A stretch of DNA of 52,096 bases. Origin: a virus. Lineage: Duplodnaviria > Heunggongvirae > Uroviricota > Caudoviricetes. The notes under the pieces are model-generated. The model ran no database searches, was not told the DNA's origin, and saw nothing but the letters and a program-made list of their open reading frames with translations. The position numbers and the translations under genes were made by a program. The stretch spans positions 275,298 through 327,393 of the IMG/VR virus record IMGVR_UViG_3300033463_000001. One strand, given 5' to 3'. Positions 1 to 52,096 of the stretch are shown piece after piece. Within the stretch, counting starts at the first letter, position 1; every line of letters starts with the position of its first letter.

Positions 1-681
1 CGAGAGGAGAATGGTGTTCTCGCTAATATAGCCTTTACGGCCAGCAATCTGCTGGAACGTATCCTTGTTCTTGATGAGCATCATTGAGCCCGTATAAGAA
101 TAAACGATAACGCGCAGCATGTCGATAGGACGCACCGGAATAAGTTTCAGCTTTGATGCAATGTAGCAGAAAGCCTCCTTATTCTTAATGGTGTCAATAT
201 TCAGTGCAGTTTCGGTCTCACGGACATAGTCTATTACATAGTCACTCAGAGCGAACATCGTGCACGTCTTCAATGCGATACCACTTTGGAGAACTTTCAA
301 ACATTTCGAATACAGCTCTTCCTCGGTGATAACATCGATATACTTCAGAACACTATAATCAGGCACCTCGGCAGTCATCTGATTTGGAATATATGTTTCT
401 CCCTGGAACCCGGTGCCGTAAGTGGTCATGTAATGTAATACTTGGTCTATAGCAAGCTCAAGGCGCGTTTTAGAAAGCACGTCCTCCCACTTCTCATAGA
501 AAGTAGCATTCACATTAATTTTGGCGTTACGGACATAGCGCATAACGCTTTCGTTACATACTACTGGATTGATAAAAAATCCATGCTTAATGGCTTCGAG
601 GTTACAGTTAATAACATCAAGCGTGCTTTCTTCCTGAAGTGCACGGCCAAAGTACTTGATAAGTTCGATGCGATTCTTCAT
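1..681 (-). CDS. hypothetical protein, runs off window start (N-terminal 227 aa only)
   Basis: Hand translation from ATG at 681 is open to base 1 (MKNRIELIKYFGRALQEE...NATFYEKWEDV...QVLHYMTTYGTG...); absent from ORF track because no stop in window; host-type promoter upstream. Confidence 0.8.
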   Translation of the reverse strand, partial: MKNRIELIKYFGRALQEESTLDVINCNLEAIKHGFFINPVVCNESVMRYVRNAKINVNATFYEKWEDVLSKTRLELAIDQVLHYMTTYGTGFQGETYIPNQMTAEVPDYSVLKYIDVITEEELYSKCLKVLQSGIALKTCTMFALSDYVIDYVRETETALNIDTIKNKEAFCYIASKLKLIPVRPIDMLRVIVYSYTGSMMLIKNKDTFQQIAGRKGYISENTILLS

Positions 682-716
682 ATGCGAACAACAAACTAGA
701 TTTTCAAATTTCGATG

Positions 717-748
717 CAAAGATAAGTAAAAAATTCCATATATGCAAA
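717..748 (-). promoter_or_regulatory. Bacteroidetes housekeeping-type promoter (-33 TTTG / -7 TAnnTTTG)
   Basis: Minus strand reads TTTG-N20-TATCTTTG, upstream of ATG 681. Confidence 0.8.
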
Positions 749-761
749 TCCTTTAGACGAA

Positions 762-1637
762 TTATGCATTTGTGATTACTTCTTTGTCATTATCAATATC
801 ATCCGGTGAGGTGATTTTCATATTATACATACCATAATCCGTATCTACGTCTACGAACGTATGCGTGCACGTCGTACCGTTAATATCCCATACAACGAAA
901 CCGTGCTCAGATACCGTTTCACCTCTATCTTTTTGGAAGAGCGAACCAGGATACACCAACTCACCTCCTTTATACGGAATTACTTGACGTTTATGGATAT
1001 CTCCGGCCAATACGTAGTTACAACCCTCAAAGATTGATACGTCAATACCAGATTCCGCGTTGGTTCCATTAGCGAGCTTACTACCGACGATAGGTCCGTG
1101 GAATAAACCGAATACTACGCCTTTATCTTGGTTAACGTCAGCGTCACGGTTGAGAATATATTCTCCGGATTCTGGTGTCCATGCAAAATTATCCCAGATT
1201 GAGTAGAGACGGAACTCAAGGTTTCCGTACCATACCGTTTGAGACTTATACCTACCTGCGAGCGCATCAAGGAAGTGACAATGATTAAACCTCGCAGTAT
1301 TGAAAATACCGGTCAGCGTATCCATGCGCGAGTTGTTGTCAACTACAAGGTCGTGGTTTCCACTAATAACAAGTACTTCCGCAAACTCGGATAGTTTAAG
1401 TAGGAATTTTGACACGAAAACCATCATCTCATTGGAGATGGTATTCTTTTGGTCTACGAGGTCTCCGGCGATAACAATGAGGCGTTGCTCATAGGTTAAC
1501 GGATTACCGTTTGCATCAACAGATAGAGTTTTTTCTACCTGATTGAAGAAGTTTTCGCAGGATTCCTCGAATTCTGCCAGTCGCTGATAGTTCTTAATAT
1601 GCACATCAGCTATGTGTATAATGCGTTTTATTGCCAT
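762..1637 (-). CDS. Mre11/SbcD-like (T4 gp47-like) recombination nuclease subunit
   Basis: Calcineurin-like motifs HIADVH, AGDLVD, SGNHD, LFHG, AGDIH, YPGSL; Rad50-like gene nearby. Confidence 0.85.
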   Translation of the reverse strand: MAIKRIIHIADVHIKNYQRLAEFEESCENFFNQVEKTLSVDANGNPLTYEQRLIVIAGDLVDQKNTISNEMMVFVSKFLLKLSEFAEVLVISGNHDLVVDNNSRMDTLTGIFNTARFNHCHFLDALAGRYKSQTVWYGNLEFRLYSIWDNFAWTPESGEYILNRDADVNQDKGVVFGLFHGPIVGSKLANGTNAESGIDVSIFEGCNYVLAGDIHKRQVIPYKGGELVYPGSLFQKDRGETVSEHGFVVWDINGTTCTHTFVDVDTDYGMYNMKITSPDDIDNDKEVITNA

Positions 1638-1655
1638 AATCAGTTAAATTCGTCG

Positions 1656-1667
1656 TTAATATAGTCC
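1656..1667 (-). promoter_or_regulatory. phage promoter motif GGACTATATTAA
   Basis: One of 10 intergenic copies; 19 nt upstream of ATG 1637. Confidence 0.75.
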
Positions 1668-1724
1668 TTTTTATTGAATAATGTACACATAATCGCTAAA
1701 ATTAATCGTAAATTTACACAAAAA

Positions 1725-2489
1725 ATGACAAATAATGGAAATGAAGTATGGTTAGGGCTCGATGTGTCCACAAATTGCATCGGGGTCTGCCTGTTTGAAA
1801 ACGATTCCACGCCAGATGGAAAAATTTTGGCACTGACGTATGTTGAACCGAAGATTGATAAGCGTGTTAAAGGCATCGAGGCATTATTCTTGAAGAGTAA
1901 GGTTTTTGAACGATTTATTCAAGAGAAAATCGATGGTATCACAATTGATAAGGTTGTGATTGAGGAACCGCTACTGACGAGCAATAATGCCTTTACAGTT
2001 GAGACACTTATTCGCTTTAATACCTTGATTGCAAATAGCATCTATACGATGTTTGGTATCATACCTATTTTTATATCAAGCTACAACGCGCGTATGTTTT
2101 CATTCCCTGAGTTGATATCCATCAGGAAAATTAACAAAAAGGACAAACTCTACACAGATAAAGAACTCATCAGTGCAGCAAAACACAGTAAGATATGTCT
2201 GTTTGGTGATTATAAGTTCGACATTGACAAAAAAGAGGTTATGATGCAGCATGTTAATGAGACGTATAAGCACATTACCTGGGAACTTGACAAAAAAGGT
2301 GAGTTGAAGAAGACAAACTACGATAGCTGCGATGCACTCATATGCTTACTTGGGTATCGTAGACTACGGAATCATCCAGACGCTGTTGGAAAAATCGTCA
2401 ACTACAAAGTTAACCCGGATTCTATTGATTACACAGTTGATTTCGCCGGAGAGAGATTTGAACATACAATTTTCTTATCTGGAAAATAA
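1725..2489 (+). CDS. RuvC-like Holliday junction resolvase
   Basis: LGLDVST, VVIEEP and C-terminal DSCDAL acidic motifs of RNase H/RuvC fold; start moved to ATG 1725. Confidence 0.7.
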   Translation: MTNNGNEVWLGLDVSTNCIGVCLFENDSTPDGKILALTYVEPKIDKRVKGIEALFLKSKVFERFIQEKIDGITIDKVVIEEPLLTSNNAFTVETLIRFNTLIANSIYTMFGIIPIFISSYNARMFSFPELISIRKINKKDKLYTDKELISAAKHSKICLFGDYKFDIDKKEVMMQHVNETYKHITWELDKKGELKKTNYDSCDALICLLGYRRLRNHPDAVGKIVNYKVNPDSIDYTVDFAGERFEHTIFLSGK

Positions 2490-2504
2490 GTTTTTTTCCT
2501 GAGG

Positions 2505-2661
2505 GATGGACCTAGCACAAAGGACCTATAATAATTGAAAATTATTTATAGGCACTTATTTTTTTATAATTTTATTTTTAAAAATAATATTTTTAAGGTC
2601 CATTTAGGCCCGGTCCATCATGTGCGTGTGCGTTGAAAAAAATAAGGAATGCGTGCGCACA
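2505..2661. repeat. nested inverted/direct repeats around AT-rich core (origin-like)
   Basis: GATGGACC(2505)/GGTCCATC(2612) and GGACCT(2522)/AGGTCC(2596) flank ~70 bp AT-rich DNA; further 14-bp hairpin 2621-2661. Confidence 0.65.
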
Positions 2662-2682
2662 GGTTTTGTGTTTCGTTTAATG

Positions 2683-2694
2683 GGACTATATTAG
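2683..2694 (+). promoter_or_regulatory. phage promoter motif GGACTATATTAG
   Basis: Exact motif upstream of primase ATG 2720. Confidence 0.75.
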
Positions 2695-2719
2695 TAACGA
2701 TTATTGAAATACACGTCGA

Positions 2720-3745
2720 ATGATACCACAAGAGGTTTATAAAATGTACAACATACTCAAGTCCTTCCTTGGGGATAGTAAGTCTGGTCTCGATGAGAGT
2801 TACCAGCTTCAATTCCCATGTCCTAAGTGTATTCAGGAAAAGGGAGAGGATGAAGAACATAAGTTCAATCTTGAGGTGTCTCTATCAAAGAACCTTTACA
2901 ACTGTTGGAGCTGTTCAGCATCCGGTGATAAGATGCACGGTACTATCTTCAACCTGATACGCAAATACGGTAATGAAGGGCTGTTGAGCGACTATAAGCG
3001 TGCACTTTCAGACCTACGCGAGAATAAACTCTACCTTCTATCATTCAAGAGTGACGAATTTTCAATACTAAATGATGAAGATGCTTTATACGAAGGCCTA
3101 ACGCTTCCAAAGGGTTATCGCACATTCAAGCCGGGACAGCGAGAAGATGATGAGGCACTTGCGTATCTTGCGAAGCGTGGAATTACACAATCAATCATTG
3201 ATAAGTTCAAAATAGGATTCATTCCTTACGATAAAGACGATAGATTCATGTGTAAGCGCATCATACTTCCATCGTTTGACTCAAGGGGATTCCTTAATTA
3301 TTGGACTGGACGCGATTACGTCGATTGGAAATGGAGACCAAAGTACAAAAACCCGGATGTAAACCGAAAAGATATTATCTTCAACGAATCTAACATTGAT
3401 TGGGATGCGGATATCACATTGGTAGAAGGACCTTTCGATTGTCTCGTGTTCCCAAATAGCATCCCATTGCTTGGGAAGAAATTAGGTAACGACTTCAAGC
3501 TCTATCACGACTTATTTACGCGAGCAAATGCCAATATCAACATATTTCTTGACGGTGATGCTTATCCGGCCGCGAAAGAACTGTATAAACAACTCAATAC
3601 AGGTTCTCTGATTGATAGGATACGATATGTACCTGTTGAGAAAGATTTAGACCCTTCACAAATATTCCAGGAGCAAGGAAAGAAAGGAATTATTGAACAT
3701 ATGTCGCGCTCAACAAAACTCAAAGAAATATACCTATTGAATTGA
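2720..3745 (+). CDS. DNA primase (DnaG-like, Zn finger + TOPRIM)
   Basis: CPKC...CWSC zinc-binding domain; VEGPFD and FLDGDA TOPRIM motifs. Confidence 0.9.
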   Translation: MIPQEVYKMYNILKSFLGDSKSGLDESYQLQFPCPKCIQEKGEDEEHKFNLEVSLSKNLYNCWSCSASGDKMHGTIFNLIRKYGNEGLLSDYKRALSDLRENKLYLLSFKSDEFSILNDEDALYEGLTLPKGYRTFKPGQREDDEALAYLAKRGITQSIIDKFKIGFIPYDKDDRFMCKRIILPSFDSRGFLNYWTGRDYVDWKWRPKYKNPDVNRKDIIFNESNIDWDADITLVEGPFDCLVFPNSIPLLGKKLGNDFKLYHDLFTRANANINIFLDGDAYPAAKELYKQLNTGSLIDRIRYVPVEKDLDPSQIFQEQGKKGIIEHMSRSTKLKEIYLLN

Positions 3746-4089
3746 TGGAAACGAAAATTGAAATCAAAATTGATTATACTTTCTCTGAGGTCATTAAAAA
3801 GTTCTGTAAGGAGAATGGTTTAGACGCATCGAAAAAGTGCGCAGAATGGCTAAAAACGGGTTATTTGATGGAAATAACAAACGGATACATGGTACCGGTT
3901 GGCCATGCGGCGAATAAACCAATATTAGAGGAGACTAAACCCACAGAAACAATACCTGTAGAAACCAAAAAGGAGATAAAAACACAACAAAACGAGGCAG
4001 CTCAGACAGAGCAAGTACATCAACCAAAACAAGAAGAAGTTAAACAAACGCCGCAACGTTCCGGCTTAACAATAACGAAAAAGAAATGA
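3745..4089 (+). CDS. hypothetical protein
   Basis: ORF coupled to primase stop and SbcC start. Confidence 0.65.
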   Translation: METKIEIKIDYTFSEVIKKFCKENGLDASKKCAEWLKTGYLMEITNGYMVPVGHAANKPILEETKPTETIPVETKKEIKTQQNEAAQTEQVHQPKQEEVKQTPQRSGLTITKKK

Positions 4090-6470
4090 GAGAATTAAAG
4101 AAACACTCAACCATTACGGTAGAATGGAAAACAAACGTCTATGACTATTCCGAAAGCAAAGAGCAGGATATCATCGACAAGTTGAGTAAAAAGTATGGCG
4201 TTGATAAAAAACATATCAAGGTCATCACTAACTTCACGGCCACCGGTAACGATAACCAATCGATATCCATTAAGGACGATGTGATTGGTGATATACAGAA
4301 CCCGGAGTTCCAGAAAGGCCTGTTCAAGGAGTTCTTGGAGTTGAACGGTGTTGAAGATTACGATATTAACGAGCTCTATGCCATTGACGATAGGGTTAAC
4401 TCGTATATTGACTTTGATTCATTTGAGCGTGGCAAGATGTACACAATCAAGTGGTTGAAGTGGGATAATTTCTTGAGCTACGGTGAATGTAATCAGTTCG
4501 ATTTTACCAAATACAAGGGTTTGGTGTTGCTTAATGGCGAACCGGCCAATCAGTCTGGTAAAACAACCTTCGCAATGGAACTGATTCGTTTCGTTTTGTT
4601 CGGAAAAGTGACGAAATGTGATAAGCAAGAAGACATTTTCAACCGTTTTCTTCCGGAAGCAACCACTGTAAATGCAGAAATGTGCATATGTATAAATAAC
4701 GAGGATTATATCATCAAGCGTACATTGACACGTCCTGCATTGGCTAAGAGAACGGCTAAAAGCGCTACGAAATCGTACATTGAATACTATAAGGTTAGTG
4801 GCGAAAGTCGCATAGAGTTGAGTGAGTTCAAAAAAGACGAATCTCTCAACGGAGAAAGCGTTGGACAAACCAACAAGGTTATCAAAGAGGCTATTGGAAA
4901 CGAGGATGACTTCGATTTAACCATGTGTGCATCGTCAAAAAGTCTGGATGACCTTATTGACAAAAAGAGCACGGAGCGTGGTCGCATCTTATCACGTTGG
5001 ATTGGTCTTGGTTCGCTCGAAAAGAAAGATGAAGTTGCGCGTGACCTGTTTAACAAGAGCGTGCGCGACACCCTTATTGTCGGTAAATACAACGAAGAAG
5101 CGTTGACCGATGAAATCAATACCAAAACGGCAGAAAACGCAACATTTGTTGAGAATATTGCCCGTTGCGATAAAAACATCAACGACGCTCAGAAGAAGAT
5201 TGATGAGGAAAATCAGAAAATCAAGGCACTTGCCACTTTAAAAAGCACTGTAGACCCGACTGTTATTAAAATGGATATCACAACCGTTAAGAACGCGTTG
5301 GAAACCATTACAGAGTCTGGTAAGTGTAAGAAAGTTGAACTCGAAACGACGAATAAAGAAATCGCCGAGATAGGTGACGCAGAATTCGATAGTACTGCAT
5401 ACAATAAGTTGCACCAAACCAGCACACAGCTTCAGTCTGAGATTGCCGGTAAAAACGTGCAGATAAAGACCAACGAAAAGACAATTAACGACCTTGCAAC
5501 AAGCGAATATTGTCCGGTTTGTAAGCGTAAATACGAGAACGTAGACAATTCTGCAAGAATCAACGAAATCAAGGCCGAGAATGAAAAGTTGGCTGCTGAG
5601 TGCGCTGCGTTGACAGAACAGTTGGGTACTACAAAGAAAGCCATTGAAGACATGACTACTCTTGCCGAGAAGAGCAAGAAACGTGGTGTTCTTGTGGCAA
5701 AGGCGGCGAGCCTTGAGGTAACTCTTGCCAATTTGCGTACAGAATTGCTTGAAAAACGTGGTCTTATCAAGGAGTACGAGGCTAACAAAGAGGCGATTCG
5801 TAAAAACGGTGAACTTGATAGTCAAATTGCTATCTGTGAAGGTAATCTCCAGGTATACAATCAGGAGATTCAAACAGCAACGAATGGTAAAATGTACTAT
5901 CAACAAAGCATGGCTGCTAACGAGGCTACTATCAAGGCAAATAAAGACTTGATAGAACGTATCCATAGGGATGAGCGTATATTGCGCAATTGGAAGCTGT
6001 ATCTTGAGATTATCGGTAAAAACGGTATTAGCAAGATGGTGCTCCGCAAGGCGCTTCCTATCATCAACGCAAACCTTGCACGCATCCTGTCAGACGTGGT
6101 TGATTTCACCGTGGAAGTAACTATCAACGACAAGAATGAAGTGGACTTCCTGCTCGTGCACGACGGTGTTAAGGCAAACTTGCATAGTGGCTCCGGATTG
6201 GAGATGACAGCATCTGCACTTGCATTGCGTACGGTGCTTGCAAACATGTCAAATATGGGGCGTCCGCAATTTATTGTTCTGGACGAGATTCTTGGCCGCG
6301 TTGCTAAGGAGAACTACGAGAATATGCACAGTCTCTACAACAAAATCATGGATAGCTACGAGTTGATTCTGCAGGTTAGTCACCTCCAGGAGATACAAGA
6401 CTGGCACGATGGTGGCGTATTGACTGTTATCAAGAAAAATAACGTAAGTAAAATCATAGAAAATCGTTAA
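4086..6470 (+). CDS. Rad50/SbcC-like (T4 gp46-like) ABC ATPase recombination subunit
   Basis: Walker A ..QSGKTT, long coiled coil with CPVC zinc hook, signature SGSGLE, Walker B IVLDE. Confidence 0.92.
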   Translation: MRELKKHSTITVEWKTNVYDYSESKEQDIIDKLSKKYGVDKKHIKVITNFTATGNDNQSISIKDDVIGDIQNPEFQKGLFKEFLELNGVEDYDINELYAIDDRVNSYIDFDSFERGKMYTIKWLKWDNFLSYGECNQFDFTKYKGLVLLNGEPANQSGKTTFAMELIRFVLFGKVTKCDKQEDIFNRFLPEATTVNAEMCICINNEDYIIKRTLTRPALAKRTAKSATKSYIEYYKVSGESRIELSEFKKDESLNGESVGQTNKVIKEAIGNEDDFDLTMCASSKSLDDLIDKKSTERGRILSRWIGLGSLEKKDEVARDLFNKSVRDTLIVGKYNEEALTDEINTKTAENATFVENIARCDKNINDAQKKIDEENQKIKALATLKSTVDPTVIKMDITTVKNALETITESGKCKKVELETTNKEIAEIGDAEFDSTAYNKLHQTSTQLQSEIAGKNVQIKTNEKTINDLATSEYCPVCKRKYENVDNSARINEIKAENEKLAAECAALTEQLGTTKKAIEDMTTLAEKSKKRGVLVAKAASLEVTLANLRTELLEKRGLIKEYEANKEAIRKNGELDSQIAICEGNLQVYNQEIQTATNGKMYYQQSMAANEATIKANKDLIERIHRDERILRNWKLYLEIIGKNGISKMVLRKALPIINANLARILSDVVDFTVEVTINDKNEVDFLLVHDGVKANLHSGSGLEMTASALALRTVLANMSNMGRPQFIVLDEILGRVAKENYENMHSLYNKIMDSYELILQVSHLQEIQDWHDGGVLTVIKKNNVSKIIENR

Positions 6471-6473
6471 CTT

Positions 6474-6953
6474 ATGAAATACGAAGAAATTGACGAGGCT
6501 ATTAAGGTAGCCATGCAAAATCATTCAGAGGATACTGGTACCTTGCGCCTTATTAAGGCTGAGGTGTTGGTATTCCAGAAATCAAAGGGTGCATCATACA
6601 TTCCCACTGAGGATGATATGACGCGTATCCTTACAAAGATGGCGACGCAGCGCAAGGAGTCTATTGCACAATACAAAGAAGCAGGCCGTGACGACTTGGT
6701 GTCATCAGAACAAAAAGAGTTGACGTTCATAGAATCACTACTACCGGCAATGCCTAGTGATGACGATGTTCGTGCATATGCTATTGAATGTATCGAAAGG
6801 TACGTGCAAACAATGAGCGTCGGTGCTGATATGGATTATACACTCACGATGAAAGACATGAAACCAATCCTGGATGAAGTAAAACAACGTTTCAACGCAC
6901 CTACGGTTGGTAAGATTGTGAGTGAGGCCTTGAGAAAGGCAATGGGTCAGTAA
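6474..6953 (+). CDS. GatB/YqeY domain protein
   Basis: LRLIKAE...KQRKESIAQYKEAGRDDLVSSEQKE...LP, typical YqeY. Confidence 0.85.
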   Translation: MKYEEIDEAIKVAMQNHSEDTGTLRLIKAEVLVFQKSKGASYIPTEDDMTRILTKMATQRKESIAQYKEAGRDDLVSSEQKELTFIESLLPAMPSDDDVRAYAIECIERYVQTMSVGADMDYTLTMKDMKPILDEVKQRFNAPTVGKIVSEALRKAMGQ

Positions 6954-6964
6954 CTTAAATCGTT

Positions 6965-7666
6965 GTGGAACAAACAAAAAAACTGGTAGACAATAGCGCA
7001 AATGCGTATATGCGAGACATCTCAAAAATTGAGGTGATATCATCTGAGGAACAACTTGAACTTGTTAAACTGGCTCAAAAAGGAGACCTAGATGCACGTA
7101 ACAAGCTGATTGAGTGTAATTTAAAGTTCGTTGCCGCCACAGCGAGAGAATATATCAATGACCGTGTTGAGTTGTTTGACCTTATACAGAGTGGTGTTGA
7201 TGGGTTAATGTATGCAATCAAGAAATTTGATTTCAGTCACTCAACCTGTTTTCTTACCTATGCTGTGTACTGGATTGAGCAATACATACAAAAGTCTGTC
7301 CGTTCATTCGGTCGAGAAATTAGTGTTACGCTTCTCAATGCCCATAAAAACGACTACGAAGACGATGTCCAGGATGTTATTAGCACATACACAAGCGATG
7401 AACCTGGCATGATTCAACAAGAGCAGAGCTATCGCACTCACGAACACAAAGAGATGGTGAAAAAGATGATGGCAATACTCAATCCGAGGGAAAAAGAGAT
7501 ATTAACAATGTACTATGGCCTTGATAATACAAAGAAACTTTCAATGAATGAGATATCCGAGTATATGGGGCTTAGTAGCGAGCGCACACGTAAAATTAAA
7601 GAAGGCGCAATCCACAAGATAAGAGGTGCATCTGTTGGAAAATACACTCTTGATGATATTTATTGA
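6965..7666 (+). CDS. sigma-70 family RNA polymerase sigma factor (sigma #1)
   Basis: Region 1.2 AYMRDI, region 2 ARNKLIECNLKFV...DLIQSG..GLMYAIKKFD...FLTYAVYWI, region 4 LNPREKEIL...SERTRKIKEGAIHKIR. Confidence 0.9.
   Translation: MEQTKKLVDNSANAYMRDISKIEVISSEEQLELVKLAQKGDLDARNKLIECNLKFVAATAREYINDRVELFDLIQSGVDGLMYAIKKFDFSHSTCFLTYAVYWIEQYIQKSVRSFGREISVTLLNAHKNDYEDDVQDVISTYTSDEPGMIQQEQSYRTHEHKEMVKKMMAILNPREKEILTMYYGLDNTKKLSMNEISEYMGLSSERTRKIKEGAIHKIRGASVGKYTLDDIY
7656..7665 (+). promoter_or_regulatory. putative late promoter motif ATATTTATTG
   Basis: Variant of GTATTTATW motif overlapping sigma stop, upstream of ATG 7706. Confidence 0.45.
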
Positions 7667-7705
7667 TGTCTAGAAACGCGTAAATTGCATAAAATCTAAC
7701 ACAAG

Positions 7706-8086
7706 ATGAGTAATAAAACTACAAAGAAAAACACTGCAATCGAAGAGACGGCTGCAGTAGAGCAGGTTGAAATGACAGCTGCTATCAGCGAAGGCATTCC
7801 TGCAGAAGAGACTCTGGAAGAGGAAGTAAACACAATCGAAGAAGGTGCTGAGTTCGTTCCGGACGATAAAGAGGAAGCCAAAGAAGAAGAAGAAGTTAAA
7901 GAAGAGGAAGAGGTTAAAGAAGAGGCTGTTTTCGAAAACGAAGAGCCTGCTACTGAGGAAGCTGAACAAGTTTTTGAAATTGCCGAGCCGGAACCTGCTG
8001 TAGAAGAAGCTAAGGAAGAGAAAAAGGAAGAGGTTTCAGAGATTGGTAAAATGATTTCTAACCTGTATTCCCCGGATGGTTATTAA
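7706..8086 (+). CDS. highly acidic low-complexity protein
   Basis: Glu-rich with EEEEVK tandem repeat. Confidence 0.7.
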   Translation: MSNKTTKKNTAIEETAAVEQVEMTAAISEGIPAEETLEEEVNTIEEGAEFVPDDKEEAKEEEEVKEEEEVKEEAVFENEEPATEEAEQVFEIAEPEPAVEEAKEEKKEEVSEIGKMISNLYSPDGY

Positions 8087-8097
8087 TTGACGGAACA

Positions 8098-8532
8098 ATG
8101 GCTCAACTTGATTCATCTCGCGATGTAACACAGAAAATGTTACAGACCATTCGGGAATCGATTGAGGCTCCTTCAAAAGAAATCGTTATCACCAACGACA
8201 ACAAGTTCGGTGACAACACCCTAACGTCTGAAAAGGAGTATATTTCAAGTAATCTAAACTCGACAGTCCGTTTCAGTGAAAACGCACTTGTTTTCTATCC
8301 GGACAAAGATGACTTGACATTCTCCGGTGAGGTTCCTGAGCTGAACAACTTACGTTTCCAATTCCGCCTGAATGACCCAACCGGCCAAGGCGTGTATATT
8401 TGGGTACAACAACTCCAGCTGACCGACGTAAACGTTAGGAAGGTTCAATTGATTCACAATCTCTTCCTGAACTGGAAAGACCGCTGGGTTAAAAACGCAG
8501 CACTGCTGGATAGCCTCAAAGGTAACCAGTAA
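8098..8532 (+). CDS. hypothetical protein (possibly virion-associated)
   Basis: ORF followed by terminator; in putative late block. Confidence 0.7.
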   Translation: MAQLDSSRDVTQKMLQTIRESIEAPSKEIVITNDNKFGDNTLTSEKEYISSNLNSTVRFSENALVFYPDKDDLTFSGEVPELNNLRFQFRLNDPTGQGVYIWVQQLQLTDVNVRKVQLIHNLFLNWKDRWVKNAALLDSLKGNQ

Positions 8533-8540
8533 TCCAAAGA

Positions 8541-8575
8541 AAGAGTCGCACCAATCGGCGCGGCTTTTTTGTTTT
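8541..8575 (+). terminator. Rho-independent terminator
   Basis: AGTCGCACC-aatc-GGCGCGGCT followed by T-tract. Confidence 0.75.
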
Positions 8576-8610
8576 ATGTGATATAACGTGTAATTTTTTG
8601 TTATTATAAG

Positions 8611-8620
8611 GTATTTATAA
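8611..8620 (+). promoter_or_regulatory. putative late promoter motif GTATTTATAA
   Basis: Intergenic, right after terminator, upstream of ATG 8640. Confidence 0.65.
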
Positions 8621-8639
8621 TAAAGGAAGAATAGTCGAT

Positions 8640-8810
8640 ATGAATCAACATATAGTAAAGGAAGAACTCACGAAAGCTGACGTACAGCGAATGATAGATA
8701 ATTCTATCGAAAGCAAGGATACTGAAAAATACATCAAGAAAGTATGTGACGACGTCCTTGAGAATATGTTTAAGACGCTTTGGCAACGCAAAGGCTTTTG
8801 GAAGAAGTAA
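8640..8810 (+). CDS. small hypothetical protein (56 aa)
   Basis: Hand translation MNQHIVKEELTKADVQRMIDNSIESK...LWQRKGFWKK; below ORF-track cutoff. Confidence 0.7.
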   Translation: MNQHIVKEELTKADVQRMIDNSIESKDTEKYIKKVCDDVLENMFKTLWQRKGFWKK

Positions 8811-8811
8811 T

Positions 8812-9384
8812 ATGGATAGGCTGGTAGTAATCACAGAATCTCAAGCGGCAGCTTTACGGAGGTCTATTGAGGAACAGCAGGCAGAAATCGTATTTGATAC
8901 GTTTCAAGAGGCTGTGAAGGGGTTCTTGAAAGAGCTCCTGGTTAATCCTATTCATCCTGAGGTTCCAGGTTTCTTCAAAGAGCGTGGTTTTAGTAAAGAT
9001 GAGTTACTCAAGAAGTTGGTTGACCTTGATATCGTCAAGGAGAAAAATAAAATCAACGATAAGGATGGAGTTAGCCGGATGAGTCTGCAATACTCAGTTC
9101 CTGCAAGCAACTTCCGTAGCAAGGTAATGAAGCTTTATAAGAATGTTGTTGAGAAAGACCCAATCAATGAGGATGGTGAAGGTGGAGGGGCTGCTGCATG
9201 TGGTGACGCCGGTGCACAAGCTGCTTCTGATGGTGGTGGATTTATAAGTCCGGTTGGTGATTCTAACAGCGGAAACAGTATATTAGGCGATGATGACCGT
9301 GGACAATACTCAGCACCGTTTGGGTGGAGCAGAAAAAAGAAAAAGAATGACACGGATGTCATGCGAAGAACACTAAGAGCTTAA
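8812..9384 (+). CDS. hypothetical protein (putative head-associated)
   Basis: Start reassigned to ATG 8812 (MDRLVVITESQ...), immediately after preceding stop. Confidence 0.75.
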   Translation: MDRLVVITESQAAALRRSIEEQQAEIVFDTFQEAVKGFLKELLVNPIHPEVPGFFKERGFSKDELLKKLVDLDIVKEKNKINDKDGVSRMSLQYSVPASNFRSKVMKLYKNVVEKDPINEDGEGGGAAACGDAGAQAASDGGGFISPVGDSNSGNSILGDDDRGQYSAPFGWSRKKKKNDTDVMRRTLRA

Positions 9385-9385
9385 T

Positions 9386-9553
9386 ATGGAAAAACCTCAA
9401 GCATATAACCCGGAAGACTACCGAAAAGCTGTTATGGATACCAATTCACAAATAGCAGAACGGGTGAAAGAGTCAAACGGCGTGGTTGATGCAGAACTAA
9501 CAAAACTACTACAAAGAAGACTCATGCAGGGTCTTTGGTTACAGACAATATAG
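9386..9553 (+). CDS. small hypothetical protein (55 aa)
   Basis: Hand translation MEKPQAYNPEDYRKAV...WLQTI, fills the gap exactly. Confidence 0.65.
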   Translation: MEKPQAYNPEDYRKAVMDTNSQIAERVKESNGVVDAELTKLLQRRLMQGLWLQTI

Positions 9554-9566
9554 AATCAAAAATACA

Positions 9567-10397
9567 ATGGCAAAGGAAATTACAGTAAGGGATGTGCGCA
9601 AGCAAATCCAGGAAACGGCAAAGAGTGAGTTCAAGCCCGTTCTCGGCACCAATGTTGAGAAGGACGAGAAGAAACAGAACTCGGAAGCCTACTCTGACGC
9701 AGCAAAACGTGTTCAGGAGTATCTGAAAGGCCTAGAGAATGAGGGTTCTACAGGAAACAAAGCCGCAGCTGGCGGTGAGAATCGTGGTATGACATCCTTG
9801 CTCTATGACCAAATTGCAGATAACTTCAAGGAGCGTGTAAAAGCGCAGTTAAAAGGCTATGACAGTACTGAGGCTGAAAAGCTGCACAAAGACGATGAGA
9901 AAGCAGCGAAATTCGGCACCGATGACGACGTTAAAGCAATGAAGGACATTGCTGATGTTGTCAAGAAAGAAAAAGACGAGCTCAAGACGCAGGGTTTGGT
10001 TGGTAGTAAGCAAGACAAGAAAGAGGTTGAGAAACACACTCACACAGCTCTTGGTGAGAACCAACAAGTAATGCGCTTGCGTTTCAAACACACTCAATTC
10101 CTGAGTGAGAATGACATGCGCAAGCATATTCCTGATAACTATAAGGTTGAAGGTAAGAAATTCTACATGACAGATAACGCCGGTAACGACTATCTGGTAG
10201 AATGGTCATATGGTAAGGCAAATGTGCTGTCTGCAAATAACGAGGCTAAAGTAAATGAGCAAGTCGCTAAGATGAAGAAACTCATGAATTACGATGGCCA
10301 CGCAGACTATGCAACAAGTGATATCTACCTTAGGGAAAGTGCTGACAACGGCATGAACGACGTGTTACGCAAAATGCGTACTATATGTTCTAAGTAA
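9567..10397 (+). CDS. hypothetical protein (putative internal head protein)
   Basis: Charged 276-aa ORF with VNEQVAKMKKLMNY-type segment; in putative late operon. Confidence 0.7.
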   Translation: MAKEITVRDVRKQIQETAKSEFKPVLGTNVEKDEKKQNSEAYSDAAKRVQEYLKGLENEGSTGNKAAAGGENRGMTSLLYDQIADNFKERVKAQLKGYDSTEAEKLHKDDEKAAKFGTDDDVKAMKDIADVVKKEKDELKTQGLVGSKQDKKEVEKHTHTALGENQQVMRLRFKHTQFLSENDMRKHIPDNYKVEGKKFYMTDNAGNDYLVEWSYGKANVLSANNEAKVNEQVAKMKKLMNYDGHADYATSDIYLRESADNGMNDVLRKMRTICSK

Positions 10398-10411
10398 CTC
10401 AATCAACCGCC

Positions 10412-10651
10412 ATGACAAAGGAAGAACGCGCGACGTATGAGAAGAAGGCAACGTGGCAAATGTGGATTGCCTCTGTTACACTGCTTGTTGGATTGGGATT
10501 ATTAATTGGTTCTTTCGTAGTACCACCTCCGGGAGAAATCCACCCATCAGTACTTGCAGCATTTGGTGAAGTCTTATCGTTTGTAGGAGCAATCATCGGT
10601 ATTGACTACTCTTATAAGAAGAAAAGGCTTGAGTATGAAGAAGAAAAATAA
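10412..10651 (+). CDS. small two-TM membrane protein, holin-like
   Basis: Two hydrophobic helices around a PPPGEIHPS loop and charged C-tail; late block near spanin-like gene. Confidence 0.5.
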   Translation: MTKEERATYEKKATWQMWIASVTLLVGLGLLIGSFVVPPPGEIHPSVLAAFGEVLSFVGAIIGIDYSYKKKRLEYEEEK

Positions 10652-10665
10652 GAAAAAATTAAGGG

Positions 10666-11454
10666 ATGACAAACGATAACACGCAGGTTGTTCGTATCAC
10701 AACCGAACAACTTAAACAACGAGTAACAGAGGGGGTTATTCGTCTCCTGAAAGAAATAGCAGAAAGCGAAGAGACTCCGGCTGTATACGTTGGCACATAT
10801 GGTAAATATAACAACGGTTCAATCGCTGGTAAATGGGTTGACTTAACTCAATACGATAACTACGAAGACCTCATGCAGGCATTCCATGAAATCCACAAAG
10901 ACGAAAGTGACCCGGAATTGATGTACCAGGATTGGGAATATATCCCTGACATCTTTATCTCAGAGAGCCATATCAGCGATAGGATTTACGATTACATCAA
11001 CGAACGTGACGACCTTAGTTTCGATGCAAAGATGGCCATCGCAGACCATTGTAGTGACGAGGATGAGTACTTTAGGGTACTTGATGATGTAATTCTCTTC
11101 CCTGGCTGTAAGGATATGCAAGACGTTGCAGACCAATACATCGAAATGTGCGGTGGTCTTGAATATGCAGTTCAGAACCTGCAGGACTATTTCGATTATG
11201 AGGCATTCGGACGCGATGTACGTTTCGAGGGTAACTATGACTCAGACGAATACGGTAGCATCTACGAATACTGGGGTCTTCCGGAGGATGCATCTGACGA
11301 AGAACTAGGTGAGGCTATCGTTAACGAAGTAGGATGGGAAGGCGTTGGTGAACGCAACCTTCAAACATACTTCGATTACAATAGGTTCGGACGCGCGCTG
11401 GAATCTGAAGGAACATTCGTTGAGTATTCTGACGGTTTCATCGAAATCATATAA
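10666..11454 (+). CDS. ardA: antirestriction protein ArdA (DNA mimic), extended
   Basis: VYVGTYGKYNNGSIAGKWVDL, DPELMYQDWEYIP, YFDYEAFGRD motifs; very acidic; extra N-leader and duplicated YFDY..FGR unit. Confidence 0.88.
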   Translation: MTNDNTQVVRITTEQLKQRVTEGVIRLLKEIAESEETPAVYVGTYGKYNNGSIAGKWVDLTQYDNYEDLMQAFHEIHKDESDPELMYQDWEYIPDIFISESHISDRIYDYINERDDLSFDAKMAIADHCSDEDEYFRVLDDVILFPGCKDMQDVADQYIEMCGGLEYAVQNLQDYFDYEAFGRDVRFEGNYDSDEYGSIYEYWGLPEDASDEELGEAIVNEVGWEGVGERNLQTYFDYNRFGRALESEGTFVEYSDGFIEII

Positions 11455-11471
11455 GATAACACTATCAAATT

Positions 11472-11503
11472 GGAGCCATCTATGATATAGGTGGCTCTTC
11501 TTG
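11472..11503 (+). terminator. Rho-independent terminator-like hairpin
   Basis: GAGCCATCTAT-gat-ATAGGTGGCTC followed by weak T-rich tail. Confidence 0.6.
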
Positions 11504-11523
11504 TCTAAAAACATAACATATAT

Positions 11524-12270
11524 ATGGAAAAGGTTAAAAACTACGCGATACTTGTTTTATCTATCGCCGTGATTGTATTCATTCTGCTGTTTAATTGGAA
11601 AAATAACCAGTGTTCGCTTGCTCAACATAACCTCGATGCACTCAACGATACACTAACTGTTGTTCGCATGGAGAACAATGAGTTGCTTGCCTATAAGAAG
11701 TCGTTGGTTCTACAAATATCTGACCTTGAGAAGTACACATCAATCAAAGAGTCAGAAGTGAAGCGTCTCCAGAAGGAATTGGGGCAGAAAATTAAGTATA
11801 TCGCAGAGATTGAGAGCCAGATACGCCACGACACAATAAACACACAGCAAGATTCTGTTGTTGCCGTTGACACAACTACATATCAGTACCATTTTTCCGA
11901 AAGGACACCATATTATGCCCTGGCGGGATTTACAAGAGTTAACCATTTAACGCATATGTCACATACTGTAATCACTGAGAATACCATGCCTCTCAATTTA
12001 CGTGTTGGACTTGGTGAAGACTGGACTATATTCGTTAATAGTGATAATCCTAATGTGGTGATTGGTAGCATCACCGGTGCGCATCTTAACCCGAAGGAGT
12101 TTGAAAAAGAAAAATACGGTCATTTATCCATTGGATTCCAGAGCGGATTAGGTGGAACAGTAAACTATGGCCTACAGTTCTCCAACGACGGAATTATACG
12201 CCACGGATGGAATGTTGGTGCCGGATGGTACTTCGGATTAGGTTTTCAGTATATTTTTATTGTGTTTTAG
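11524..12270 (+). CDS. membrane-anchored coiled-coil protein, spanin-like
   Basis: N-terminal TM, coiled coil, Gly/aromatic beta-strand C-terminus ending in Phe. Confidence 0.5.
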   Translation: MEKVKNYAILVLSIAVIVFILLFNWKNNQCSLAQHNLDALNDTLTVVRMENNELLAYKKSLVLQISDLEKYTSIKESEVKRLQKELGQKIKYIAEIESQIRHDTINTQQDSVVAVDTTTYQYHFSERTPYYALAGFTRVNHLTHMSHTVITENTMPLNLRVGLGEDWTIFVNSDNPNVVIGSITGAHLNPKEFEKEKYGHLSIGFQSGLGGTVNYGLQFSNDGIIRHGWNVGAGWYFGLGFQYIFIVF

Positions 12271-12289
12271 TTGTTTATTCTGATAATTG

Positions 12290-12301
12290 GGACTATATTA
12301 G
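12290..12301 (+). promoter_or_regulatory. phage promoter motif GGACTATATTAG
   Basis: Exact motif upstream of ATG 12325. Confidence 0.75.
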
Positions 12302-12324
12302 TGCTAGAATAAACAATTGCGATA

Positions 12325-12522
12325 ATGTTATATACATTTTTACATTTCATTGCAGTATTTCTGCTTGTATTTGGGTGTGTAGTAATTTTGCGCGACCTGT
12401 TCTCGTTTATTTGGTCGTTCGTTAAAGCCACACCAATTCAATTCACGACCGCCAGGAGAATCGTGCTTGCGTTGTCCCTGGCATATGTATTCAGTAGTAT
12501 ATTTGTAGGACTGCCATGTTAG
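12325..12522 (+). CDS. small membrane protein
   Basis: Two hydrophobic segments; follows promoter motif. Confidence 0.65.
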   Translation: MLYTFLHFIAVFLLVFGCVVILRDLFSFIWSFVKATPIQFTTARRIVLALSLAYVFSSIFVGLPC

Positions 12523-13184
12523 ACGATAAAGAATTACTGAAATACGTAAAAGGGTTCTCCGAGGATGACGGGCGATATATAGTCGTAGTGCGCTTTAAGG
12601 AGAAATGGCAACCGTTCACCAACAACGATGGTGTTATCGAGTCCATGCGCGACCCGAACGACACAACACTTTGCTATTATAGTGGCGATGTAGATAAGGT
12701 AGAACTATCTGCCATCTACGAGATGATTTCGCAGGTTGTGAAGATAAACATCGAGGCTGAAGAGAAGATGGATTTGCTTATGCAGAAGATTGAGGAGATG
12801 AAGCGAATCTTTAGCGAGACACCGCTTGAGAAGCTTCGTTGTTTCACATTCACATTTGCAGACCAACCGGTTCCGGTTAACAAGGCCGTAAGTACGGAAA
12901 AACCGAAGATTCCTTCTATTAACGAAGCAAAGAAAATGTTACCGCTTGACGAAACAACCGATGAGGCTGCTAATCCAAGCAAGCAAAGTCCGTTTCGCAA
13001 AGCTGCTGCAAACAGTAAGGTTGGCCGTAAAAAAGCTGGTACACCGAAACCGATGAATGTTAACGCGATGCCGACTATGAGTGTTCAGCACCAGATACCG
13101 GCAGGACAGCAACAACAAGCTCCGCGTGTTCCTGGGCTGCTCTCTAGTGAGGATGTTGACAAATTAGCTGAAATGGGATATTGA
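12516..13184 (+). CDS. hypothetical protein
   Basis: ORF with coiled coil and low-complexity tail. Confidence 0.7.
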   Translation: MLDDKELLKYVKGFSEDDGRYIVVVRFKEKWQPFTNNDGVIESMRDPNDTTLCYYSGDVDKVELSAIYEMISQVVKINIEAEEKMDLLMQKIEEMKRIFSETPLEKLRCFTFTFADQPVPVNKAVSTEKPKIPSINEAKKMLPLDETTDEAANPSKQSPFRKAAANSKVGRKKAGTPKPMNVNAMPTMSVQHQIPAGQQQQAPRVPGLLSSEDVDKLAEMGY

Positions 13185-13185
13185 T

Positions 13186-13575
13186 ATGGGGTATTTTTTT
13201 GTATTTATGCTCTATGCCTTGCTGGCTTATGGTTTAACTAACCTTCTTGTAAACGGAAGAGGTCCTTTCGGTATCCTTACGTGGTTCAGGAAGGTTGCAA
13301 ACCGTTTTAGCCATGAATTAGGTAAGATGCTTGAGTGTATGATGTGCACGTCAACCAATGTCGGCCTTATTTTATCGGTTATTGACTTGTGCCTTGCCGG
13401 CGTTGCTTTCACTCCATTCAATGTGATATTCCCGTCCGCGTATTGGTGGCTGATTATCCCGTTTGACATGTTCATCACCTCAGGAATTGTGTGGATTATC
13501 AATGCCGTTGAGCTTTGGTTCGAGGATAAGCAGCTGTACATAGACGTTAATACCGGTGATAATAATCAGGAGTAA
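13186..13575 (+). CDS. membrane protein, DUF1360-like
   Basis: Hydrophobic helices with central L.CxxC motif (ECMMC). Confidence 0.55.
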   Translation: MGYFFVFMLYALLAYGLTNLLVNGRGPFGILTWFRKVANRFSHELGKMLECMMCTSTNVGLILSVIDLCLAGVAFTPFNVIFPSAYWWLIIPFDMFITSGIVWIINAVELWFEDKQLYIDVNTGDNNQE

Positions 13576-13577
13576 CA

Positions 13578-13778
13578 ATGGACTACGAAGGTTTAGCAAA
13601 AGAATGGAAAAGCGTTAGTAGGGAAAGGAAAATGCTTGAGGAGAATATCAAAGTTCGCCAGAGTGTTTTCGCAGAGGAGTTGCTGGCGCGTGAGAACGAG
13701 ATTCACGAAGCCATGACTCACGTACCAACCTTTAAAGAAAAGCTGATGCATCGCATTAAAATTGTGTTTGGATTATGA
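13578..13778 (+). CDS. hypothetical protein
   Basis: Translationally coupled ORF. Confidence 0.65.
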   Translation: MDYEGLAKEWKSVSRERKMLEENIKVRQSVFAEELLARENEIHEAMTHVPTFKEKLMHRIKIVFGL

Positions 13779-14104
13779 CAGCAAAACAACTAATGGAAGT
13801 TGGTGAAAAGCTCAATGTTGACTTGGATGGTTTAGGTCTGGCAAAGAAACCTGAGCTGTATCTTGTTGTCACAAAGGATGAGTTTGAGAAATTGGACTTC
13901 CAGGTATATTACTCTCTGAATAAAACAGCTAACGGCTACGAGCAATCGGAGGATGAGTTAGTATTGAACTTTGTTAACTGTATAGTGCATATTTTCTATG
14001 ACCAAGAAAAAGCAGAAGACGCTCAAAGTGATAGAGCCGTTAAAACCGAAACTAAGAAGAAGAGATTTTCCTTGCTTTCGTATTTTAAAGGTCGCAAATC
14101 ATAA
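13775..14104 (+). CDS. hypothetical protein
   Basis: ATGA-coupled ORF. Confidence 0.65.
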   Translation: MTAKQLMEVGEKLNVDLDGLGLAKKPELYLVVTKDEFEKLDFQVYYSLNKTANGYEQSEDELVLNFVNCIVHIFYDQEKAEDAQSDRAVKTETKKKRFSLLSYFKGRKS

Positions 14105-14717
14105 GTCAATTGCGTTCATTAAACAGGTATTCTCGCTGGAACGTGCGCTGAGCGTTGTAAAGGATATGAAGGAGCATAATGAGAAAAACATTGTGCTCCC
14201 TATTATGTATACAAAGAGCGGAAGACGTGTTCGTATAGCCAATTTTGAGTATGTTGTTGTTGAGCGTGTAACAAATGGAGGAACACAACCATACACACTC
14301 CTTCGCAACGAATATGGCGAATTGGTTCCGCATTACGTGCGCACGAACAGTAAAAAACAAGATAAATGGCGCATGGTGTATAAGGCTCCTATGGTCATTG
14401 AGGAACGTTTCTCTATTACCAACGCACAAGAGAAGAAAACAGCCACGGAGCTTTACAATGAATATTTGAAACCAATAGTGGACGGTAACATGGCTTTCTG
14501 CCGAATCACAATATCCGGAGAATACATTACACTGGATTACGAAGGAGAATTTGAAGTGATTACCACGAAATGCGAAAGTGACGCCATCCGTCTATACAAT
14601 ACTTTGCAGAAAATGGCTATTAAGAACCACGGAAAACGTATTCTTTGGTGTGGCATCGTCCTCCAGCAAAATTCTGCCAAGTTGAAAAAGAAAATTAGGG
14701 AACGTATTCGAAAATGA
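13998..14717 (+). CDS. hypothetical protein
   Basis: 239-aa ORF; start uncertain (107-nt overlap with upstream gene). Confidence 0.65.
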   Translation: MTKKKQKTLKVIEPLKPKLRRRDFPCFRILKVANHKSIAFIKQVFSLERALSVVKDMKEHNEKNIVLPIMYTKSGRRVRIANFEYVVVERVTNGGTQPYTLLRNEYGELVPHYVRTNSKKQDKWRMVYKAPMVIEERFSITNAQEKKTATELYNEYLKPIVDGNMAFCRITISGEYITLDYEGEFEVITTKCESDAIRLYNTLQKMAIKNHGKRILWCGIVLQQNSAKLKKKIRERIRK

Positions 14718-14726
14718 TTCTGTCGT

Positions 14727-14736
14727 GTATTTATTG
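14727..14736 (+). promoter_or_regulatory. putative late promoter motif GTATTTATTG
   Basis: Intergenic, upstream of ATG 14754. Confidence 0.6.
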
Positions 14737-14753
14737 CAAAAGAGCAAAAAGAC

Positions 14754-14897
14754 ATGGCATGCAATTGTAAGAGCGGTTCGGTGAATCGAGTACGCACCGT
14801 TAGCGCATCTCAAAATAACATTCGTCGTACTCCAACGCAAAGCGGTAACAGGCTTCGCCGGGAAATGGCAAAGCGCATGGTGCGCCGCATCACTTAA
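14754..14897 (+). CDS. small basic protein (47 aa, MACNCK...)
   Basis: Hand translation; Arg-rich, N-terminal CxC; own promoter motif and downstream terminator. Confidence 0.65.
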   Translation: MACNCKSGSVNRVRTVSASQNNIRRTPTQSGNRLRREMAKRMVRRIT

Positions 14898-14925
14898 TTC
14901 TCATGTTTATATAGCATTTTTATAC

Positions 14926-14964
14926 AAAAAACGTCCACTGGATTTGTCCATGTGGATTTTTTTT
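14926..14964. terminator. terminator hairpin with A/T tracts on both sides
   Basis: AAAAAA-cgTCCAC-TGGA-tttg-TCCA-t-GTGGA-TTTTTTT. Confidence 0.65.
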
Positions 14965-14974
14965 ATTATATTTG
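14943..14974 (+). promoter_or_regulatory. Bacteroidetes housekeeping-type promoter
   Basis: TTTG-N20-TATATTTG. Confidence 0.7.
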
Positions 14975-15046
14975 CACTGATTTTTGCAAGTCGAGATGAC
15001 AAAAGAACTGAATTCGAAAGAAAAAATAAAGAAAAACGTCAAAAGA

Positions 15047-15078
15047 TTTGCATATTTGAAAAAATTTACTTATATTTG
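15047..15078 (+). promoter_or_regulatory. Bacteroidetes housekeeping-type promoter
   Basis: TTTG-N20-TATATTTG upstream of sigma #2. Confidence 0.8.
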
Positions 15079-15116
15079 CATCGATTTTTGAAAACAACTG
15101 TTTAATTGTATTGCAT

Positions 15117-16022
15117 ATGGCAGCATTTTATTTCGACTTTAAAGACAACAACCCCGTAGAAAGAACTGAAGCATTCAATGCTTATAGTAAGGAAATTAAG
15201 AAGTACCCCCGCCTGAGCGATGAAGAGATTGACGCTCTCATTACTCGTATGAACGAGACAGACGATGAAAACCTGAAGCGCGACATCCGGGATAGCATCA
15301 TTATGGCACACCAGCAACTGCTTATCTCCCTTTCTAAGCGCTATGCTAACACTGAAAACGTAGACCAGCTTGATTTAATCAATGAGGGTGTATTTGGTCT
15401 TATCAAGGCTATTGAGAAGTACAAACCAGGCGCTGGTTCGAAGTTTTATTCGTACGCAGCTGACTGGGTTCGTGATGAAATGTCTAAAGCTACATATGCC
15501 GCTCCCATTGTGAAGACTGGCGGTAAGAAGTATTTCACTGTATTCACTAAGTGCTACGACCGACTTGCTGAACAGTATGAGGGATATGTTCCTGACGATT
15601 TACTTCTTGAGGAAATCAACAAAGAGGTGCATGAGAGTGACCGTATTGCGTCTCTTAGTACTGCTACTCTGGCTATGTCTGTCGGATATAGTGAGTTCTG
15701 CGACAAATCGGATAAGTTTTCTGATATGTCATGTACCGGCGTTGACTCGCTGATTACTGGCCGTCCGTATTGGGAAGGTCTCAGCGATACAGAATCAAGT
15801 GTTGATGCAGATGACCAGAAACGTCTGGTTAAACTCGCATTGGGTTCTATCAAGAATAAAAAAGACAAAGAGTTGATTTGCGACCTGTATGGTATCGACC
15901 GCCCGCAGATGGGTTACGAAATGGCCGCATGGAAGTATGGCACATCAGAAGTGACTGTGAAAAAGCGCGAGAAGAAGGCGCTGGAAGCTATGAAGACAAA
16001 GCTTTCGAAAATGGCGTTATAA
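15117..16022 (+). CDS. sigma-70 family RNA polymerase sigma factor (sigma #2)
   Basis: AYSKEIKKYPRLS, RDSIIMAHQQLLISLSKRY, DLINEGVFGLIKAIEKY, FYSYAADWV, region 4 VKKREKKALEAMK. Confidence 0.88.
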   Translation: MAAFYFDFKDNNPVERTEAFNAYSKEIKKYPRLSDEEIDALITRMNETDDENLKRDIRDSIIMAHQQLLISLSKRYANTENVDQLDLINEGVFGLIKAIEKYKPGAGSKFYSYAADWVRDEMSKATYAAPIVKTGGKKYFTVFTKCYDRLAEQYEGYVPDDLLLEEINKEVHESDRIASLSTATLAMSVGYSEFCDKSDKFSDMSCTGVDSLITGRPYWEGLSDTESSVDADDQKRLVKLALGSIKNKKDKELICDLYGIDRPQMGYEMAAWKYGTSEVTVKKREKKALEAMKTKLSKMAL

Positions 16023-16032
16023 TAGTAATAAA

Positions 16033-16059
16033 AAAAGGTTTGAGAGCATCAAACCTTTT
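16033..16059. terminator. bidirectional terminator
   Basis: AAAAGGTTTGA-gagca-TCAAACCTTTT between convergent genes. Confidence 0.75.
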
Positions 16060-16390
16060 CTCTTGCCATTGCGGCTAGAAGTTTCCTAGCGACTTTCTTT
16101 GGCATATCGTATTTCACCCAACCTTGTTTTCCGTTGTGAACACCACCATTGATATAGCGGTTTGCAAGTGACTGTGAAATACCAGCCTCGCGAGCGATTG
16201 CAGATACGTTTACAATATGTTTACCGTCATCTGTAGTTACCTTGTTCTTAATACTCATCTGGTCACGCTTGGAGATTGCGTGTGAGGAATCTTCTGTGCT
16301 TTTCTTTTTCGGAGCTTTCTTCTTTTTCTCCGTGATGTAGCGCTCAGTCTCTTCCCGGATGATTTGTTCAATACGTACGTCTGATATCAT
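16049..16390 (-). CDS. basic HTH-containing protein
   Basis: NVSAIAREAGISQSLANRYING helix-turn-helix; Lys-rich linker. Confidence 0.7.
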   Translation of the reverse strand: MISDVRIEQIIREETERYITEKKKKAPKKKSTEDSSHAISKRDQMSIKNKVTTDDGKHIVNVSAIAREAGISQSLANRYINGGVHNGKQGWVKYDMPKKVARKLLAAMAREKV

Positions 16391-16410
16391 GATATAAGCT
16401 TATTTTCTAA

Positions 16411-16420
16411 CAATAAATAC
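16411..16420 (-). promoter_or_regulatory. putative late promoter motif GTATTTATTG
   Basis: Minus strand, upstream of ATG 16390. Confidence 0.6.
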
Positions 16421-16458
16421 CTATTATTCGAGAAAAACGAACTGAAATCAAAAACTTG

Positions 16459-16470
16459 GGACTATATTAG
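16459..16470 (+). promoter_or_regulatory. phage promoter motif GGACTATATTAG
   Basis: Exact motif upstream of ATG 16495. Confidence 0.75.
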
Positions 16471-16494
16471 TTAAGAATTTTAAACATTAGCAAC

Positions 16495-16785
16495 ATGAAA
16501 AAAACACTTACAATTCAAGAGGCTGTTGACCTGTCTTACAAAAAAGGTTTCGAATGGCTTAGTCATTTTCTGAGTGTATTCCCTAACAACTTCGGCATTA
16601 ACCTATGTGCCGTTGAGTCACTTACATTTGAGTGCGAAGATGATGAGTATGGCCAGTTGACAGACCTACACGTGAAATTCATTCCTACACATGACGAGGA
16701 AGACTATCAAGGAATCAAGGCAAATGGCGGTCCTTGGCCTTGGCTCGTTAAAGGGGAAAATGGTGAGATAAAGTTCGGAAAGTAA
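16495..16785 (+). CDS. hypothetical protein
   Basis: First ORF after promoter motif. Confidence 0.7.
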   Translation: MKKTLTIQEAVDLSYKKGFEWLSHFLSVFPNNFGINLCAVESLTFECEDDEYGQLTDLHVKFIPTHDEEDYQGIKANGGPWPWLVKGENGEIKFGK

Positions 16786-16816
16786 ACTCGTATTACAAAC
16801 AACAACATATTAGTAT

Positions 16817-17254
16817 ATGCAGACTTATTACGAAATTAAGGTGGGTTACAAGACGTCCGACCCGGAAACAAACAAGGACATCAAGGTAAAGGAAACCTAT
16901 ATCATCGACGCTGCTAGCTATGCCGATGCAGAAACGCAGGCATATGAGCTTGCAAAGGAGATTCACGCCGATGATTTCGAGATTAAACGCCAGCAGGCCA
17001 TCAAACTGCTTGACATCCTGAACGACACCAACGAAGAGACTACCGATGACGGTAAGACATGGTTCAAGGTGAAGGTTCGCGGCGTTGACCCGGAGACCGA
17101 GAAACCGCTCAACGGTAAAGTAATGGTTAAGGCCACTAACATTAAGGCAGCAGTTGCGTTCGTTGAAGAGACGTACAAGAACTCGCTTGGTGATTACGCA
17201 TCGGAGGCTGTTAACACTACCGATGTGTTTATTGTGAAACAATACAAGAAGTAA
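16817..17254 (+). CDS. DUF4494-like protein
   Basis: YEIKVGY...KVKETYIIDAASYADAE and WFKVKV pattern of the Bacteroidetes DUF4494 family. Confidence 0.65.
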   Translation: MQTYYEIKVGYKTSDPETNKDIKVKETYIIDAASYADAETQAYELAKEIHADDFEIKRQQAIKLLDILNDTNEETTDDGKTWFKVKVRGVDPETEKPLNGKVMVKATNIKAAVAFVEETYKNSLGDYASEAVNTTDVFIVKQYKK

Positions 17255-18642
17255 TGGAAAGAGAAACTAATATTAAATTGTCAAAACAATACTTCCAGTT
17301 TCTGACGGAAGCAAAGCAACGCCACGATTCCGATTCCAGCATCACATGGAATATGCTCGCCGAGGAGTTCCGTGAGCTCTTTGGCGGCGACATTACCGGT
17401 GATATCCTCCGTAAGCGCTGCGAGTCATGCGCCGAAAAAGAGAACTACGAGGATTACGTTGCAAAGATGCGTAAGAAGGAGAAGGAGTTTGTAGATGATA
17501 CAGACCCTAAATCCATGAAGGAAGAGTACGTTGTAACAAAGGACGGAAAAATCGAGGCAAGTAAGGTTGTTGCCTACGCACAGTCTATCTTCGGAGACAG
17601 GAATAAACTCATGCAGTTCCTCGGATACAGCCCGCTTGAGTGGCAATTCGAGAACCTGCGAGTGTCGTTATACGAAGGCGCAAAGAAGGGTGATGGTGCA
17701 AACCGCCAAATGGCTGCTGTACGTTTCAAACTGAAGCCGCTTAACATGGCACAGGCCAACCTTGAAACGTATGCAATGGCCAGCGATGAACTGTTTAACA
17801 AATACATCAAGGCCAACCCGCGTGTTAACGTTCCGAAGCCGATTATCGAAGATGGTGCACATAAACTGGTATTAGTTCCACCTATCGAGGCGCACCTCGG
17901 TAAGTTGTCTCACTCTATTGAGACCGGTGTCAACTACGACTACAAGATTTGTTCGGCGCGCGTCAGGAAAGTATTTAACGAGATTGTTAACATTCAGGGT
18001 AAAGAGCAGGCAGACCGTTGCCTCATTGTAATTGGCGGAGATTTCTTCAACAGTGAAGGCAATGGAACAACAACAGCAGGAACACCGCAGGAGTCTACGG
18101 ATACCCGTTATGTAAAGATGTTCAATATTGGAGAGCAGCTCTACACGGAAGGTATTGAGATGTTGCGTACCCACTTTAAGTATGTTGAGGTCATGCTTTG
18201 TGCTGGCAATCATAGTCGCTGCGCAGAGTTCGCACTCTATAAGTCATTGAAGTCTTGGTTCCGAACCTGTAATGATGTGCAGTTCAGTGAGGACTACAAG
18301 TTCACCCAATCTCACATGTTTGGTAACACCTGTATGTTCTTCAACCACGGAGACCCAGACCCGAAACGTCTGCATCGCTCCATTGCTGCTGAGTTCCCGG
18401 TTGAGTGGGGAAAGAGTAAGTTCCGTTACTTGTTCGTTGGTCACCTCCATAAGCTTGAGGTTATTGACAACGAGGCTGGTTTATTGGTACACCGCGTACC
18501 GGCCATCTGTGAGAACGACGCATGGCATTACACGAACCGCTTCGGAATTGGAATTGTTCCGATGCATGAGGTAATGGTATTCGATGATGAGTGTGGTATG
18601 ACTGCTACATACTTCATCAACTTCGTTAAAGACAAAAAGTGA
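17254..18642 (+). CDS. calcineurin-like metallophosphoesterase with N-terminal helical extension
   Basis: EAHLGK, GGDFFN, AGNH, FNHGD, VGHLH motifs. Confidence 0.8.
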   Translation: MERETNIKLSKQYFQFLTEAKQRHDSDSSITWNMLAEEFRELFGGDITGDILRKRCESCAEKENYEDYVAKMRKKEKEFVDDTDPKSMKEEYVVTKDGKIEASKVVAYAQSIFGDRNKLMQFLGYSPLEWQFENLRVSLYEGAKKGDGANRQMAAVRFKLKPLNMAQANLETYAMASDELFNKYIKANPRVNVPKPIIEDGAHKLVLVPPIEAHLGKLSHSIETGVNYDYKICSARVRKVFNEIVNIQGKEQADRCLIVIGGDFFNSEGNGTTTAGTPQESTDTRYVKMFNIGEQLYTEGIEMLRTHFKYVEVMLCAGNHSRCAEFALYKSLKSWFRTCNDVQFSEDYKFTQSHMFGNTCMFFNHGDPDPKRLHRSIAAEFPVEWGKSKFRYLFVGHLHKLEVIDNEAGLLVHRVPAICENDAWHYTNRFGIGIVPMHEVMVFDDECGMTATYFINFVKDKK

Positions 18643-19055
18643 TGACGCTGCTTTGGCTTGACGATATTCGAGACCCTATGGATACAAAGGTTGATTGGTT
18701 GGGACGATTCTCACCAATCGGCCGGTATCCGTACGTTGTCTGGGTAAAGTCATACGACGAGTTCGTTGCGTTCATCACTAATAACGGTCTTCCTGATGGT
18801 ATCTGTTTCGACCATGACCTTGGTAAAGAAACCGAAAGTGAATTATTGAGGAAAGGGTATAGCAAGAAAGATGCAAGGCGACTAAAGAAGGAAGAAAAAA
18901 CCGGTTACGACTGTGCAAAGTGGCTTATTGAGTATTGTCTCGATAGAGATATCAACATCCCGCCGTACGGACTCCAGACGTCCAATGAGGCCGGCAAAGA
19001 GAATATTGACTGTTTGCTGTCAAACTACAAGAAAATGTACGAGAGGACACACTAA
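18639..19055 (+). CDS. cyclic-phosphate-processing receiver-domain protein
   Basis: LWLDDIRDP, FDHDLG, TGYDCAKWL, TSNEAG pattern. Confidence 0.75.
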   Translation: MMTLLWLDDIRDPMDTKVDWLGRFSPIGRYPYVVWVKSYDEFVAFITNNGLPDGICFDHDLGKETESELLRKGYSKKDARRLKKEEKTGYDCAKWLIEYCLDRDINIPPYGLQTSNEAGKENIDCLLSNYKKMYERTH

Positions 19056-19354
19056 TGATAACGACAGAAAAAGGCAGTGCTCTGTATTGTAAATTCGCCA
19101 GTGGTGAGAAGTTAACTGACGACGAAATGCTCGACCTGGTTGATTTCGGAAAAGACCTCTTGGCGCGTAGGAATGAAGGTGCGGTAATTGATGCAGACGG
19201 TAACGTGCGAATCAAGATGACAGAGGCTGTTGCACGTGCGAGATATGCTTACGAAATGGCGCTGATGGAGATGCGAGGTGAACCAAACACATGCTCATAC
19301 GGAGATTGGCTCTGGCTGAATGATAAATCAATAATAATTGTTGACAATGTATAA
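19055..19354 (+). CDS. hypothetical protein
   Basis: TAATG-coupled ORF. Confidence 0.65.
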   Translation: MITTEKGSALYCKFASGEKLTDDEMLDLVDFGKDLLARRNEGAVIDADGNVRIKMTEAVARARYAYEMALMEMRGEPNTCSYGDWLWLNDKSIIIVDNV

Positions 19355-19655
19355 TTTTAAGGAAGGTAGAACATCGTTCTGGTTTAATATTGTACTAAAG
19401 AAGCTTGGGTTTTATACAAAGCCTAGGCTTGAAATGTATAATCGGTGGTCACACACATATTACAGTCTCCACAATAAGAAACTGGTGTGGATAGGTGGAT
19501 TTGCGCCGATTTATTCCATCGAGCTACCAGCGCCTACATTGAGACAGTTATGGGGGTTGATTTTTACTACTGAAAAAGATGTTAAGGAATACGACAGGCG
19601 CTACCGTGAGAGCATGCGTAAAGCAATCGAACAGTGTAAGGAGACGAAGTCATGA
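19338..19655 (+). CDS. hypothetical protein
   Basis: ORF; start may be ATG 19347. Confidence 0.6.
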   Translation: MLTMYNFKEGRTSFWFNIVLKKLGFYTKPRLEMYNRWSHTYYSLHNKKLVWIGGFAPIYSIELPAPTLRQLWGLIFTTEKDVKEYDRRYRESMRKAIEQCKETKS

Positions 19656-20179
19656 CGGTACAGTATAGCGAGCGACAAATCGCCACATTGTTGGTTAACT
19701 CATACATCGAAGGCGGTTTTCGTGTAAATTTATGTGTTCCTGGTGTTTCGTTCGGTTTCTTCAGTACCCATGAGGCTGATTTGGTGTCTGTAACGAAGTC
19801 TGGATACCTCACTGAGTTCGAGATTAAGCGCACGTGGCAAGATTTTCTGCACGATTTCAAGAAACACACAAACCATTTTGAGAACAAGGTATCGTGTCTG
19901 TACTACGTCGTTCCGGCTTTCATTGCTGATAAGTGCCTTGAGTATCTTGAAAGTCACGAATGGCCTGCGCCGTACAATAACACGTTGTTTGGTTATACAT
20001 GCCCTGTCGGATTGGTTGCATATAACGAGTTCGGACGATTCAAAACCGTAAAGCATGCACCGCAGCTGTGTATCTACACACAGCGTAAGCGGCAAGAATA
20101 TAAACTAACAGAGGCTGAGATTCATAATCTTGCCAGGCTGGGAACTATGAGATATTGGAACCCAAAAATTGAAAAATAA
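19652..20179 (+). CDS. PD-(D/E)XK nuclease-like protein (MmcB-like)
   Basis: EADLVSV..SGYLTEFEIKRTWQDFLHD motif. Confidence 0.65.
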   Translation: MTVQYSERQIATLLVNSYIEGGFRVNLCVPGVSFGFFSTHEADLVSVTKSGYLTEFEIKRTWQDFLHDFKKHTNHFENKVSCLYYVVPAFIADKCLEYLESHEWPAPYNNTLFGYTCPVGLVAYNEFGRFKTVKHAPQLCIYTQRKRQEYKLTEAEIHNLARLGTMRYWNPKIEK

Positions 20180-20192
20180 ATAAGGTAAACAT

Positions 20193-20684
20193 ATGGAAAC
20201 GAAATCACACATGCTCTTTCAAGACGACCATGACAATATAGGCGCTCTACTTGGTACGCGGTACGTAAAATTCCAGCAGGGGTACATGGACGTCGACGGA
20301 AAGAAAGTGACTGAACTCGATTTAGTTGAGTTAGAGCAACCGTTTAATCCGTTTGACGATGAAACCTTTAAGGCGCGTGAAGGTGCAAAGCGCGTACGTC
20401 TTGTATTCCTCAATAAGGAAGGCGTCGACGTCATGATTGAGTACCTTACAGACCTGCGCGATAAGGCGAAAGGTCTTGAGATTCTCAGCAAAAACATCGG
20501 TGACTACGAATGGTCTGAACGCACTCGCAAAGTATTTGAAACAGAAGGTATTGTAACTGTTCTCGACCTTGTAAGGTTGCAACGCTACCAAATTCTTGCA
20601 ATGCACAATGCCGGTAAGAAAACGATGGAGGAGATTGACGAATTTGTCAAGGCTAAACACCTTCAATTCGGAATGGATTTATGA
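20193..20684 (+). CDS. protein with C-terminal RNA polymerase alpha-CTD-like domain
   Basis: IGDYEWSERTRKVFETEGIVTVLDLV...HNAGKKTMEEIDEFVKAKHLQFG matches the RpoA CTD pattern. Confidence 0.75.
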   Translation: METKSHMLFQDDHDNIGALLGTRYVKFQQGYMDVDGKKVTELDLVELEQPFNPFDDETFKAREGAKRVRLVFLNKEGVDVMIEYLTDLRDKAKGLEILSKNIGDYEWSERTRKVFETEGIVTVLDLVRLQRYQILAMHNAGKKTMEEIDEFVKAKHLQFGMDL

Positions 20685-20845
20685 AGATAGGCTACACAAA
20701 ATGGGAAAATAACAGCGAAAGTTATTCTCAGAGGCGTTTTAGGTTCCTACCGATATTTGACGTAACAGGACATGGTAACCACTATTACACCATTGAGGCT
20801 GGAATTTGGTGGTATGGCTTCAAAATGACAATAGTTTTTGACTAA
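20681..20845 (+). CDS. small hypothetical protein (54 aa)
   Basis: Hand translation MKIGYTKWENNSES...; coupled on both ends. Confidence 0.6.
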   Translation: MKIGYTKWENNSESYSQRRFRFLPIFDVTGHGNHYYTIEAGIWWYGFKMTIVFD

Positions 20846-21282
20846 TGGAAACACACGAACAATACGCAACAATCGAAACAGCAAAATTACTGAAACGAGC
20901 TGGGTTTGACTGGCAATGCCACGCTGGATATCAGTATGGTCGTTTAACCGACTACCAGATATCACAACAGAGTGATGATATCCTAATCATGGATTTCAAC
21001 TCTGCCCCGGCGTACATGAATCAATATTCAGCACCAACTTTAGAAGTTGCTCGTAAGTGGCTTGCCGATGTGCATAATTTCTACATAGAAATACGTGTTG
21101 AACCAGATAGTGAAGGTGGAGTCGAGTGGATTCCTCAATGTTACAGGAAAAACATATGGTTGGACGAAATGATTGAAGACCAATGGCACCCGCAACCGAC
21201 ACCACCACATGGAACATACGAAGCGGCATTAGAAAAGGCCATTCGTAGATGTTTAACAATATTATTGCAGAAGAAAAAATGA
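20845..21282 (+). CDS. hypothetical protein, paralogue family A copy 1
   Basis: ETAKLLKRAGFDW...YSAPTL..A.KWL...YEAALEKAI.RCL. Confidence 0.75.
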   Translation: METHEQYATIETAKLLKRAGFDWQCHAGYQYGRLTDYQISQQSDDILIMDFNSAPAYMNQYSAPTLEVARKWLADVHNFYIEIRVEPDSEGGVEWIPQCYRKNIWLDEMIEDQWHPQPTPPHGTYEAALEKAIRRCLTILLQKKK

Positions 21283-21548
21283 AAACAATCTATAAACAAG
21301 AGCTCACAACATACGGCCAGCAAGTAGTCAATCTTCCTGTTGATGCACACATTATACATATTGACGTACAACGTGGTTATCCGTGTATGTGGTACACGTG
21401 CTATAGCGACTCTGAAAAAGTACTTAGGAAGGTATATTGCTTCTATACAGGCGAAGATATTCCCGATGAACCAATGGATTATCTCGGAACCGTTTTAGTA
21501 GAAAATGGAGAGTTGGTATTGCATTATTTCATGAGCAGACTTGTATGA
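21279..21548 (+). CDS. hypothetical protein
   Basis: ATGA-coupled start (MKTIYKQEL...). Confidence 0.7.
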   Translation: MKTIYKQELTTYGQQVVNLPVDAHIIHIDVQRGYPCMWYTCYSDSEKVLRKVYCFYTGEDIPDEPMDYLGTVLVENGELVLHYFMSRLV

Positions 21549-21724
21549 AAAACGTATTACAGAAGGCAATCAATTTCATCCGAATTATCATTCCGGACGA
21601 CACGCGAATATGCGAAGACATGCACGATAATAAGGAAGGACGCAAGTGGTGCGCAGAGCATTGTGCTGGCAATTGCGTGAAGGACGAATGCATTATACAA
21701 TTTTTAAATACGGTTAACATATGA
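21545..21724 (+). CDS. small Cys-rich hypothetical protein (59 aa)
   Basis: Hand translation MKNVLQKAINF...CAEHCAGNCVKDEC...; coupled on both ends. Confidence 0.6.
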   Translation: MKNVLQKAINFIRIIIPDDTRICEDMHDNKEGRKWCAEHCAGNCVKDECIIQFLNTVNI

Positions 21725-22404
21725 AAGATTATGAGATACAGGCGAATGCTGAGGCGTACGCGAAAACCAAAGAGATGAACAGTCCACGCAGCCAAGACGT
21801 GGAACTTGATAAATTGATGATTATCGAGGATTACACGGCCGGTGTACATAGTTGCGACGAGGAGATTGAGGCCTTCAAAACTGCTATTGAAGAGCAACGT
21901 TTGTTAATTCAAAAGCTCATTGAAGACAAAGCTGTTTTGATGAGTGAGGTTAACCGTTTGCGAGGTCAGTGGATAAGTGTAGAAGACCGGCTGCCAGCTA
22001 TGCGTGGTGACACTACAGTTTCAGAGGAGGTGTTAACCATAAGTGACAGGGGTATGATTAAAGTTCGGTATTACTCTTACGGAGGAAAGTATTGGAGTGG
22101 AATTCAAGAAATCCGTGATGAGTATGGTTACGACACTAAAGTAACGCACTGGATGCCAATTCCTGAGTTTAATGAGAAATGCACCAAGACTGACGTTGAC
22201 ATAGCAGGCAACCCATGGATTCGCACTGAGGATTGTATGCCGGAGGAACTGAAAGACGTATTGGTTGTCTCAAACTATGGAGACCTCGATGAATTCCATG
22301 TGGCAATGTATAACCCAAGCGGTTTCTGGCAAACATCAGACTGTATGATTATCGAAGAGGGTGTTCATTCGTGGATGCCGATTCCAAAACTGGTAGAAAA
22401 ATAA
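21721..22404 (+). CDS. DUF551-like protein, paralogue family B copy 1 (two DUF551-like domains)
   Basis: WISVEDRLP...VTHWMPIP and WIRTEDCMP...HSWMPIP. Confidence 0.75.
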   Translation: MKDYEIQANAEAYAKTKEMNSPRSQDVELDKLMIIEDYTAGVHSCDEEIEAFKTAIEEQRLLIQKLIEDKAVLMSEVNRLRGQWISVEDRLPAMRGDTTVSEEVLTISDRGMIKVRYYSYGGKYWSGIQEIRDEYGYDTKVTHWMPIPEFNEKCTKTDVDIAGNPWIRTEDCMPEELKDVLVVSNYGDLDEFHVAMYNPSGFWQTSDCMIIEEGVHSWMPIPKLVEK

Positions 22405-22410
22405 TCTATT

Positions 22411-22812
22411 ATGACAGATATACTCTACGAATCGTATGTTTCACTTGAAACTGCGAAACTACTGAAGAAGGCCGGGTTTGATTGGGTTTGCCGTTTCGCG
22501 TTTCTACCAACAACAGAACGAGGAGAAACACCTTATGCTTATTTTCATAAGCCTACCAATTATAACGATAAAATAAAATATCCTTATGAGGTATATTCTG
22601 CTCCTACTCTTGCTGTCGCTCAAAGATGGTTGAGGGAAGAGAAGAAAATCTATTTACACACAACAGGCATCGGGCCTTATTCAGCATATCTCGATAGTTT
22701 TGCGGCCGGCGGCGTACACTTGACGGATTGGTTTGATTCGTATGAAGAAGCATTAGAATCAGGAATCAAAAAATGTTTAACGGCATTAGTTAATAAACAT
22801 GAATCAAAGTGA
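22411..22812 (+). CDS. hypothetical protein, paralogue family A copy 2
   Basis: ETAKLLKKAGFDW...YSAPTLAVAQRWLRE...YEEALESGIKKCL. Confidence 0.75.
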   Translation: MTDILYESYVSLETAKLLKKAGFDWVCRFAFLPTTERGETPYAYFHKPTNYNDKIKYPYEVYSAPTLAVAQRWLREEKKIYLHTTGIGPYSAYLDSFAAGGVHLTDWFDSYEEALESGIKKCLTALVNKHESK

Positions 22813-23443
22813 ATTGCAGCAGCGAACAAGCGCGTGCCTGAAATACATTTCTGAGAAATATCCTTTATCTACATTAACAATCGAGCGTGCGATTAGTTTA
22901 GCTCTTGAGTGGGGATGGGAAGATGCATTGAAAAATGCTGATAAAGTCCTTAAATGGAGACAAGAACAGGAGGAGAAAAAGAAAGCAGAGGAGGCTACTC
23001 GTGAGGACTATACAAAAGAAGTAGATGCTGATGGCAGGACATGGTATAAACGTGCAAATTTATCTACACAACGCAAAGAATCACGCAAATTATCAGAAGG
23101 GGATATAATAAAATTCCGATATAGTCATGGCGAAGGTGTTATGGTAGTTGGGCATTTTGATTATGAGTCTGATTTTGCCGTTCGAGCATATTATTGTATA
23201 GAGGATTGGTCTTATACCGATGAAAATGGTAATACAATAAAAACTCGTAGTTACTGTGATGGGGTTGCGCCAGGAGTTAATGAATTCTCTTTTGCGACTG
23301 ACAATGAAATAAAACAGTTCTTTGAAGATATTAAAGCACATGGCCAATTTGGACGAAGCGGAATGACAGAGTTGGAATTCTATTTTAAATCTAAATTCAC
23401 ACCCGAAAAAATAAAGGAAAAATGTGCAAAATACGTTGAATAA
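22799..23443 (+). CDS. hypothetical protein
   Basis: 214-aa ORF. Confidence 0.7.
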   Translation: MNQSELQQRTSACLKYISEKYPLSTLTIERAISLALEWGWEDALKNADKVLKWRQEQEEKKKAEEATREDYTKEVDADGRTWYKRANLSTQRKESRKLSEGDIIKFRYSHGEGVMVVGHFDYESDFAVRAYYCIEDWSYTDENGNTIKTRSYCDGVAPGVNEFSFATDNEIKQFFEDIKAHGQFGRSGMTELEFYFKSKFTPEKIKEKCAKYVE

Positions 23444-23444
23444 C

Positions 23445-24014
23445 ATGAAAGAAACACAAGAAACATACAATAGGGCGAAAAACGCTTTTATGAGCCACCT
23501 ACTCTTTAGGTATATTAGGTGCGGAGATATTGATACTTTCAGGGAAGGTTTTCTGCATGAGCGTAAAGAAATGCCAATAGGATGTGTTATTATTCCTTAT
23601 GCTATCAAAAACCCAATGGAGTGGTATGTTGGATGGTACCGTGGTCGTGATGATAAAGGTGCATACTTAATAGAAAGCATTGAAACCCATAAGATATGTA
23701 GATTCTACAATTGTGCGTACCTTTATTCTAATGACAAAGACTTTACGGATAACCAGTGGTACCGGTATTCTGACCGCGAGTACAAGCTGATTGACATCAT
23801 TCGGAATAGAGTTTCTAAGCATAGTACATGGTTTGTAGTTGGAGCGCCAACGTTCCATGAAAACGGAAGTATTGATGTCCCTATTCGCGAAAAATTTAGT
23901 GACGATTTTCTAACTAAAACTTATCGCAACATGCGTTCCATGACAATCAAAGCGCTTGGCGAACAATGCGAAGAATTGTCAGAGATGAACAAAAAAGCAA
24001 TGGAATCAAAATGA
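23445..24014 (+). CDS. hypothetical protein
   Basis: ORF; start set at ATG after upstream stop. Confidence 0.7.
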   Translation: MKETQETYNRAKNAFMSHLLFRYIRCGDIDTFREGFLHERKEMPIGCVIIPYAIKNPMEWYVGWYRGRDDKGAYLIESIETHKICRFYNCAYLYSNDKDFTDNQWYRYSDREYKLIDIIRNRVSKHSTWFVVGAPTFHENGSIDVPIREKFSDDFLTKTYRNMRSMTIKALGEQCEELSEMNKKAMESK

Positions 24015-24175
24015 GATGTTTAGACTGCAGGTGGCTGTACTTAGATAAACTGTTGCACATATTCTATTGCACATGGTTCAAGTATAATAGTCAGCCAAAA
24101 AACGGGAAATTCGCGAACTGCAGGTTAAGGCAGTGTAGTAAAATTAAGCAATGTCCATTAAATAAAGCTGAATAA
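24011..24175 (+). CDS. small Cys-rich hypothetical protein (54 aa)
   Basis: MRCLDCRW...C...C...C...CP; ATGA-coupled. Confidence 0.6.
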   Translation: MRCLDCRWLYLDKLLHIFYCTWFKYNSQPKNGKFANCRLRQCSKIKQCPLNKAE

Positions 24176-24177
24176 GT

Positions 24178-24627
24178 ATGACAAACGATGAAATACAACA
24201 AAACGCAGAACATTACGCGTTTAGAAGAGTGCCCCATCGCGACAAAGAAATAGATTCACTCATTAAAATCATAGCAGAAGATGCTTATCTAGCAGGAGCT
24301 CATAGTCGTGATGACGAAGTAGGTTTAATGCCGAATGCTTTAGAGGCGCAAGCACTCATATTGCGTCAGATGGAGAAAGATATTGCAAAACTCCGATATC
24401 CTTGGATAAGTGTGAACAATCATCTCCCGGAAAGGGACGGGCGAACAAACACATCAGTCGTTGTGTTCGTATTGACAGAGCGCGGTCTTGCTACATCTGC
24501 CTGGTATGACTTTGATGACAATGAGTGGCATTTGCTCTATGGTTTTGTAGATGTGGAAGGAAACGATAAAATGGACTATGCTGTAACGCATTGGATGCCA
24601 ATCCCGAAACTGCAAATTGAAAACTAA
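24178..24627 (+). CDS. DUF551-like protein, paralogue family B copy 2
   Basis: AEDAYLAGAHSRD, WISVNNHLP, VTHWMPIP. Confidence 0.75.
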   Translation: MTNDEIQQNAEHYAFRRVPHRDKEIDSLIKIIAEDAYLAGAHSRDDEVGLMPNALEAQALILRQMEKDIAKLRYPWISVNNHLPERDGRTNTSVVVFVLTERGLATSAWYDFDDNEWHLLYGFVDVEGNDKMDYAVTHWMPIPKLQIEN

Positions 24628-25060
24628 CAATGATATGGTTATAATAACACTTTCAATACTTGTGGCTGTACTGTCAATCCTATTGGTGGCAGCTATGATT
24701 AGCTGGAATCGCGAGCGCTCGAAGCTTATTCGGGAAAAAGTTGAACTGGAAATAGAGTGCCAAAACGTCACAAAGTCTTATGGATTTCTCAGGAACGAAG
24801 TGTGTATGTTACACGAAGCATATTGTCGTGAAAGAGATATTAATAATGGCAAGCATCCTGAAAAAGTGGGAGAACTACCAAAAGACGCGTGGCTTGTTAC
24901 ACAACCATGGGGAACGCGCTACATATCACTCATTGAACCGGCGAATAATGGCATTTGCTACGACGTGATGACTAAGCGGCAGATTCCGGTAACGCCAGGA
25001 CTATTAACGCAAGTTCCTGATGGGAAAATAGACTATTCAAAACTAACAAAACGCAAATAA
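24617..25060 (+). CDS. membrane-anchored hypothetical protein
   Basis: N-terminal TM helix plus coiled coil. Confidence 0.65.
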   Translation: MKTNNDMVIITLSILVAVLSILLVAAMISWNRERSKLIREKVELEIECQNVTKSYGFLRNEVCMLHEAYCRERDINNGKHPEKVGELPKDAWLVTQPWGTRYISLIEPANNGICYDVMTKRQIPVTPGLLTQVPDGKIDYSKLTKRK

Positions 25061-25061
25061 C

Positions 25062-25526
25062 ATGGAAAAGCACGAAACCTACACATCTATAGAAACAGCA
25101 AAGCTACTCAAAGAAGCTGGCTTCGACTGGGAAATAACCACATATTACCATAGAGACTGGGAAGGAGAATACGAACCTACTCCGACTGAAGATTTTTCAA
25201 TCATTAACCACACCCAAAATCTAAATTGGAACGATGATGAAAAATTCTCACTGATACCAGACGGGCAATATAAAGGAATGTTAAATATCGTATCTGCTCC
25301 ATCTATTGCTATGGCTAGCAAATGGCTTAGAGAGGTTAAACATATTTTTGTATTTGCTGTGGCATTCTACGCACCAAACGAAGGTGGTTGGGTATTTGCT
25401 ACGAACATACGCAATATTCCGAGTAGTGGTGATGTGGAAATAAGTCCGTTTAGCACATACGAGCAAGCTATTGAAGCTGGCGTTAATCGTGCACTATTAG
25501 CCATATTAAAAAAGAAACTCAAATGA
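25062..25526 (+). CDS. hypothetical protein, paralogue family A copy 3
   Basis: ETAKLLKEAGFDW...SAPSIAMASKWLRE...YEQAIEAGV. Confidence 0.75.
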   Translation: MEKHETYTSIETAKLLKEAGFDWEITTYYHRDWEGEYEPTPTEDFSIINHTQNLNWNDDEKFSLIPDGQYKGMLNIVSAPSIAMASKWLREVKHIFVFAVAFYAPNEGGWVFATNIRNIPSSGDVEISPFSTYEQAIEAGVNRALLAILKKKLK

Positions 25527-26212
25527 AAACAATCAACACACTAACACTTTGTAATTATTTCGGAACCGGTAATAACATTACATTGACACTTCTGAAGGAT
25601 GGGCTCGCAAAAGACCAACCAATGGCAATTACAGGTCCTAATGGATACGGCAAGACGCTTATCTTGAAACTTATTTCTGAGTTACTAGATGAACGTTGTA
25701 CAGAATACACACACATCGCTGACGTTGTAACATTGACGTGTGACAGTGGTGAAGTTGTATATGAATGTAAAAACGAAGGTGATAAACCAGTAGTTACTCG
25801 CACCGGGACTCTTCCACAATGTATCCTTGTTAAAGACACAGATGAGTGGAATCCTGAGAAGGATAGTCCGATTACTTACGAGGAAAAGAAGGAAGTTCTT
25901 GACAAATTTGTCGGTGGTTTGATTCCTGAGGATGGTAGCCGTGGTTATAGTGCCGGTTACAAGAGGTTGATATGCATCTACCGCGCTGCGAAACGTTCAA
26001 AGGAAGAAGGTAAGGTGCTGTTGATTGACTACGCTGAGTCTAACATTCATATGTTTGGTCAGATTATATTCTCGAAAGAGATTAAACACTGGACAGACCA
26101 ACAGGTTGTAGTAACGACGCATTCGCCGCAAATCTTTGAAGGCTGCTTCGATAGAACAGATGATTTATACCGGTTACTATCCGGTGCACCAGATGATGAA
26201 GATGAAGAATAA
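25523..26212 (+). CDS. minimal ABC-type (AAA_21-like) ATPase with degenerate Walker B
   Basis: TGPNGYGKT, SAGYKRL, LLIDYAE, VVTTHSP. Confidence 0.75.
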   Translation: MKTINTLTLCNYFGTGNNITLTLLKDGLAKDQPMAITGPNGYGKTLILKLISELLDERCTEYTHIADVVTLTCDSGEVVYECKNEGDKPVVTRTGTLPQCILVKDTDEWNPEKDSPITYEEKKEVLDKFVGGLIPEDGSRGYSAGYKRLICIYRAAKRSKEEGKVLLIDYAESNIHMFGQIIFSKEIKHWTDQQVVVTTHSPQIFEGCFDRTDDLYRLLSGAPDDEDEE

Positions 26213-26217
26213 CAGTT

Positions 26218-26793
26218 ATGGCTAAGAATGAAATTAAACTCACGCTTTGCGAACGGATTAAGTTGTGGATTCGCAAGAAGTTATGCCTGTTAATCATGTG
26301 GGCGATTGGTGGTGTGCTTACTTTGATGCGAGAGGAAATATTGGAAAGTAAAGGTAAGCTACACAACCATATTAACAGAGAGTTTGAGGAACTAGAAGCC
26401 TCAACGAGTGAGCAACTGGAAGACTTGGATGAAAAAATCAACACACGAATTGATGTATTAGAAAAACGTGTGTGTGATTGGGTGAATAACTGGGGTAGGC
26501 GTTATGAAAATGCAGAAAAACTACTGAAACAGTTCGATGGTATGACCGCACACTGTGCTGTTGACTATCACAGGCACGAACCAAGTTGGGCTGTTATTCA
26601 CATAGCCGGCAAAAAGCGTGGATATCTCAAGTTTATTAACCTTGAGCGTCTCAATGCGCATGAGTTGATGACATTTCTAAATAGTTTTGAGTACCACGAT
26701 GTAGACGCAAGTCCAGATGTAACTGGTTTGGTTTACGAAACATTCTTTAATGAGCCGAAGACTAGGTTTGACCATAATTTACATGTTCTATGA
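26218..26793 (+). CDS. hypothetical protein
   Basis: Hydrophobic N-terminal segment plus coiled coil. Confidence 0.65.
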   Translation: MAKNEIKLTLCERIKLWIRKKLCLLIMWAIGGVLTLMREEILESKGKLHNHINREFEELEASTSEQLEDLDEKINTRIDVLEKRVCDWVNNWGRRYENAEKLLKQFDGMTAHCAVDYHRHEPSWAVIHIAGKKRGYLKFINLERLNAHELMTFLNSFEYHDVDASPDVTGLVYETFFNEPKTRFDHNLHVL

Positions 26794-27215
26794 CAAAGAA
26801 AGAAATTGAAAAAGCTGCTGAGAACTACGCGTTTGACCGTTATGACATTCCCTTCGAGGAAGACAGTGCAATGAAGGTTATTGTTGCAGAAGATGCATAC
26901 GAGGCCGGCGCACATAGTCGTGATAAAGAGGTTAAAGACCTTAAAGTAAAACTCAAGAAGGCTAATGAGCTGCTTCGTACAAGGAAAAATATCATTAGGA
27001 GTCTGATTGACCCGTGGATTAACGTTAGAGACAGGCTCCCGGAGGACAATGATTTAGTTCTTACAATATACTGGGTACACAAAGATTTCTACTCAATAGA
27101 GTTGTCGTCTTACAACCCGAAAACACGCGAGTGGGATTGTGGTGAGTTTGGTTACCGTATATCACACTGGATGCCAATTCCGAGACTTCCTCACGAGGAG
27201 AGAGATGAAGAATAA
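26790..27215 (+). CDS. DUF551-like protein, paralogue family B copy 3
   Basis: AEDAYEAGAHSRD, WINVRDRLP, ISHWMPIP. Confidence 0.75.
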   Translation: MTKKEIEKAAENYAFDRYDIPFEEDSAMKVIVAEDAYEAGAHSRDKEVKDLKVKLKKANELLRTRKNIIRSLIDPWINVRDRLPEDNDLVLTIYWVHKDFYSIELSSYNPKTREWDCGEFGYRISHWMPIPRLPHEERDEE

Positions 27216-27225
27216 CACCAAAGGA

Positions 27226-27257
27226 TTTGCAAAATTGAAAATTTTTACTTATCTTTG
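27226..27257 (+). promoter_or_regulatory. Bacteroidetes housekeeping-type promoter
   Basis: TTTG-N20-TATCTTTG upstream of ATG 27289. Confidence 0.8.
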
Positions 27258-27288
27258 CGGTAGTTTTTAAAAATTAACGTTTAATTGT

Positions 27289-27558
27289 ATGAAACCAGGA
27301 GAATTCACGATTGAATTTGCAGAAAGTAAGGCAAAACTTTATGTAACCGACGATTCGAGCGAAGCCACATTCCTGACTTTCTTAATGGAAGCAATCAAGG
27401 TTATGCCGAAAGAGTATAAATTCTCGTACTCTATGGACAAACCTATTGAGCACACACATATCAGTGTGCCGAAACCTCTTCCGGAAGGAGAATTGGTAAA
27501 GTTAGCACTCGAACAACAGAAAAAAGACATGGATGCATTCCTAAATCAACCTGAATGA
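27289..27558 (+). CDS. hypothetical protein
   Basis: First ORF after host-type promoter. Confidence 0.7.
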   Translation: MKPGEFTIEFAESKAKLYVTDDSSEATFLTFLMEAIKVMPKEYKFSYSMDKPIEHTHISVPKPLPEGELVKLALEQQKKDMDAFLNQPE

Positions 27559-27559
27559 A

Positions 27560-28852
27560 ATGAAAACATACACAATTGATGAAGTAGATAACAGCAACCT
27601 GCTCCTTTACAAATTTCGAAGGGGTTCGCATGCATTTGGCCTTGCCACCGAAACCAGTGATATCGATACCGGTGGATGCTTCATCGCGCCGCAGCGAGCT
27701 CTCTATGGAATCCGTGGACATTACGAAATGCCTACAGAGTATCAGAAGCAAGTTGCAAGTTATAAGAACGACGATGTTCGTTACGAGATTGGTTCCTTTG
27801 TTGAGTTGTTGACAAAATCAAACCCGACAGCGCTTGAGGCTCTATATGCAGCAGACGACTGCGTTGAATATGTTCACCCGCTATTCCAGGTTCTACGCGA
27901 CAACAAAGAAATGTTCGTCTCTAAGGATGCGCTTATCTCGTTCTGGAAATACGCAGCTAGCCAAATTCGCAAAGCGCGTGGACTTAACAAGAAGATTGTT
28001 AACGAGGTAAAAGAACGCAAAGAGGTGCTTGATTTCTGTACAACATTCAGAAAGCAGGGTAGCACACCTGTTCGCTCATGGCTGGCTCAACGAGGTCTAT
28101 TGCAAAAATACTGTGGACTCAACAAGGTGCCGGACATGGTGCGTATGTACAACTGCTACTACGACTGGCAAGAGCACTTGCACCTCACATGGAAAGACGG
28201 TGTCGAAATGCACAATGCATACCGTAATGGCGAGAGTAAAGAGTTTTTCGAGTGGCTTTTCACAAGTGGTGTTCTAGATGAAAACCCGCGTCATCTTGAT
28301 TTCCAATTGGAGGAGGCTAATTTCATCAACGTCTATAAGAACGCCATTCCGAAGGGCTACCACGGAATACAGCGCGAGGATGGAACATCAACGGATATCC
28401 GAAAAGATTCTATTCTTGAAGGGGATAAGCCTATTTGTCAGATTTCCTATAACGACGATGGCTTCCAATCACACTGCAGGCAGTATAAGGAGTACCAAGA
28501 GTGGGTTCTGAAGCGCAATAAGGTACGTTACGAGAGTAATCTCGGACACAACTATGACGCAAAGAATATTTCACACTGCCTCAGGCTTCTGACGATGGCA
28601 TTGGAAATGGCTCAAAACAAAGACATGATTCTCGACAGGCGTATTGCTGGAGATAGGGATTACCTTTTGGACGTTAAGAATCACAAGTTTGAATACGAAG
28701 AGGTTATTACTAAGGCAGATGCACTCGAAGAGCAACTGAAAGAGTCTTTGGGCACCTGTACGCTTCCGGAGCACGTTGATGTTGACAAAGCGAATGAACT
28801 GTTAGTTAAGATTCGCGAAGCATTCTATAACGGTAAAACAAAAATTGATTGA
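27560..28852 (+). CDS. DNA polymerase beta-superfamily nucleotidyltransferase (RlaP/Nuc-transf-like)
   Basis: RGSHAFGLATETSDIDTGG (GS..G....SD.D), KSNPTALE, YDAKNISHCLRLL. Confidence 0.85.
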   Translation: MKTYTIDEVDNSNLLLYKFRRGSHAFGLATETSDIDTGGCFIAPQRALYGIRGHYEMPTEYQKQVASYKNDDVRYEIGSFVELLTKSNPTALEALYAADDCVEYVHPLFQVLRDNKEMFVSKDALISFWKYAASQIRKARGLNKKIVNEVKERKEVLDFCTTFRKQGSTPVRSWLAQRGLLQKYCGLNKVPDMVRMYNCYYDWQEHLHLTWKDGVEMHNAYRNGESKEFFEWLFTSGVLDENPRHLDFQLEEANFINVYKNAIPKGYHGIQREDGTSTDIRKDSILEGDKPICQISYNDDGFQSHCRQYKEYQEWVLKRNKVRYESNLGHNYDAKNISHCLRLLTMALEMAQNKDMILDRRIAGDRDYLLDVKNHKFEYEEVITKADALEEQLKESLGTCTLPEHVDVDKANELLVKIREAFYNGKTKID

Positions 28853-29522
28853 TATGGTTAAAATTGTTAATAATACTGAAATTATCAGAGAATACCTGGT
28901 AGGTATATTTGAGAAATGCACCAAGCAAGCTCTTATCCAAATTCAAATCATGCAGCGCAGGAAGGATAAGGGTAATGAGTCTATGAGGAAAGACACACGC
29001 ATTGTGAAGTCTTATCTCGTTGAAAGCATTAAGCATTTCGATGACGTCCTACCTGAAATTATGGATTTGTGTGCTTATTTCAAAGCACGTACGTATATCA
29101 ACCTTAATCCCAAGGATGCAGATATGGTTCGTTGGAACCTGATTATGGACTTGCAACGTCAGGTTAGGGATAAGAAAAGGGCTGGCTTAATGGGTATTAC
29201 TGATGGCGCTATTGCAACGTGCGGTTGCTGCTTGGAAAACGAGAGTACATGGATTCTTGATATTGACGACCCTGCATATGTAGACGAAGCTATTAACGAA
29301 GTAAGGGAGATTTACATCAAAGAAGGGCAAGCAGAGAAAAGCGGTCGTGATATTGTTATCATGCAGTATCCTACTGTTAACGGAACGCATGTAATTATCA
29401 GGCCGTTCAATAAGTCGTTATTCCAGCCCAAGTTTGTTCCGAACGGCAAAGGTGGAATGAAAGAGGTGTACGACGTAAAGGCAAATACCCCATCGTTGAT
29501 GTATGCAGCTGTTGAACAATAA
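28845..29522 (+). CDS. hypothetical protein
   Basis: 225-aa ORF with WILDID and TVNGTHVI motifs; start may be ATG 28854. Confidence 0.7.
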   Translation: MIDMVKIVNNTEIIREYLVGIFEKCTKQALIQIQIMQRRKDKGNESMRKDTRIVKSYLVESIKHFDDVLPEIMDLCAYFKARTYINLNPKDADMVRWNLIMDLQRQVRDKKRAGLMGITDGAIATCGCCLENESTWILDIDDPAYVDEAINEVREIYIKEGQAEKSGRDIVIMQYPTVNGTHVIIRPFNKSLFQPKFVPNGKGGMKEVYDVKANTPSLMYAAVEQ

Positions 29523-29946
29523 ACCATATGGATTTTCGAAGGCCGAGCGTAGTTCGTTTCAATACTGGTTTGCTCACTGGTGTGCCTTCAATATGATGGC
29601 TTTGTGTTTACATATATGGAAACCTAAGTATCTATTTCATGATATCGAGAAACCATGGTTGATGTGGCTCTGGAAGGACTACAAAAGAGTTCAGCGGTGG
29701 CACCGGACACATAATAAACACCATATTGAGTGGCTTACAGCCAGCAGCAAACATTCCATCAATGACGTCGATATAGATGCGATGGTGATTGACAACGAAT
29801 GTAGCCGGCTAACGAAGAATCAGGCTCAGCAGACAGCGATTGAGTATTTCTCCACTGAGTTCCATTCGGGAAAATACAGTTTGCTTGAGTTGAGCGTGTT
29901 AAACAGGGCACTTATACGTGCCACATCATTAGGATTGAAGAAATGA
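29503..29946 (+). CDS. HD-like His-rich protein (DUF5662-like)
   Basis: H...HDIEK...HRTHNKHHIEW...D pattern. Confidence 0.55.
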   Translation: MQLLNNKPYGFSKAERSSFQYWFAHWCAFNMMALCLHIWKPKYLFHDIEKPWLMWLWKDYKRVQRWHRTHNKHHIEWLTASSKHSINDVDIDAMVIDNECSRLTKNQAQQTAIEYFSTEFHSGKYSLLELSVLNRALIRATSLGLKK

Positions 29947-30509
29947 GTAACAAAAGTTTTCCAAGGACGTTCTGGACTGCTGACCTACACTTAGGCCACG
30001 CTAACGTCATTGATTACGACAACCGTCCGTTTGCTGATGTTAAAGAAATGGACGAAGAGATTATCCGTCGCTGGAACAAAGTTGTATCGAAAAACGATAT
30101 AGTTTGGATTCTAGGCGATATTACACTATCTGGTAATAAGGAATACATCAAAGACAAGATATCGCGTCTAAACGGCCGAAAACGGCTTATAATGGGCAAC
30201 CATGATATCTGCAGTGATGACTTCTACCGGGAGTGCGGCTTCGAGTATGTCAGCAAATGGCCTATAATTATCCACGACTTCTTTGTGTTAAGTCACGAAC
30301 CGATGCAGTACATGGGAGAGAACTGCCCGCTGTTCTTCATCTACGGCCATGTTCACAATGACGAGAAATACCAGACGTGGACTGAACACTCCGCATGCGT
30401 ATCAATTACGAGACATAATTACGTTCCTGTTGAAATCGCGGCATACAACAAGTATATTGAGGATAACAATGGAAAGTATAGTAGAAAATTCAATCCTCAT
30501 AAACGCTAG
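29943..30509 (+). CDS. calcineurin-like phosphoesterase
   Basis: TADLHLGH, LGD, MGNHD, LSHEP, YGHVH. Confidence 0.85.
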   Translation: MSNKSFPRTFWTADLHLGHANVIDYDNRPFADVKEMDEEIIRRWNKVVSKNDIVWILGDITLSGNKEYIKDKISRLNGRKRLIMGNHDICSDDFYRECGFEYVSKWPIIIHDFFVLSHEPMQYMGENCPLFFIYGHVHNDEKYQTWTEHSACVSITRHNYVPVEIAAYNKYIEDNNGKYSRKFNPHKR

Positions 30510-30526
30510 CAATAAAAAGTAATAAT

Positions 30527-31255
30527 ATGTCAGTAGAAATTAGTCACGTTATTGAAATCCGTCAGAAAGGTGGCAAGTGGAAACCATTGGTGTGGTATTC
30601 TACCATGCCTTGTTGGTATAATGAACGTCACGATGAACCTAGCCGTTGGAAACGGACTTTTGACTACATCCGTTCATTCCCGAAATGGCACAAGATACTC
30701 AAACTAACCTGGAAAGACCTCCCAGGAAAAATCAAGGAGATTTGGACGGAAAAGAACGACGATGAAGTCTTTCCTTACGATAAACCTATCCGAGTACGCG
30801 GCCAAAAAATTTACCCAAGATACGTAATTGACGAAAACGATATTACATTCCGGGATGTATTTATGGGTTACGACGGTGTACTGTCACAGAGGGGTTGTCC
30901 TGATGACATGGATGAACGTCTCAAAATTTATGTAACAGGTAGTAGGTATCACGGTTCTATCACGCACTATACGCTTGCTGAACTTGACTCTCTACTCGAA
31001 ACATACAACGAGAAGGCGTATAAGAAGCTGGAGAAGTTCAACACCGACAAAAACCTATATGCGATTGGTAAGAAAGTCGGTGCAAATGTTTCTAAGCCGT
31101 ATGAGTATGGTTCCATGGCCGACAATAGCGAAGTGTTGGGTATTGATGAAGTTCGCTCGCTCCATCACTTATACTACACATTCAGTGCAATGGTAGAGCA
31201 GACGTACGATATTGTAAGCAGTAATGACGTTCGAATCACGTCGTGGTCGCATTGA
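30527..31255 (+). CDS. hypothetical protein
   Basis: 242-aa ORF. Confidence 0.7.
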   Translation: MSVEISHVIEIRQKGGKWKPLVWYSTMPCWYNERHDEPSRWKRTFDYIRSFPKWHKILKLTWKDLPGKIKEIWTEKNDDEVFPYDKPIRVRGQKIYPRYVIDENDITFRDVFMGYDGVLSQRGCPDDMDERLKIYVTGSRYHGSITHYTLAELDSLLETYNEKAYKKLEKFNTDKNLYAIGKKVGANVSKPYEYGSMADNSEVLGIDEVRSLHHLYYTFSAMVEQTYDIVSSNDVRITSWSH

Positions 31256-31256
31256 T

Positions 31257-32063
31257 ATGAGAGAGTTAATTGACATAGGTAATAAAGATATCATTTGCAT
31301 TGGAGATGTTCACGGGGAGTTCCAGATTCTTCGGTACCGCCTCGACCAATGGATTAACAAGTATAATATTAAAGATACCATCTTTATTGTTCTTGGTGAC
31401 TGTGGCTTCTTTGGGCTGAATTATGACGCAAAATGGTTCACTCACGAATCAAAGCGGATTAACAACATCCTCAAGGAGTCAGGCAACCTGTTGTACATGT
31501 TTAGAGGTAACCATGACAATCCGGAAATCTTCAATGACGAATATATATTGAAAGAGATACGCGGCAAATCGTATATCCACGCATTGTCGGATTATGATGT
31601 CCTGCAAAGCGAAAAGTACGGTTCGATACTTATTGTTCCCGGCGCATTCTCAATAGACCGTGGATATCGCGAAGAAGGCCGAAGTTGGTGGCGTGATGAA
31701 ACACCATTCAAGCTTTCCGACAATGAGATTCTTCGGTTTCCAAGATATGATATTGTCCTTTCGCACTCACTCCCTTACTATGATGAGTTCCATCCTAACA
31801 CGATGCTCACACAGTTCTGGACAAAGGATTTAAAAATGTTCCCGGCGGAAGGTGAAGACTCGTTCTACACGCGCATTGAAACCGAAAAACAGTACTTGAT
31901 GAAAATTCAAGAATCTGTGCAGGCGAAGCAATGGGTGTCCGGTCATTATCACACTCATGGATGTGACATTAAAGACGATGTGAAATATATTATGATTGGT
32001 ATTATGGAATTCTATCACCTGTTTCCAGCACAAGAAAATAAACTTGGTGATGACATTCTATGA
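31257..32063 (+). CDS. calcineurin-like phosphoesterase
   Basis: IGDVHG, LGDCG, RGNHD, LSH, SGHYH. Confidence 0.85.
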   Translation: MRELIDIGNKDIICIGDVHGEFQILRYRLDQWINKYNIKDTIFIVLGDCGFFGLNYDAKWFTHESKRINNILKESGNLLYMFRGNHDNPEIFNDEYILKEIRGKSYIHALSDYDVLQSEKYGSILIVPGAFSIDRGYREEGRSWWRDETPFKLSDNEILRFPRYDIVLSHSLPYYDEFHPNTMLTQFWTKDLKMFPAEGEDSFYTRIETEKQYLMKIQESVQAKQWVSGHYHTHGCDIKDDVKYIMIGIMEFYHLFPAQENKLGDDIL

Positions 32064-32070
32064 CAAATCT

Positions 32071-32082
32071 GGACTATATTAG
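32071..32082 (+). promoter_or_regulatory. phage promoter motif GGACTATATTAG
   Basis: Exact motif upstream of ATG 32107. Confidence 0.75.
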
Positions 32083-32106
32083 TAATGAATTTAACAACGA
32101 AAATAT

Positions 32107-32424
32107 ATGACTGAAGAAAGATTAAAAGAATTAGCGGGAGCTTACATTAAAGAGACGCTAGACTCGCCGGAAGACCAAACGTTATGTGAGATTATCGAAG
32201 AGAACTACACAACCGGTGCTAATGATGCGATGGATTTGAAGCAACAAGCACTCGATTTCGCAAATGATGTAATTGATGACCCGGAAAACCACCAGGACGC
32301 TGTATATTCAACCTTACTGGATTATTATCAGGGTGCAATTGCCGCATTGGAAGAGTTGAGTCAAGAAACATCAGAGAAGCTGGCAGAAATCGCCGGTGTA
32401 GAAGGAGACGCTGAGATTGAGTAA
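32107..32424 (+). CDS. acidic hypothetical protein with internal repeat
   Basis: Two LK..A..(Y/F)...PE(D/N)....Y..GA..A units. Confidence 0.7.
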   Translation: MTEERLKELAGAYIKETLDSPEDQTLCEIIEENYTTGANDAMDLKQQALDFANDVIDDPENHQDAVYSTLLDYYQGAIAALEELSQETSEKLAEIAGVEGDAEIE

Positions 32425-32440
32425 GGAGTTGTATTATAAT

Positions 32441-35146
32441 ATGAATAAACGCGTATATACGTACGACGAGGCACTCAAAGAGGCTGTCGCTTACTTTGAT
32501 GGAGACGAGATGGCCGCAAATGTGTTCCTGCAAAAATATGCAGAGCGCAATAACAATGGCGAATTAACGGAAGCTACTCCTGTCGCTATGCATCACCGCA
32601 TGGCTAAGGAATATGCTCGTATCGAGAAACAGTTTGGCGGTGACCATCAATTAAGCGAGGAAACAATCTTTAACCTGCTCGACCACTTCAAATACATCAT
32701 CACAGGCGGCTCTGTAATGAGCGGACTTGGCAAGAACACCAATCGCGCTGAGTCGTTGTCTAACTGTTTTGTGCTCGGTGCGCCGAAAGACAGCTATGCA
32801 TCTATTATGCGTTACCGTGACTTCATGGTAGAAGTTGAGAAACGTCGTGGTGGAGCCGGTGTTGACCTTTCCAATCTGCGCCCTGCAGGTTCTATCGTTC
32901 ATAACGCTGCTGTTACCAGTACTGGAGCTGTCTCGTTTATGAATGGTTTCTCGGAGTTGTCAAAGGAGGTTGCACAGGGAGGACGCCGTGGTGCTCTTAT
33001 GATTAGTATCAATGGTAACCACCCGGATGTAGAGGATTTCATTGTAAGCAAGCAAGACCTATCGAAGATTACCGGTGCAAACATCTCTGTTCAGTTCTCT
33101 GACGAGTTTATGAATGCCGTTAAGAACAATGAGCGTTACATGCTGCGCTGGCCGGTTACTACAAAACAGCAGGATGTTGTTGCGGCTTACTATGCAGAAC
33201 CGCACGATGGTGAAATGAATCTTGAGCCTGGTGAGAAACACTGGCTGCAGAACGGCAAACTGTGCTACAAGATTGTTGACGCACGTAAACTGTGGGATGT
33301 ATTCGTGCATTGCGCATGGAACACAGCAGAACCTGGTTTGCTTTATTCCGATAAACATCGTGAGCTGTCTCCGGATAGTCAATACGATGAGTTCAAGGGT
33401 GTTACTACCAATCCATGCGGGGAAATTTTCATGGGTCCTTACGATAGTTGCCGACTCCAACATGTCAACATGGCAAGCTTCGTAGAGAATGGCGTATTCA
33501 ACCTGGAAAAGCTTGAGAAAGTTGCTTACCAAAACATGCGTTTGTGCGACGACCTCGTTGAGCTTGAACTGGAGCACGTAGATAACATCATTGCACACAT
33601 CAAGAGTTCGTACACAGAGGATGAGTACAATGAGTTGAAGCTCTGGGAACATATTCGCGAAACAGGTTCACACTCTCGCCGTGCCGGATGTGGCGCAACT
33701 GGCGTTGCTGATGCTATTGCACTAGTTGGTTACAGCCTCACGAGTCCGGAAGGTATGGAACTCCTCCAGAAAATGTTCGAAGCAAAGATGCGCGGAGAGT
33801 TGCGTGCGCAAGTTGAACTTGCTAAGGAGCGCGGCACATTCTATGGCTACGACTTCGATAAAGAGTTCTACTACGAAGAGGACAAAGAGACGGGTATGAC
33901 GGTATTGCGTGGCCGCAATGAGTTCTTCGACCGGATTGCTGGAGATACAGCATTGGCTCCGGAAGATATTATTGAAGGGCTTGAGAAATATGGGCGCCGC
34001 AGCGTATCTTGGAGTACAATGGCTCCTGTAGGTAGTGGTGCTATGATGTGCCAGGGTACAAGTGGTGTTGAACCGTTGTTCGCTCCCTTCTATAAGCGTC
34101 GTAAGAAATGCGTAGGTGATGAGGTTGCAACTATAATCGACAACAACGGCGAGCGCTTTATTGAGTTCTTCGTTGTGCACCAACCGCTGAAACGCTGGAT
34201 TATCGCACATCCTGAATTGACGGGCTATGACGTAACAAAGACATTCGACGAGCAGGTTACTGATGATAAGATGATTGAATGGTTCCAGAAGTCTCCGTGG
34301 TACAAGAGTACTGCAAGCGAGTTGACTCCTCACGAGCACGTCGATATCCAGGCTATTGTTCAGCGCTATACAACGCATAGTATCTCTAAAACCGAGAATA
34401 TGCCGAATAACGCCACTGAGGAAGAAGTCAGCGAGCTCTTCATGTATGCATGGGAGAAGGGATGTAAGGGCACTACTGTATATCGCGATGGTTGCCGCAA
34501 CAACATCCTACAGACTGCAACAAAGAAGAACGATAAAGACTGCGACTGCAAGTGCAACGGAACATTGACACATAGTGCACCGCGCAGGCCGAAAGTTCTT
34601 CCGTGCGATATCCAATATTTCCGCAATGCCGGGCAAAAATGGGTGGCATGTGTTGGACTCTACGAAGGTCAACCGTACGAGTTGTTCACTGGTCTCGCTG
34701 AAAAACTCAATATCCCTGAGTATGTCACCACAGCAGAGATTGTTAAGACGAAAGTCGACAAACTGCAGGAGAATGACGAAACAGGTGTTGAGGAGATGAA
34801 GAAAGTATCGCGCTACGACATTCGCTACGTTGATGCTGACGGAAATACCTGTGTAATGGAAGGAATCGACTCTGCATTCCGCACTGAGTATTATTCAGTT
34901 AGCAAACTCATCTCAGGATTGTTGAGACACGGAATGCCGGTTGAGTATGTTGTGTCGACCATTAAGAGCCTTGATTTCAAGGACGTATCCATCAATAGCT
35001 GGAAGAGTGGTGTTACACGAACACTGAAACACTACATCGCTGACGGAGAGGTTGCTGGTGAGGTCTGCCCAGAATGTGGTGGTAAGCTGATTCGAGAGAA
35101 CGGATGTATCCACTGTATCGAATGTGGTTGGTCGAAATGCGGTTAA
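32441..35146 (+). CDS. nrdJ: class II (adenosylcobalamin-dependent) ribonucleotide reductase
   Basis: SLSNCFV, RRGGAGVD, RRGALM, TNPCGE catalytic loop, MAPVGS, C-terminal CPEC..C..C Zn ribbon; no small-subunit gene adjacent. Confidence 0.92.
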   Translation: MNKRVYTYDEALKEAVAYFDGDEMAANVFLQKYAERNNNGELTEATPVAMHHRMAKEYARIEKQFGGDHQLSEETIFNLLDHFKYIITGGSVMSGLGKNTNRAESLSNCFVLGAPKDSYASIMRYRDFMVEVEKRRGGAGVDLSNLRPAGSIVHNAAVTSTGAVSFMNGFSELSKEVAQGGRRGALMISINGNHPDVEDFIVSKQDLSKITGANISVQFSDEFMNAVKNNERYMLRWPVTTKQQDVVAAYYAEPHDGEMNLEPGEKHWLQNGKLCYKIVDARKLWDVFVHCAWNTAEPGLLYSDKHRELSPDSQYDEFKGVTTNPCGEIFMGPYDSCRLQHVNMASFVENGVFNLEKLEKVAYQNMRLCDDLVELELEHVDNIIAHIKSSYTEDEYNELKLWEHIRETGSHSRRAGCGATGVADAIALVGYSLTSPEGMELLQKMFEAKMRGELRAQVELAKERGTFYGYDFDKEFYYEEDKETGMTVLRGRNEFFDRIAGDTALAPEDIIEGLEKYGRRSVSWSTMAPVGSGAMMCQGTSGVEPLFAPFYKRRKKCVGDEVATIIDNNGERFIEFFVVHQPLKRWIIAHPELTGYDVTKTFDEQVTDDKMIEWFQKSPWYKSTASELTPHEHVDIQAIVQRYTTHSISKTENMPNNATEEEVSELFMYAWEKGCKGTTVYRDGCRNNILQTATKKNDKDCDCKCNGTLTHSAPRRPKVLPCDIQYFRNAGQKWVACVGLYEGQPYELFTGLAEKLNIPEYVTTAEIVKTKVDKLQENDETGVEEMKKVSRYDIRYVDADGNTCVMEGIDSAFRTEYYSVSKLISGLLRHGMPVEYVVSTIKSLDFKDVSINSWKSGVTRTLKHYIADGEVAGEVCPECGGKLIRENGCIHCIECGWSKCG

Positions 35147-35181
35147 AAAAGTCCGGGTGGTAAAAACATCCGGATTTTTTG
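35145..35181 (+). terminator. Rho-independent terminator
   Basis: GTCCGGGTG-gtaaaaa-CATCCGGAT followed by T-tract. Confidence 0.8.
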
Positions 35182-35200
35182 TTTAATCTTTTTGAAAAAG

Positions 35201-35212
35201 GGACTATATTAG
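35201..35212 (+). promoter_or_regulatory. phage promoter motif GGACTATATTAG
   Basis: Exact motif after terminator, upstream of ATG 35240. Confidence 0.78.
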
Positions 35213-35239
35213 TTATGAATTTTTAAAACAACATATTGT

Positions 35240-36349
35240 ATGGCACGTGAAATACTTGACAGAAGTCGAGAACAAATGGTAATCTTCAATAGAGATATTG
35301 ATGTTGACAAAACACTTCCAAAATGGTCTAGCATCGAGAAGATTGCACAGGAGGAAGTGAATAAAGAATTGGAAGTGAAGGAGGATGTCTCCAATGCTGA
35401 GAACAAGATGCTGACTGCATCCAATCCGGTTGAGTTTAATAACAACAGAGCTATTGTAGACGAGGTGGCAAAGGCTGCTTCGGCTCGTTTGGCGTCCGAT
35501 AAGATTGCTGACGTCGAGAAAATCGACAAGATGGATGTTGACCAGTTCAATATCTACCTTGAAAAACGTCGCCTGTTGAAAGTGATGGATTCCTGGGCTA
35601 AATACTCAGAGAATAGCATTTCATTCGGCACACCTATTCGTGAGGAGGATGCGTCAAATAACCCGACGTTGTTCCGCCGCATGAAAAACTTGTTTGGCGA
35701 ATTCATCAGGGAACGCGAAGAGATGCGCAAAATTGATATCATTCAATTCTTCGCTAATGTCAAACTCTCTTCAAAAAAGTCACAACAGGCATACGCAAAG
35801 CGCGTGGCTCCTATCATTACCACACTCCGCGATGCGAATGAAATGGGTCAGCAGGCATTGGTTGATGCATTGCTCGGTGAGGCGTATCGTGAGAAATACG
35901 AGTCTGTATTGTATGCTGCCGGCGTACTCTATAAGATTACCGAGAAAGAGATGGTTAAGTTCATCAACAAGACAGAGAAGGGTGTTGCACTTGACTATGT
36001 ATCTAACTTTGCGCGTCCGATACCAAAGACTGTGCTGACAGCGAAGAAGAAAGCCGACACATTGCACGTATTTGATAATTACGTTGTTCTCTACTACGAC
36101 CCGGAAGGCCAAAAACGTTTACCTACTGCCGAGGAAAGGGAGAAAGAGCGTCAGCGCAAGGCAGACCCGATTCTGTTCGGTGTTATCAAAGGTGTCCGTG
36201 CATTGTATTATGTAGCTGATTGGATTGATGAGTACTGCGACTTGACTCTCGAAGAGTTCCTCAAAGTGAGTGACATCAAGCGTAAGGAGATTGAGTTGAA
36301 ACAATTCCCAACTGTTACAGTGAATAAAAAAGAAGTTGAGTTGCAGTAA
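35240..36349 (+). CDS. hypothetical protein
   Basis: 369-aa ORF with C-terminal DPILFG...LYYVADWIDEYCDLTL motif. Confidence 0.75.
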   Translation: MAREILDRSREQMVIFNRDIDVDKTLPKWSSIEKIAQEEVNKELEVKEDVSNAENKMLTASNPVEFNNNRAIVDEVAKAASARLASDKIADVEKIDKMDVDQFNIYLEKRRLLKVMDSWAKYSENSISFGTPIREEDASNNPTLFRRMKNLFGEFIREREEMRKIDIIQFFANVKLSSKKSQQAYAKRVAPIITTLRDANEMGQQALVDALLGEAYREKYESVLYAAGVLYKITEKEMVKFINKTEKGVALDYVSNFARPIPKTVLTAKKKADTLHVFDNYVVLYYDPEGQKRLPTAEEREKERQRKADPILFGVIKGVRALYYVADWIDEYCDLTLEEFLKVSDIKRKEIELKQFPTVTVNKKEVELQ

Positions 36350-36514
36350 CATGGTTGAGACAACAAAAGAATTCTTGTATAGACAATCAATCCGGTTCGG
36401 TATATTCTTCGCAATTATTTGGCTTTGTTTATCGGCCGGAATTGAATTGTTGACAGGAGAACTTCACAAATTATCGTATAAAACCCGAAAAATGTGCCAG
36501 AAATCGCGGAAATC

Positions 36515-36526
36515 GGACTATATTAG
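36515..36526 (+). promoter_or_regulatory. phage promoter motif GGACTATATTAG
   Basis: Exact motif upstream of ATG 36547. Confidence 0.75.
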
Positions 36527-36546
36527 TGTGGAAACATTGAATTAAC

Positions 36547-37131
36547 ATGGATAAAATGAAAACGACATGCCCGTTGTGTGGCAAGGAAGTTGAGTTTGAT
36601 GATGATGATATTATCACCCAAACGCCTGACGGACGAAAACTGACAGATACTGAGATTGAAGAACTCACGGTTGACGATGAAGTTGACGAAGTGATTGTAT
36701 GTCCTCATTGCAACGAGAAGTTTAGCGTTGTGGAATATCTCAACAATATTACGTATCGTGTAACAGAGTTCGGCATCTTCGTTATGTCACTTTACAACGC
36801 AGGACTTATAACAGATGATGTATTTGAACCTGATAACAACCGACTTGAAAGGGGAGCATTCGAGCTCTTCCAAACATACCTGCAAACCCATGGTTTCTAC
36901 CGCGAGAACGAGTACGACCCTGTAGTAACTCCGCCGGATGATAAGAAGCCCGAAGAATTGTTCAACTTAGCCCTGGAGAAAATGGGGTTTGTGAACATGA
37001 AAGACCTTAGTTCTTCCAGCAAAGCACATGTGGCATGGTTGTGTTTCGTTGACGGAATGAAACGTAGCGGCTATTTGGCAGGTGAGGATGAAAATACTGA
37101 CAAAAAGGCAGTCGTTGTCGAGGATAAGTGA
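36547..37131 (+). CDS. Zn-ribbon-containing hypothetical protein
   Basis: CPLC...CPHC. Confidence 0.7.
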   Translation: MDKMKTTCPLCGKEVEFDDDDIITQTPDGRKLTDTEIEELTVDDEVDEVIVCPHCNEKFSVVEYLNNITYRVTEFGIFVMSLYNAGLITDDVFEPDNNRLERGAFELFQTYLQTHGFYRENEYDPVVTPPDDKKPEELFNLALEKMGFVNMKDLSSSSKAHVAWLCFVDGMKRSGYLAGEDENTDKKAVVVEDK

Positions 37132-37215
37132 CAAAATAACTGCCAAAATGGCAGTGATTAAAAATGGCACACAATTTGTGATAAATGGTATTGTAACAAA
37201 ACTGATTTAAATAAT

Positions 37216-37920
37216 ATGGCAAATCGTATTTCTGAAATGGAGACGAAAGAGCTCCAAGAACAACTTGAAGCGCTCCGCGCTATTAAGAACCCGTCTTCTG
37301 AGGTTGTAACCTTGGTTGAGACTATCGTAGCTGAGCTGAATAACCGCAAAAAGGCTGTAGTTGATGATGTACTGAAAGAGACTGCAAAACCGAATAAAGC
37401 ATCTAAGCTGTTCGGTTCACGTCTGCTGGAGAAAAAGCCTATTGACTTTAACAAAACTGGTGATGGTACTATTACCGAGAAGGCAGACAATGCTATTACT
37501 GGTGGTTTGAACTTGAAGAAAGAGATTGACGCTAAGAAGGTAGACTTATGTGGTAAAGGTGTCTGCGCAAAACAGAATGAAGTCCTGATAGGTAAATACT
37601 TCAAGCAGGTATTCGACACATTCAGTGTATACTACTATGTTTGGGGCGAGCTGAATGGCCGCGTATATGTTGAGAAGGTATTGAACTCTGATAATGAGAA
37701 CTCTATCACCAGGACAAACAGTCCGCGCGCTAGGTTCGTACGTCTCGCTTCTCCGGCAACAAAGGATGAGTATGAAGTTGCTCGTCAGGCAGTTACCAAT
37801 AAGATTGACGAGGAACAAAAGCAAGTTCGCAAGCTGGTAAATGCTCTTACTGAGTACACTCCGTTCCCGTTCCTTCGTTTGCCTTACGGATTGGTATTCT
37901 CTCCGGGTTTCTTCTTCTAA
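37216..37920 (+). CDS. hypothetical protein
   Basis: 234-aa ORF followed by terminator. Confidence 0.7.
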   Translation: MANRISEMETKELQEQLEALRAIKNPSSEVVTLVETIVAELNNRKKAVVDDVLKETAKPNKASKLFGSRLLEKKPIDFNKTGDGTITEKADNAITGGLNLKKEIDAKKVDLCGKGVCAKQNEVLIGKYFKQVFDTFSVYYYVWGELNGRVYVEKVLNSDNENSITRTNSPRARFVRLASPATKDEYEVARQAVTNKIDEEQKQVRKLVNALTEYTPFPFLRLPYGLVFSPGFFF

Positions 37921-37929
37921 CATTCATCG

Positions 37930-37968
37930 GCGCCCATCAGTGGTTTCATTGATGAGCACTTTTTTTCT
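37930..37968 (+). terminator. Rho-independent terminator
   Basis: Imperfect stem ..CATCAGTG-gttt-CATTGATG.. followed by T8. Confidence 0.65.
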
Positions 37969-37973
37969 TCATT

Positions 37974-38414
37974 ATGGAAGCATTCTATTATTACGTAGTC
38001 AACATCAATCTAGTCATTGAGAAAAAGACGCACGAGAAAAAAACAAATCGTTTTCTTGAAGCTAGAACGTATACTGAACCGATTGGCTCAATGGATTCAA
38101 TCTTCAACCTCGACACTGAGAAACAGGTGATTCAATTGGCGCATGCACAATACGTTAGCCAGCGTGAAGCTAGCGAGCATATCAATAGTTTCATGGAAAC
38201 GATGAAGAACACGTGCCAGATACATTTTGAAAAAGAAGCTCCGTATGGCTCCAACACAGAGAACTACACCGGTTGTATTCCTACCTACAATACTGAAATA
38301 ACATCGCTCAAGTACGAAGTAACGTTAACCCACAACGGCGTCGAAACGTACGAGAACTTCGACGAGTTTAAAACAGAAAAGAAAAAATGCGAAAAGAACT
38401 TTCTTGCGGGATAA
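37974..38414 (+). CDS. hypothetical protein
   Basis: 146-aa ORF. Confidence 0.6.
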   Translation: MEAFYYYVVNINLVIEKKTHEKKTNRFLEARTYTEPIGSMDSIFNLDTEKQVIQLAHAQYVSQREASEHINSFMETMKNTCQIHFEKEAPYGSNTENYTGCIPTYNTEITSLKYEVTLTHNGVETYENFDEFKTEKKKCEKNFLAG

Positions 38415-38836
38415 TAATCGATACAGAAAACGGCCTTTTGGCGATGCTGCCTTATGGACGCCTCAAGGATGCCTTTCATAACTATGACCTTGCAAAAGGG
38501 CATATAGAGGAAGGCGAAACGCCAATGGAATGTGCTCTGCGTGAGTTGCAGGAGGAATCCGGCATTGTTTTAAGCGATGAGCAAAAGCAATCACTTGTTG
38601 ACCTTGGTGTACACAAATATATTACCAAAAAAGACCTACATCTGTTCTACCTTTCAACGGAAATTGCAAAAGACTTCCAATTCAAGTGCAGTACGAATTT
38701 CGCATTGAGCGATGGTCGTGAACGTCCGGAGATGATAGGATACAGGTGGGTGCACGATTTAAGATACTATTTCCGTAGTATGTGCGCGACATTATCGAAT
38801 ATACCGCAGTTGGCGAAGTATAAAGTCGGTGACTAA
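38387..38836 (+). CDS. Nudix hydrolase
   Basis: Complete Nudix box GHIEEGETPMECALRELQEESG. Confidence 0.9.
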   Translation: MRKELSCGIIIDTENGLLAMLPYGRLKDAFHNYDLAKGHIEEGETPMECALRELQEESGIVLSDEQKQSLVDLGVHKYITKKDLHLFYLSTEIAKDFQFKCSTNFALSDGRERPEMIGYRWVHDLRYYFRSMCATLSNIPQLAKYKVGD

Positions 38837-38839
38837 AAG

Positions 38840-38870
38840 AAAAGAGCTAAGGTATTCCCTAGCTCTTTTT
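38840..38870. terminator. bidirectional terminator
   Basis: AAAAGAGCTA...TAGCTCTTTT between convergent genes. Confidence 0.75.
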
Positions 38871-38871
38871 G

Positions 38872-39012
38872 TTACCGACCCTGTCCACGGTAGGGTTTCT
38901 TGTAGAGTTTAGAAGTCTTCAGCTTTGAAGTTTTCTTCTTTGCATGCACACCAGGCCTTGAAATGTGGATGTTCAATGGTGCGCTGACTGTTTTTGTTTG
39001 TGCTTTTGCCAT
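38872..39012 (-). CDS. small basic protein (46 aa, ...RPGVHAKKKTSK...YRGQGR)
   Basis: Hand translation; Lys-rich; bounded by late-type motif and terminator. Confidence 0.75.
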   Translation of the reverse strand: MAKAQTKTVSAPLNIHISRPGVHAKKKTSKLKTSKLYKKPYRGQGR

Positions 39013-39132
39013 ATTGTTAGTGTTTTATGTTTTTTTGTTGTGCTAGTGCGTTATAATGCGAGGAATAAACCCACAAAGTACACGGGCAATGGATTCTTCG
39101 ACTATGTTGTGCAAATAATCACTATACACTAA

Positions 39133-39142
39133 CAATAAATAC
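39133..39142 (-). promoter_or_regulatory. putative late promoter motif GTATTTATTG
   Basis: Minus strand, upstream of small basic gene, divergent from clpP promoter. Confidence 0.55.
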
Positions 39143-39169
39143 AAAAATGGTTTGTTTATCGCGAAAATG

Positions 39170-39181
39170 GGACTATATTAG
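39170..39181 (+). promoter_or_regulatory. phage promoter motif GGACTATATTAG
   Basis: Exact motif upstream of ATG 39217. Confidence 0.75.
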
Positions 39182-39216
39182 TAACGAATAACAAGTAGAA
39201 ACACTTTTTAAGATAT

Positions 39217-39894
39217 ATGAAAACAACACAAAATGATTTTCTGAGGTTTGCAGCAGACATTCCAGGAGTAAGCAGAGCGGCTCTCGATAAGCAAATCAAG
39301 AACTATCAATCACCGATGGTTATCGAGGAGAGGCCGATGAACATGACTCAGTTAGATGTATTCAGCCGCCTCATGAATGACCGAATCATTTTCCTCGGAA
39401 CCGAAATTGATGCAGACACTGCCAATATCGTAATGGCACAACTTCTGTTCTTGAACAACATTGACAAAGAGAGACCGATTAACCTCTACCTGAATACCCC
39501 CGGAGGTTCTGTATATGATGGCCTTGGCATCTACGACACGATGAACAACATCGACTGCCCGGTATACACTACTTGTACGGCAAAAGCAATGAGCATGGGT
39601 GCCGTTCTATTGATTGGTGGCGAAAAAGGCCACAGAAGTGCTCTGCCACATAGCCGGATTATGATACACCAGCCAAGTTGCAATATGGGATACAATACCT
39701 ATGCCAACCACGAGATTGAGCTGAAAGAGATGAACGCGCTGCGTAATGAGCTCTATCAAATCATGGCAGACCATAGTGGAAATTCTTTCAAAGACCTTGA
39801 GAAGTGGTGTGCAATCAATAATTACATGTCTCCGGAAGAGGCACTTGCGAAGGGATTCATTGATAAGGTGACTAACATTAACCGAAATGAGTGA
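39217..39894 (+). CDS. clpP: ClpP protease subunit (catalytic Asp apparently replaced by Asn)
   Basis: DVFSRLMNDRIIFLG, LYLNTPGGSV, AMSMG (Ser), IMIHQP (His), ..AINNYMSPEEA. Confidence 0.92.
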   Translation: MKTTQNDFLRFAADIPGVSRAALDKQIKNYQSPMVIEERPMNMTQLDVFSRLMNDRIIFLGTEIDADTANIVMAQLLFLNNIDKERPINLYLNTPGGSVYDGLGIYDTMNNIDCPVYTTCTAKAMSMGAVLLIGGEKGHRSALPHSRIMIHQPSCNMGYNTYANHEIELKEMNALRNELYQIMADHSGNSFKDLEKWCAINNYMSPEEALAKGFIDKVTNINRNE

Positions 39895-40804
39895 AATAGC
39901 TCTCATTGAAAAAATCAAGCAGTACAATAAGCCGCACTGTTACCAATACCAGAAACGTCTTGATACATACGAAGAGGACAAAGAACGTCTTGGATGGGAT
40001 GACGAGTTCATTGCGAACATCAACCTTGATGATTTCCAATTTGCCTACATCGAAAGCAAGCAAGACAAGGAATTGGCTACTGCGTTTATTAAACGATATG
40101 AGTGGCTTGGTACCGTCGCACCATACGTAACACACTGGTTCACAGCTACTTATAAAGGCGAACTTGGCGGTGTGATTATGATGGCAATGCCAACTGCGTT
40201 CAGCAAACTGCTTGGTGAGAACACGAAATCGGTTGAACGCCTAATAGGTAGAGGAGCCTCAGCATCATGGGCGCCAAAGAATCTTGGCAGTAAATTCCTG
40301 AAATGGTGTATCGACTGGATGGTTAAGAACACACAGTACAGGTTATTCACATGCTACAGTGATGTCCAGGCCGGTGAGATTGGACAAATCTATCAGAGTT
40401 TGAACTTCTACTGTCTTGGTCAAGGTGCCGGAACTAATATCAGATGCATCAATCCGTATAATCCAGATAAACTCATCACCGATAGAACGTTCAGGTCGAG
40501 AAGTTTCTACAAGCGATATGCTAAAGACCTCGGCATTGAGTGGCATAAGGAGTGGAATAGTGACCAGATTGTACATTGGGAGTTAATCCCGGATGATGTG
40601 GAAGAGAGGCTGCGTGCCTATTCTAAGGAAATGTACAAAAAGGCAGTTAAAATAGAGTTTCCATCAAAGTGGAAATACGCCTACGTACAAGGCCGAACCA
40701 AGACCGAAACACGTGAATTAAGGAAACTGTTCGAGTCGTTGAACAAGACGGTTCCATACCCAAAACGAAATAAAGAAACAAACAATAATGAAAGTAAGGA
40801 TTAA
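39887..40804 (+). CDS. Mom-like (GNAT-fold) putative DNA-modification protein
   Basis: FIKRYEWLG, GVIMM, RGASASWAPKNLGSKF, TCYSDVQAGEIGQIYQSLNFYCLG resembles Mom-family SYAD...H.G.IYQA.N..Y.G. Confidence 0.65.
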   Translation: MSEIALIEKIKQYNKPHCYQYQKRLDTYEEDKERLGWDDEFIANINLDDFQFAYIESKQDKELATAFIKRYEWLGTVAPYVTHWFTATYKGELGGVIMMAMPTAFSKLLGENTKSVERLIGRGASASWAPKNLGSKFLKWCIDWMVKNTQYRLFTCYSDVQAGEIGQIYQSLNFYCLGQGAGTNIRCINPYNPDKLITDRTFRSRSFYKRYAKDLGIEWHKEWNSDQIVHWELIPDDVEERLRAYSKEMYKKAVKIEFPSKWKYAYVQGRTKTETRELRKLFESLNKTVPYPKRNKETNNNESKD

Positions 40805-41258
40805 GAAGTTGCACCCGGATGCAAAGATGCCGGTGAAGAAACACGATAATGACTTCTGCTACGATGTATATGCAGTAAGTAAAGAAGAGTTGGTACCAGG
40901 AGTTACGCGCTACCACACTGGTATCGCCATGGAACTCGTTCCTGAGACGGAACAAGAGCGCGAACTTGCTGAGAAGTATATCATCGACATTGATGCCCGC
41001 CCAAGAAGTTCTGTATGGGAGACCGGTCAGATACTAAGCAATTGTGAAGGTACAATCGACAATGGTTATCGAGGTGAGATTATGGCTGTGTTCTACACGG
41101 TTATTCCTGGTATGAAACAGTACGAACCAGGAGAACGCATCTTTCAAATCAAACTTGGTTTCACATTACCGTTTAACTTCGAGTTCGTAGAGGAGTTAGG
41201 AGACACCTCTCGTGGTGGCGACGGATTTGGAAAAAGTGGACGTAAAGAGATACAATAA
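40788..41258 (+). CDS. dut: trimeric dUTPase
   Basis: RPRSS, GTIDNGYRGEI, RIFQ, RGGDGFGKSG motifs. Confidence 0.9.
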   Translation: MKVRIKKLHPDAKMPVKKHDNDFCYDVYAVSKEELVPGVTRYHTGIAMELVPETEQERELAEKYIIDIDARPRSSVWETGQILSNCEGTIDNGYRGEIMAVFYTVIPGMKQYEPGERIFQIKLGFTLPFNFEFVEELGDTSRGGDGFGKSGRKEIQ

Positions 41259-41268
41259 TTTATCAGTT

Positions 41269-41874
41269 ATGACAAATAGTGAAAAAATTTCGTATGCGCT
41301 TGGTATCAGCATGGCGCAACAGATGATTCGTAGTGGAATCTACGAGGCTGATTACAAAATTCTCGCAGAAGCAATTGAGGATATGCTAAAAAACAAAGAG
41401 CCTAAGCTGCCAATGCAAGAGGCTGCTGTTATCCTGAATGACTTCATCAACCAGAAAGAGGTAGAGATGGCCAAGATGAACAAAGACGTTGCTGACAGGT
41501 TCCTTGAAGGTAATAAATCAATGCCTGGCATCCAGACGACAGCATCCGGTCTGCAGTACAAGGTTGATTTCGAGTCTGAGAACGAAAACGCAAAGCGCCC
41601 GAAAGCAACTGATGAAGTTGAGGTTAAGTATCGCGGCAAGTTCTTGAGCGGTGAAATTTTTAACGACACAGAGGCTAAAGGCCACACCGTTACGTTCCCG
41701 CTTGCGCAGGTAATCCAAGGATGGACTGAAGGTCTGCAGTTGATGAAAGAAGGTGATAAGTTCACGTTCTATGTACCGTACAATTTGGCATATGGTGCTG
41801 CAGGAAATGACGTCATTCCTCCATTCTCAGCGTTGATTTTCGAGATTGAACTTGTTAAGGTTCTTGAGAAATAA
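41269..41874 (+). CDS. FKBP-type peptidyl-prolyl isomerase (FklB/Mip-like)
   Basis: SYALGI N-domain, TTASGLQYKV, VIQGWTEGLQLM, LAYG, IPPFSALIFEIEL. Confidence 0.92.
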   Translation: MTNSEKISYALGISMAQQMIRSGIYEADYKILAEAIEDMLKNKEPKLPMQEAAVILNDFINQKEVEMAKMNKDVADRFLEGNKSMPGIQTTASGLQYKVDFESENENAKRPKATDEVEVKYRGKFLSGEIFNDTEAKGHTVTFPLAQVIQGWTEGLQLMKEGDKFTFYVPYNLAYGAAGNDVIPPFSALIFEIELVKVLEK

Positions 41875-41885
41875 GATTGTGTGTT

Positions 41886-42353
41886 ATGGATATCGAACTG
41901 AAAACACAATGGCGCAGGCTTTGTAATCAATACCTGCAAGAGTTCGTTGAAAAACACGAAATAACACTTGAGCCATATCCGTGGGTTGCTGACAATCCTG
42001 GTACGGTTGCTATGCTTGGCGATTACTTCGTTAGCATGGAAAATATCCGGTACGATATTGACAATAACATTCCTGTAGGATGGTTCGAGGAGTGGTACGA
42101 CAAACATACAGAGTACACGTCTCTCGAATTGAAATACATGAATTTCGAAACATACTGCAAGAAGTGTCCAGACCCGTACACTCCGGAGCAAATCGAGAAA
42201 ATCAGAGAAGGCAAGCGTAAAATTGACGAACTCAATGCTGAGATGATTCAGTCTATAAAAGACGCCAACGACGATTACGATAAAAAGATGTCTGAATATG
42301 GAGAAAAAGAAGTCAAAACTACTGCTGTGGCTCCAAATCCATGTCATTTCTAG
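41886..42353 (+). CDS. hypothetical protein
   Basis: ORF; start set at ATG 41886. Confidence 0.7.
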   Translation: MDIELKTQWRRLCNQYLQEFVEKHEITLEPYPWVADNPGTVAMLGDYFVSMENIRYDIDNNIPVGWFEEWYDKHTEYTSLELKYMNFETYCKKCPDPYTPEQIEKIREGKRKIDELNAEMIQSIKDANDDYDKKMSEYGEKEVKTTAVAPNPCHF

Positions 42354-42999
42354 GATTCCGCTTCGAGTATATCAGTCAGCAAAAGACATATTCGTAAAAC
42401 CAAAAGCAAAGTTCTACGCCCATCGTAGGGAGTATAGTAACAGTCACTGGGTTATACATATGCCTGGAAGCGAGTATCATTGGGAACGTGGTGTTGGTGG
42501 CGGCTACCGGTTCAAAGACAGGGTACAGCGCGTACTACAAACGTTACACATGACATGGCTCCGTCCTACCTATGACCTTCCGTCGTGGTTTTACATCCAC
42601 TTTGAAATGGATGACCTTGGCTGGAAAACGAAGTGGTGGGAATATAGATTCGAGACGCGCCCGTATATTTCCTTTACTTTCTTCTTGTGGGAGTTCGAAA
42701 TTATATGGCACGCTCCGGTTAATACTCGCGGAGAGGTAGAAGACTCATTCTATTGGGAATCACTTATGGAATTCATCTGGTGTGATGACTATGTGAAACA
42801 CAAGAAACCAATAGACGAAATCCTTCGCGAGTTAACGATACGTCTCGGCAGGTGGTCAAATGGTGGAGGATGGCAGATGGATGCTAACTACGTCAAGCCA
42901 CCATATGACGAACTTATAGCAAAAGTATGTAAAGAACAAGACGAAAAATTAGATAAAGGAACAGGTTACTATGAGCCAGATATTCTCAAAATCGAATAA
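42298..42999 (+). CDS. hypothetical Trp/aromatic-rich protein
   Basis: 233-aa ORF. Confidence 0.65.
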   Translation: MEKKKSKLLLWLQIHVISRIPLRVYQSAKDIFVKPKAKFYAHRREYSNSHWVIHMPGSEYHWERGVGGGYRFKDRVQRVLQTLHMTWLRPTYDLPSWFYIHFEMDDLGWKTKWWEYRFETRPYISFTFFLWEFEIIWHAPVNTRGEVEDSFYWESLMEFIWCDDYVKHKKPIDEILRELTIRLGRWSNGGGWQMDANYVKPPYDELIAKVCKEQDEKLDKGTGYYEPDILKIE

Positions 43000-44521
43000 A
43001 TTTAAGCAGGAGTACTGCTGTACGATTGTTAGGTTGGGTGAAATCCTGCCTATCGAAGGAAAAGATGTTATCGGTCAAACCATTGTCGATAACTACACCA
43101 TGATTGTTAACAAGCGCGAATGCCATGAAGGCGACATTATGTTCTACGCTGCTAATGAGTCCGAGTTGAACGCGGAGTTCCTTTCAAAGAACAGTCTCTA
43201 CGAGATTGGTGAGTATATGCGCAACGCCAACTGTGAAGAGGTACGCAAACTCAAAGCCGAAGGTAAGGACGACGAAGCAAAACGCATGGTTGGCTTCTTC
43301 AACAAGTATGGCCGGGTTAAGACGTTGCGTCTCGGTGGTGTGTCATCATACGGTTTCCTCTTCACGCAGGAGACTGCAGCACGCTGGAAACCTGAGTTGG
43401 CTAACATTAACCTTGAAGACTACATCGGAGAGGAGTTTGACACTATATGTGATGAGTTATTCATCAAGGGATACGTTCCTCGCTTCCAAAACAACGGTGG
43501 CCGTCGTGGTAATGGCCGCGCAAAACGGCGTCTAAAAAATGAGGCAAAAATTGAGCGTATTGAGGCTGGCCAGTTTGCATATCATTACGACACTGCACCG
43601 GTACAGCGCAACATGAATGTATTCAATCCAGAAGACATCGTGGACATTTCTATTAAGTGCGATGGTACGTCGTTTATCATGGGCAACCTAAAGGTACGCC
43701 AGCCACAGGTATGGCAGACTGGAATCCAGTGGATTGATGACTTGCTGATTCGACTGTACCTCAAGTTGCCGGAGAAATGGCAGAAGTGGGATGAGCACTA
43801 CGAGGATGTCTATTCATCACGTAACAAAATCCGTAGCGGTAACGAGTTCTTTACGGCAAAGAATAATTTCAAGCGCGAGCTTCCTCAAAACAAGGAAGAC
43901 TACCCTGTAGGTCTTGATATCATGTATCCGTACTACGGCGAACTGTTGAAGGGTAAAATCCCGTCAGGTTACACTATCTACGGTGAGATTGTTGGATACA
44001 TAACAGGCACTAACACGGGTATTATCACTCGTGGTGGTAAGGTTTACGACTATGGCTGTGAGGTTGGTAAGAATAAGCTGATGCTTTACCGTGTTACATC
44101 TAAACACATGGATGGCTCTACATATGAGTTCAATGTCCAGGATGTTGTTGGATTTAGCCGAATGCTTGTTAAGCAATATCCGGAACTGAAGGATTACATC
44201 ATGGAGCTACCAATCGTTTACCACGGAACACTGCGCGACTTGTATCCTGAATTGGATATCGAGAATCATTGGCACGAGAACCTATTTGCTGCCATGAAGA
44301 ACGACACCGTTCATTTCGGTATGGAGCAAAAAGAGCCGTTGTGTAAAAATAGTGTATGGCGCGAGGGTGTTGTCATCCGTATTGAAGATGATATCCTCAA
44401 CGAGGCGTTCAAGCTCAAAGCTGAGAAATACCTGCATCAGGAGGCTGATGATATCAGTAAGGGTATCGTTACCGGTGACCTGCTTGAAGGATATGGCGAA
44501 GGCGAGGATGCTGAAGCATAA
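42971..44521 (+). CDS. ATP-dependent RNA ligase with N-terminal OB-like domain
   Basis: Motif I KCDGTS, III YGEIVG, IV REGVVIR, V FKLK. Confidence 0.8.
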   Translation: MSQIFSKSNKFKQEYCCTIVRLGEILPIEGKDVIGQTIVDNYTMIVNKRECHEGDIMFYAANESELNAEFLSKNSLYEIGEYMRNANCEEVRKLKAEGKDDEAKRMVGFFNKYGRVKTLRLGGVSSYGFLFTQETAARWKPELANINLEDYIGEEFDTICDELFIKGYVPRFQNNGGRRGNGRAKRRLKNEAKIERIEAGQFAYHYDTAPVQRNMNVFNPEDIVDISIKCDGTSFIMGNLKVRQPQVWQTGIQWIDDLLIRLYLKLPEKWQKWDEHYEDVYSSRNKIRSGNEFFTAKNNFKRELPQNKEDYPVGLDIMYPYYGELLKGKIPSGYTIYGEIVGYITGTNTGIITRGGKVYDYGCEVGKNKLMLYRVTSKHMDGSTYEFNVQDVVGFSRMLVKQYPELKDYIMELPIVYHGTLRDLYPELDIENHWHENLFAAMKNDTVHFGMEQKEPLCKNSVWREGVVIRIEDDILNEAFKLKAEKYLHQEADDISKGIVTGDLLEGYGEGEDAEA

Positions 44522-44535
44522 ATTAATGAATAAAA

Positions 44536-45477
44536 ATGGAGAAGAAAACCGAACAGAAAGGAAGTCCCGGCAAAATTCTTATCTTGCAGGGACCTCCTGC
44601 CTCCGGGAAATCGACGTACGCAAAATCACTTGTTGCGAAAGACTCAAGCAAATATGTGATTGTTTGCCGGGATGATTTTCGCGAATGCACCGGAGAGTAC
44701 AATATGAAGCACGAGGACTATATAACAGTTCTCGAAGACACAGCAGTAAGAACTGCATTGAAGCAAGGATTGGTTCCGATTATCGACGCTACTAATCTTA
44801 ATCCAAAGTATCTTGGCCGCTGGCAAACAATAGCTGATGAATGTGGTGCCACAATCGAGTATAAAGAGTTCTACGTCCCGTTTGCTGAGGCAGTTGAACG
44901 CGACAAGAAACGCGGCGAGCAAGGCGGTAGGAGTGTTGGTGTGTCTGTACTAAAGCGCTTCTATAAGAACTACTATCTCGACAAGTACCTTGAAGAGACC
45001 GGAAAATTCGTTAATTACAAGGTTGTAGATTACAACTATGGCTTGCGCGATACAGTGGTATTTGATATCGACGGTACCACCGCGTGGATGCAGGGGCGTA
45101 ATCCTTATGATTTAACACGCGTAAAAGAAGATAAGCCGGATGTACGTATTATCCGACTGATTAAATTCTTCATCAACAAAGGAATGTGCGTTCATTTCCT
45201 TTCCGGACGAGAAGGTACCGAGCAGTGTAGGAAAGATACTTACGAATGGCTACGCAATGCGCTTGGCCTTCGCCAGAATGATGAGGATTGCTTCATTGTA
45301 TATATGCGTCCCGCAGGAGATATGCGTCCTGACGAAATTATTAAGAGTGAGATATACGAATCAAAGCTCAAAAACAAATACAACGTGCTTGCTGTTTTTG
45401 ACGACCGCAACAAAGTTGTAAATATGTGGCGAGAGTTAGGAATTCTATGTTGCCAGGTTAATGATGGTGATTTTTAA
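44536..45477 (+). CDS. pseT: polynucleotide 5'-kinase/3'-phosphatase (T4 PseT-like)
   Basis: GPPASGKST P-loop, DATNL, DIDGT HAD motif, FDDR..VV.MWR.LG. Confidence 0.9.
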   Translation: MEKKTEQKGSPGKILILQGPPASGKSTYAKSLVAKDSSKYVIVCRDDFRECTGEYNMKHEDYITVLEDTAVRTALKQGLVPIIDATNLNPKYLGRWQTIADECGATIEYKEFYVPFAEAVERDKKRGEQGGRSVGVSVLKRFYKNYYLDKYLEETGKFVNYKVVDYNYGLRDTVVFDIDGTTAWMQGRNPYDLTRVKEDKPDVRIIRLIKFFINKGMCVHFLSGREGTEQCRKDTYEWLRNALGLRQNDEDCFIVYMRPAGDMRPDEIIKSEIYESKLKNKYNVLAVFDDRNKVVNMWRELGILCCQVNDGDF

Positions 45478-45484
45478 GAAAAAA

Positions 45485-45496
45485 GGACTATATTAA
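45485..45496 (+). promoter_or_regulatory. phage promoter motif GGACTATATTAA
   Basis: Motif upstream of ATG 45515. Confidence 0.72.
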
Positions 45497-45514
45497 CATT
45501 GAAATTCAAAGTAT

Positions 45515-45745
45515 ATGAGTGAAGAACAAACAAAAACAACTATCAACTTGACGGCACCTACACTTTCGTTACTTGGTGTTGCGTTCGTTGTGCTGAAACT
45601 TTGCGATGTTATTCAGTGGAGCTGGTGGTATGTCCTCATGCCGTTCTACCTCCCGATTGGCTTATTGCTGGCGTTTGTAGTGGTGGTGTTCATCATTTAC
45701 GTCATTGCAATCTTAATTGGAGTTATTCATTCTAGTTTACAATAA
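45515..45745 (+). CDS. small membrane protein
   Basis: FVVLKLCDVIQWSWWYVLMP pattern, two TM helices. Confidence 0.75.
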   Translation: MSEEQTKTTINLTAPTLSLLGVAFVVLKLCDVIQWSWWYVLMPFYLPIGLLLAFVVVVFIIYVIAILIGVIHSSLQ

Positions 45746-46761
45746 TGGATGTAAAAGAAACAACAGTACAATATATCAAGCAAGAGCCTGGTATATCCGG
45801 TATGAAACGTGCCATTGAACGCGCGGCACGTATTTGCATGCATTCGCAAGATAAAATGACTGACGATTCCTATAAGGAATTTATTCAGAGGCAGATTCTT
45901 ACCCCAGGTCACGGCCGTGCATTGGAGTTTGGAACATGCTTCTTGAAAGTCCCTGACATGGAACACGAGACGTCTCCTGTTAAGGCGAAGTATAAGAGCG
46001 CGCTTCAACTGTTACTGAATAACGAGTACACGAAAAGCGACTGGAGTCTTGTTGACAACTCGTGGTATATCACTACCAACTATCGCGTCATTATGCAAGG
46101 CTTCGATACGAAGTGGGGTGATGCAATTAGTAGCCACTACGCACACAATATCGAGTACATGCTCAATAAGTATTGGTGCGAACCGACTGAGCGTCACTTC
46201 CACCGGTATCTGGTAGAGTATCATAACGTAGGGCGCGGAGTTGCTGATGAGCTTAGGACTCACACGCATGTATCTACACTGATGCAGTCAACGCGCTATT
46301 GCAAATACTCATCCCCGAAATTCGGTCAACAGCTCGACTATGCATGCACGGAGTGGACTAAGAAACGTGACGTGGATGCCAAAGGGATGGTGAAGTATTT
46401 TAACGAAAACAATTTCAATGGAATCCATGACACTGTAACACGCGAGCAGGTATACTACCTTACGCTTAGGTTCATTGAAGAGGCATACATGGCGTTAACC
46501 GCGAAAGACGATGCAAAATTCTTTGGTGCTAACGTAGAAGGCAAACCTCTGAAGGCCGAAGAGGCGCGCGGCGTACTTTGTCTTGATAAGTCAACAGACA
46601 TGGTTCAATGTGGATTCGTTGATGATTGGGATGACCTCTTCCGTCAGCGCCTCGCGAACGATGCTCATCCGGATGCACAGCACGTAGCAAAGCTTGCGTA
46701 CGATGAGATATCGAAATACTTGAAAGTAGAAAAGCTACATCATGGCAGCAATAATGCATGA
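45745..46761 (+). CDS. thyX: flavin-dependent thymidylate synthase, divergent
   Basis: IERAARIC, GHGRALEFG, (THT)X7STRYC motif, AEEARGVL, AHPDAQ. Confidence 0.85.
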   Translation: MDVKETTVQYIKQEPGISGMKRAIERAARICMHSQDKMTDDSYKEFIQRQILTPGHGRALEFGTCFLKVPDMEHETSPVKAKYKSALQLLLNNEYTKSDWSLVDNSWYITTNYRVIMQGFDTKWGDAISSHYAHNIEYMLNKYWCEPTERHFHRYLVEYHNVGRGVADELRTHTHVSTLMQSTRYCKYSSPKFGQQLDYACTEWTKKRDVDAKGMVKYFNENNFNGIHDTVTREQVYYLTLRFIEEAYMALTAKDDAKFFGANVEGKPLKAEEARGVLCLDKSTDMVQCGFVDDWDDLFRQRLANDAHPDAQHVAKLAYDEISKYLKVEKLHHGSNNA

Positions 46762-47239
46762 TATGCACCATATCAACAATGCGTTTGATTCGATTAAGCA
46801 CAGCGCCCTCGAAATATACAATATCGGTTTCAGAGCCGGTCTAGCCGAGGGTGGTGTGAACATCTCTTTCTCAGAAGCTGATATTTTCTCATCAGATGAG
46901 GAATTAAAGCGTTATCAAGAACAGCGTAGAACGCGTGGGTTTGATGATACTGAGTTTTGGGATTTTGAGCGAACAATTGCAAAGTTCATGGTTCCTCGCC
47001 TGAAAGTCATCATTGAAACATTGAAGGCAGAGAAGGATACCAGGCATCGTGACTACATGCTTATTCCGGACTGCGAAAAGATGTTGGAAGGATTCACATA
47101 TGCACTAACACCTATTGAGGATTTGTGTAGTGAGTACGAGGTAATCAAACGACGTAATATCATTGAGTCAATACAAACAGCATTCGACCTTCTTGCAAAG
47201 CGACATGGAGACTTACACGTATTCCCAGGTGAAGAGTGA
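46742..47239 (+). CDS. hypothetical protein
   Basis: RGFDDTEFWD...TIAKFMVPRLK pattern. Confidence 0.7.
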   Translation: MAAIMHDMHHINNAFDSIKHSALEIYNIGFRAGLAEGGVNISFSEADIFSSDEELKRYQEQRRTRGFDDTEFWDFERTIAKFMVPRLKVIIETLKAEKDTRHRDYMLIPDCEKMLEGFTYALTPIEDLCSEYEVIKRRNIIESIQTAFDLLAKRHGDLHVFPGEE

Positions 47240-47522
47240 CGCACCGGCACCGCAGATGATTAAACTAAGGTCTGCATATGGCGCGATTAACTACTTGGAG
47301 TTGATATTGGATAGCGAAACAGTTGTCCAATATCAAGTCTTTAGTAACATGCCGATTAGCTTCTCTTACAACACACCGGAAGATATCGTTTCGTTCGATG
47401 TTGATGGAGGTGGCTCTCCGTATTTCGTTGGAGAAGAATACTTCGGTATGATTCTATGGAAGATTGTTTACCATCGCGAGTATGATGCGATATACGTATT
47501 TTTTCAAAAGAAAAAAAAATGA
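47163..47522 (+). CDS. hypothetical protein
   Basis: ORF; true start probably downstream (e.g. ATG 47256). Confidence 0.55.
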   Translation: MSQYKQHSTFLQSDMETYTYSQVKSDAPAPQMIKLRSAYGAINYLELILDSETVVQYQVFSNMPISFSYNTPEDIVSFDVDGGGSPYFVGEEYFGMILWKIVYHREYDAIYVFFQKKKK

Positions 47523-47908
47523 AGAAAAAGAAATTAGTACTAGCAATTGATTTTGACGGGACTATCGTAAACACTGACGATTGGACGTGTTGGGAGAAAC
47601 CTGTCATTCTTGGACTTCGAGAAGGAGCCAAGGAGTATATTCAGAAATTACACGATGACGGTCACACCATCATCATCAACACATGCCGGGATGCACACAA
47701 CCTCGCATTGTGTATAGACTATTTGGAACAGGAAGGTGTTTACTATGACCTTGTTAATTCCAACACACCAGAACATATCGCAAGGTTTAAACGCGATGGA
47801 CGTAAGGTGCTCGCAGATTTCTATATAGACGATAAAAATATTCTTGGTATCCCGTCATGGAAGGAAATCTATGAAATTGTAACAAAAGCTTCTATCATTA
47901 ACGACTAA
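47519..47908 (+). CDS. HAD-superfamily hydrolase
   Basis: AIDFDGTIV, IINTCR, ADFYIDDK. Confidence 0.85.
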   Translation: MKKKKLVLAIDFDGTIVNTDDWTCWEKPVILGLREGAKEYIQKLHDDGHTIIINTCRDAHNLALCIDYLEQEGVYYDLVNSNTPEHIARFKRDGRKVLADFYIDDKNILGIPSWKEIYEIVTKASIIND

Positions 47909-47912
47909 TAAT

Positions 47913-48884
47913 ATGGAGACATTACTAATCTTTATTCTAGCAGAGTTCTGCTTCTTTACTGTTGTACGGTATGGGTTGATTTTCGCGTTAAACATGTGGA
48001 TTAAACGCAATACCGGCCGTGAGTATCTGTATGATTATGACACTGAGACGCATGCGTTGATAGCCGACGACGAGTATGCTGATTCAGTTCGTTACCGTCT
48101 TACAATCCCTATCGAAAATATCGCCACCTTTATAAAAACAGTGAAGGCACGCAAAGAAGATAAGGTGAAGATATATCCGGATTGGGTTTATGAGAATAAA
48201 CACATTCGTGGCGTAGAGAATGTAATTGCTGAGGCTCTGAATCGTAAAGACCCTGTCACTGCAATGATACTTTCCTTCTTTGAGTGGAAATACAACGATA
48301 TTATGGACACTAATACAGCTAACGTCCTTTATACGATTATCATGGAATACCCTGATGAGTTCGACACGTTCTCTGAGGCGATGTATACCGCAAGTGATAG
48401 TGGAGAAGAGTATGTTGAGTTTATCCAGACCGTTGTAAACACGATTTCCAGTGAGGGCGACTACGAGAAGACGGAAAAATTGATTTCTGCATTCAATGGA
48501 ACTGTATTGAACCACAACACATCAAACGACTGGGCTTCTGAGGAAGAGCTTGCAGAGATGGATGGTAATATGGATGTTGTCCGCGAGAAGTTCATCCAGG
48601 CCGGTTGCCAAAACTCAATACAAGCACTGCGTCAGTCCATCAAAACAAATTCCGCAATCCTTGGCCTCATTGTAGTCTACGGAGATTGGATTGACGAGAA
48701 TAAGGTCATGCTGAACAACGAGCTAACAGACACTGTTGTTGAAGCTCTTAAAGCAACAGAAGGCGCATATAAGGCTGTGTTCAGTCAGGAACGCTTCCAA
48801 GAGTTCGCTAATGTATTGATAGCAAATCTTGAGATGCGTAATAAACTAGATGTCGTTGCCGAAATTGCGGAAATGTGCAAATAA
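47913..48884 (+). CDS. membrane-anchored hypothetical protein
   Basis: N-terminal TM, acidic helical body. Confidence 0.7.
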   Translation: METLLIFILAEFCFFTVVRYGLIFALNMWIKRNTGREYLYDYDTETHALIADDEYADSVRYRLTIPIENIATFIKTVKARKEDKVKIYPDWVYENKHIRGVENVIAEALNRKDPVTAMILSFFEWKYNDIMDTNTANVLYTIIMEYPDEFDTFSEAMYTASDSGEEYVEFIQTVVNTISSEGDYEKTEKLISAFNGTVLNHNTSNDWASEEELAEMDGNMDVVREKFIQAGCQNSIQALRQSIKTNSAILGLIVVYGDWIDENKVMLNNELTDTVVEALKATEGAYKAVFSQERFQEFANVLIANLEMRNKLDVVAEIAEMCK

Positions 48885-48906
48885 AATGCACGTTTCCAAA
48901 ATAATC

Positions 48907-48918
48907 GGACTATATTAG
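48907..48918 (+). promoter_or_regulatory. phage promoter motif GGACTATATTAG
   Basis: Exact motif upstream of ATG 48937. Confidence 0.75.
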
Positions 48919-48936
48919 ATACGAAATTCAAAAAAT

Positions 48937-49188
48937 ATGCCAGGAAGAATTGACATACCAATCTCTCAATTTGAGCAGATGATTAAAGATAAAGAAGACG
49001 CTAACAACGCCGCATACAAGCTACGCAAAGACTGTGAAGCATTGGCCGGCCGTGTTGAGAAGTTGGAGAGGGCATTTGATGAACTCTATAACATGTCGCT
49101 TTACGAACGAACTTTCGGTTGGCGCAAGTTGAAGGAGAAAGTAGACCAGATTCTAGCACCGACTGTTGGAGAAATTGAAACTGTTTAG
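48937..49188 (+). CDS. hypothetical coiled-coil protein
   Basis: First ORF after promoter motif. Confidence 0.7.
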   Translation: MPGRIDIPISQFEQMIKDKEDANNAAYKLRKDCEALAGRVEKLERAFDELYNMSLYERTFGWRKLKEKVDQILAPTVGEIETV

Positions 49189-49190
49189 CA

Positions 49191-49460
49191 ATGATAACAA
49201 TAGAGACATTGCGCAACACATTCAAGACGCAAGGTACATTTGTCAACCACTACGACAGCTTGAGGAAGTTTAAGACTGCAAGTATTACTCTTAGGCTCCC
49301 AACTACCCTTGAGATGAAGAATGAGATGGAGTTGCGTTATCAAATTGATTTGCAACACATTATGAAACCTGAGCGTACTCTCGTTGGTATTAAGCCATTG
49401 ATTGACGACGGATGGCTTCTTGATGAGGAAGAGAATTGTTTATATTTACCTTTATCATAA
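49191..49460 (+). CDS. hypothetical protein
   Basis: ORF. Confidence 0.6.
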   Translation: MITIETLRNTFKTQGTFVNHYDSLRKFKTASITLRLPTTLEMKNEMELRYQIDLQHIMKPERTLVGIKPLIDDGWLLDEEENCLYLPLS

Positions 49461-49481
49461 CATTTTAATTTAACACACACA

Positions 49482-49988
49482 ATGATTGTAGTATTTGAGG
49501 GTCGACTTGGCCGAGACCCAGAACTTAGAGAAGCGGCCAGCTCCGGTAAACAGTACTGGTATTACACAGTAGCGGTTAACGAATATGCCAGTGGCAATCG
49601 AACCACGTTATGGCTATCAATAAAAGACTTCGATTCCAATCGCAAGATTTACGAGACAGCACACAAGGGTTCGGGCGTACTTATCACAGGTGACATGCAG
49701 CCGCCTAGCATCTACAACAAAAAAGATGGCACCCAGGACATTGATATCAGCGTATTTGTCAACTCGATTACATATGCAATGTCTTCCGGCAAGGATGGTG
49801 ATGATACGCAGGCACAACAAGAACCTGCAAATAGTAGCAAACCGCAAAGTAAACCTGCTCCAGCACAGCCTCAGGCCGCTGAGGAACCGCAGGTGCACGG
49901 AAGTGGGATGAATGACTTCCAGCAACCAGACCCGCAGGATGCGTCAGGAAACTTGCTGGCAGGCGATAATGATGATTTACCGTTCTAA
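49482..49988 (+). CDS. ssb: single-stranded DNA-binding protein
   Basis: EGRLGRDPELRE OB fold, GSGVLITG, Q/P-rich linker, acidic DDLPF tail. Confidence 0.9.
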   Translation: MIVVFEGRLGRDPELREAASSGKQYWYYTVAVNEYASGNRTTLWLSIKDFDSNRKIYETAHKGSGVLITGDMQPPSIYNKKDGTQDIDISVFVNSITYAMSSGKDGDDTQAQQEPANSSKPQSKPAPAQPQAAEEPQVHGSGMNDFQQPDPQDASGNLLAGDNDDLPF

Positions 49989-49990
49989 TA

Positions 49991-51229
49991 ATGGAAAACG
50001 AGCAGGGGAATAGAAATTCTTTATTTGACTACAAAGGTGTTTACAGTGGATGGGATTTGAATTTTCTCGAAAAACCAACTGTCTCCACGGTAACACTGTA
50101 CGAACTTATAAACGAAAGTATTCCGAATTGTCTCTGTAAAGACATCTACATTAGCCAGGAGAATGCGCGTATCATGCGCAAGAAGGTGAAAAACGTTTTG
50201 GAAGATAAGTTAGATTCGTTACTCGGTAAGTTATACCAGAAACGCACTTTCATCCAGCGCCCACAACACCACCTGGTGAGTGTTATGTCCGGTGACAACA
50301 TCAACTCATTAGAAGACAGTGGTTTCACGGCTGATATTCCTTCTTACAACGAGAAATTGATAGATAATGAGTATACTACCGTCTTTATTTATGCTTTCAA
50401 AGCCGAAGACGGATTTGTGAATCTCATTTGTCTATCTAACACATGTACACTGTGCTGTTGTTCGTCTCCTGCTGGAGATGAGATTGTCTCTGAAATTTAT
50501 CAGACCTTCCTTGATTTGGAAGAGGAGCCTGAGATGAAGAAGAAAATCATGCTCGTTACTAAGTCCGAATACGGGTATAGCCTCGTTCCGATGGACGTCC
50601 TTCTTCCGGAGGAGTTTAACATCGACGAGCTGTATCCCGATGACTTCAAGAAGGTCGACGCTGGAGTCCGTGAGTTCATTGAGTCACAAAAGAGTGGATT
50701 GGTTATATTACACGGAATGCAGGGAACTGGTAAAACGACATATATCAGGTATATTATACACAACTACAACAAACAGTTTGTATTCTTGCCGGCCGATATG
50801 GTCAGTGAACTTACTACCCCGTCATTTGTCAATTTCCTGAAAGACAAAATGAAGGATTCTGTGTTGATAATCGAAGATTGCGAGGGCTTGCTGCGCGATA
50901 GGTCTAAACAGACATCTACCGGTACCGGAATCAGCAACATCCTCAATATGTCTGACGGATTGCTTGGTGATAGCATTAAACTCAAGTTTATCTGCACCTT
51001 CAATAGCAAGTACCAGGATATTGATAAAGCATTGCTGAGGAAGGGTAGGTTGAAACAGCAATATCGATTTGGAGAGCTCCCGGTTGAAAAAGCCAATCGC
51101 TTACTGCACAAAATGCATGGGGAAGACGCGAATACGGATAAACCAATGACACTTGCTGACATCTTCAACTTCAAGAGTGACAACAACGTTGAACAAGCAA
51201 CGAATCGGAATTTAATTGGGTATCAATAA
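49991..51229 (+). CDS. AAA+ ATPase (BCS1-like C-terminal domain)
   Basis: GMQGTGKT, LIIEDCE, ILNMSDGLLGD, IDKALLRKGRL. Confidence 0.88.
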   Translation: MENEQGNRNSLFDYKGVYSGWDLNFLEKPTVSTVTLYELINESIPNCLCKDIYISQENARIMRKKVKNVLEDKLDSLLGKLYQKRTFIQRPQHHLVSVMSGDNINSLEDSGFTADIPSYNEKLIDNEYTTVFIYAFKAEDGFVNLICLSNTCTLCCCSSPAGDEIVSEIYQTFLDLEEEPEMKKKIMLVTKSEYGYSLVPMDVLLPEEFNIDELYPDDFKKVDAGVREFIESQKSGLVILHGMQGTGKTTYIRYIIHNYNKQFVFLPADMVSELTTPSFVNFLKDKMKDSVLIIEDCEGLLRDRSKQTSTGTGISNILNMSDGLLGDSIKLKFICTFNSKYQDIDKALLRKGRLKQQYRFGELPVEKANRLLHKMHGEDANTDKPMTLADIFNFKSDNNVEQATNRNLIGYQ

Positions 51230-51239
51230 ATACAAAAAT

Positions 51240-51770
51240 ATGTCAATAGAAGATTCTAAGAAAATCATTGGGGCAGTCAGGGACTTGCTCAATTACAAAA
51301 ACGAAAAGTACGGGAATGCCGCATTGAAACCTTTGAATATATTCTACAAAGGCGATGCGCAAACAAGCATTACAATTCGTCTCGACGACAAGCTGTCACG
51401 CATCATGAATTGTCAGGACAAAATCCGTAAAAACGATATTGCAGATGTAGTTGGCTATTTGTTCTTACTCCTGATTTCACTGGGTGCATTTGAAGACGAA
51501 AAGAAACAAAGTGCTGATGCGTTCTCGAAGCGCCTTAATGAGGTATGTAACGGCCTTTATACCAAGATGACGCAAGTCGTTGCTGAGGATGATACTACTC
51601 CTGGTGTGTTTGTAAAGGAACCGGCGAGCCTGATTAATGCACAGACCATCCTTAGTGTTATTCACAAGTCTGATACATTGAGCATTGACAATGTAGTTCA
51701 GTTAACCGTTCTGCTTTTGCAAGTTATGGTTGAACACAACTACGTAGACTTGAGTGAGTTTAAGGATTGA
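51240..51770 (+). CDS. DUF1599/nucleotide-modification-associated domain protein
   Basis: KNEKYGNA...IRLDDKLSRI...D.VGYLFL pattern. Confidence 0.65.
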   Translation: MSIEDSKKIIGAVRDLLNYKNEKYGNAALKPLNIFYKGDAQTSITIRLDDKLSRIMNCQDKIRKNDIADVVGYLFLLLISLGAFEDEKKQSADAFSKRLNEVCNGLYTKMTQVVAEDDTTPGVFVKEPASLINAQTILSVIHKSDTLSIDNVVQLTVLLLQVMVEHNYVDLSEFKD

Positions 51771-51772
51771 GA

Positions 51773-51782
51773 GTATTTATAA
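51773..51782 (+). promoter_or_regulatory. putative late promoter motif GTATTTATAA
   Basis: Directly after stop 51770 and immediately upstream of candidate ncRNA. Confidence 0.6.
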
Positions 51783-51785
51783 ACG

Positions 51786-51934
51786 AGTGCAGGGGATACC
51801 ATAGCCAGTGCATGATAATGTTGTTCGTATTAACCTGTTGGGGTGAAACGGCTGGCGACTACTAATTCCGAGTGCCCTAATTACGGGACGTCTACTTCTT
51901 TCGAGGAGAGACAATCGCGAAAAGCGTCTGCACT
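51786..51934 (+). ncRNA. candidate structured ncRNA of unknown family
   Basis: Closing stem AGTGCAG/CTGCACT; internal stems GCCAG/CTGGC, CCC-taattac-GGG, GTCT-a-CTTCT-ttcg-AGGAG-AGAC, CGC-gaaaa-GCG; flanked by promoter motif and terminator. Confidence 0.6.
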
Positions 51935-51978
51935 ATACTCCCTTCCTAGTCTCGAATTAGGTGGGAGTATTTTTTTTT
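51935..51978 (+). terminator. Rho-independent terminator
   Basis: ATACTCCC..CCTA...TAGG.GGGAGTAT followed by T-tract. Confidence 0.8.
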
Positions 51979-51991
51979 AACACATTACATT

Positions 51992-52096
51992 ATGACAAAC
52001 ATAGAGAAACGAAATTTCTTTACAAAAGAGCTTAACAGTATTACCGAACCGAACGTACGTGAGTTCGTTGGTATTGTTCTTGACGGAACCGGCGAG
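51992..52096 (+). CDS. hypothetical protein, runs off window end
   Basis: MTNIEKRNFFTKELNSITEPNVREFVGIVLDGTGE, open to end of window. Confidence 0.6.
   Translation, partial: MTNIEKRNFFTKELNSITEPNVREFVGIVLDGTGE

Follow-up and report, generated by a model that had tools for sequence, protein, structure and literature searches.

A tagged, long-form ArdA in a T4-like jumbo phage: a candidate DNA mimic for delivery from the phage head

In the genome of a large phage, the gene for an anti-restriction protein of the ArdA family lies behind a promoter-like motif of the class that precedes virion genes, which raises the question of why such a protein should be made late in infection. The stretch of DNA analysed here (the window, 52,096 nucleotides) is the terminal 52 kb of a virus contig of 327,393 bp, for which CheckV gives a completeness of 93%; positions are those of the window unless they are marked as genome coordinates. 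The source is an uncultured gut phage known from metagenomes alone, a lytic-type jumbo phage with a T4-type head. To our knowledge, injected anti-defence proteins are known from a few model phages only (T4 Ip1-3, P1 Dar), and the packaging signals of such proteins have been found phage by phage. A preliminary description of the locus held that ArdA is normally an early protein, and in cultured phages this is the case: it belongs to the early genes of phage WC1 (PMC10986025), and in phiCD211 it adjoins repressor-type genes in an early-type region. With the canonical phage protein made early, synthesis late in infection calls for an explanation. The best reading of the evidence, to which we give a probability of about one half, is an ArdA of the internal-protein type that is made late, loaded into the head and injected with the DNA.

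The open reading frame at 10666..11454 (+) is uninterrupted and encodes a long-form ArdA of 262 aa with a net charge of -44. Its start is forced, since an in-frame stop (10660-10662) lies two codons 5' of the ATG and the frame holds no alternative ATG, GTG or TTG upstream of the conserved ArdA core. The Pfam family ArdA (PF07275) matches residues 40-197 with an E-value of 1.1e-31 and 111 bits (cut-off 27), over profile positions 1-152 of 155. The protein also matches PHROG 2059, which is annotated 'anti-restriction protein'. By sequence, Tn916 Orf18 ArdA (2w82, 165 aa) aligns with residues 39-197 (E 7e-16). This canonical core (10780..11256, +) corresponds to Orf18 residues 5-159 and begins with P-x-VYVGTY, and the 38 residues ahead of it form an extension. 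The forced start, the Pfam score and the 2w82 alignment all bear out the earlier statement that this is an ArdA of 262 aa in place of the usual ~165-170 aa.

The AF2 model of the protein has a mean pLDDT of 93.8 and, as modelled, shows the elongated three-domain fold of Tn916 Orf18. Indeed, fold comparison (VIA-align) of the model with 2w82_B gave a Z of 11.1 and an rmsd of 2.7 Å over 157/162 residues, spanning residues 37-262 of the model, and the runner-up structure entry reached only Z 2.7. After the leader there are 55 D+E versus 13 K+R (net -42), an acidity judged by composition only. Both the anti-restriction motif and the VF-type motif are present in domain 3. The presumed targets are Type I R-M enzymes, which would be blocked through DNA mimicry (PMC2731889). 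Cultured phages gave no blastn match to window positions 9000-13000, and a tblastn search among them yielded 12 ArdA-bearing records, all distant.

Beyond residue 197 the protein continues for 65 aa, and in this C-terminal extension part of domain 3 is repeated. The preliminary description had pointed to two LQ.YFDY..FGR units at about 11179 and 11358, and these were recovered at residues 172-183 (nt 11179) and 231-242 (nt 11356). Self-BLAST aligned the units with 12/22 identities (E 2e-7), and profile-profile alignment of nine long-form homologues (hhalign) matched residues 154-193 with 214-253 at a probability of 97% (E 5e-11). The repeated segment, ~40 residues in tandem, comprises the domain-3 helix and the 'anti-restriction motif'. 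Unit 1 (11125..11244, +; residues 154-193) carries the helix with LQDYFDYEAFGRD, and unit 2 (11305..11424, +; residues 214-253) the helix with LQTYFDYNRFGRA. The terminal beta-hairpin with the VF-type motif (GFIEII) is present in a single copy, 3' of unit 2. As the 157 aligned residues are spread over a span of 226, some 69 residues act as an insertion within domain 3. In the Tn916 ArdA crystal structure the anti-restriction motif is the dimer interface (PMC2731889). The duplicated unit could lengthen the ArdA dimer or fold back as an internal pseudo-dimer. In repeating the dimer-interface segment, the protein offers a natural experiment on the required length of an ArdA mimic.

This architecture is a family trait. 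The long-form homologues measure 249-274 aa and share 37-47% identity at 91-97% query coverage, and a second long clade of 323-394 aa likewise carries two units. The best 120 ArdA homologue clusters have a median length of 172 aa. Two units occur in 14 of them, of which 13 are also extended at the N-terminus by more than 25 aa. Since the bearers fall in two clades, this co-occurrence may be largely inherited.

The N-terminal extension consists of a leader (10666..10755, +; residues 1-30), which ends in L-K-E, and an acidic linker (10756..10779, +; residues 31-38, IAESEETP), which joins it to the core and varies in length and sequence among homologues. A leader of ~35 aa had been proposed beforehand; it is real and is common to other proteins of the genome, but the extension is 38 aa long. 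AF2 models a helix at residues 13-33 with high confidence, which has no bearing on whether the leader is removed. The leader follows the consensus M..(R/K)(I/L)TE..L..IV.ESV.R.LKE over residues 1-30, and is amphipathic and helical.

We searched the 473 ORFs of the genome with a profile of nine foreign long-ArdA leaders, from which the window's own ArdA was excluded. At E<0.05 this profile matched 6/473 proteins, namely ArdA and five others, all with matches starting within residues 1-14. As controls, 20 shuffled proteomes gave 0-1 matches each (mean 0.1), and no match was found once the first 45 aa had been stripped from every protein of the genome. A seventh protein was matched with an E-value of 0.034 (whole-protein) by a profile that included the window's own leader, and was also recruited by iterating on the genome's own matches, after which the set converged. 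The seven tagged proteins range from 121 to 262 aa, and BLAST found no match below E 0.1 between their bodies, which are thus unrelated. One body contains DUF6926 and, ArdA apart, the others have no family match. Weaker matches of the leader profile were also N-terminal, in 30/94 cases versus 9.4% expected (P 1e-9). Furthermore, [LIV]-x-E stands at the identical profile position in all seven leaders of this genome, a motif that is very low in information; in ArdA it is L28-K29-E30, eight residues ahead of the canonical start.

The additional leader bearers that had been suggested, at 8640, 8812, 9567 and 16390(-), did not hold up, none being significant with the leader profile. The products of 8812 and 9567 are not listed among its matches, and the N-terminus of the former (8812..9384), VVITESQ.., has a loose likeness only, which the profile misses. 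The product of 8640 (g283937) had a profile E of 4.8; that of 16390(-) (g291346) had a profile E of 13, with its match at residues 50-62 and so not N-terminal. All four resemble a leader by eye, but none was counted.

The tag is not confined to this genome. A profile of 15 leaders, searched against 1.84 billion cluster representatives, matched 1,776 of them at E<=0.001. Of the best 150 proteins, 133 bear a tag copy that lies within residues 1-15, 135 carry the tag two or three times (median spacing 121 aa) and in 25 a copy sits at the C-terminal end; [LIVM]-x-E, again a motif low in information, closes 292/294 of their copies. Pfam holds no model for the tag. The tag does give sub-threshold matches to PF25734 (RelB_like_antitoxin), and it could for that reason be a general beta-strand/helix interaction module. 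Two tag-bearing proteins contain LPD11, a polyvalent-protein domain. For three of the top tag-bearing proteins the contigs measure just 1-4 kb and so could not reveal head genes. Where tags recur or stand at the C-terminus, they could mark a polyprotein that is processed at every copy, helices by which a protein docks with one end or the other, or such a general interaction module. T4 Alt is trimmed at both ends (PMC9026906). It is chiefly because repeated and C-terminal copies misfit a simple N-terminal signal that we keep our confidence in head loading near one half.

A leader that ends in this way recalls phage T4, whose protease gp21 cuts after L/I-x-E (PMC9026906). The present genome encodes a gp21-type prohead protease (Peptidase_S77, PF03420, 83.5 bits, cut-off 27; genome 112834-113397, ORF 112777-113478), an acidic scaffold-like protein (genome 113592-114911) and a gp23-type major capsid protein (Gp23, PF07068, 210 bits; ORF 114950-116737). 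Near residue 59 the capsid protein reads LIKE/ATNS, and its homologue in a relative, L031, reads MLSE/ASDA at the matching place (the slash marks the candidate cut). This is compatible with a T4-like cleavage site and does not prove one.

The ardA gene is the last of six tightly packed genes, a unit that opens behind a terminator and a TATTTATA motif and is closed by a strong terminator. The upstream boundary is a terminator-like hairpin with a T-run (8547..8575, +), 3' of the gene at 8098-8532; the hairpin was detected on the minus strand, and GCTTTTTTGTTTT comes after it on the + strand. Next comes a late-type promoter-like motif (8605..8630, +), whose core TATTTATA (8612-8619) lies 20 nt before the ATG at 8640. 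The first four genes of the unit, all on the + strand, encode proteins of 56 aa (8640..8810) and 190 aa from the first ATG (8812..9384), both of no known family, and of 55 aa (9386..9553) and 276 aa (9567..10397), both unknown; for the 276-aa protein there was no Pfam or PHROG match, and an Atlas search gave no usable result. The fifth gene (10412..10651, +) encodes 79 aa with two hydrophobic helices by hydropathy. The unit ends, 18 nt past the ardA stop, at an intrinsic-terminator-like hairpin (11472..11498, +) with a 12 bp stem and a 3-nt loop. This is the top terminator-like site in 10 kb, with an MFE of -16.9 kcal/mol and a z of -4.7, and 0/200 shuffles were as stable.

The preliminary description had placed ardA in a late/lysis operon, between holin-like and spanin-like genes. 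Of the lysis part, only the membrane topology stands. The 79-aa protein is holin-like by topology alone and belongs to no Pfam or PHROG family. The 248-aa protein on the other side (11524..12270, +), which has an N-terminal membrane helix and DUF6549, is spanin-like by topology alone, and its gene sits past the strong terminator at 11472-11498, beyond the unit; a literature search on DUF6549 found no papers, and this protein, like the 79-aa one, falls into no holin or spanin family by Pfam or PHROG. The membrane-protein genes 3' of it follow a replication-class motif, GGACTATATTAG, at 12290. Neither Pfam nor PHROG detected a muralytic domain among the eight neighbouring proteins, and two common lysin families, Amidase_2 (PF01510) and Phage_lysozyme (PF00959), have no match across the whole genome. 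Nor are the flanking membrane proteins conserved neighbours. The 79-aa, 276-aa and 248-aa proteins show no homology to the products of the same-position genes in L031, including a 79-aa protein there, the identity for the 248-aa protein being 17%. The assignment to a lysis operon is therefore not upheld, since no muralytic gene lies nearby and the neighbourhood is not conserved.

The promoter-like motifs of this genome fall into classes that differ in the genes they precede. The consensus gTATTTATtGnTAG is strongly intergenic: 41/45 copies of TATTTATWG are intergenic, as against ~10% of the genome, and they mostly lie 3-30 nt upstream of a start codon. This class precedes the sheath gene, a tape-measure-like gene, the protease unit and the scaffold/capsid unit. 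With a PWM trained on the 41 intergenic TATTTATWG sites, the copy ahead of the ardA unit scores 15.3 and ranks 43, higher than any other intergenic site on which the PWM was not trained. It is a weak variant, in which the G and TAG found after the core of gTATTTATtGnTAG are missing. The late-type motif reported earlier upstream of ardA was thus recovered, as GGTATTTATAATAAAGG at 8610-8626, in this weak form and about 2 kb upstream of the gene. Four of the seven tagged genes stand directly behind a TATTTATW copy, compared with 48/473 genes overall (P=0.0026), and the remaining three fall inside motif-led units by gene order.

Other motifs prevail around the ardA unit. The replication genes of the window (primase, RNR and others) follow GGACTATATTAG, an exact copy of which (12290..12301, +) opens the unit after the 248-aa gene, and a few window units follow Bacteroidota-type TTTG..TAnnTTTG promoters. 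By motif, the units flanking that of ardA are of early or middle class. Between 8533 and 11454 we found neither a host-type (TTTG..TAnnTTTG) nor a GGACTATATTAG motif. The view that the window is a replication or early-middle region in which ardA is not late was dropped after the genome-wide motif analysis and the study of gene contexts in relatives. Late timing of the ardA unit is suggested by its promoter-motif class together with the gene linkage in those relatives.

About 170 kb separate ardA from the head module of this genome, and the genes around it serve replication and nucleotide metabolism. Its relatives are arranged differently. In L031 and L035, whose long ArdA proteins are 44-47% identical to the present one, a gene for a protein of ~390 aa comes first, then ardA, one or two genes, Peptidase_S77 downstream of these, and one or two genes of which the last is scaffold-like, all on one strand; the Gp23 gene comes next after the scaffold-like gene in L031, and the L035 contig stops at the scaffold-like gene. 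In detail, the first of the two relatives, a 262-kb contig (P0002, ArdA 47% identical), has on one strand, in this order, genes for a 390-aa protein, ArdA (252 aa), a 249-aa protein, a DUF723 protein, Peptidase_S77, a 270-aa protein, a scaffold-like protein (495 aa) and Gp23. The second contig (P0003) has genes for a 386-aa protein, ArdA (254 aa), a 111-aa protein, a Peptidase_S77 with an inserted LAGLIDADG domain and a scaffold-like protein. The P0002/L031 unit opens with the 390-aa gene, behind a terminator and a CTATTTATTA motif that stands 19 nt ahead of the ATG; the scaffold gene of P0002 is preceded by ATATTTATTGTTG. The L031 arrangement, a terminator, TATTTATT, 19 nt and an ATG, is like that of the ardA unit here. 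A homologue of the 390-aa partner is encoded in the present genome at 101904-102752, within the + strand run of 97.7-120.8 kb that holds the head genes. As the ardA genes of the two relatives lie near head genes, the present ardA has moved off them and kept the same kind of unit.

Taken together, these observations point to an ArdA-type DNA mimic that would be made late and loaded into a T4-like head as the internal proteins of T4 are. In T4, the first ten residues of IPIII are a capsid targeting sequence (CTS), which brings internal proteins to the core of the prohead and is afterwards cleaved off after L/I-x-E (PMC9026906). Since the N-terminal tag of ArdA also heads other late proteins, ArdA is probably loaded into the head and injected. 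For this route we infer the following steps. The tag would dock ArdA onto the prohead scaffolding core, and the gp21-type protease would then cut after L28-K29-E30, so that mature ArdA would start about eight residues before the canonical N-terminus. On infection the acidic, rod-shaped protein would be ejected with the genome and fill the DNA-binding groove of host Type I R-M enzymes, acting ahead of phage gene expression. The duplicated unit may suit this route, as it may give a longer or internally paired rod of DNA-like diameter that passes the tail channel. We also put forward, with more reserve, the wider idea that the tag is a portable capsid-loading and processing signal of many uncultured gut T4-like jumbo phages, whose purpose is betrayed by its ArdA cargo.

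Head loading has to be weighed against an ArdA that stays in the cytoplasm, in which the tag would be an oligomerisation or partner-binding module, e.g. half a ribbon-helix-helix, unrelated to the capsid and involving no packaging. Made late, such an ArdA would shield newly replicated, unmodified DNA, or silence the host methylase/restriction complex throughout infection. This is a serious alternative that we nevertheless hold to be doubtful. The internal and C-terminal tags, often two or three to a protein, speak for it, as do the sub-threshold PF25734 (RelB_like_antitoxin) matches, the leader helix that AF2 models with confidence and the place of ardA in this genome among genes for replication and nucleotide metabolism. 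It leaves unexplained, however, why [LIV]-x-E should end 292/294 tag copies, why tagged genes should be enriched behind the virion-gene motif and why ardA should stand beside the prohead protease gene in two relatives. Moreover, an inhibitor made only late cannot guard the entering genome, the moment of Type I restriction.

The remaining alternatives dispense either with late timing or with the prohead protease. If ardA were an ordinary early or middle gene, TATTTATA at 8612 would be a chance or non-functional occurrence, transcription would come from an unrecognised early promoter or from read-through, and the leader would be a lineage-specific extension. The departure of the motif copy from the consensus past its core and its rank of 43 would agree with this, as would the early ArdA of phage WC1, the early-type region of phiCD211 and the early or middle class of the flanking units in the window. 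We think it improbable, as neither a host-type nor a GGACTATATTAG motif lies between the two terminators, the site is the best intergenic scorer outside the PWM training set and stands at the usual 20 nt from the ATG, and L031 repeats the arrangement of terminator, TATTTATT, 19 nt and ATG. Least credible of all is that some enzyme other than the prohead protease recognises the leader and modifies or processes the protein, much as one maturase serves many leader peptides, with ArdA as one of its many substrates. That the tag heads many unrelated proteins would suit such an enzyme, but no candidate for it is linked to the tagged genes in the contexts examined. The Fer4_12 gene near P0031 is probably an NrdD activase, because it lies two genes before the NrdD gene with ArdA in between.

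The novel element is ArdA itself, a cargo whose function is known, on a shared leader of this type. If the head-loaded, injected ArdA is real, it would be the first DNA-mimic inhibitor of Type I R-M to be delivered pre-made from a phage head, and the multi-tag proteins would be polyproteins cut into separate injected effectors. If the tag does load heads, the proteins that bear it would make up a long list of candidate injected effectors of gut jumbo phages, DNA mimics would prove deliverable as protein, and the tag could be used to load engineered T4-like heads.

Compared with known systems, the protein combines features that otherwise occur apart. With Tn916 Orf18 and plasmid ArdA it shares the family, the three-domain fold, the strong acidity and the anti-restriction and VF-type motifs (for their roles, see PMC2731889). 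Those proteins, however, have ~165-170 aa, as against 262 aa here with a 38-aa tag and a tandem domain-3 unit, and they are encoded in the leading region of conjugative elements, not in a jumbo phage behind a promoter motif of the virion class. T7 Ocr (gene 0.3), also a DNA mimic from a phage, inhibits Type I R-M. It has an unrelated fold, however, and its gene is expressed before any other as the DNA enters; Ocr is not packaged.

With P1 DarA/DarB and the polyvalent proteins the parallel is one of delivery, the idea being that anti-restriction activity, ArdA domains included, arrives with the DNA as pre-made protein (PMC5512222). Polyvalent proteins, some with ArdA domains, have been proposed to travel with incoming DNA (Iyer et al. 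2017; PMC5512222). These proteins are very large and multidomain, belong mostly to Firmicutes elements and link ArdA to ArdC-N, whereas the present ArdA is small and single-function, with a short tag and a T4-type head system.

The precedent for injection is T4, where the internal proteins Ip1-3 carry an N-terminal packaging signal and enter the host to inhibit restriction enzymes (PMC12373910). The T4 CTS has 10 residues and a different sequence, the tag here being three times as long (~30 residues) and able to recur within proteins and at C-termini; the T4 cargo inhibits GmrSD (Type IV), the cargo here would be a mimic of DNA directed at Type I R-M. Like T4 IPI*, Ip2, Ip3 and Alt, the tagged proteins join unrelated bodies to one N-terminal peptide that ends in L/I-x-E; a gp21-type protease, a gp23-type capsid and, by homology, an anti-restriction cargo are also common to the two phages.

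The tag, the ~30-residue leader of the ArdA protein and a candidate capsid-loading signal, has the consensus ..(R/K)LTES.L..IV.ESV...LKE and stands at the head of 1,776 protein clusters. Among the 150 best tag-bearing public clusters (P0122-P0271) it often occurs two to three times per protein with a spacing of ~120 aa, and some copies are found at the C-terminal end. Such multi-tag proteins could represent polyproteins that contain several small effectors for injection. The tag is not represented by any family in Pfam. Matches to PF25734 (RelB_like_antitoxin) are below threshold; LPD11 is present in two tag-bearing proteins. Among the other tagged proteins of this genome, three, encoded at positions 167278-167649 (L001), 5975-6376 (L004) and 120025-120780 (L003), are small and strongly acidic beyond the tag (net charges of -15, -11 and -20, respectively), and one contains DUF6926. 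These three may be additional cargos that mimic DNA or counter host defence.

ArdAs with a duplicated domain-3 unit also form a second clade of 323-394 aa (P0022, P0031, P0034, P0063 and P0086; L033:8001-9050). Their N-terminus is longer by 90-160 residues, with a short KF(R/K)KIVKES motif immediately ahead of the ArdA core; in P0034 this motif is also found at the protein start. One gene of this clade adjoins NrdD on a 430-kb contig.

Three classes of promoter-like motif were found within the window: GGACTATATTAG, TTTG-N-TAnnTTTG and TATTTATW. Exact copies of GGACTATATTAG (n=8; 2683, 12290, 16459, 32071, 35201, 36515, 39170 and 48907, all on the + strand) precede the primase, RNR and other replication-type units, and allowing up to two mismatches yields 15 matches in the window versus 3.2 expected. 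The Bacteroidota-type TTTG-N-TAnnTTTG (14943, 15047 and 27226, + strand) lies upstream of a sigma-factor gene and of an NTase operon. Since the three classes co-occur with two phage sigma-factor genes (6965-7666 and 15111-16022), the whole looks like a transcription cascade.

A copy of TATTTATTG (~7656), within the end of the sigma-factor gene at 6965-7666, lies upstream of a gene (7706-8086) for a 126-aa protein with EEEVKEE repeats and a net charge of -33, a candidate head-core or DNA-mimic protein. The DUF6549 protein (11524-12270) has an N-terminal membrane helix, a coiled-coil-like middle and a C-terminal end, GLGFQYIFIVF, that with its terminal Phe resembles the signal of outer-membrane beta-barrels; the protein may reach across both membranes.

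In the relative L035, which carries a long ArdA (P0003), the prohead protease gene (4395-6221) codes for 608 aa versus the usual ~235 aa. Because a LAGLIDADG domain splits the protease match of this product in two, the sequence points to an insertion in an essential head gene, either an intein or a homing endonuclease.

Follow-up and report, generated by a model that had tools for sequence, protein, structure and literature searches.

Alternating A and B gene families in a 327-kb phage: segment replacement inside the family genes and constancy of the genes between them

The source phage (327 kb) comes from ruminant gut metagenomes, and the window, the whole stretch of 52,096 nucleotides analysed here, is the end of its genome. 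Between positions 20845 and 27215, three genes of one family (A) and three of another (B) alternate, with small unrelated genes, here called cargo, between A and B, and one spacer gene after the second unit (Table 1). All six A and B genes are open frames at the positions given in the original prediction, and its observation that the cargo genes all differ holds, as none has a paralogue anywhere in the 327-kb genome. The unit layout that it described stands with regard to the A..B alternation and falters in unit 2. The third cargo gene counted there, c2c, is doubtful: it overlaps the end of the previous gene and is called in none of the three assemblies with gene calls shown, so this unit probably holds two cargo genes and a 163-nt gap. 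No special RNA fold was found at 23966..24175 (z -0.24).

Table 1. Genes, replaceable segments and promoter motifs of the array region, in window coordinates
Feature	Position	Strand	Description
Second promoter copy	14943-14974		Bacteroidota-type motif match, upstream of array
Promoter	15047..15078	+	Bacteroidota-type; closest + strand one upstream of array
A1	20845-21282	+	family A, 145 aa; predicted alpha/beta sandwich; phrog_12005, E 7.3e-12
Cargo c1a	21249..21548	+	99 aa, DUF7352 (PF24043, E 3.8e-20); phrog_3848
Cargo c1b	21545..21724	+	59 aa, Cys-rich; no family matched
B1	21721-22404	+	family B, 227 aa: N-module, coiled coil, two tandem DUF551; 58.7 bits
B1 first DUF551 core	21996..22140	+	replaceable; between WISV.D.LP and VTHWMPIP blocks
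A2	22411-22812	+	family A, 133 aa; phrog_12005, E 4.5e-9
A2 variable segment 1	22486..22597	+	between GFDW and SAPTLAVAQRWL blocks; replaced in L102/P0104 and P0169
A2 variable segment 2	22645..22738	+	between RWLRE and SYEEALE blocks; replaced only in P0169
Cargo c2a	22799..23443	+	214 aa; no family matched
Cargo c2b	23424..24014	+	196 aa; no family matched
Doubtful ORF c2c	23966..24175	+	69 aa, or 163-nt non-coding gap
B2	24178-24627	+	family B, 149 aa: helical N-hairpin, long helix, DUF551 (30.9 bits)
B2 N-module and coiled-coil segment	24183..24402	+	diverged and about 90 nt longer in X3 relative
Spacer gene	24617..25060	+	147 aa from TTG (callers 121-141 aa); N-terminal membrane-like segment; no family
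A3	25062-25526	+	family A, 154 aa; phrog_12005, E 6e-14
Cargo c3a	25523..26212	+	229 aa, minimal ABC-type ATPase; resembles AriA, PtuA and AbiLi heads
Cargo c3b	26218..26793	+	191 aa, coiled-coil-like; weak phrog_18362 match
B3	26790-27215	+	family B, 141 aa; DUF551 (31.5 bits)
Next promoter	27226..27257	+	Bacteroidota-type; end of array-holding unit

In the open-frame map the array genes overlap or lie 1-7 nt apart, with 4-nt overlaps that amount to translational coupling, and this tight packing leaves no room for recombination sites. The phage uses Bacteroidota-type promoters according to a motif search, in which the pattern TTTG-N20-TAnnTTTG matched the window five times against 1.2 expected. 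The + strand has zero matches between 15078 and 27226. The stretch at 27226-27258 is the sole matching part in many unrelated contigs. Terminator-like sites number three against 7.8 expected, with none on the + strand between units. We infer that the promoter at 15047 is the start of the transcription unit of the array. The array would then form the distal portion of a single long, tightly packed operon that, judging from the promoter motifs, is co-transcribed and probably early.

Family A comprises small alpha/beta proteins in which three conserved helices frame two variable segments. The conserved blocks of the original prediction are seen in the alignment of A1-A3, whose 30 invariant columns include ETAKLLK.AGFDW, SAP...A..WL and YE.A.E. 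The matches to phrog_12005, a PHROGs family of unknown function, cover about 125 of the 137 profile positions in all three proteins. The genome carries 12 copies of the family, three of them in the array, and the family at large counts 11,631 representative clusters. The A1 structure model (pLDDT 82.5) matched AFDB clusters named 'Phage ABA sandwich domain' with E-values of 3.5e-6 to 9e-2, the best of them over the whole length (TM 0.68 by query and 0.81 by hit), and the solved phage protein 1r7l weakly (Z 4.0). A Foldseek search of the A model against the PDB gave no match at E < 0.001. The possible likeness of A1 to the Phage ABA sandwich domain proteins, of which 1r7l is a solved example, and to DUF2591 is one of predicted models only. 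Family A differs from them in having no Pfam sequence match (no Phage_ABA_S profile in A1-A3 in a scan with E up to 1), and the sandwich family is likewise without a known function.

The B proteins also share 30 invariant columns, among them A..Y, Y.AG.HS.D, WI.V..LP and HWMPIP. Their DUF551-like domain was correctly recognized, as B1-B3 all exceed the curated gathering threshold of 22 bits for DUF551 (Pfam PF04448). In the B2 model, helices 3-17, 23-41 and 45-73 are followed by a beta domain. Fold comparisons yielded a functional clue from neither the A nor the B models. About 11 family B copies occur in the genome, three of them in the array, and the DUF551 profile matches ten times genome-wide. 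A third family, C, has 12 copies in the same genome.

Family B invites comparison with Ea22 of lambda and Stx phages, which exists in mosaic variants; DUF551 serves as a portable C-terminal domain and is carried by the V2 variant (PMC10834534). Both have a three-part layout of a short N-part, a coiled coil and a portable C-terminal DUF551, and in both the C-terminal core moves from one family member to another. Ea22 genes are among the small accessory genes transcribed very early, which we liken to the setting of family B. The N-module of family B (A..Y...Y.AG.HS.D) is, however, distinct, and a Pfam scan of B1-B3 with E up to 1 found no Ead/Ea22-like family (PF13935 / IPR025153). The host lineage is Bacteroidota here and E. 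coli there, and the ~11 B copies alternate with a second family.

The original prediction held that the blocks are also conserved as DNA. The block CAYTGGATGCCAAT indeed has exactly three occurrences (22147, 24589 and 27165), where 0.07 would be expected. The DNA pattern proposed for the A block has no match as written and fits all three A genes once one extra N is added. Identical residues share the same codon 1.17-1.32 times as often as codon usage predicts, and this small excess suggests that the DNA conservation of the blocks mostly follows from protein conservation. Paralogues within A and within B have 30-45% amino-acid identity with nearly saturated synonymous sites, and the closest relatives of the window copies are not each other. 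Exact DNA words in common reach at most 22 nt in A and 18 nt in B, compared with a background median of 9. Judged by their sequence divergence, the A and B paralogues are old. Orthologous A pairs are found in a 171-kb phage, where an A-B-x-A locus is syntenic to cluster 3 of this genome. Distances among A copies correlate with those among B copies under A-to-B pairing (r 0.43, p 0.03), with no correlation under B-to-A pairing. The duplication history appears only weakly resolved by these comparisons.

By itself, the alternation of three A and three B genes is only mildly improbable as a chance outcome (p about 0.10). Further weight comes from a second array at genome 250-258 kb, A-[3]-B-[4]-A-[1]-Bn-A-[1]-Bn-A-[3]-B, which contains four A..B units (p 0.023 for alternation), and from linkage across the genome, where a B lies no more than five genes downstream of 8 of the 12 A genes (1.3 expected, p 5e-5). 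A and B thus co-cluster elsewhere in the genome and are not scattered independently. Exceptions to the alternation among the five genome clusters are cluster 1 (B,A,A) and cluster 3 (A,A). Similar single units also occur in three other large phages. The alternation could be a coincidence, with two abundant accessory families thrown together in one plastic region and sharing neither history nor meaning. The window p-value would allow this, and each family is very large and frequent in the early regions of phages, DUF551 being widespread. Given the second array, the genome-wide proximity of A and B and the recurrence of the units in other large phages, we regard coincidence as the least probable of the readings considered here.

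The linkage of the two families extends to many unrelated phages. A B-family match lies within 10 kb of A anchors in 5 of 9 lineages. Conversely, A is present at 18 of 58 loci anchored on DUF551 (13 of 32 lineages), and 17 of these 18 A genes follow 0.3-4.5 kb downstream in the same orientation. Such adjacency, the translational coupling of the array genes and the weak positive A-B divergence correlation under A-to-B pairing could indicate that A, cargo and B are functional modules, for example with A and B binding one another or serving as adaptors for the cargo proteins, whose order is kept by selection for co-expression or assembly and not by history. We consider this rather unlikely, as small phages have B then A, the reverse of the unit order in the window, and clusters 1 and 3 carry A genes with no following B. 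In addition, the gene maps of the genome place truncated B genes without DUF551 directly ahead of A genes, and the cargo per unit varies from one to three unrelated genes.

A and B had been proposed to act as homology arms through which related phages swap, add or delete cargo, in the manner of an integron that lacks an integrase. Retention of identical cargo and order in relatives had been named as a refuting outcome, and all close relatives found show it, so that the homology-arm model is not supported. Cargo and order are identical to those of the window in L102, which has 95-99% nucleotide identity, and the same in five or six near-identical assemblies. They are likewise unchanged in a 4.7-kb contig from run X3, in shorter collinear fragments obtained in three further independent studies, and in a contig that encodes the c2a protein at 86% identity. 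No joint that deletes or replaces cargo is well supported among the contigs of relatives; two candidate joints have just 20-29 matching letters on one side. Exact identity between the supposed arms does not exceed 17-22 nt. Profile searches identified no recombinase family in the array genes or in the flanking genes at 19652-20684 and 27289-28852, and there is no recurrent inverted repeat or attC-like site at array gene boundaries. The likeness to mobile integrons is solely the picture of unrelated genes separated by repeated elements, whereas the integrase, attC-like sites, intergenic space and cassette turnover are not seen here.

The nearest published mechanism to the homology-arm idea is that of the PeSLs in T4-type phages, short conserved sequences that flank non-essential ORFans and allow these to be inserted, deleted and replaced among closely related phages (PMC2839356). 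PeSLs combine a non-coding promoter with a stem-loop and have high DNA identity. Here, in contrast, coding genes that have diverged make up the repeats, neither promoters nor terminator-like hairpins separate the genes, and no cargo replacement was seen in close relatives. PeSL-type cassettes were rejected, as the only Bacteroidota-type promoters are at 14943/15047 and 27226 and no + strand terminator-like sites lie between units.

Certain features speak for a cassette model of either type. The two arrays of this genome hold seven A-[1-3 genes]-B units, with similar single units in the three other large phages, and the cargo genes are mutually unrelated, unlike leftovers of a simple whole-unit tandem duplication. 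At deep divergence, gene content between orthologous A genes does differ: in the genome G001, a B takes the place of three other genes of this genome. Homologues of c2a (35-48% identity in other phages) and of cargo from other clusters adjoin A genes elsewhere in different combinations, with the c2a homologue standing two genes downstream of an A gene in L168/L169. These deep differences are general accessory-region mosaicism and are no evidence of a dedicated cassette mechanism. Considering also the constancy of the cargo in close relatives, we find recombination-driven cassettes, integron-like or PeSL-like, very unlikely.

Turnover among close relatives is instead found inside the A and B genes. 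In comparison with L102, A2 is 76.9% and B1 83.5% identical, and the remaining complete genes are 91-100% identical. Each divergent patch that sets close relatives apart falls within an A or B gene and stops at conserved blocks, in a sample of three or four distinct patches from a handful of relatives that are mostly short metagenomic contigs. The idea of the conserved blocks as crossover points therefore survives for segments within genes and not for cargo between genes.

In relatives, the first DUF551 core of B1 has the same length, is unrelated to that of the window, and resembles the paralogue Bc (genome 257883-258206). The L102 core is 82% identical to this paralogue over 154 nt (E 7e-39), and its protein clearly follows the paralogue where B1 of the window does not. 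As the genome's own paralogue is just 82% identical, the true donor was probably another family member, and exchange within the genome or with another phage could both account for the patch. An independent study contains this patch at identical coordinates (X3 joint 21995/22141, same length, diverged).

In A2, segment 2 was replaced independently of segment 1, and three natural alleles exist: (1a,2a), (1b,2a) and (1b,2c). Segment 2c is 84% identical to a family member with just 56% overall identity. The X3 relative also has joints in B2 at 24182/24284 and 24314/24403 (contig coordinates 1610-1921), and it keeps the conserved island at 24284-24314 (AYLAGAHSRD). The A2 alleles and the B1 core swap, the latter in two independent samples, are those of a recombination-shuffled mosaic family. 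The target of a diversity-generating retroelement (DGR) was considered and rejected, as the variants replace whole segments with indels and no template-like repeat of the variable segments was found in window 19500-28500, with the patches also searched genome-wide.

A comparable architecture is known from T4 gp38, in which hypervariable segments are separated by conserved motifs and exchanges occur near the most conserved ones (PMC3157838). As in gp38 of the T4 superfamily, a conserved motif core brackets variable segments and chimeras arise at the motifs, here the A2 alleles and the B1 core. The two cases differ in that gp38 is a single-copy virion adhesin with glycine-rich motifs and a known receptor-binding role, whereas the A and B proteins are small, multi-copy and apparently non-structural, come from a promoter-proximal operon, and have no sequence or fold relation to gp38.

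We consider it probable that an ancient A/B pair was duplicated and that segments have since been exchanged within the genes while the intervening genes remained stable. The A..B alternation, seen in two arrays with seven units in total and unrelated small genes between A and B, would have arisen when a linked A/B pair was repeatedly duplicated in the distant past. Turnover among close relatives affects the variable segments inside A and B and not the intervening genes. Crossing over in short conserved blocks between diverged family members would replace one segment at a time and so create new combinations. This is phage mosaic evolution of a known style, here in new gene families.

A and B may be binder scaffolds whose variable surfaces face variable host or competitor targets, in host takeover or counter-defence. 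We tentatively raise a further possibility, which we hold to be more doubtful than not, that A, B and C together constitute a non-DGR diversification system of three early-protein repertoires, each with a fixed scaffold and exchangeable surface segments. If so, many copies would be kept, and recombination among them and with co-infecting relatives would keep yielding new binders aimed at variable host defence or takeover targets.

The tail fibres of the same 327-kb phage are diversified by DGRs.

The array occupies an unbroken series of plus-strand genes in the ORF listing of window positions 19500-28500 (see table). The gene pattern of the original prediction is real: A and B genes, invariant blocks and unrelated cargo are all present at 20845-27215. 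In the alignment of A1-A3, 30 invariant columns fall into three blocks (ETAKLLK.AGFDW, SAP..A..WL and YE.A.E), and B1-B3 have in common an N-module, a helical middle and WI.V..LP ... HWMPIP. The DNA motifs described for these blocks occur exactly three times each, one pattern matching with one extra N. Family B passes Pfam's own threshold for DUF551, and B1 alone among the B copies has DUF551 twice in tandem. Family A corresponds to phrog_12005, and a Pfam scan of A1-A3 assigned no family. None of the cargo genes has a paralogue anywhere in the genome. Cargo c3a resembles the heads of AriA, PtuA and AbiLi and gave the sole PADLOC match, to generic ABC-ATPase heads; it stands alone, with no nuclease partner beside it. 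The sole sizeable gap in the array (24015-24177, 163 nt, 5' of B2) is 99.5% identical in L102, a related contig, lacks a promoter motif and is predicted to be unstructured as RNA (z -0.24).

Coordinates and composition of the A/B array, gene clusters and associated features (window coordinates unless marked as genome or contig)
Feature	Coordinates	Strand	Annotation
A1	20845-21282	+	ORF listing
Cargo c1a	21249-21548	+	DUF7352
Cargo c1b	21545-21724	+	no informative family match
B1	21721-22404	+	ORF listing
Exchanged patch in B1	21996-22140		core of first DUF551 domain, from right after the WISV.D block to VTHWMPIP
A2	22411-22812	+	ORF listing
Cargo c2a	22799-23443	+	no informative family match
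Cargo c2b	23424-24014	+	no informative family match
Doubtful 69-aa Cys-rich ORF or 163-nt gap	23966-24175	+	skipped by gene callers
B2	24178-24627	+	ORF listing
Spacer gene	24617-25060	+	ORF listing
A3	25062-25526	+	ORF listing
Cargo c3a	25523-26212	+	minimal ABC-type ATPase, 229 aa
Cargo c3b	26218-26793	+	no informative family match
B3	26790-27215	+	ORF listing
Promoter, 32 nt	27226-27258	+	TTTGCAAAATTGAAAATTTTTACTTATCTTTG; near-identical copies at 717-748 (-) and 15047-15078 (+)
105-aa ORF downstream of array	32107-32424		weak match to B N-module profile (E 6e-5, whole protein)
Cluster 1			B-x-A-[7]-A
Cluster 2			A-DUF551
Cluster 3			A-[6]-A, without B
Cluster 4	genome 250-258 kb	-	in transcription order Bc, Bc, A-[3]-B-[4]-A-[1]-Bn-A-[1]-Bn-A-[3]-B
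Cluster 5	the window array	+	three A..B units
Truncated B genes (on genome piece L166)	genome 251960-252211 and 252897-253106	-	83 and 69 aa, N-module only
Family C loci	L164:607-10326 (genome 148.6-158.3 kb); L166:12576-13823; L165:5450-8590		pieces of this genome

The window forms the final 52 kb of a virus record of 327,393 bp (GC 42%). Most runs containing the phage are gut metagenomes of cattle, goats and other animals (14 studies), and no RNA run was listed for the region. The promoters follow the consensus of Bacteroidota, TTTG-N20-TAnnTTTG, with five matches in the window against 1.2 expected. On the plus strand, such promoters lie only at 14943, 15047 and 27226, which places the array inside one putative transcription unit. 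According to the Pfam labels of the neighbours, this unit starts upstream of a sigma-factor-like gene and stops shortly before the promoter that follows. Terminator-like sites show no enrichment. The promoter and operon layout suggests that the array is co-transcribed and early. Three metagenomes each contain several unrelated contigs that match the promoter after the array on its own; this promoter looks like a phage promoter consensus widely shared among rumen phages.

The original prediction held that the A and B genes act as homology arms that swap cargo between related phages. The relatives instead keep cargo and order, an outcome that the prediction had itself named as refuting. L102, a 6.6-kb JGI contig, is collinear at 95-99% identity, and a 4.7-kb contig from an independent assembly (X3) runs from c1a to c3a with its order unchanged. 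Shorter contigs from three other runs are also collinear at ~95% identity, bringing the total with X3 to four independent studies. A contig whose c2a protein is 86% identical still retains B1-A2-c2a-c2b-B2-spacer-A3-c3a-c3b-B3. Identical A1, B2 and B3 proteins occur on five or six other contigs, with the same order in the one that is fully shown. A further contig (L167) is identical to this genome and contributes gene calls only, no variation. The region had no blastn match among INPHARED phages. A search for syntenic relatives in IMG/VR anchored on RlaP returned one weak, unrelated match and was uninformative; an alpha-CTD anchor found no relative in JGI metagenomes, a blank that is equally uninformative on close relatives. 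Two joints, 22588->26192 and 22639->23972, were considered as cargo deletions and rejected, as one of their sides matches over just 20 and 29 letters, respectively, at 80% likeness. Both start in a conserved A2 block matched by many contigs, and we therefore take them to be cross-matches from other family members.

What is replaced in the relatives lies inside the A and B genes. All complete genes are 91-100% identical between the window and L102 except B1 (83.5%) and A2 (76.9%), in which the differences are packed into two patches. The B1 patch of L102 is unrelated to the window's version and matches another paralogue in the genome (Bc, genome 257883-258206) at 82% over 154 nt (E 7e-39), in agreement with the protein alignment. 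X3 carries a replacement of the same length, but diverged, at the same coordinates, whereas another relative (X4) is of the window type; thus both alleles circulate. Replacement in B1 is limited to this first DUF551 core, and the second DUF551 domain is identical in L102. In B2 of X3, the N-half is diverged and longer, except for a conserved AYLAGAHSRD island.

A2 occurs in three natural alleles: the window carries segments (1a,2a), L102 and the protein P0104 carry (1b,2a), and P0169, from the 86% relative, carries (1b,2c). Each of the two variable segments therefore reassorts independently of the other. Across these alleles the three conserved blocks differ little or not at all. Segment 2c matches another family member at 84% identity, although overall identity to that member is just 56%. 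By sequence comparison, the break points lie in the conserved blocks, which do seem to work as crossover points, the payload being the intragenic segment between them. The original prediction is thus partly supported: crossover at the blocks stands for segments inside genes and falls for cargo cassettes. Targeting of the variable segments by a DGR was also considered and rejected, as window positions 19500-28500 hold no template-like repeat and the variants are whole-segment replacements with indels.

Profile searches identified 12 A genes and ~11 B-type genes in the genome, grouped into five clusters. Eight of the B-type genes have the N-module and at least eight have DUF551, some carrying just one of the two. 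Cluster 4 adds four A..B units to the three of the window array. A B gene lies at most five genes downstream of 8 of the 12 A genes, against 1.3 expected (p 5e-5); alternation of A and B has p 0.10 in the window alone and p 0.023 in cluster 4. B also directly precedes A in several places (B1-A2, two pairs with an N-module-only copy, Bn-A, and one Bc-A pair), so the repeat unit can be read either as A..B or as B-A with inserted genes between units. The two truncated B genes of cluster 4 stop 1-4 nt before an A gene, and one of these A genes is directly followed by a 96-aa ORF with weak similarity to DUF551, which looks as though an A gene had divided a B gene in two.

The copies are old. A paralogues share 30-44% identity, and the window copies are not mutual nearest relatives. 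The same codon is used at identical residues just 1.17-1.32 times as often as codon usage predicts, so the blocks are conserved as DNA largely because they are conserved as protein. Exact words common to two copies reach at most 22 nt (A) and 18 nt (B), against a background median of 9, and at most 17 nt among the B copies of the window. Furthermore, in the A-B-x-A locus of G001, a 171-kb phage, both A genes and the middle gene are the best matches of cluster 3, indicating that the paralogues are older than the split of these phages. Judged from this divergence, A and B are old multigene families and not fresh repeats able to recombine efficiently with each other.

The best-supported account of the array is that an ancient duplicated A/B gene pair became embedded in an operon of small, probably early, accessory genes, and that homeologous recombination at conserved motifs would shuffle variable segments among family members. 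This logic of shuffling at conserved motifs resembles that of T4 gp38 adhesins (PMC3157838); unlike such phage adhesins, A and B are apparently non-structural, probably early genes. It also resembles the mosaics of Ea22, whose several portable C-terminal domains include DUF551, and the layout of B2 matches the published Ea22 description (PMC10834534). It differs from PeSL-mediated ORFan shuffling (PMC2839356). The array differs from integrons as well, whose defining features are absent here, and the unsupported idea of an integron without an integrase gives way to a concrete, testable picture. Segment reassortment is a known style of phage mosaicism; the gene families that carry it are new.

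Because A and B combine a fixed scaffold and exchangeable segments with a high copy number and a location close to the promoter, they most likely serve as host-interaction or counter-defence binders. An uncultured giant rumen phage maintains two, probably three, very large families of unannotated function with ~12 copies each. If the variable segments are interaction surfaces, they would form a large untapped set of phage-encoded binders for Bacteroidota host factors as well as a population-level read-out of the arms race; if not, they offer a clean case of ordinary phage mosaicism.

For A1, the model (pLDDT 82.5) predicts an alpha/beta sandwich: the three conserved blocks fold as helices, and the variable segments make up beta hairpins or loops. 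Among the best matches of this model are AlphaFold DB clusters that carry the name 'Phage ABA sandwich domain'. Against PDB structures, the A model had no match at E below 0.001, and VIA-align to solved structures gave a best Z of 4.1, to a dsRBD-like half-domain, within the noise range. The B2 model (pLDDT 75) begins with a helical hairpin, continues into a helix of 29 residues and ends in DUF551, a domain rich in beta structure; it had no PDB match, and YfdS was a weak top Swiss-Prot match. PDB sequence searches with the A and B profiles found nothing.

Family A comprises 11,631 representative clusters at 50% identity (E up to 1e-3). A anchors recovered 80 IMG/VR loci, 71 of them in one lineage, where DUF551 is often encoded 0.4-3 kb upstream of A. 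Scanning IMG/VR from DUF551 anchors with the three-member B alignment located A in 18 of 58 loci and 13 of 32 lineages; in 17 of these 18 loci A lies 0.3-4.5 kb downstream with the same orientation. Thus, in gut phages, the two families regularly occur side by side. In distant phages, cargo homologues adjoin A genes, but the combinations differ, which is ordinary accessory-region mosaicism at deep divergence. Eight longer A homologues, candidate fused forms, showed no Pfam domains.

A third 12-copy family, C (111-153 aa, no Pfam family), has a scaffold-plus-variable-segment design like that of A, with fixed blocks NNYTTPEQSKRLLELGVP.DSADCYY, PCWSVGRLIEI and DFSKL and two variable segments in between. 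It co-clusters with A and is twice found directly upstream of an A gene; profile comparison of the two (hhalign) was weak, with a probability of 21% over 29 columns. Two unrelated phage contigs (L168:2500-11500 and L175:1-8900) encode homologues of many small genes found in the A/B/C clusters of this genome, arranged in different orders. Among the genes with such homologues are c2a, the 151-aa gene that follows the A gene A_22719, a 118-aa cargo gene from cluster 4 and two genes from cluster 1 (59 and 134 aa), which points to an accessory gene pool common to phages with A-family genes.

Follow-up and report, generated by a model that had tools for sequence, protein, structure and literature searches.

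The window analysed here, a stretch of 52,096 nucleotides, makes up the final 52 kb of a virus contig of 327,393 bp, and the sequencing runs that contain the region are nearly all cattle-gut metagenomes, from 22 studies. Towards its end the order of genes is SSB, AAA ATPase, a 184-aa protein, the element described below, an HD/ExoX-like_C protein (280 aa), a 74-aa protein and HSP70. The element lies in a spacer of 221 nt (51771-51991) that follows the TGA stop codon of the upstream gene (51768-51770), and the motif GTATTTATAA begins 2 nt after that codon. The features of the locus, in window coordinates, are the following.

51216..51770, plus strand: upstream gene of 184 aa without a Pfam family, the last in the row SSB, AAA ATPase, 184-aa gene
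51773..51782, plus strand: promoter-like motif GTATTTATAA, with the core of the phage motif GTATTTAT[TA]G.TA[GA] and without G+9 and T+11
51786..51792, plus strand: 5' strand of P1, AGUGCAG, one half of the junction-closing stem (ViennaRNA pair probability ~0.99)
51804..51856, plus strand: P2 domain, GCCAGU/GCUGGC around two or three small hairpins (ViennaRNA)
51857..51889, plus strand: linker and weak P3, CCC-UAAUUAC-GGG (pair probability ~0.2; 5' part of the linker predicted unpaired)
51890..51912, plus strand: P4, UUCG-capped hairpin GUCU.CUUCU/AGGAG.AGAC (ViennaRNA)
51916..51926, plus strand: P5, hairpin CGC-GAAAA-GCG (ViennaRNA)
51928..51934, plus strand: 3' strand of P1, CUGCACU, directly abutting the terminator with no linker (sequence, ViennaRNA)
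51935..51978, plus strand: intrinsic terminator, hairpin of 8 bp + 6 bp at ~-17 kcal/mol, then U9 (ViennaRNA)
51992..52096, plus strand: start of the downstream HD-domain/ExoX-like_C gene (280 aa), which continues at the contig start; its ATG lies 13 nt past the T-run

The contig's first ~243 bases repeat its last 242 (window 51855-52096 against G000:C1:1-243, L002), and the sole difference between the two copies is the T-run of the terminator, with 10 T at the contig start and 9 T at the contig end. An independent JGI contig, L014, spans the junction of the contig ends uninterrupted, so the genome has no break at this point and the element is complete. Given the end overlap and the bridging contig, the genome is circular or circularly permuted, though it is classed as 'linear'. 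The assembly break was probably caused by the length polymorphism of the T-run, which counts 7, 9 or 10 T across strains and contig ends. With regard to the neighbouring genes, a Pfam search to E 0.01 gave 0 matches for the 184-aa upstream protein. Only its N-terminal ~90 residues have relatives, in Cellulophaga, Elizabethkingia, Microbacterium and Synechococcus phages, and its C-terminal half is unique to the phage lineage. The phage HSP70 (G000:C1:1267-3180) shares 64% identity with many cellular DnaK proteins, and there are no phage relatives in between; this pattern suggests a fairly recent capture from a bacterium.

The earlier note had described a self-contained multibranch fold set between a late motif and a strong terminator. 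Every stem that it listed lies where it was drawn, on the plus strand, ViennaRNA returned the same architecture, and the terminator is a real intrinsic one. Both the MFE and the centroid fold form a five-helix junction closed by the 7-bp stem P1 (51786-92 with 51928-34). Pair probabilities reach 0.9-1.0 for P1, P2, the UUCG hairpin, the GAAAA hairpin and the terminator, and only ~0.2 for the CCC/GGG hairpin (CCC 51875-77 with GGG 51885-87). The P2 domain is held together by GCCAG (51804-08) and CTGGC (51852-56) in DNA letters; as an alternative within it, a T-loop-like hairpin GUUG-UUCGUAU-UAAC can be read from the sequence. The terminator hairpin occupies 51935-69 and is followed by T9 at 51970-78.

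With the terminator included, the fold scores z = -2.97 and 0 of 200 shuffles are as good, while the core alone reaches z = -1.83 (10 of 200 shuffles as good). The element ranks 9th among the 102 strand-specific intergenic folds of the genome. It is structured, but not exceptional by folding energy alone. The plus strand is supported by its z-score of -2.97 against -1.48 for the fold of the minus strand, by the U-run, which follows the hairpin only on the plus strand, and by stems with G-U wobbles, such as the U-G wobble in P4 that becomes an A-C mismatch on the opposite strand. Another strongly folding spacer of the window, at 47240-47518, scores z = -3.9 to -5.2 and holds a perfect 15-bp hairpin; it is overlapped by a 119-aa ORF with a TTG start (47163-47522) and may therefore be coding.

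The motif in front of the element is one of 50 GTATTTAT sites in the genome, 26 of which lie 0-80 nt 5' of same-strand gene starts, mostly at 15-27 nt, and have the extended consensus GTATTTAT[TA]G.TA[GA] in common. From base composition, we take the chance expectation for GTATTTAT in the genome to be ~24 sites; thus, the gene-proximal set may be regarded as real, and the remaining sites perhaps not. Examples of the motif are found at window 8611 (G000 283908) and at G000 74132, 93146, 100524 and 167250. The 26 sites have an A/T-rich patch at -16 to -13, and the leaders after the motif are very short, with no evident Shine-Dalgarno sequence. What the earlier note called a late motif is a genuine promoter motif genome-wide, but the copy at the element keeps only the 8-mer core, with A and C in place of the conserved G+9 (24 of the 26 sites) and T+11 (21 of the 26). 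Located 4 nt before P1, it is, by its sequence, a plausible promoter, and the two sigma-70-family proteins of the phage (genes at window 7106-7306 and 15300-15482) fit a phage-specific promoter. The boundaries of the element are supported by this promoter-type motif so close to P1 and by a terminator 200 nt past the upstream stop codon.

The GC content is 0.49 in the core of the element and 0.42 in the genome. The size of the spacer is not rare, with 54 gaps of at least 120 nt in the genome by a crude ORF call; the unusual feature is the 200 nt from the upstream stop codon to the T-run. No terminator was found between the upstream 184-aa gene and the element, which, together with the imperfect promoter copy, speaks for a structured 3'UTR belonging to the upstream SSB-ATPase-184-aa operon. 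Such an end would have no promoter of its own and would protect the mRNA from 3' exonucleases or be cut out as a 3'UTR-derived RNA. Metatranscriptome contigs over the region, from three runs, cover the upstream genes at a depth of 2-8. Contigs from two RNA libraries cross the upstream stop codon into the element, one to 51795 and the other to 51857, at low depth and with DNA carry-over possible; they are compatible with readthrough from the upstream operon and so with a 3' untranslated end. Across 51858-52096 there is no RNA-library contig coverage at depth 2-8, which is too thin to indicate presence or absence of a discrete RNA. A mere 3' end is nevertheless unlikely, since the terminator hairpin alone would be enough for protection: among the 22 other same-strand terminators, 21 stand 12-70 nt past a stop codon and one at 120 nt. 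The extra 150 nt, which are invariant among strains (see below), would be hard to explain through stability alone.

Small RNAs of the DapZ/MicL type derive from 3'UTRs, where they have an internal promoter and share the terminator of the mRNA, and they act via a free single-stranded seed together with Hfq. The element is like them in its position right after a stop codon, in the promoter-like site at the gene end and in the use of the operon's terminator. Unlike them, it has its ends buried in P1 and shows no obvious seed, and complementary matches to it within the phage genome are of at most 12 nt, no more than chance would give. RNAs that work through their shape, on a protein or ligand, and not through base-pairing are built in this way, as a closed junction with no free seed; hence, protein binding in trans would be expected of an RNA made from the element.

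A covariance search of the whole window against Rfam 15 at gathering thresholds, the check proposed in the earlier note, returned 0 matches, and a local Rfam 15 scan to E 10 gave three chance-level matches only (15-23 bits, against thresholds of 50-70). As that note had judged by eye, the element is neither a tRNA nor a tmRNA: ARAGORN made no call there, while finding 18 tRNAs elsewhere in the genome, and at relaxed thresholds returned implausible calls only. The 18 tRNA genes lie on the minus strand at G000:C1:36956-48415, 17 of them clustered at 36956-42003, and the tRNA-Arg stands apart at 48342-48415. Five tRNA-Leu in this set are only 75 nt long, without the long variable arm, which would be unusual compared with leucine tRNAs of the bacterial type. 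The suggestion of a 6S-like decoy did not stand up, as the fold is a five-helix junction and no match to 6S or Bacteroidales-1 RNA was obtained in Rfam 15. 6S RNA is a long, largely double-stranded rod with a central bubble resembling an open promoter, and this identity was rejected for the element.

Two further kinds of structured RNA deserve comparison. Y-RNA-like RNAs (YrlA) and other tRNA-like modules, bacterial and phage, consist of a terminal stem and a branched domain. The element is similar to YrlA in having both, as well as the possible T-loop-like hairpin in P2. It differs in having no Rfam match and no credible ARAGORN call even under relaxed settings. Neither Ro60/TROVE nor RtcB genes were found in the phage. 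A YrlA-like identity was rejected, given no TROVE linkage in the phage genome and no tRNA-like module. The packaging RNA (pRNA) of phi29 is likewise a phage-encoded structured RNA of the same size class; in contrast to it, the element matched nothing in Rfam at any threshold and is not flanked by packaging genes. pRNA is known only from small phi29-like phages whose replication is protein-primed.

Within DNA collections that may leave out records near-identical to the window's genome, blastn against 50,697 phage records found no homologue. Exact-pattern searches gave 0 matches for each of four patterns in viral contigs and for both patterns used on representative prokaryote genome contigs; on metagenome contigs, one of two patterns gave 0 matches and the other two chance 19-mers without flanking similarity. 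A covariance model (R1), built from identical copies, retrieved the element alone from its own genome and nothing from five IMG/VR records. Relatives of the HD protein at 59-65% identity (L003, L010-L013) stand in other gene orders and have no such spacer. For the 184-aa protein, the ATPase and HSP70, no phage relatives exist between ~99% and ~65% identity; by sequence, the lineage is isolated in current data. The element belongs to no known family and is an orphan structured RNA candidate.

Strains of the phage were reached via near-identical flanking proteins, namely L014, L015 (extended as L021) and L016, plus the partial contig L022. In the flanking genes, third codon positions differ from the window by 6.5% in L014, 8.9% in L015/L021 and 9.2% in L016, and first and second codon positions by 0.6-1.4% in these three strains. 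Over the 162 bases 51773-51934 these strains show 0 changes each, although the third-position rate predicts 10-15 (P <= 2e-5 for each strain), and L022 is identical over the element's first 50 bases. The longest invariant run in the range common to the strains is of 205 nt, the next of 109 nt. In L015 and L016 it starts 27 nt ahead of the promoter-like motif and stops within the terminator, in the loop or the T-run, and changes resume right outside it. None of the six changes in the spacer falls in a stem: one is in the terminator loop (51951, a SNP of one strain), two bases are lost from the T-run and three lie in the 13 bases before the ATG. The neighbouring downstream spacer of 68 nt has 2-4 changes per strain. 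The element thus appears to be under strong purifying selection, with constraint at the level of nonsynonymous sites, and this is well supported by the strain comparison. The 329-aa 'HD protein' of L016 (L016:579-1568) is a gene-calling artefact, because the T-run, 2 nt shorter there, brings into frame a start codon that lies upstream, within the RNA element.

A small protein would be another product on which selection could act, and ORFs of 32-45 aa occur on either strand, at 51767-51865 (plus), 51843-51980 (plus) and 51777-51914 (minus). Coding is nonetheless most improbable. The ORFs have TTG/GTG starts and none spans the whole invariant block. There are 0 synonymous changes against ~5 expected, ~54 third positions would be expected to vary, and indels in the T-run are tolerated at the 3' end of the 45-aa ORF on the plus strand.

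The same invariance could instead stem from a DNA-level site (protein binding, replication or packaging), from a recent shared recombination tract or from chance, with the fold incidental and no RNA function. The modest z-score of the core fits this, the sampled strains are few and mutually related, and identity does occur in mosaic form: L014 is identical to the window over 622 nt at the element, and a second invariant block of ~325 nt, seen in the same strains, lies ~1 kb downstream, so that a recombination tract or a locally low substitution rate is possible. This second block (G000:C1:1046-1371) runs from the end of the spacer behind the HD gene through the entire 74-aa gene into the start of HSP70. 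An element without RNA function is, however, improbable, given that the invariant run in L015 and L016 brackets the element so closely. Moreover, no paralogues, iterons or other repeats of the element were found in its own genome, where it is single-copy, and its GC content above the genome mean does not suit an AT-rich unwinding element. Against a replication origin, the extremes of cumulative GC skew lie at ~72 kb and ~5-10 kb, not at the element. Taken as a whole, the locus probably holds a functional RNA element on the plus strand.

Between the T-run and the ATG of the HD gene there is no promoter motif. As this gene begins only 13 nt past the T-run without a promoter of its own, a cis-acting leader, which the earlier note had not raised, is a serious rival: a riboswitch, attenuator or polymerase-modifying RNA whose fold senses a ligand or factor and sets readthrough into the HD-phosphohydrolase gene and maybe into those after it. 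The element occupies a 5'-leader position, and the order is that of a riboswitch, with a promoter-like motif (putative), a P1-closed multi-helix junction, a terminator abutting the 3' strand of P1 and then the ATG. The leader here would be ~210 nt, compared with 15-27 nt at other promoters of the motif, and aptamers are typically under strong constraint over their full length, as are the 150 nt here.

The terminating riboswitches closed by a P1 stem, such as the five-way lysine riboswitch, share with the element the succession of promoter, P1 junction, terminator touching the 3' strand of P1 and gene, and those of the lysine type are also similar in size and helix number. In contrast, the element has no Rfam match, and with it no conserved aptamer of a known class in Rfam 15, no convincing antiterminator alternative, no family of homologues and no hint of a ligand from gene context. 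Thermodynamic prediction gave only weak alternatives to the terminator: pairings between core and terminator strands reach at best -8.3 and -11.2 kcal/mol (constrained folding and duplex prediction), compared with ~-17 for the terminator, and dropping the 3' strand of the terminator gains the alternative fold only 0.8 kcal/mol. Riboswitch or leader matches are absent from Rfam even to E 10, and no comparable leader precedes the HD homologues of other phages (59-65% identity). In addition, 3 of the 22 other terminators have a start codon within 10 nt downstream and no promoter motif, so that leaky in-operon terminators are ordinary in this phage. A cis-acting leader is possible, if somewhat doubtful.

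Among known layouts, that of the lambda-type PR'-tR' leader (the lambda '6S' transcript) comes nearest, by analogy only, as the element is not a member of this type. In both, a phage promoter (putative here) is followed within ~200 nt by a strong intrinsic terminator, giving a short RNA ahead of promoter-less genes. Unlike PR'-tR', the element has no sequence or Rfam relation to it and is a closed five-helix junction constrained along its whole length, and the genes downstream are those for the HD phosphohydrolase, the 74-aa protein and HSP70 rather than a late or lysis block. No Q-family antiterminator was found in the phage (no match to Pfam Antiterm or Phage_antitermQ), nor a NusG-like gene, which counts against a leader as well. 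In Shiga-toxin phages, the terminated by-product of the PR'-tR' leader became a working small RNA, StxS (PMC7547250).

The explanation that we tentatively favour, with less than even confidence, is that the element encodes a small structured RNA peculiar to this phage lineage, a candidate terminated RNA of ~190 nt that acts through its fold. RNA polymerase, probably with a phage sigma factor, would start a few bases past GTATTTAT, near 51785, and some polymerases would also come from the upstream SSB-ATPase-184-aa operon. They would copy the five-helix junction closed by the 7-bp stem and mostly halt at the hairpin and U9. The product would be an RNA of ~190 nt with both ends locked, one in P1 and the other in the terminator hairpin, expected to act in trans through binding to a protein of the phage or of the host. 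Polymerases reading through the terminator would express the HD-phosphohydrolase gene.

Several observations weigh against this small RNA. Every available relative is identical over the core and not one compensatory change supports the fold, no diverged homologue having been found in the collections searched, and the core folds only modestly better than shuffles. The promoter copy is without G+9 and T+11, and ~24 GTATTTAT sites are expected in the genome by chance. Given the second invariant island, substitution may be locally slow here, or the strains may share a recombination tract. Within the strain comparison, L014 adds no local information, owing to its 622-nt identity, and L015 and L016, with many SNPs in common, are not independent lineages.

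The element is a well-supported candidate for a well-bounded, strongly conserved orphan RNA in a rumen jumbo phage. As it occurs in a single phage lineage only, its function cannot be inferred by comparison, which limits its value. Nevertheless, structured RNAs of phages beyond tRNAs are rarely recognised, and from the huge phages of gut ecosystems almost none is known. This one is clearly bounded, easily cloned and invariant in nature, and is placed where the gating of a gene group with a nucleotide hydrolase and a chaperone is possible. It might, though this is a long shot, be a jumbo-phage regulatory RNA of a new class, and the first of that class, a riboswitch for a metabolite or signal or a polymerase-binding RNA, that decides whether polymerases get past the terminator to the HD-phosphohydrolase gene and perhaps on to HSP70, with the terminated product perhaps also acting in trans by binding a protein. 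If the element is truly a leader, it would represent a new regulatory RNA class; if it is truly a discrete RNA, it would offer a tractable way into the use of RNA by a rumen jumbo phage for control or for host manipulation.
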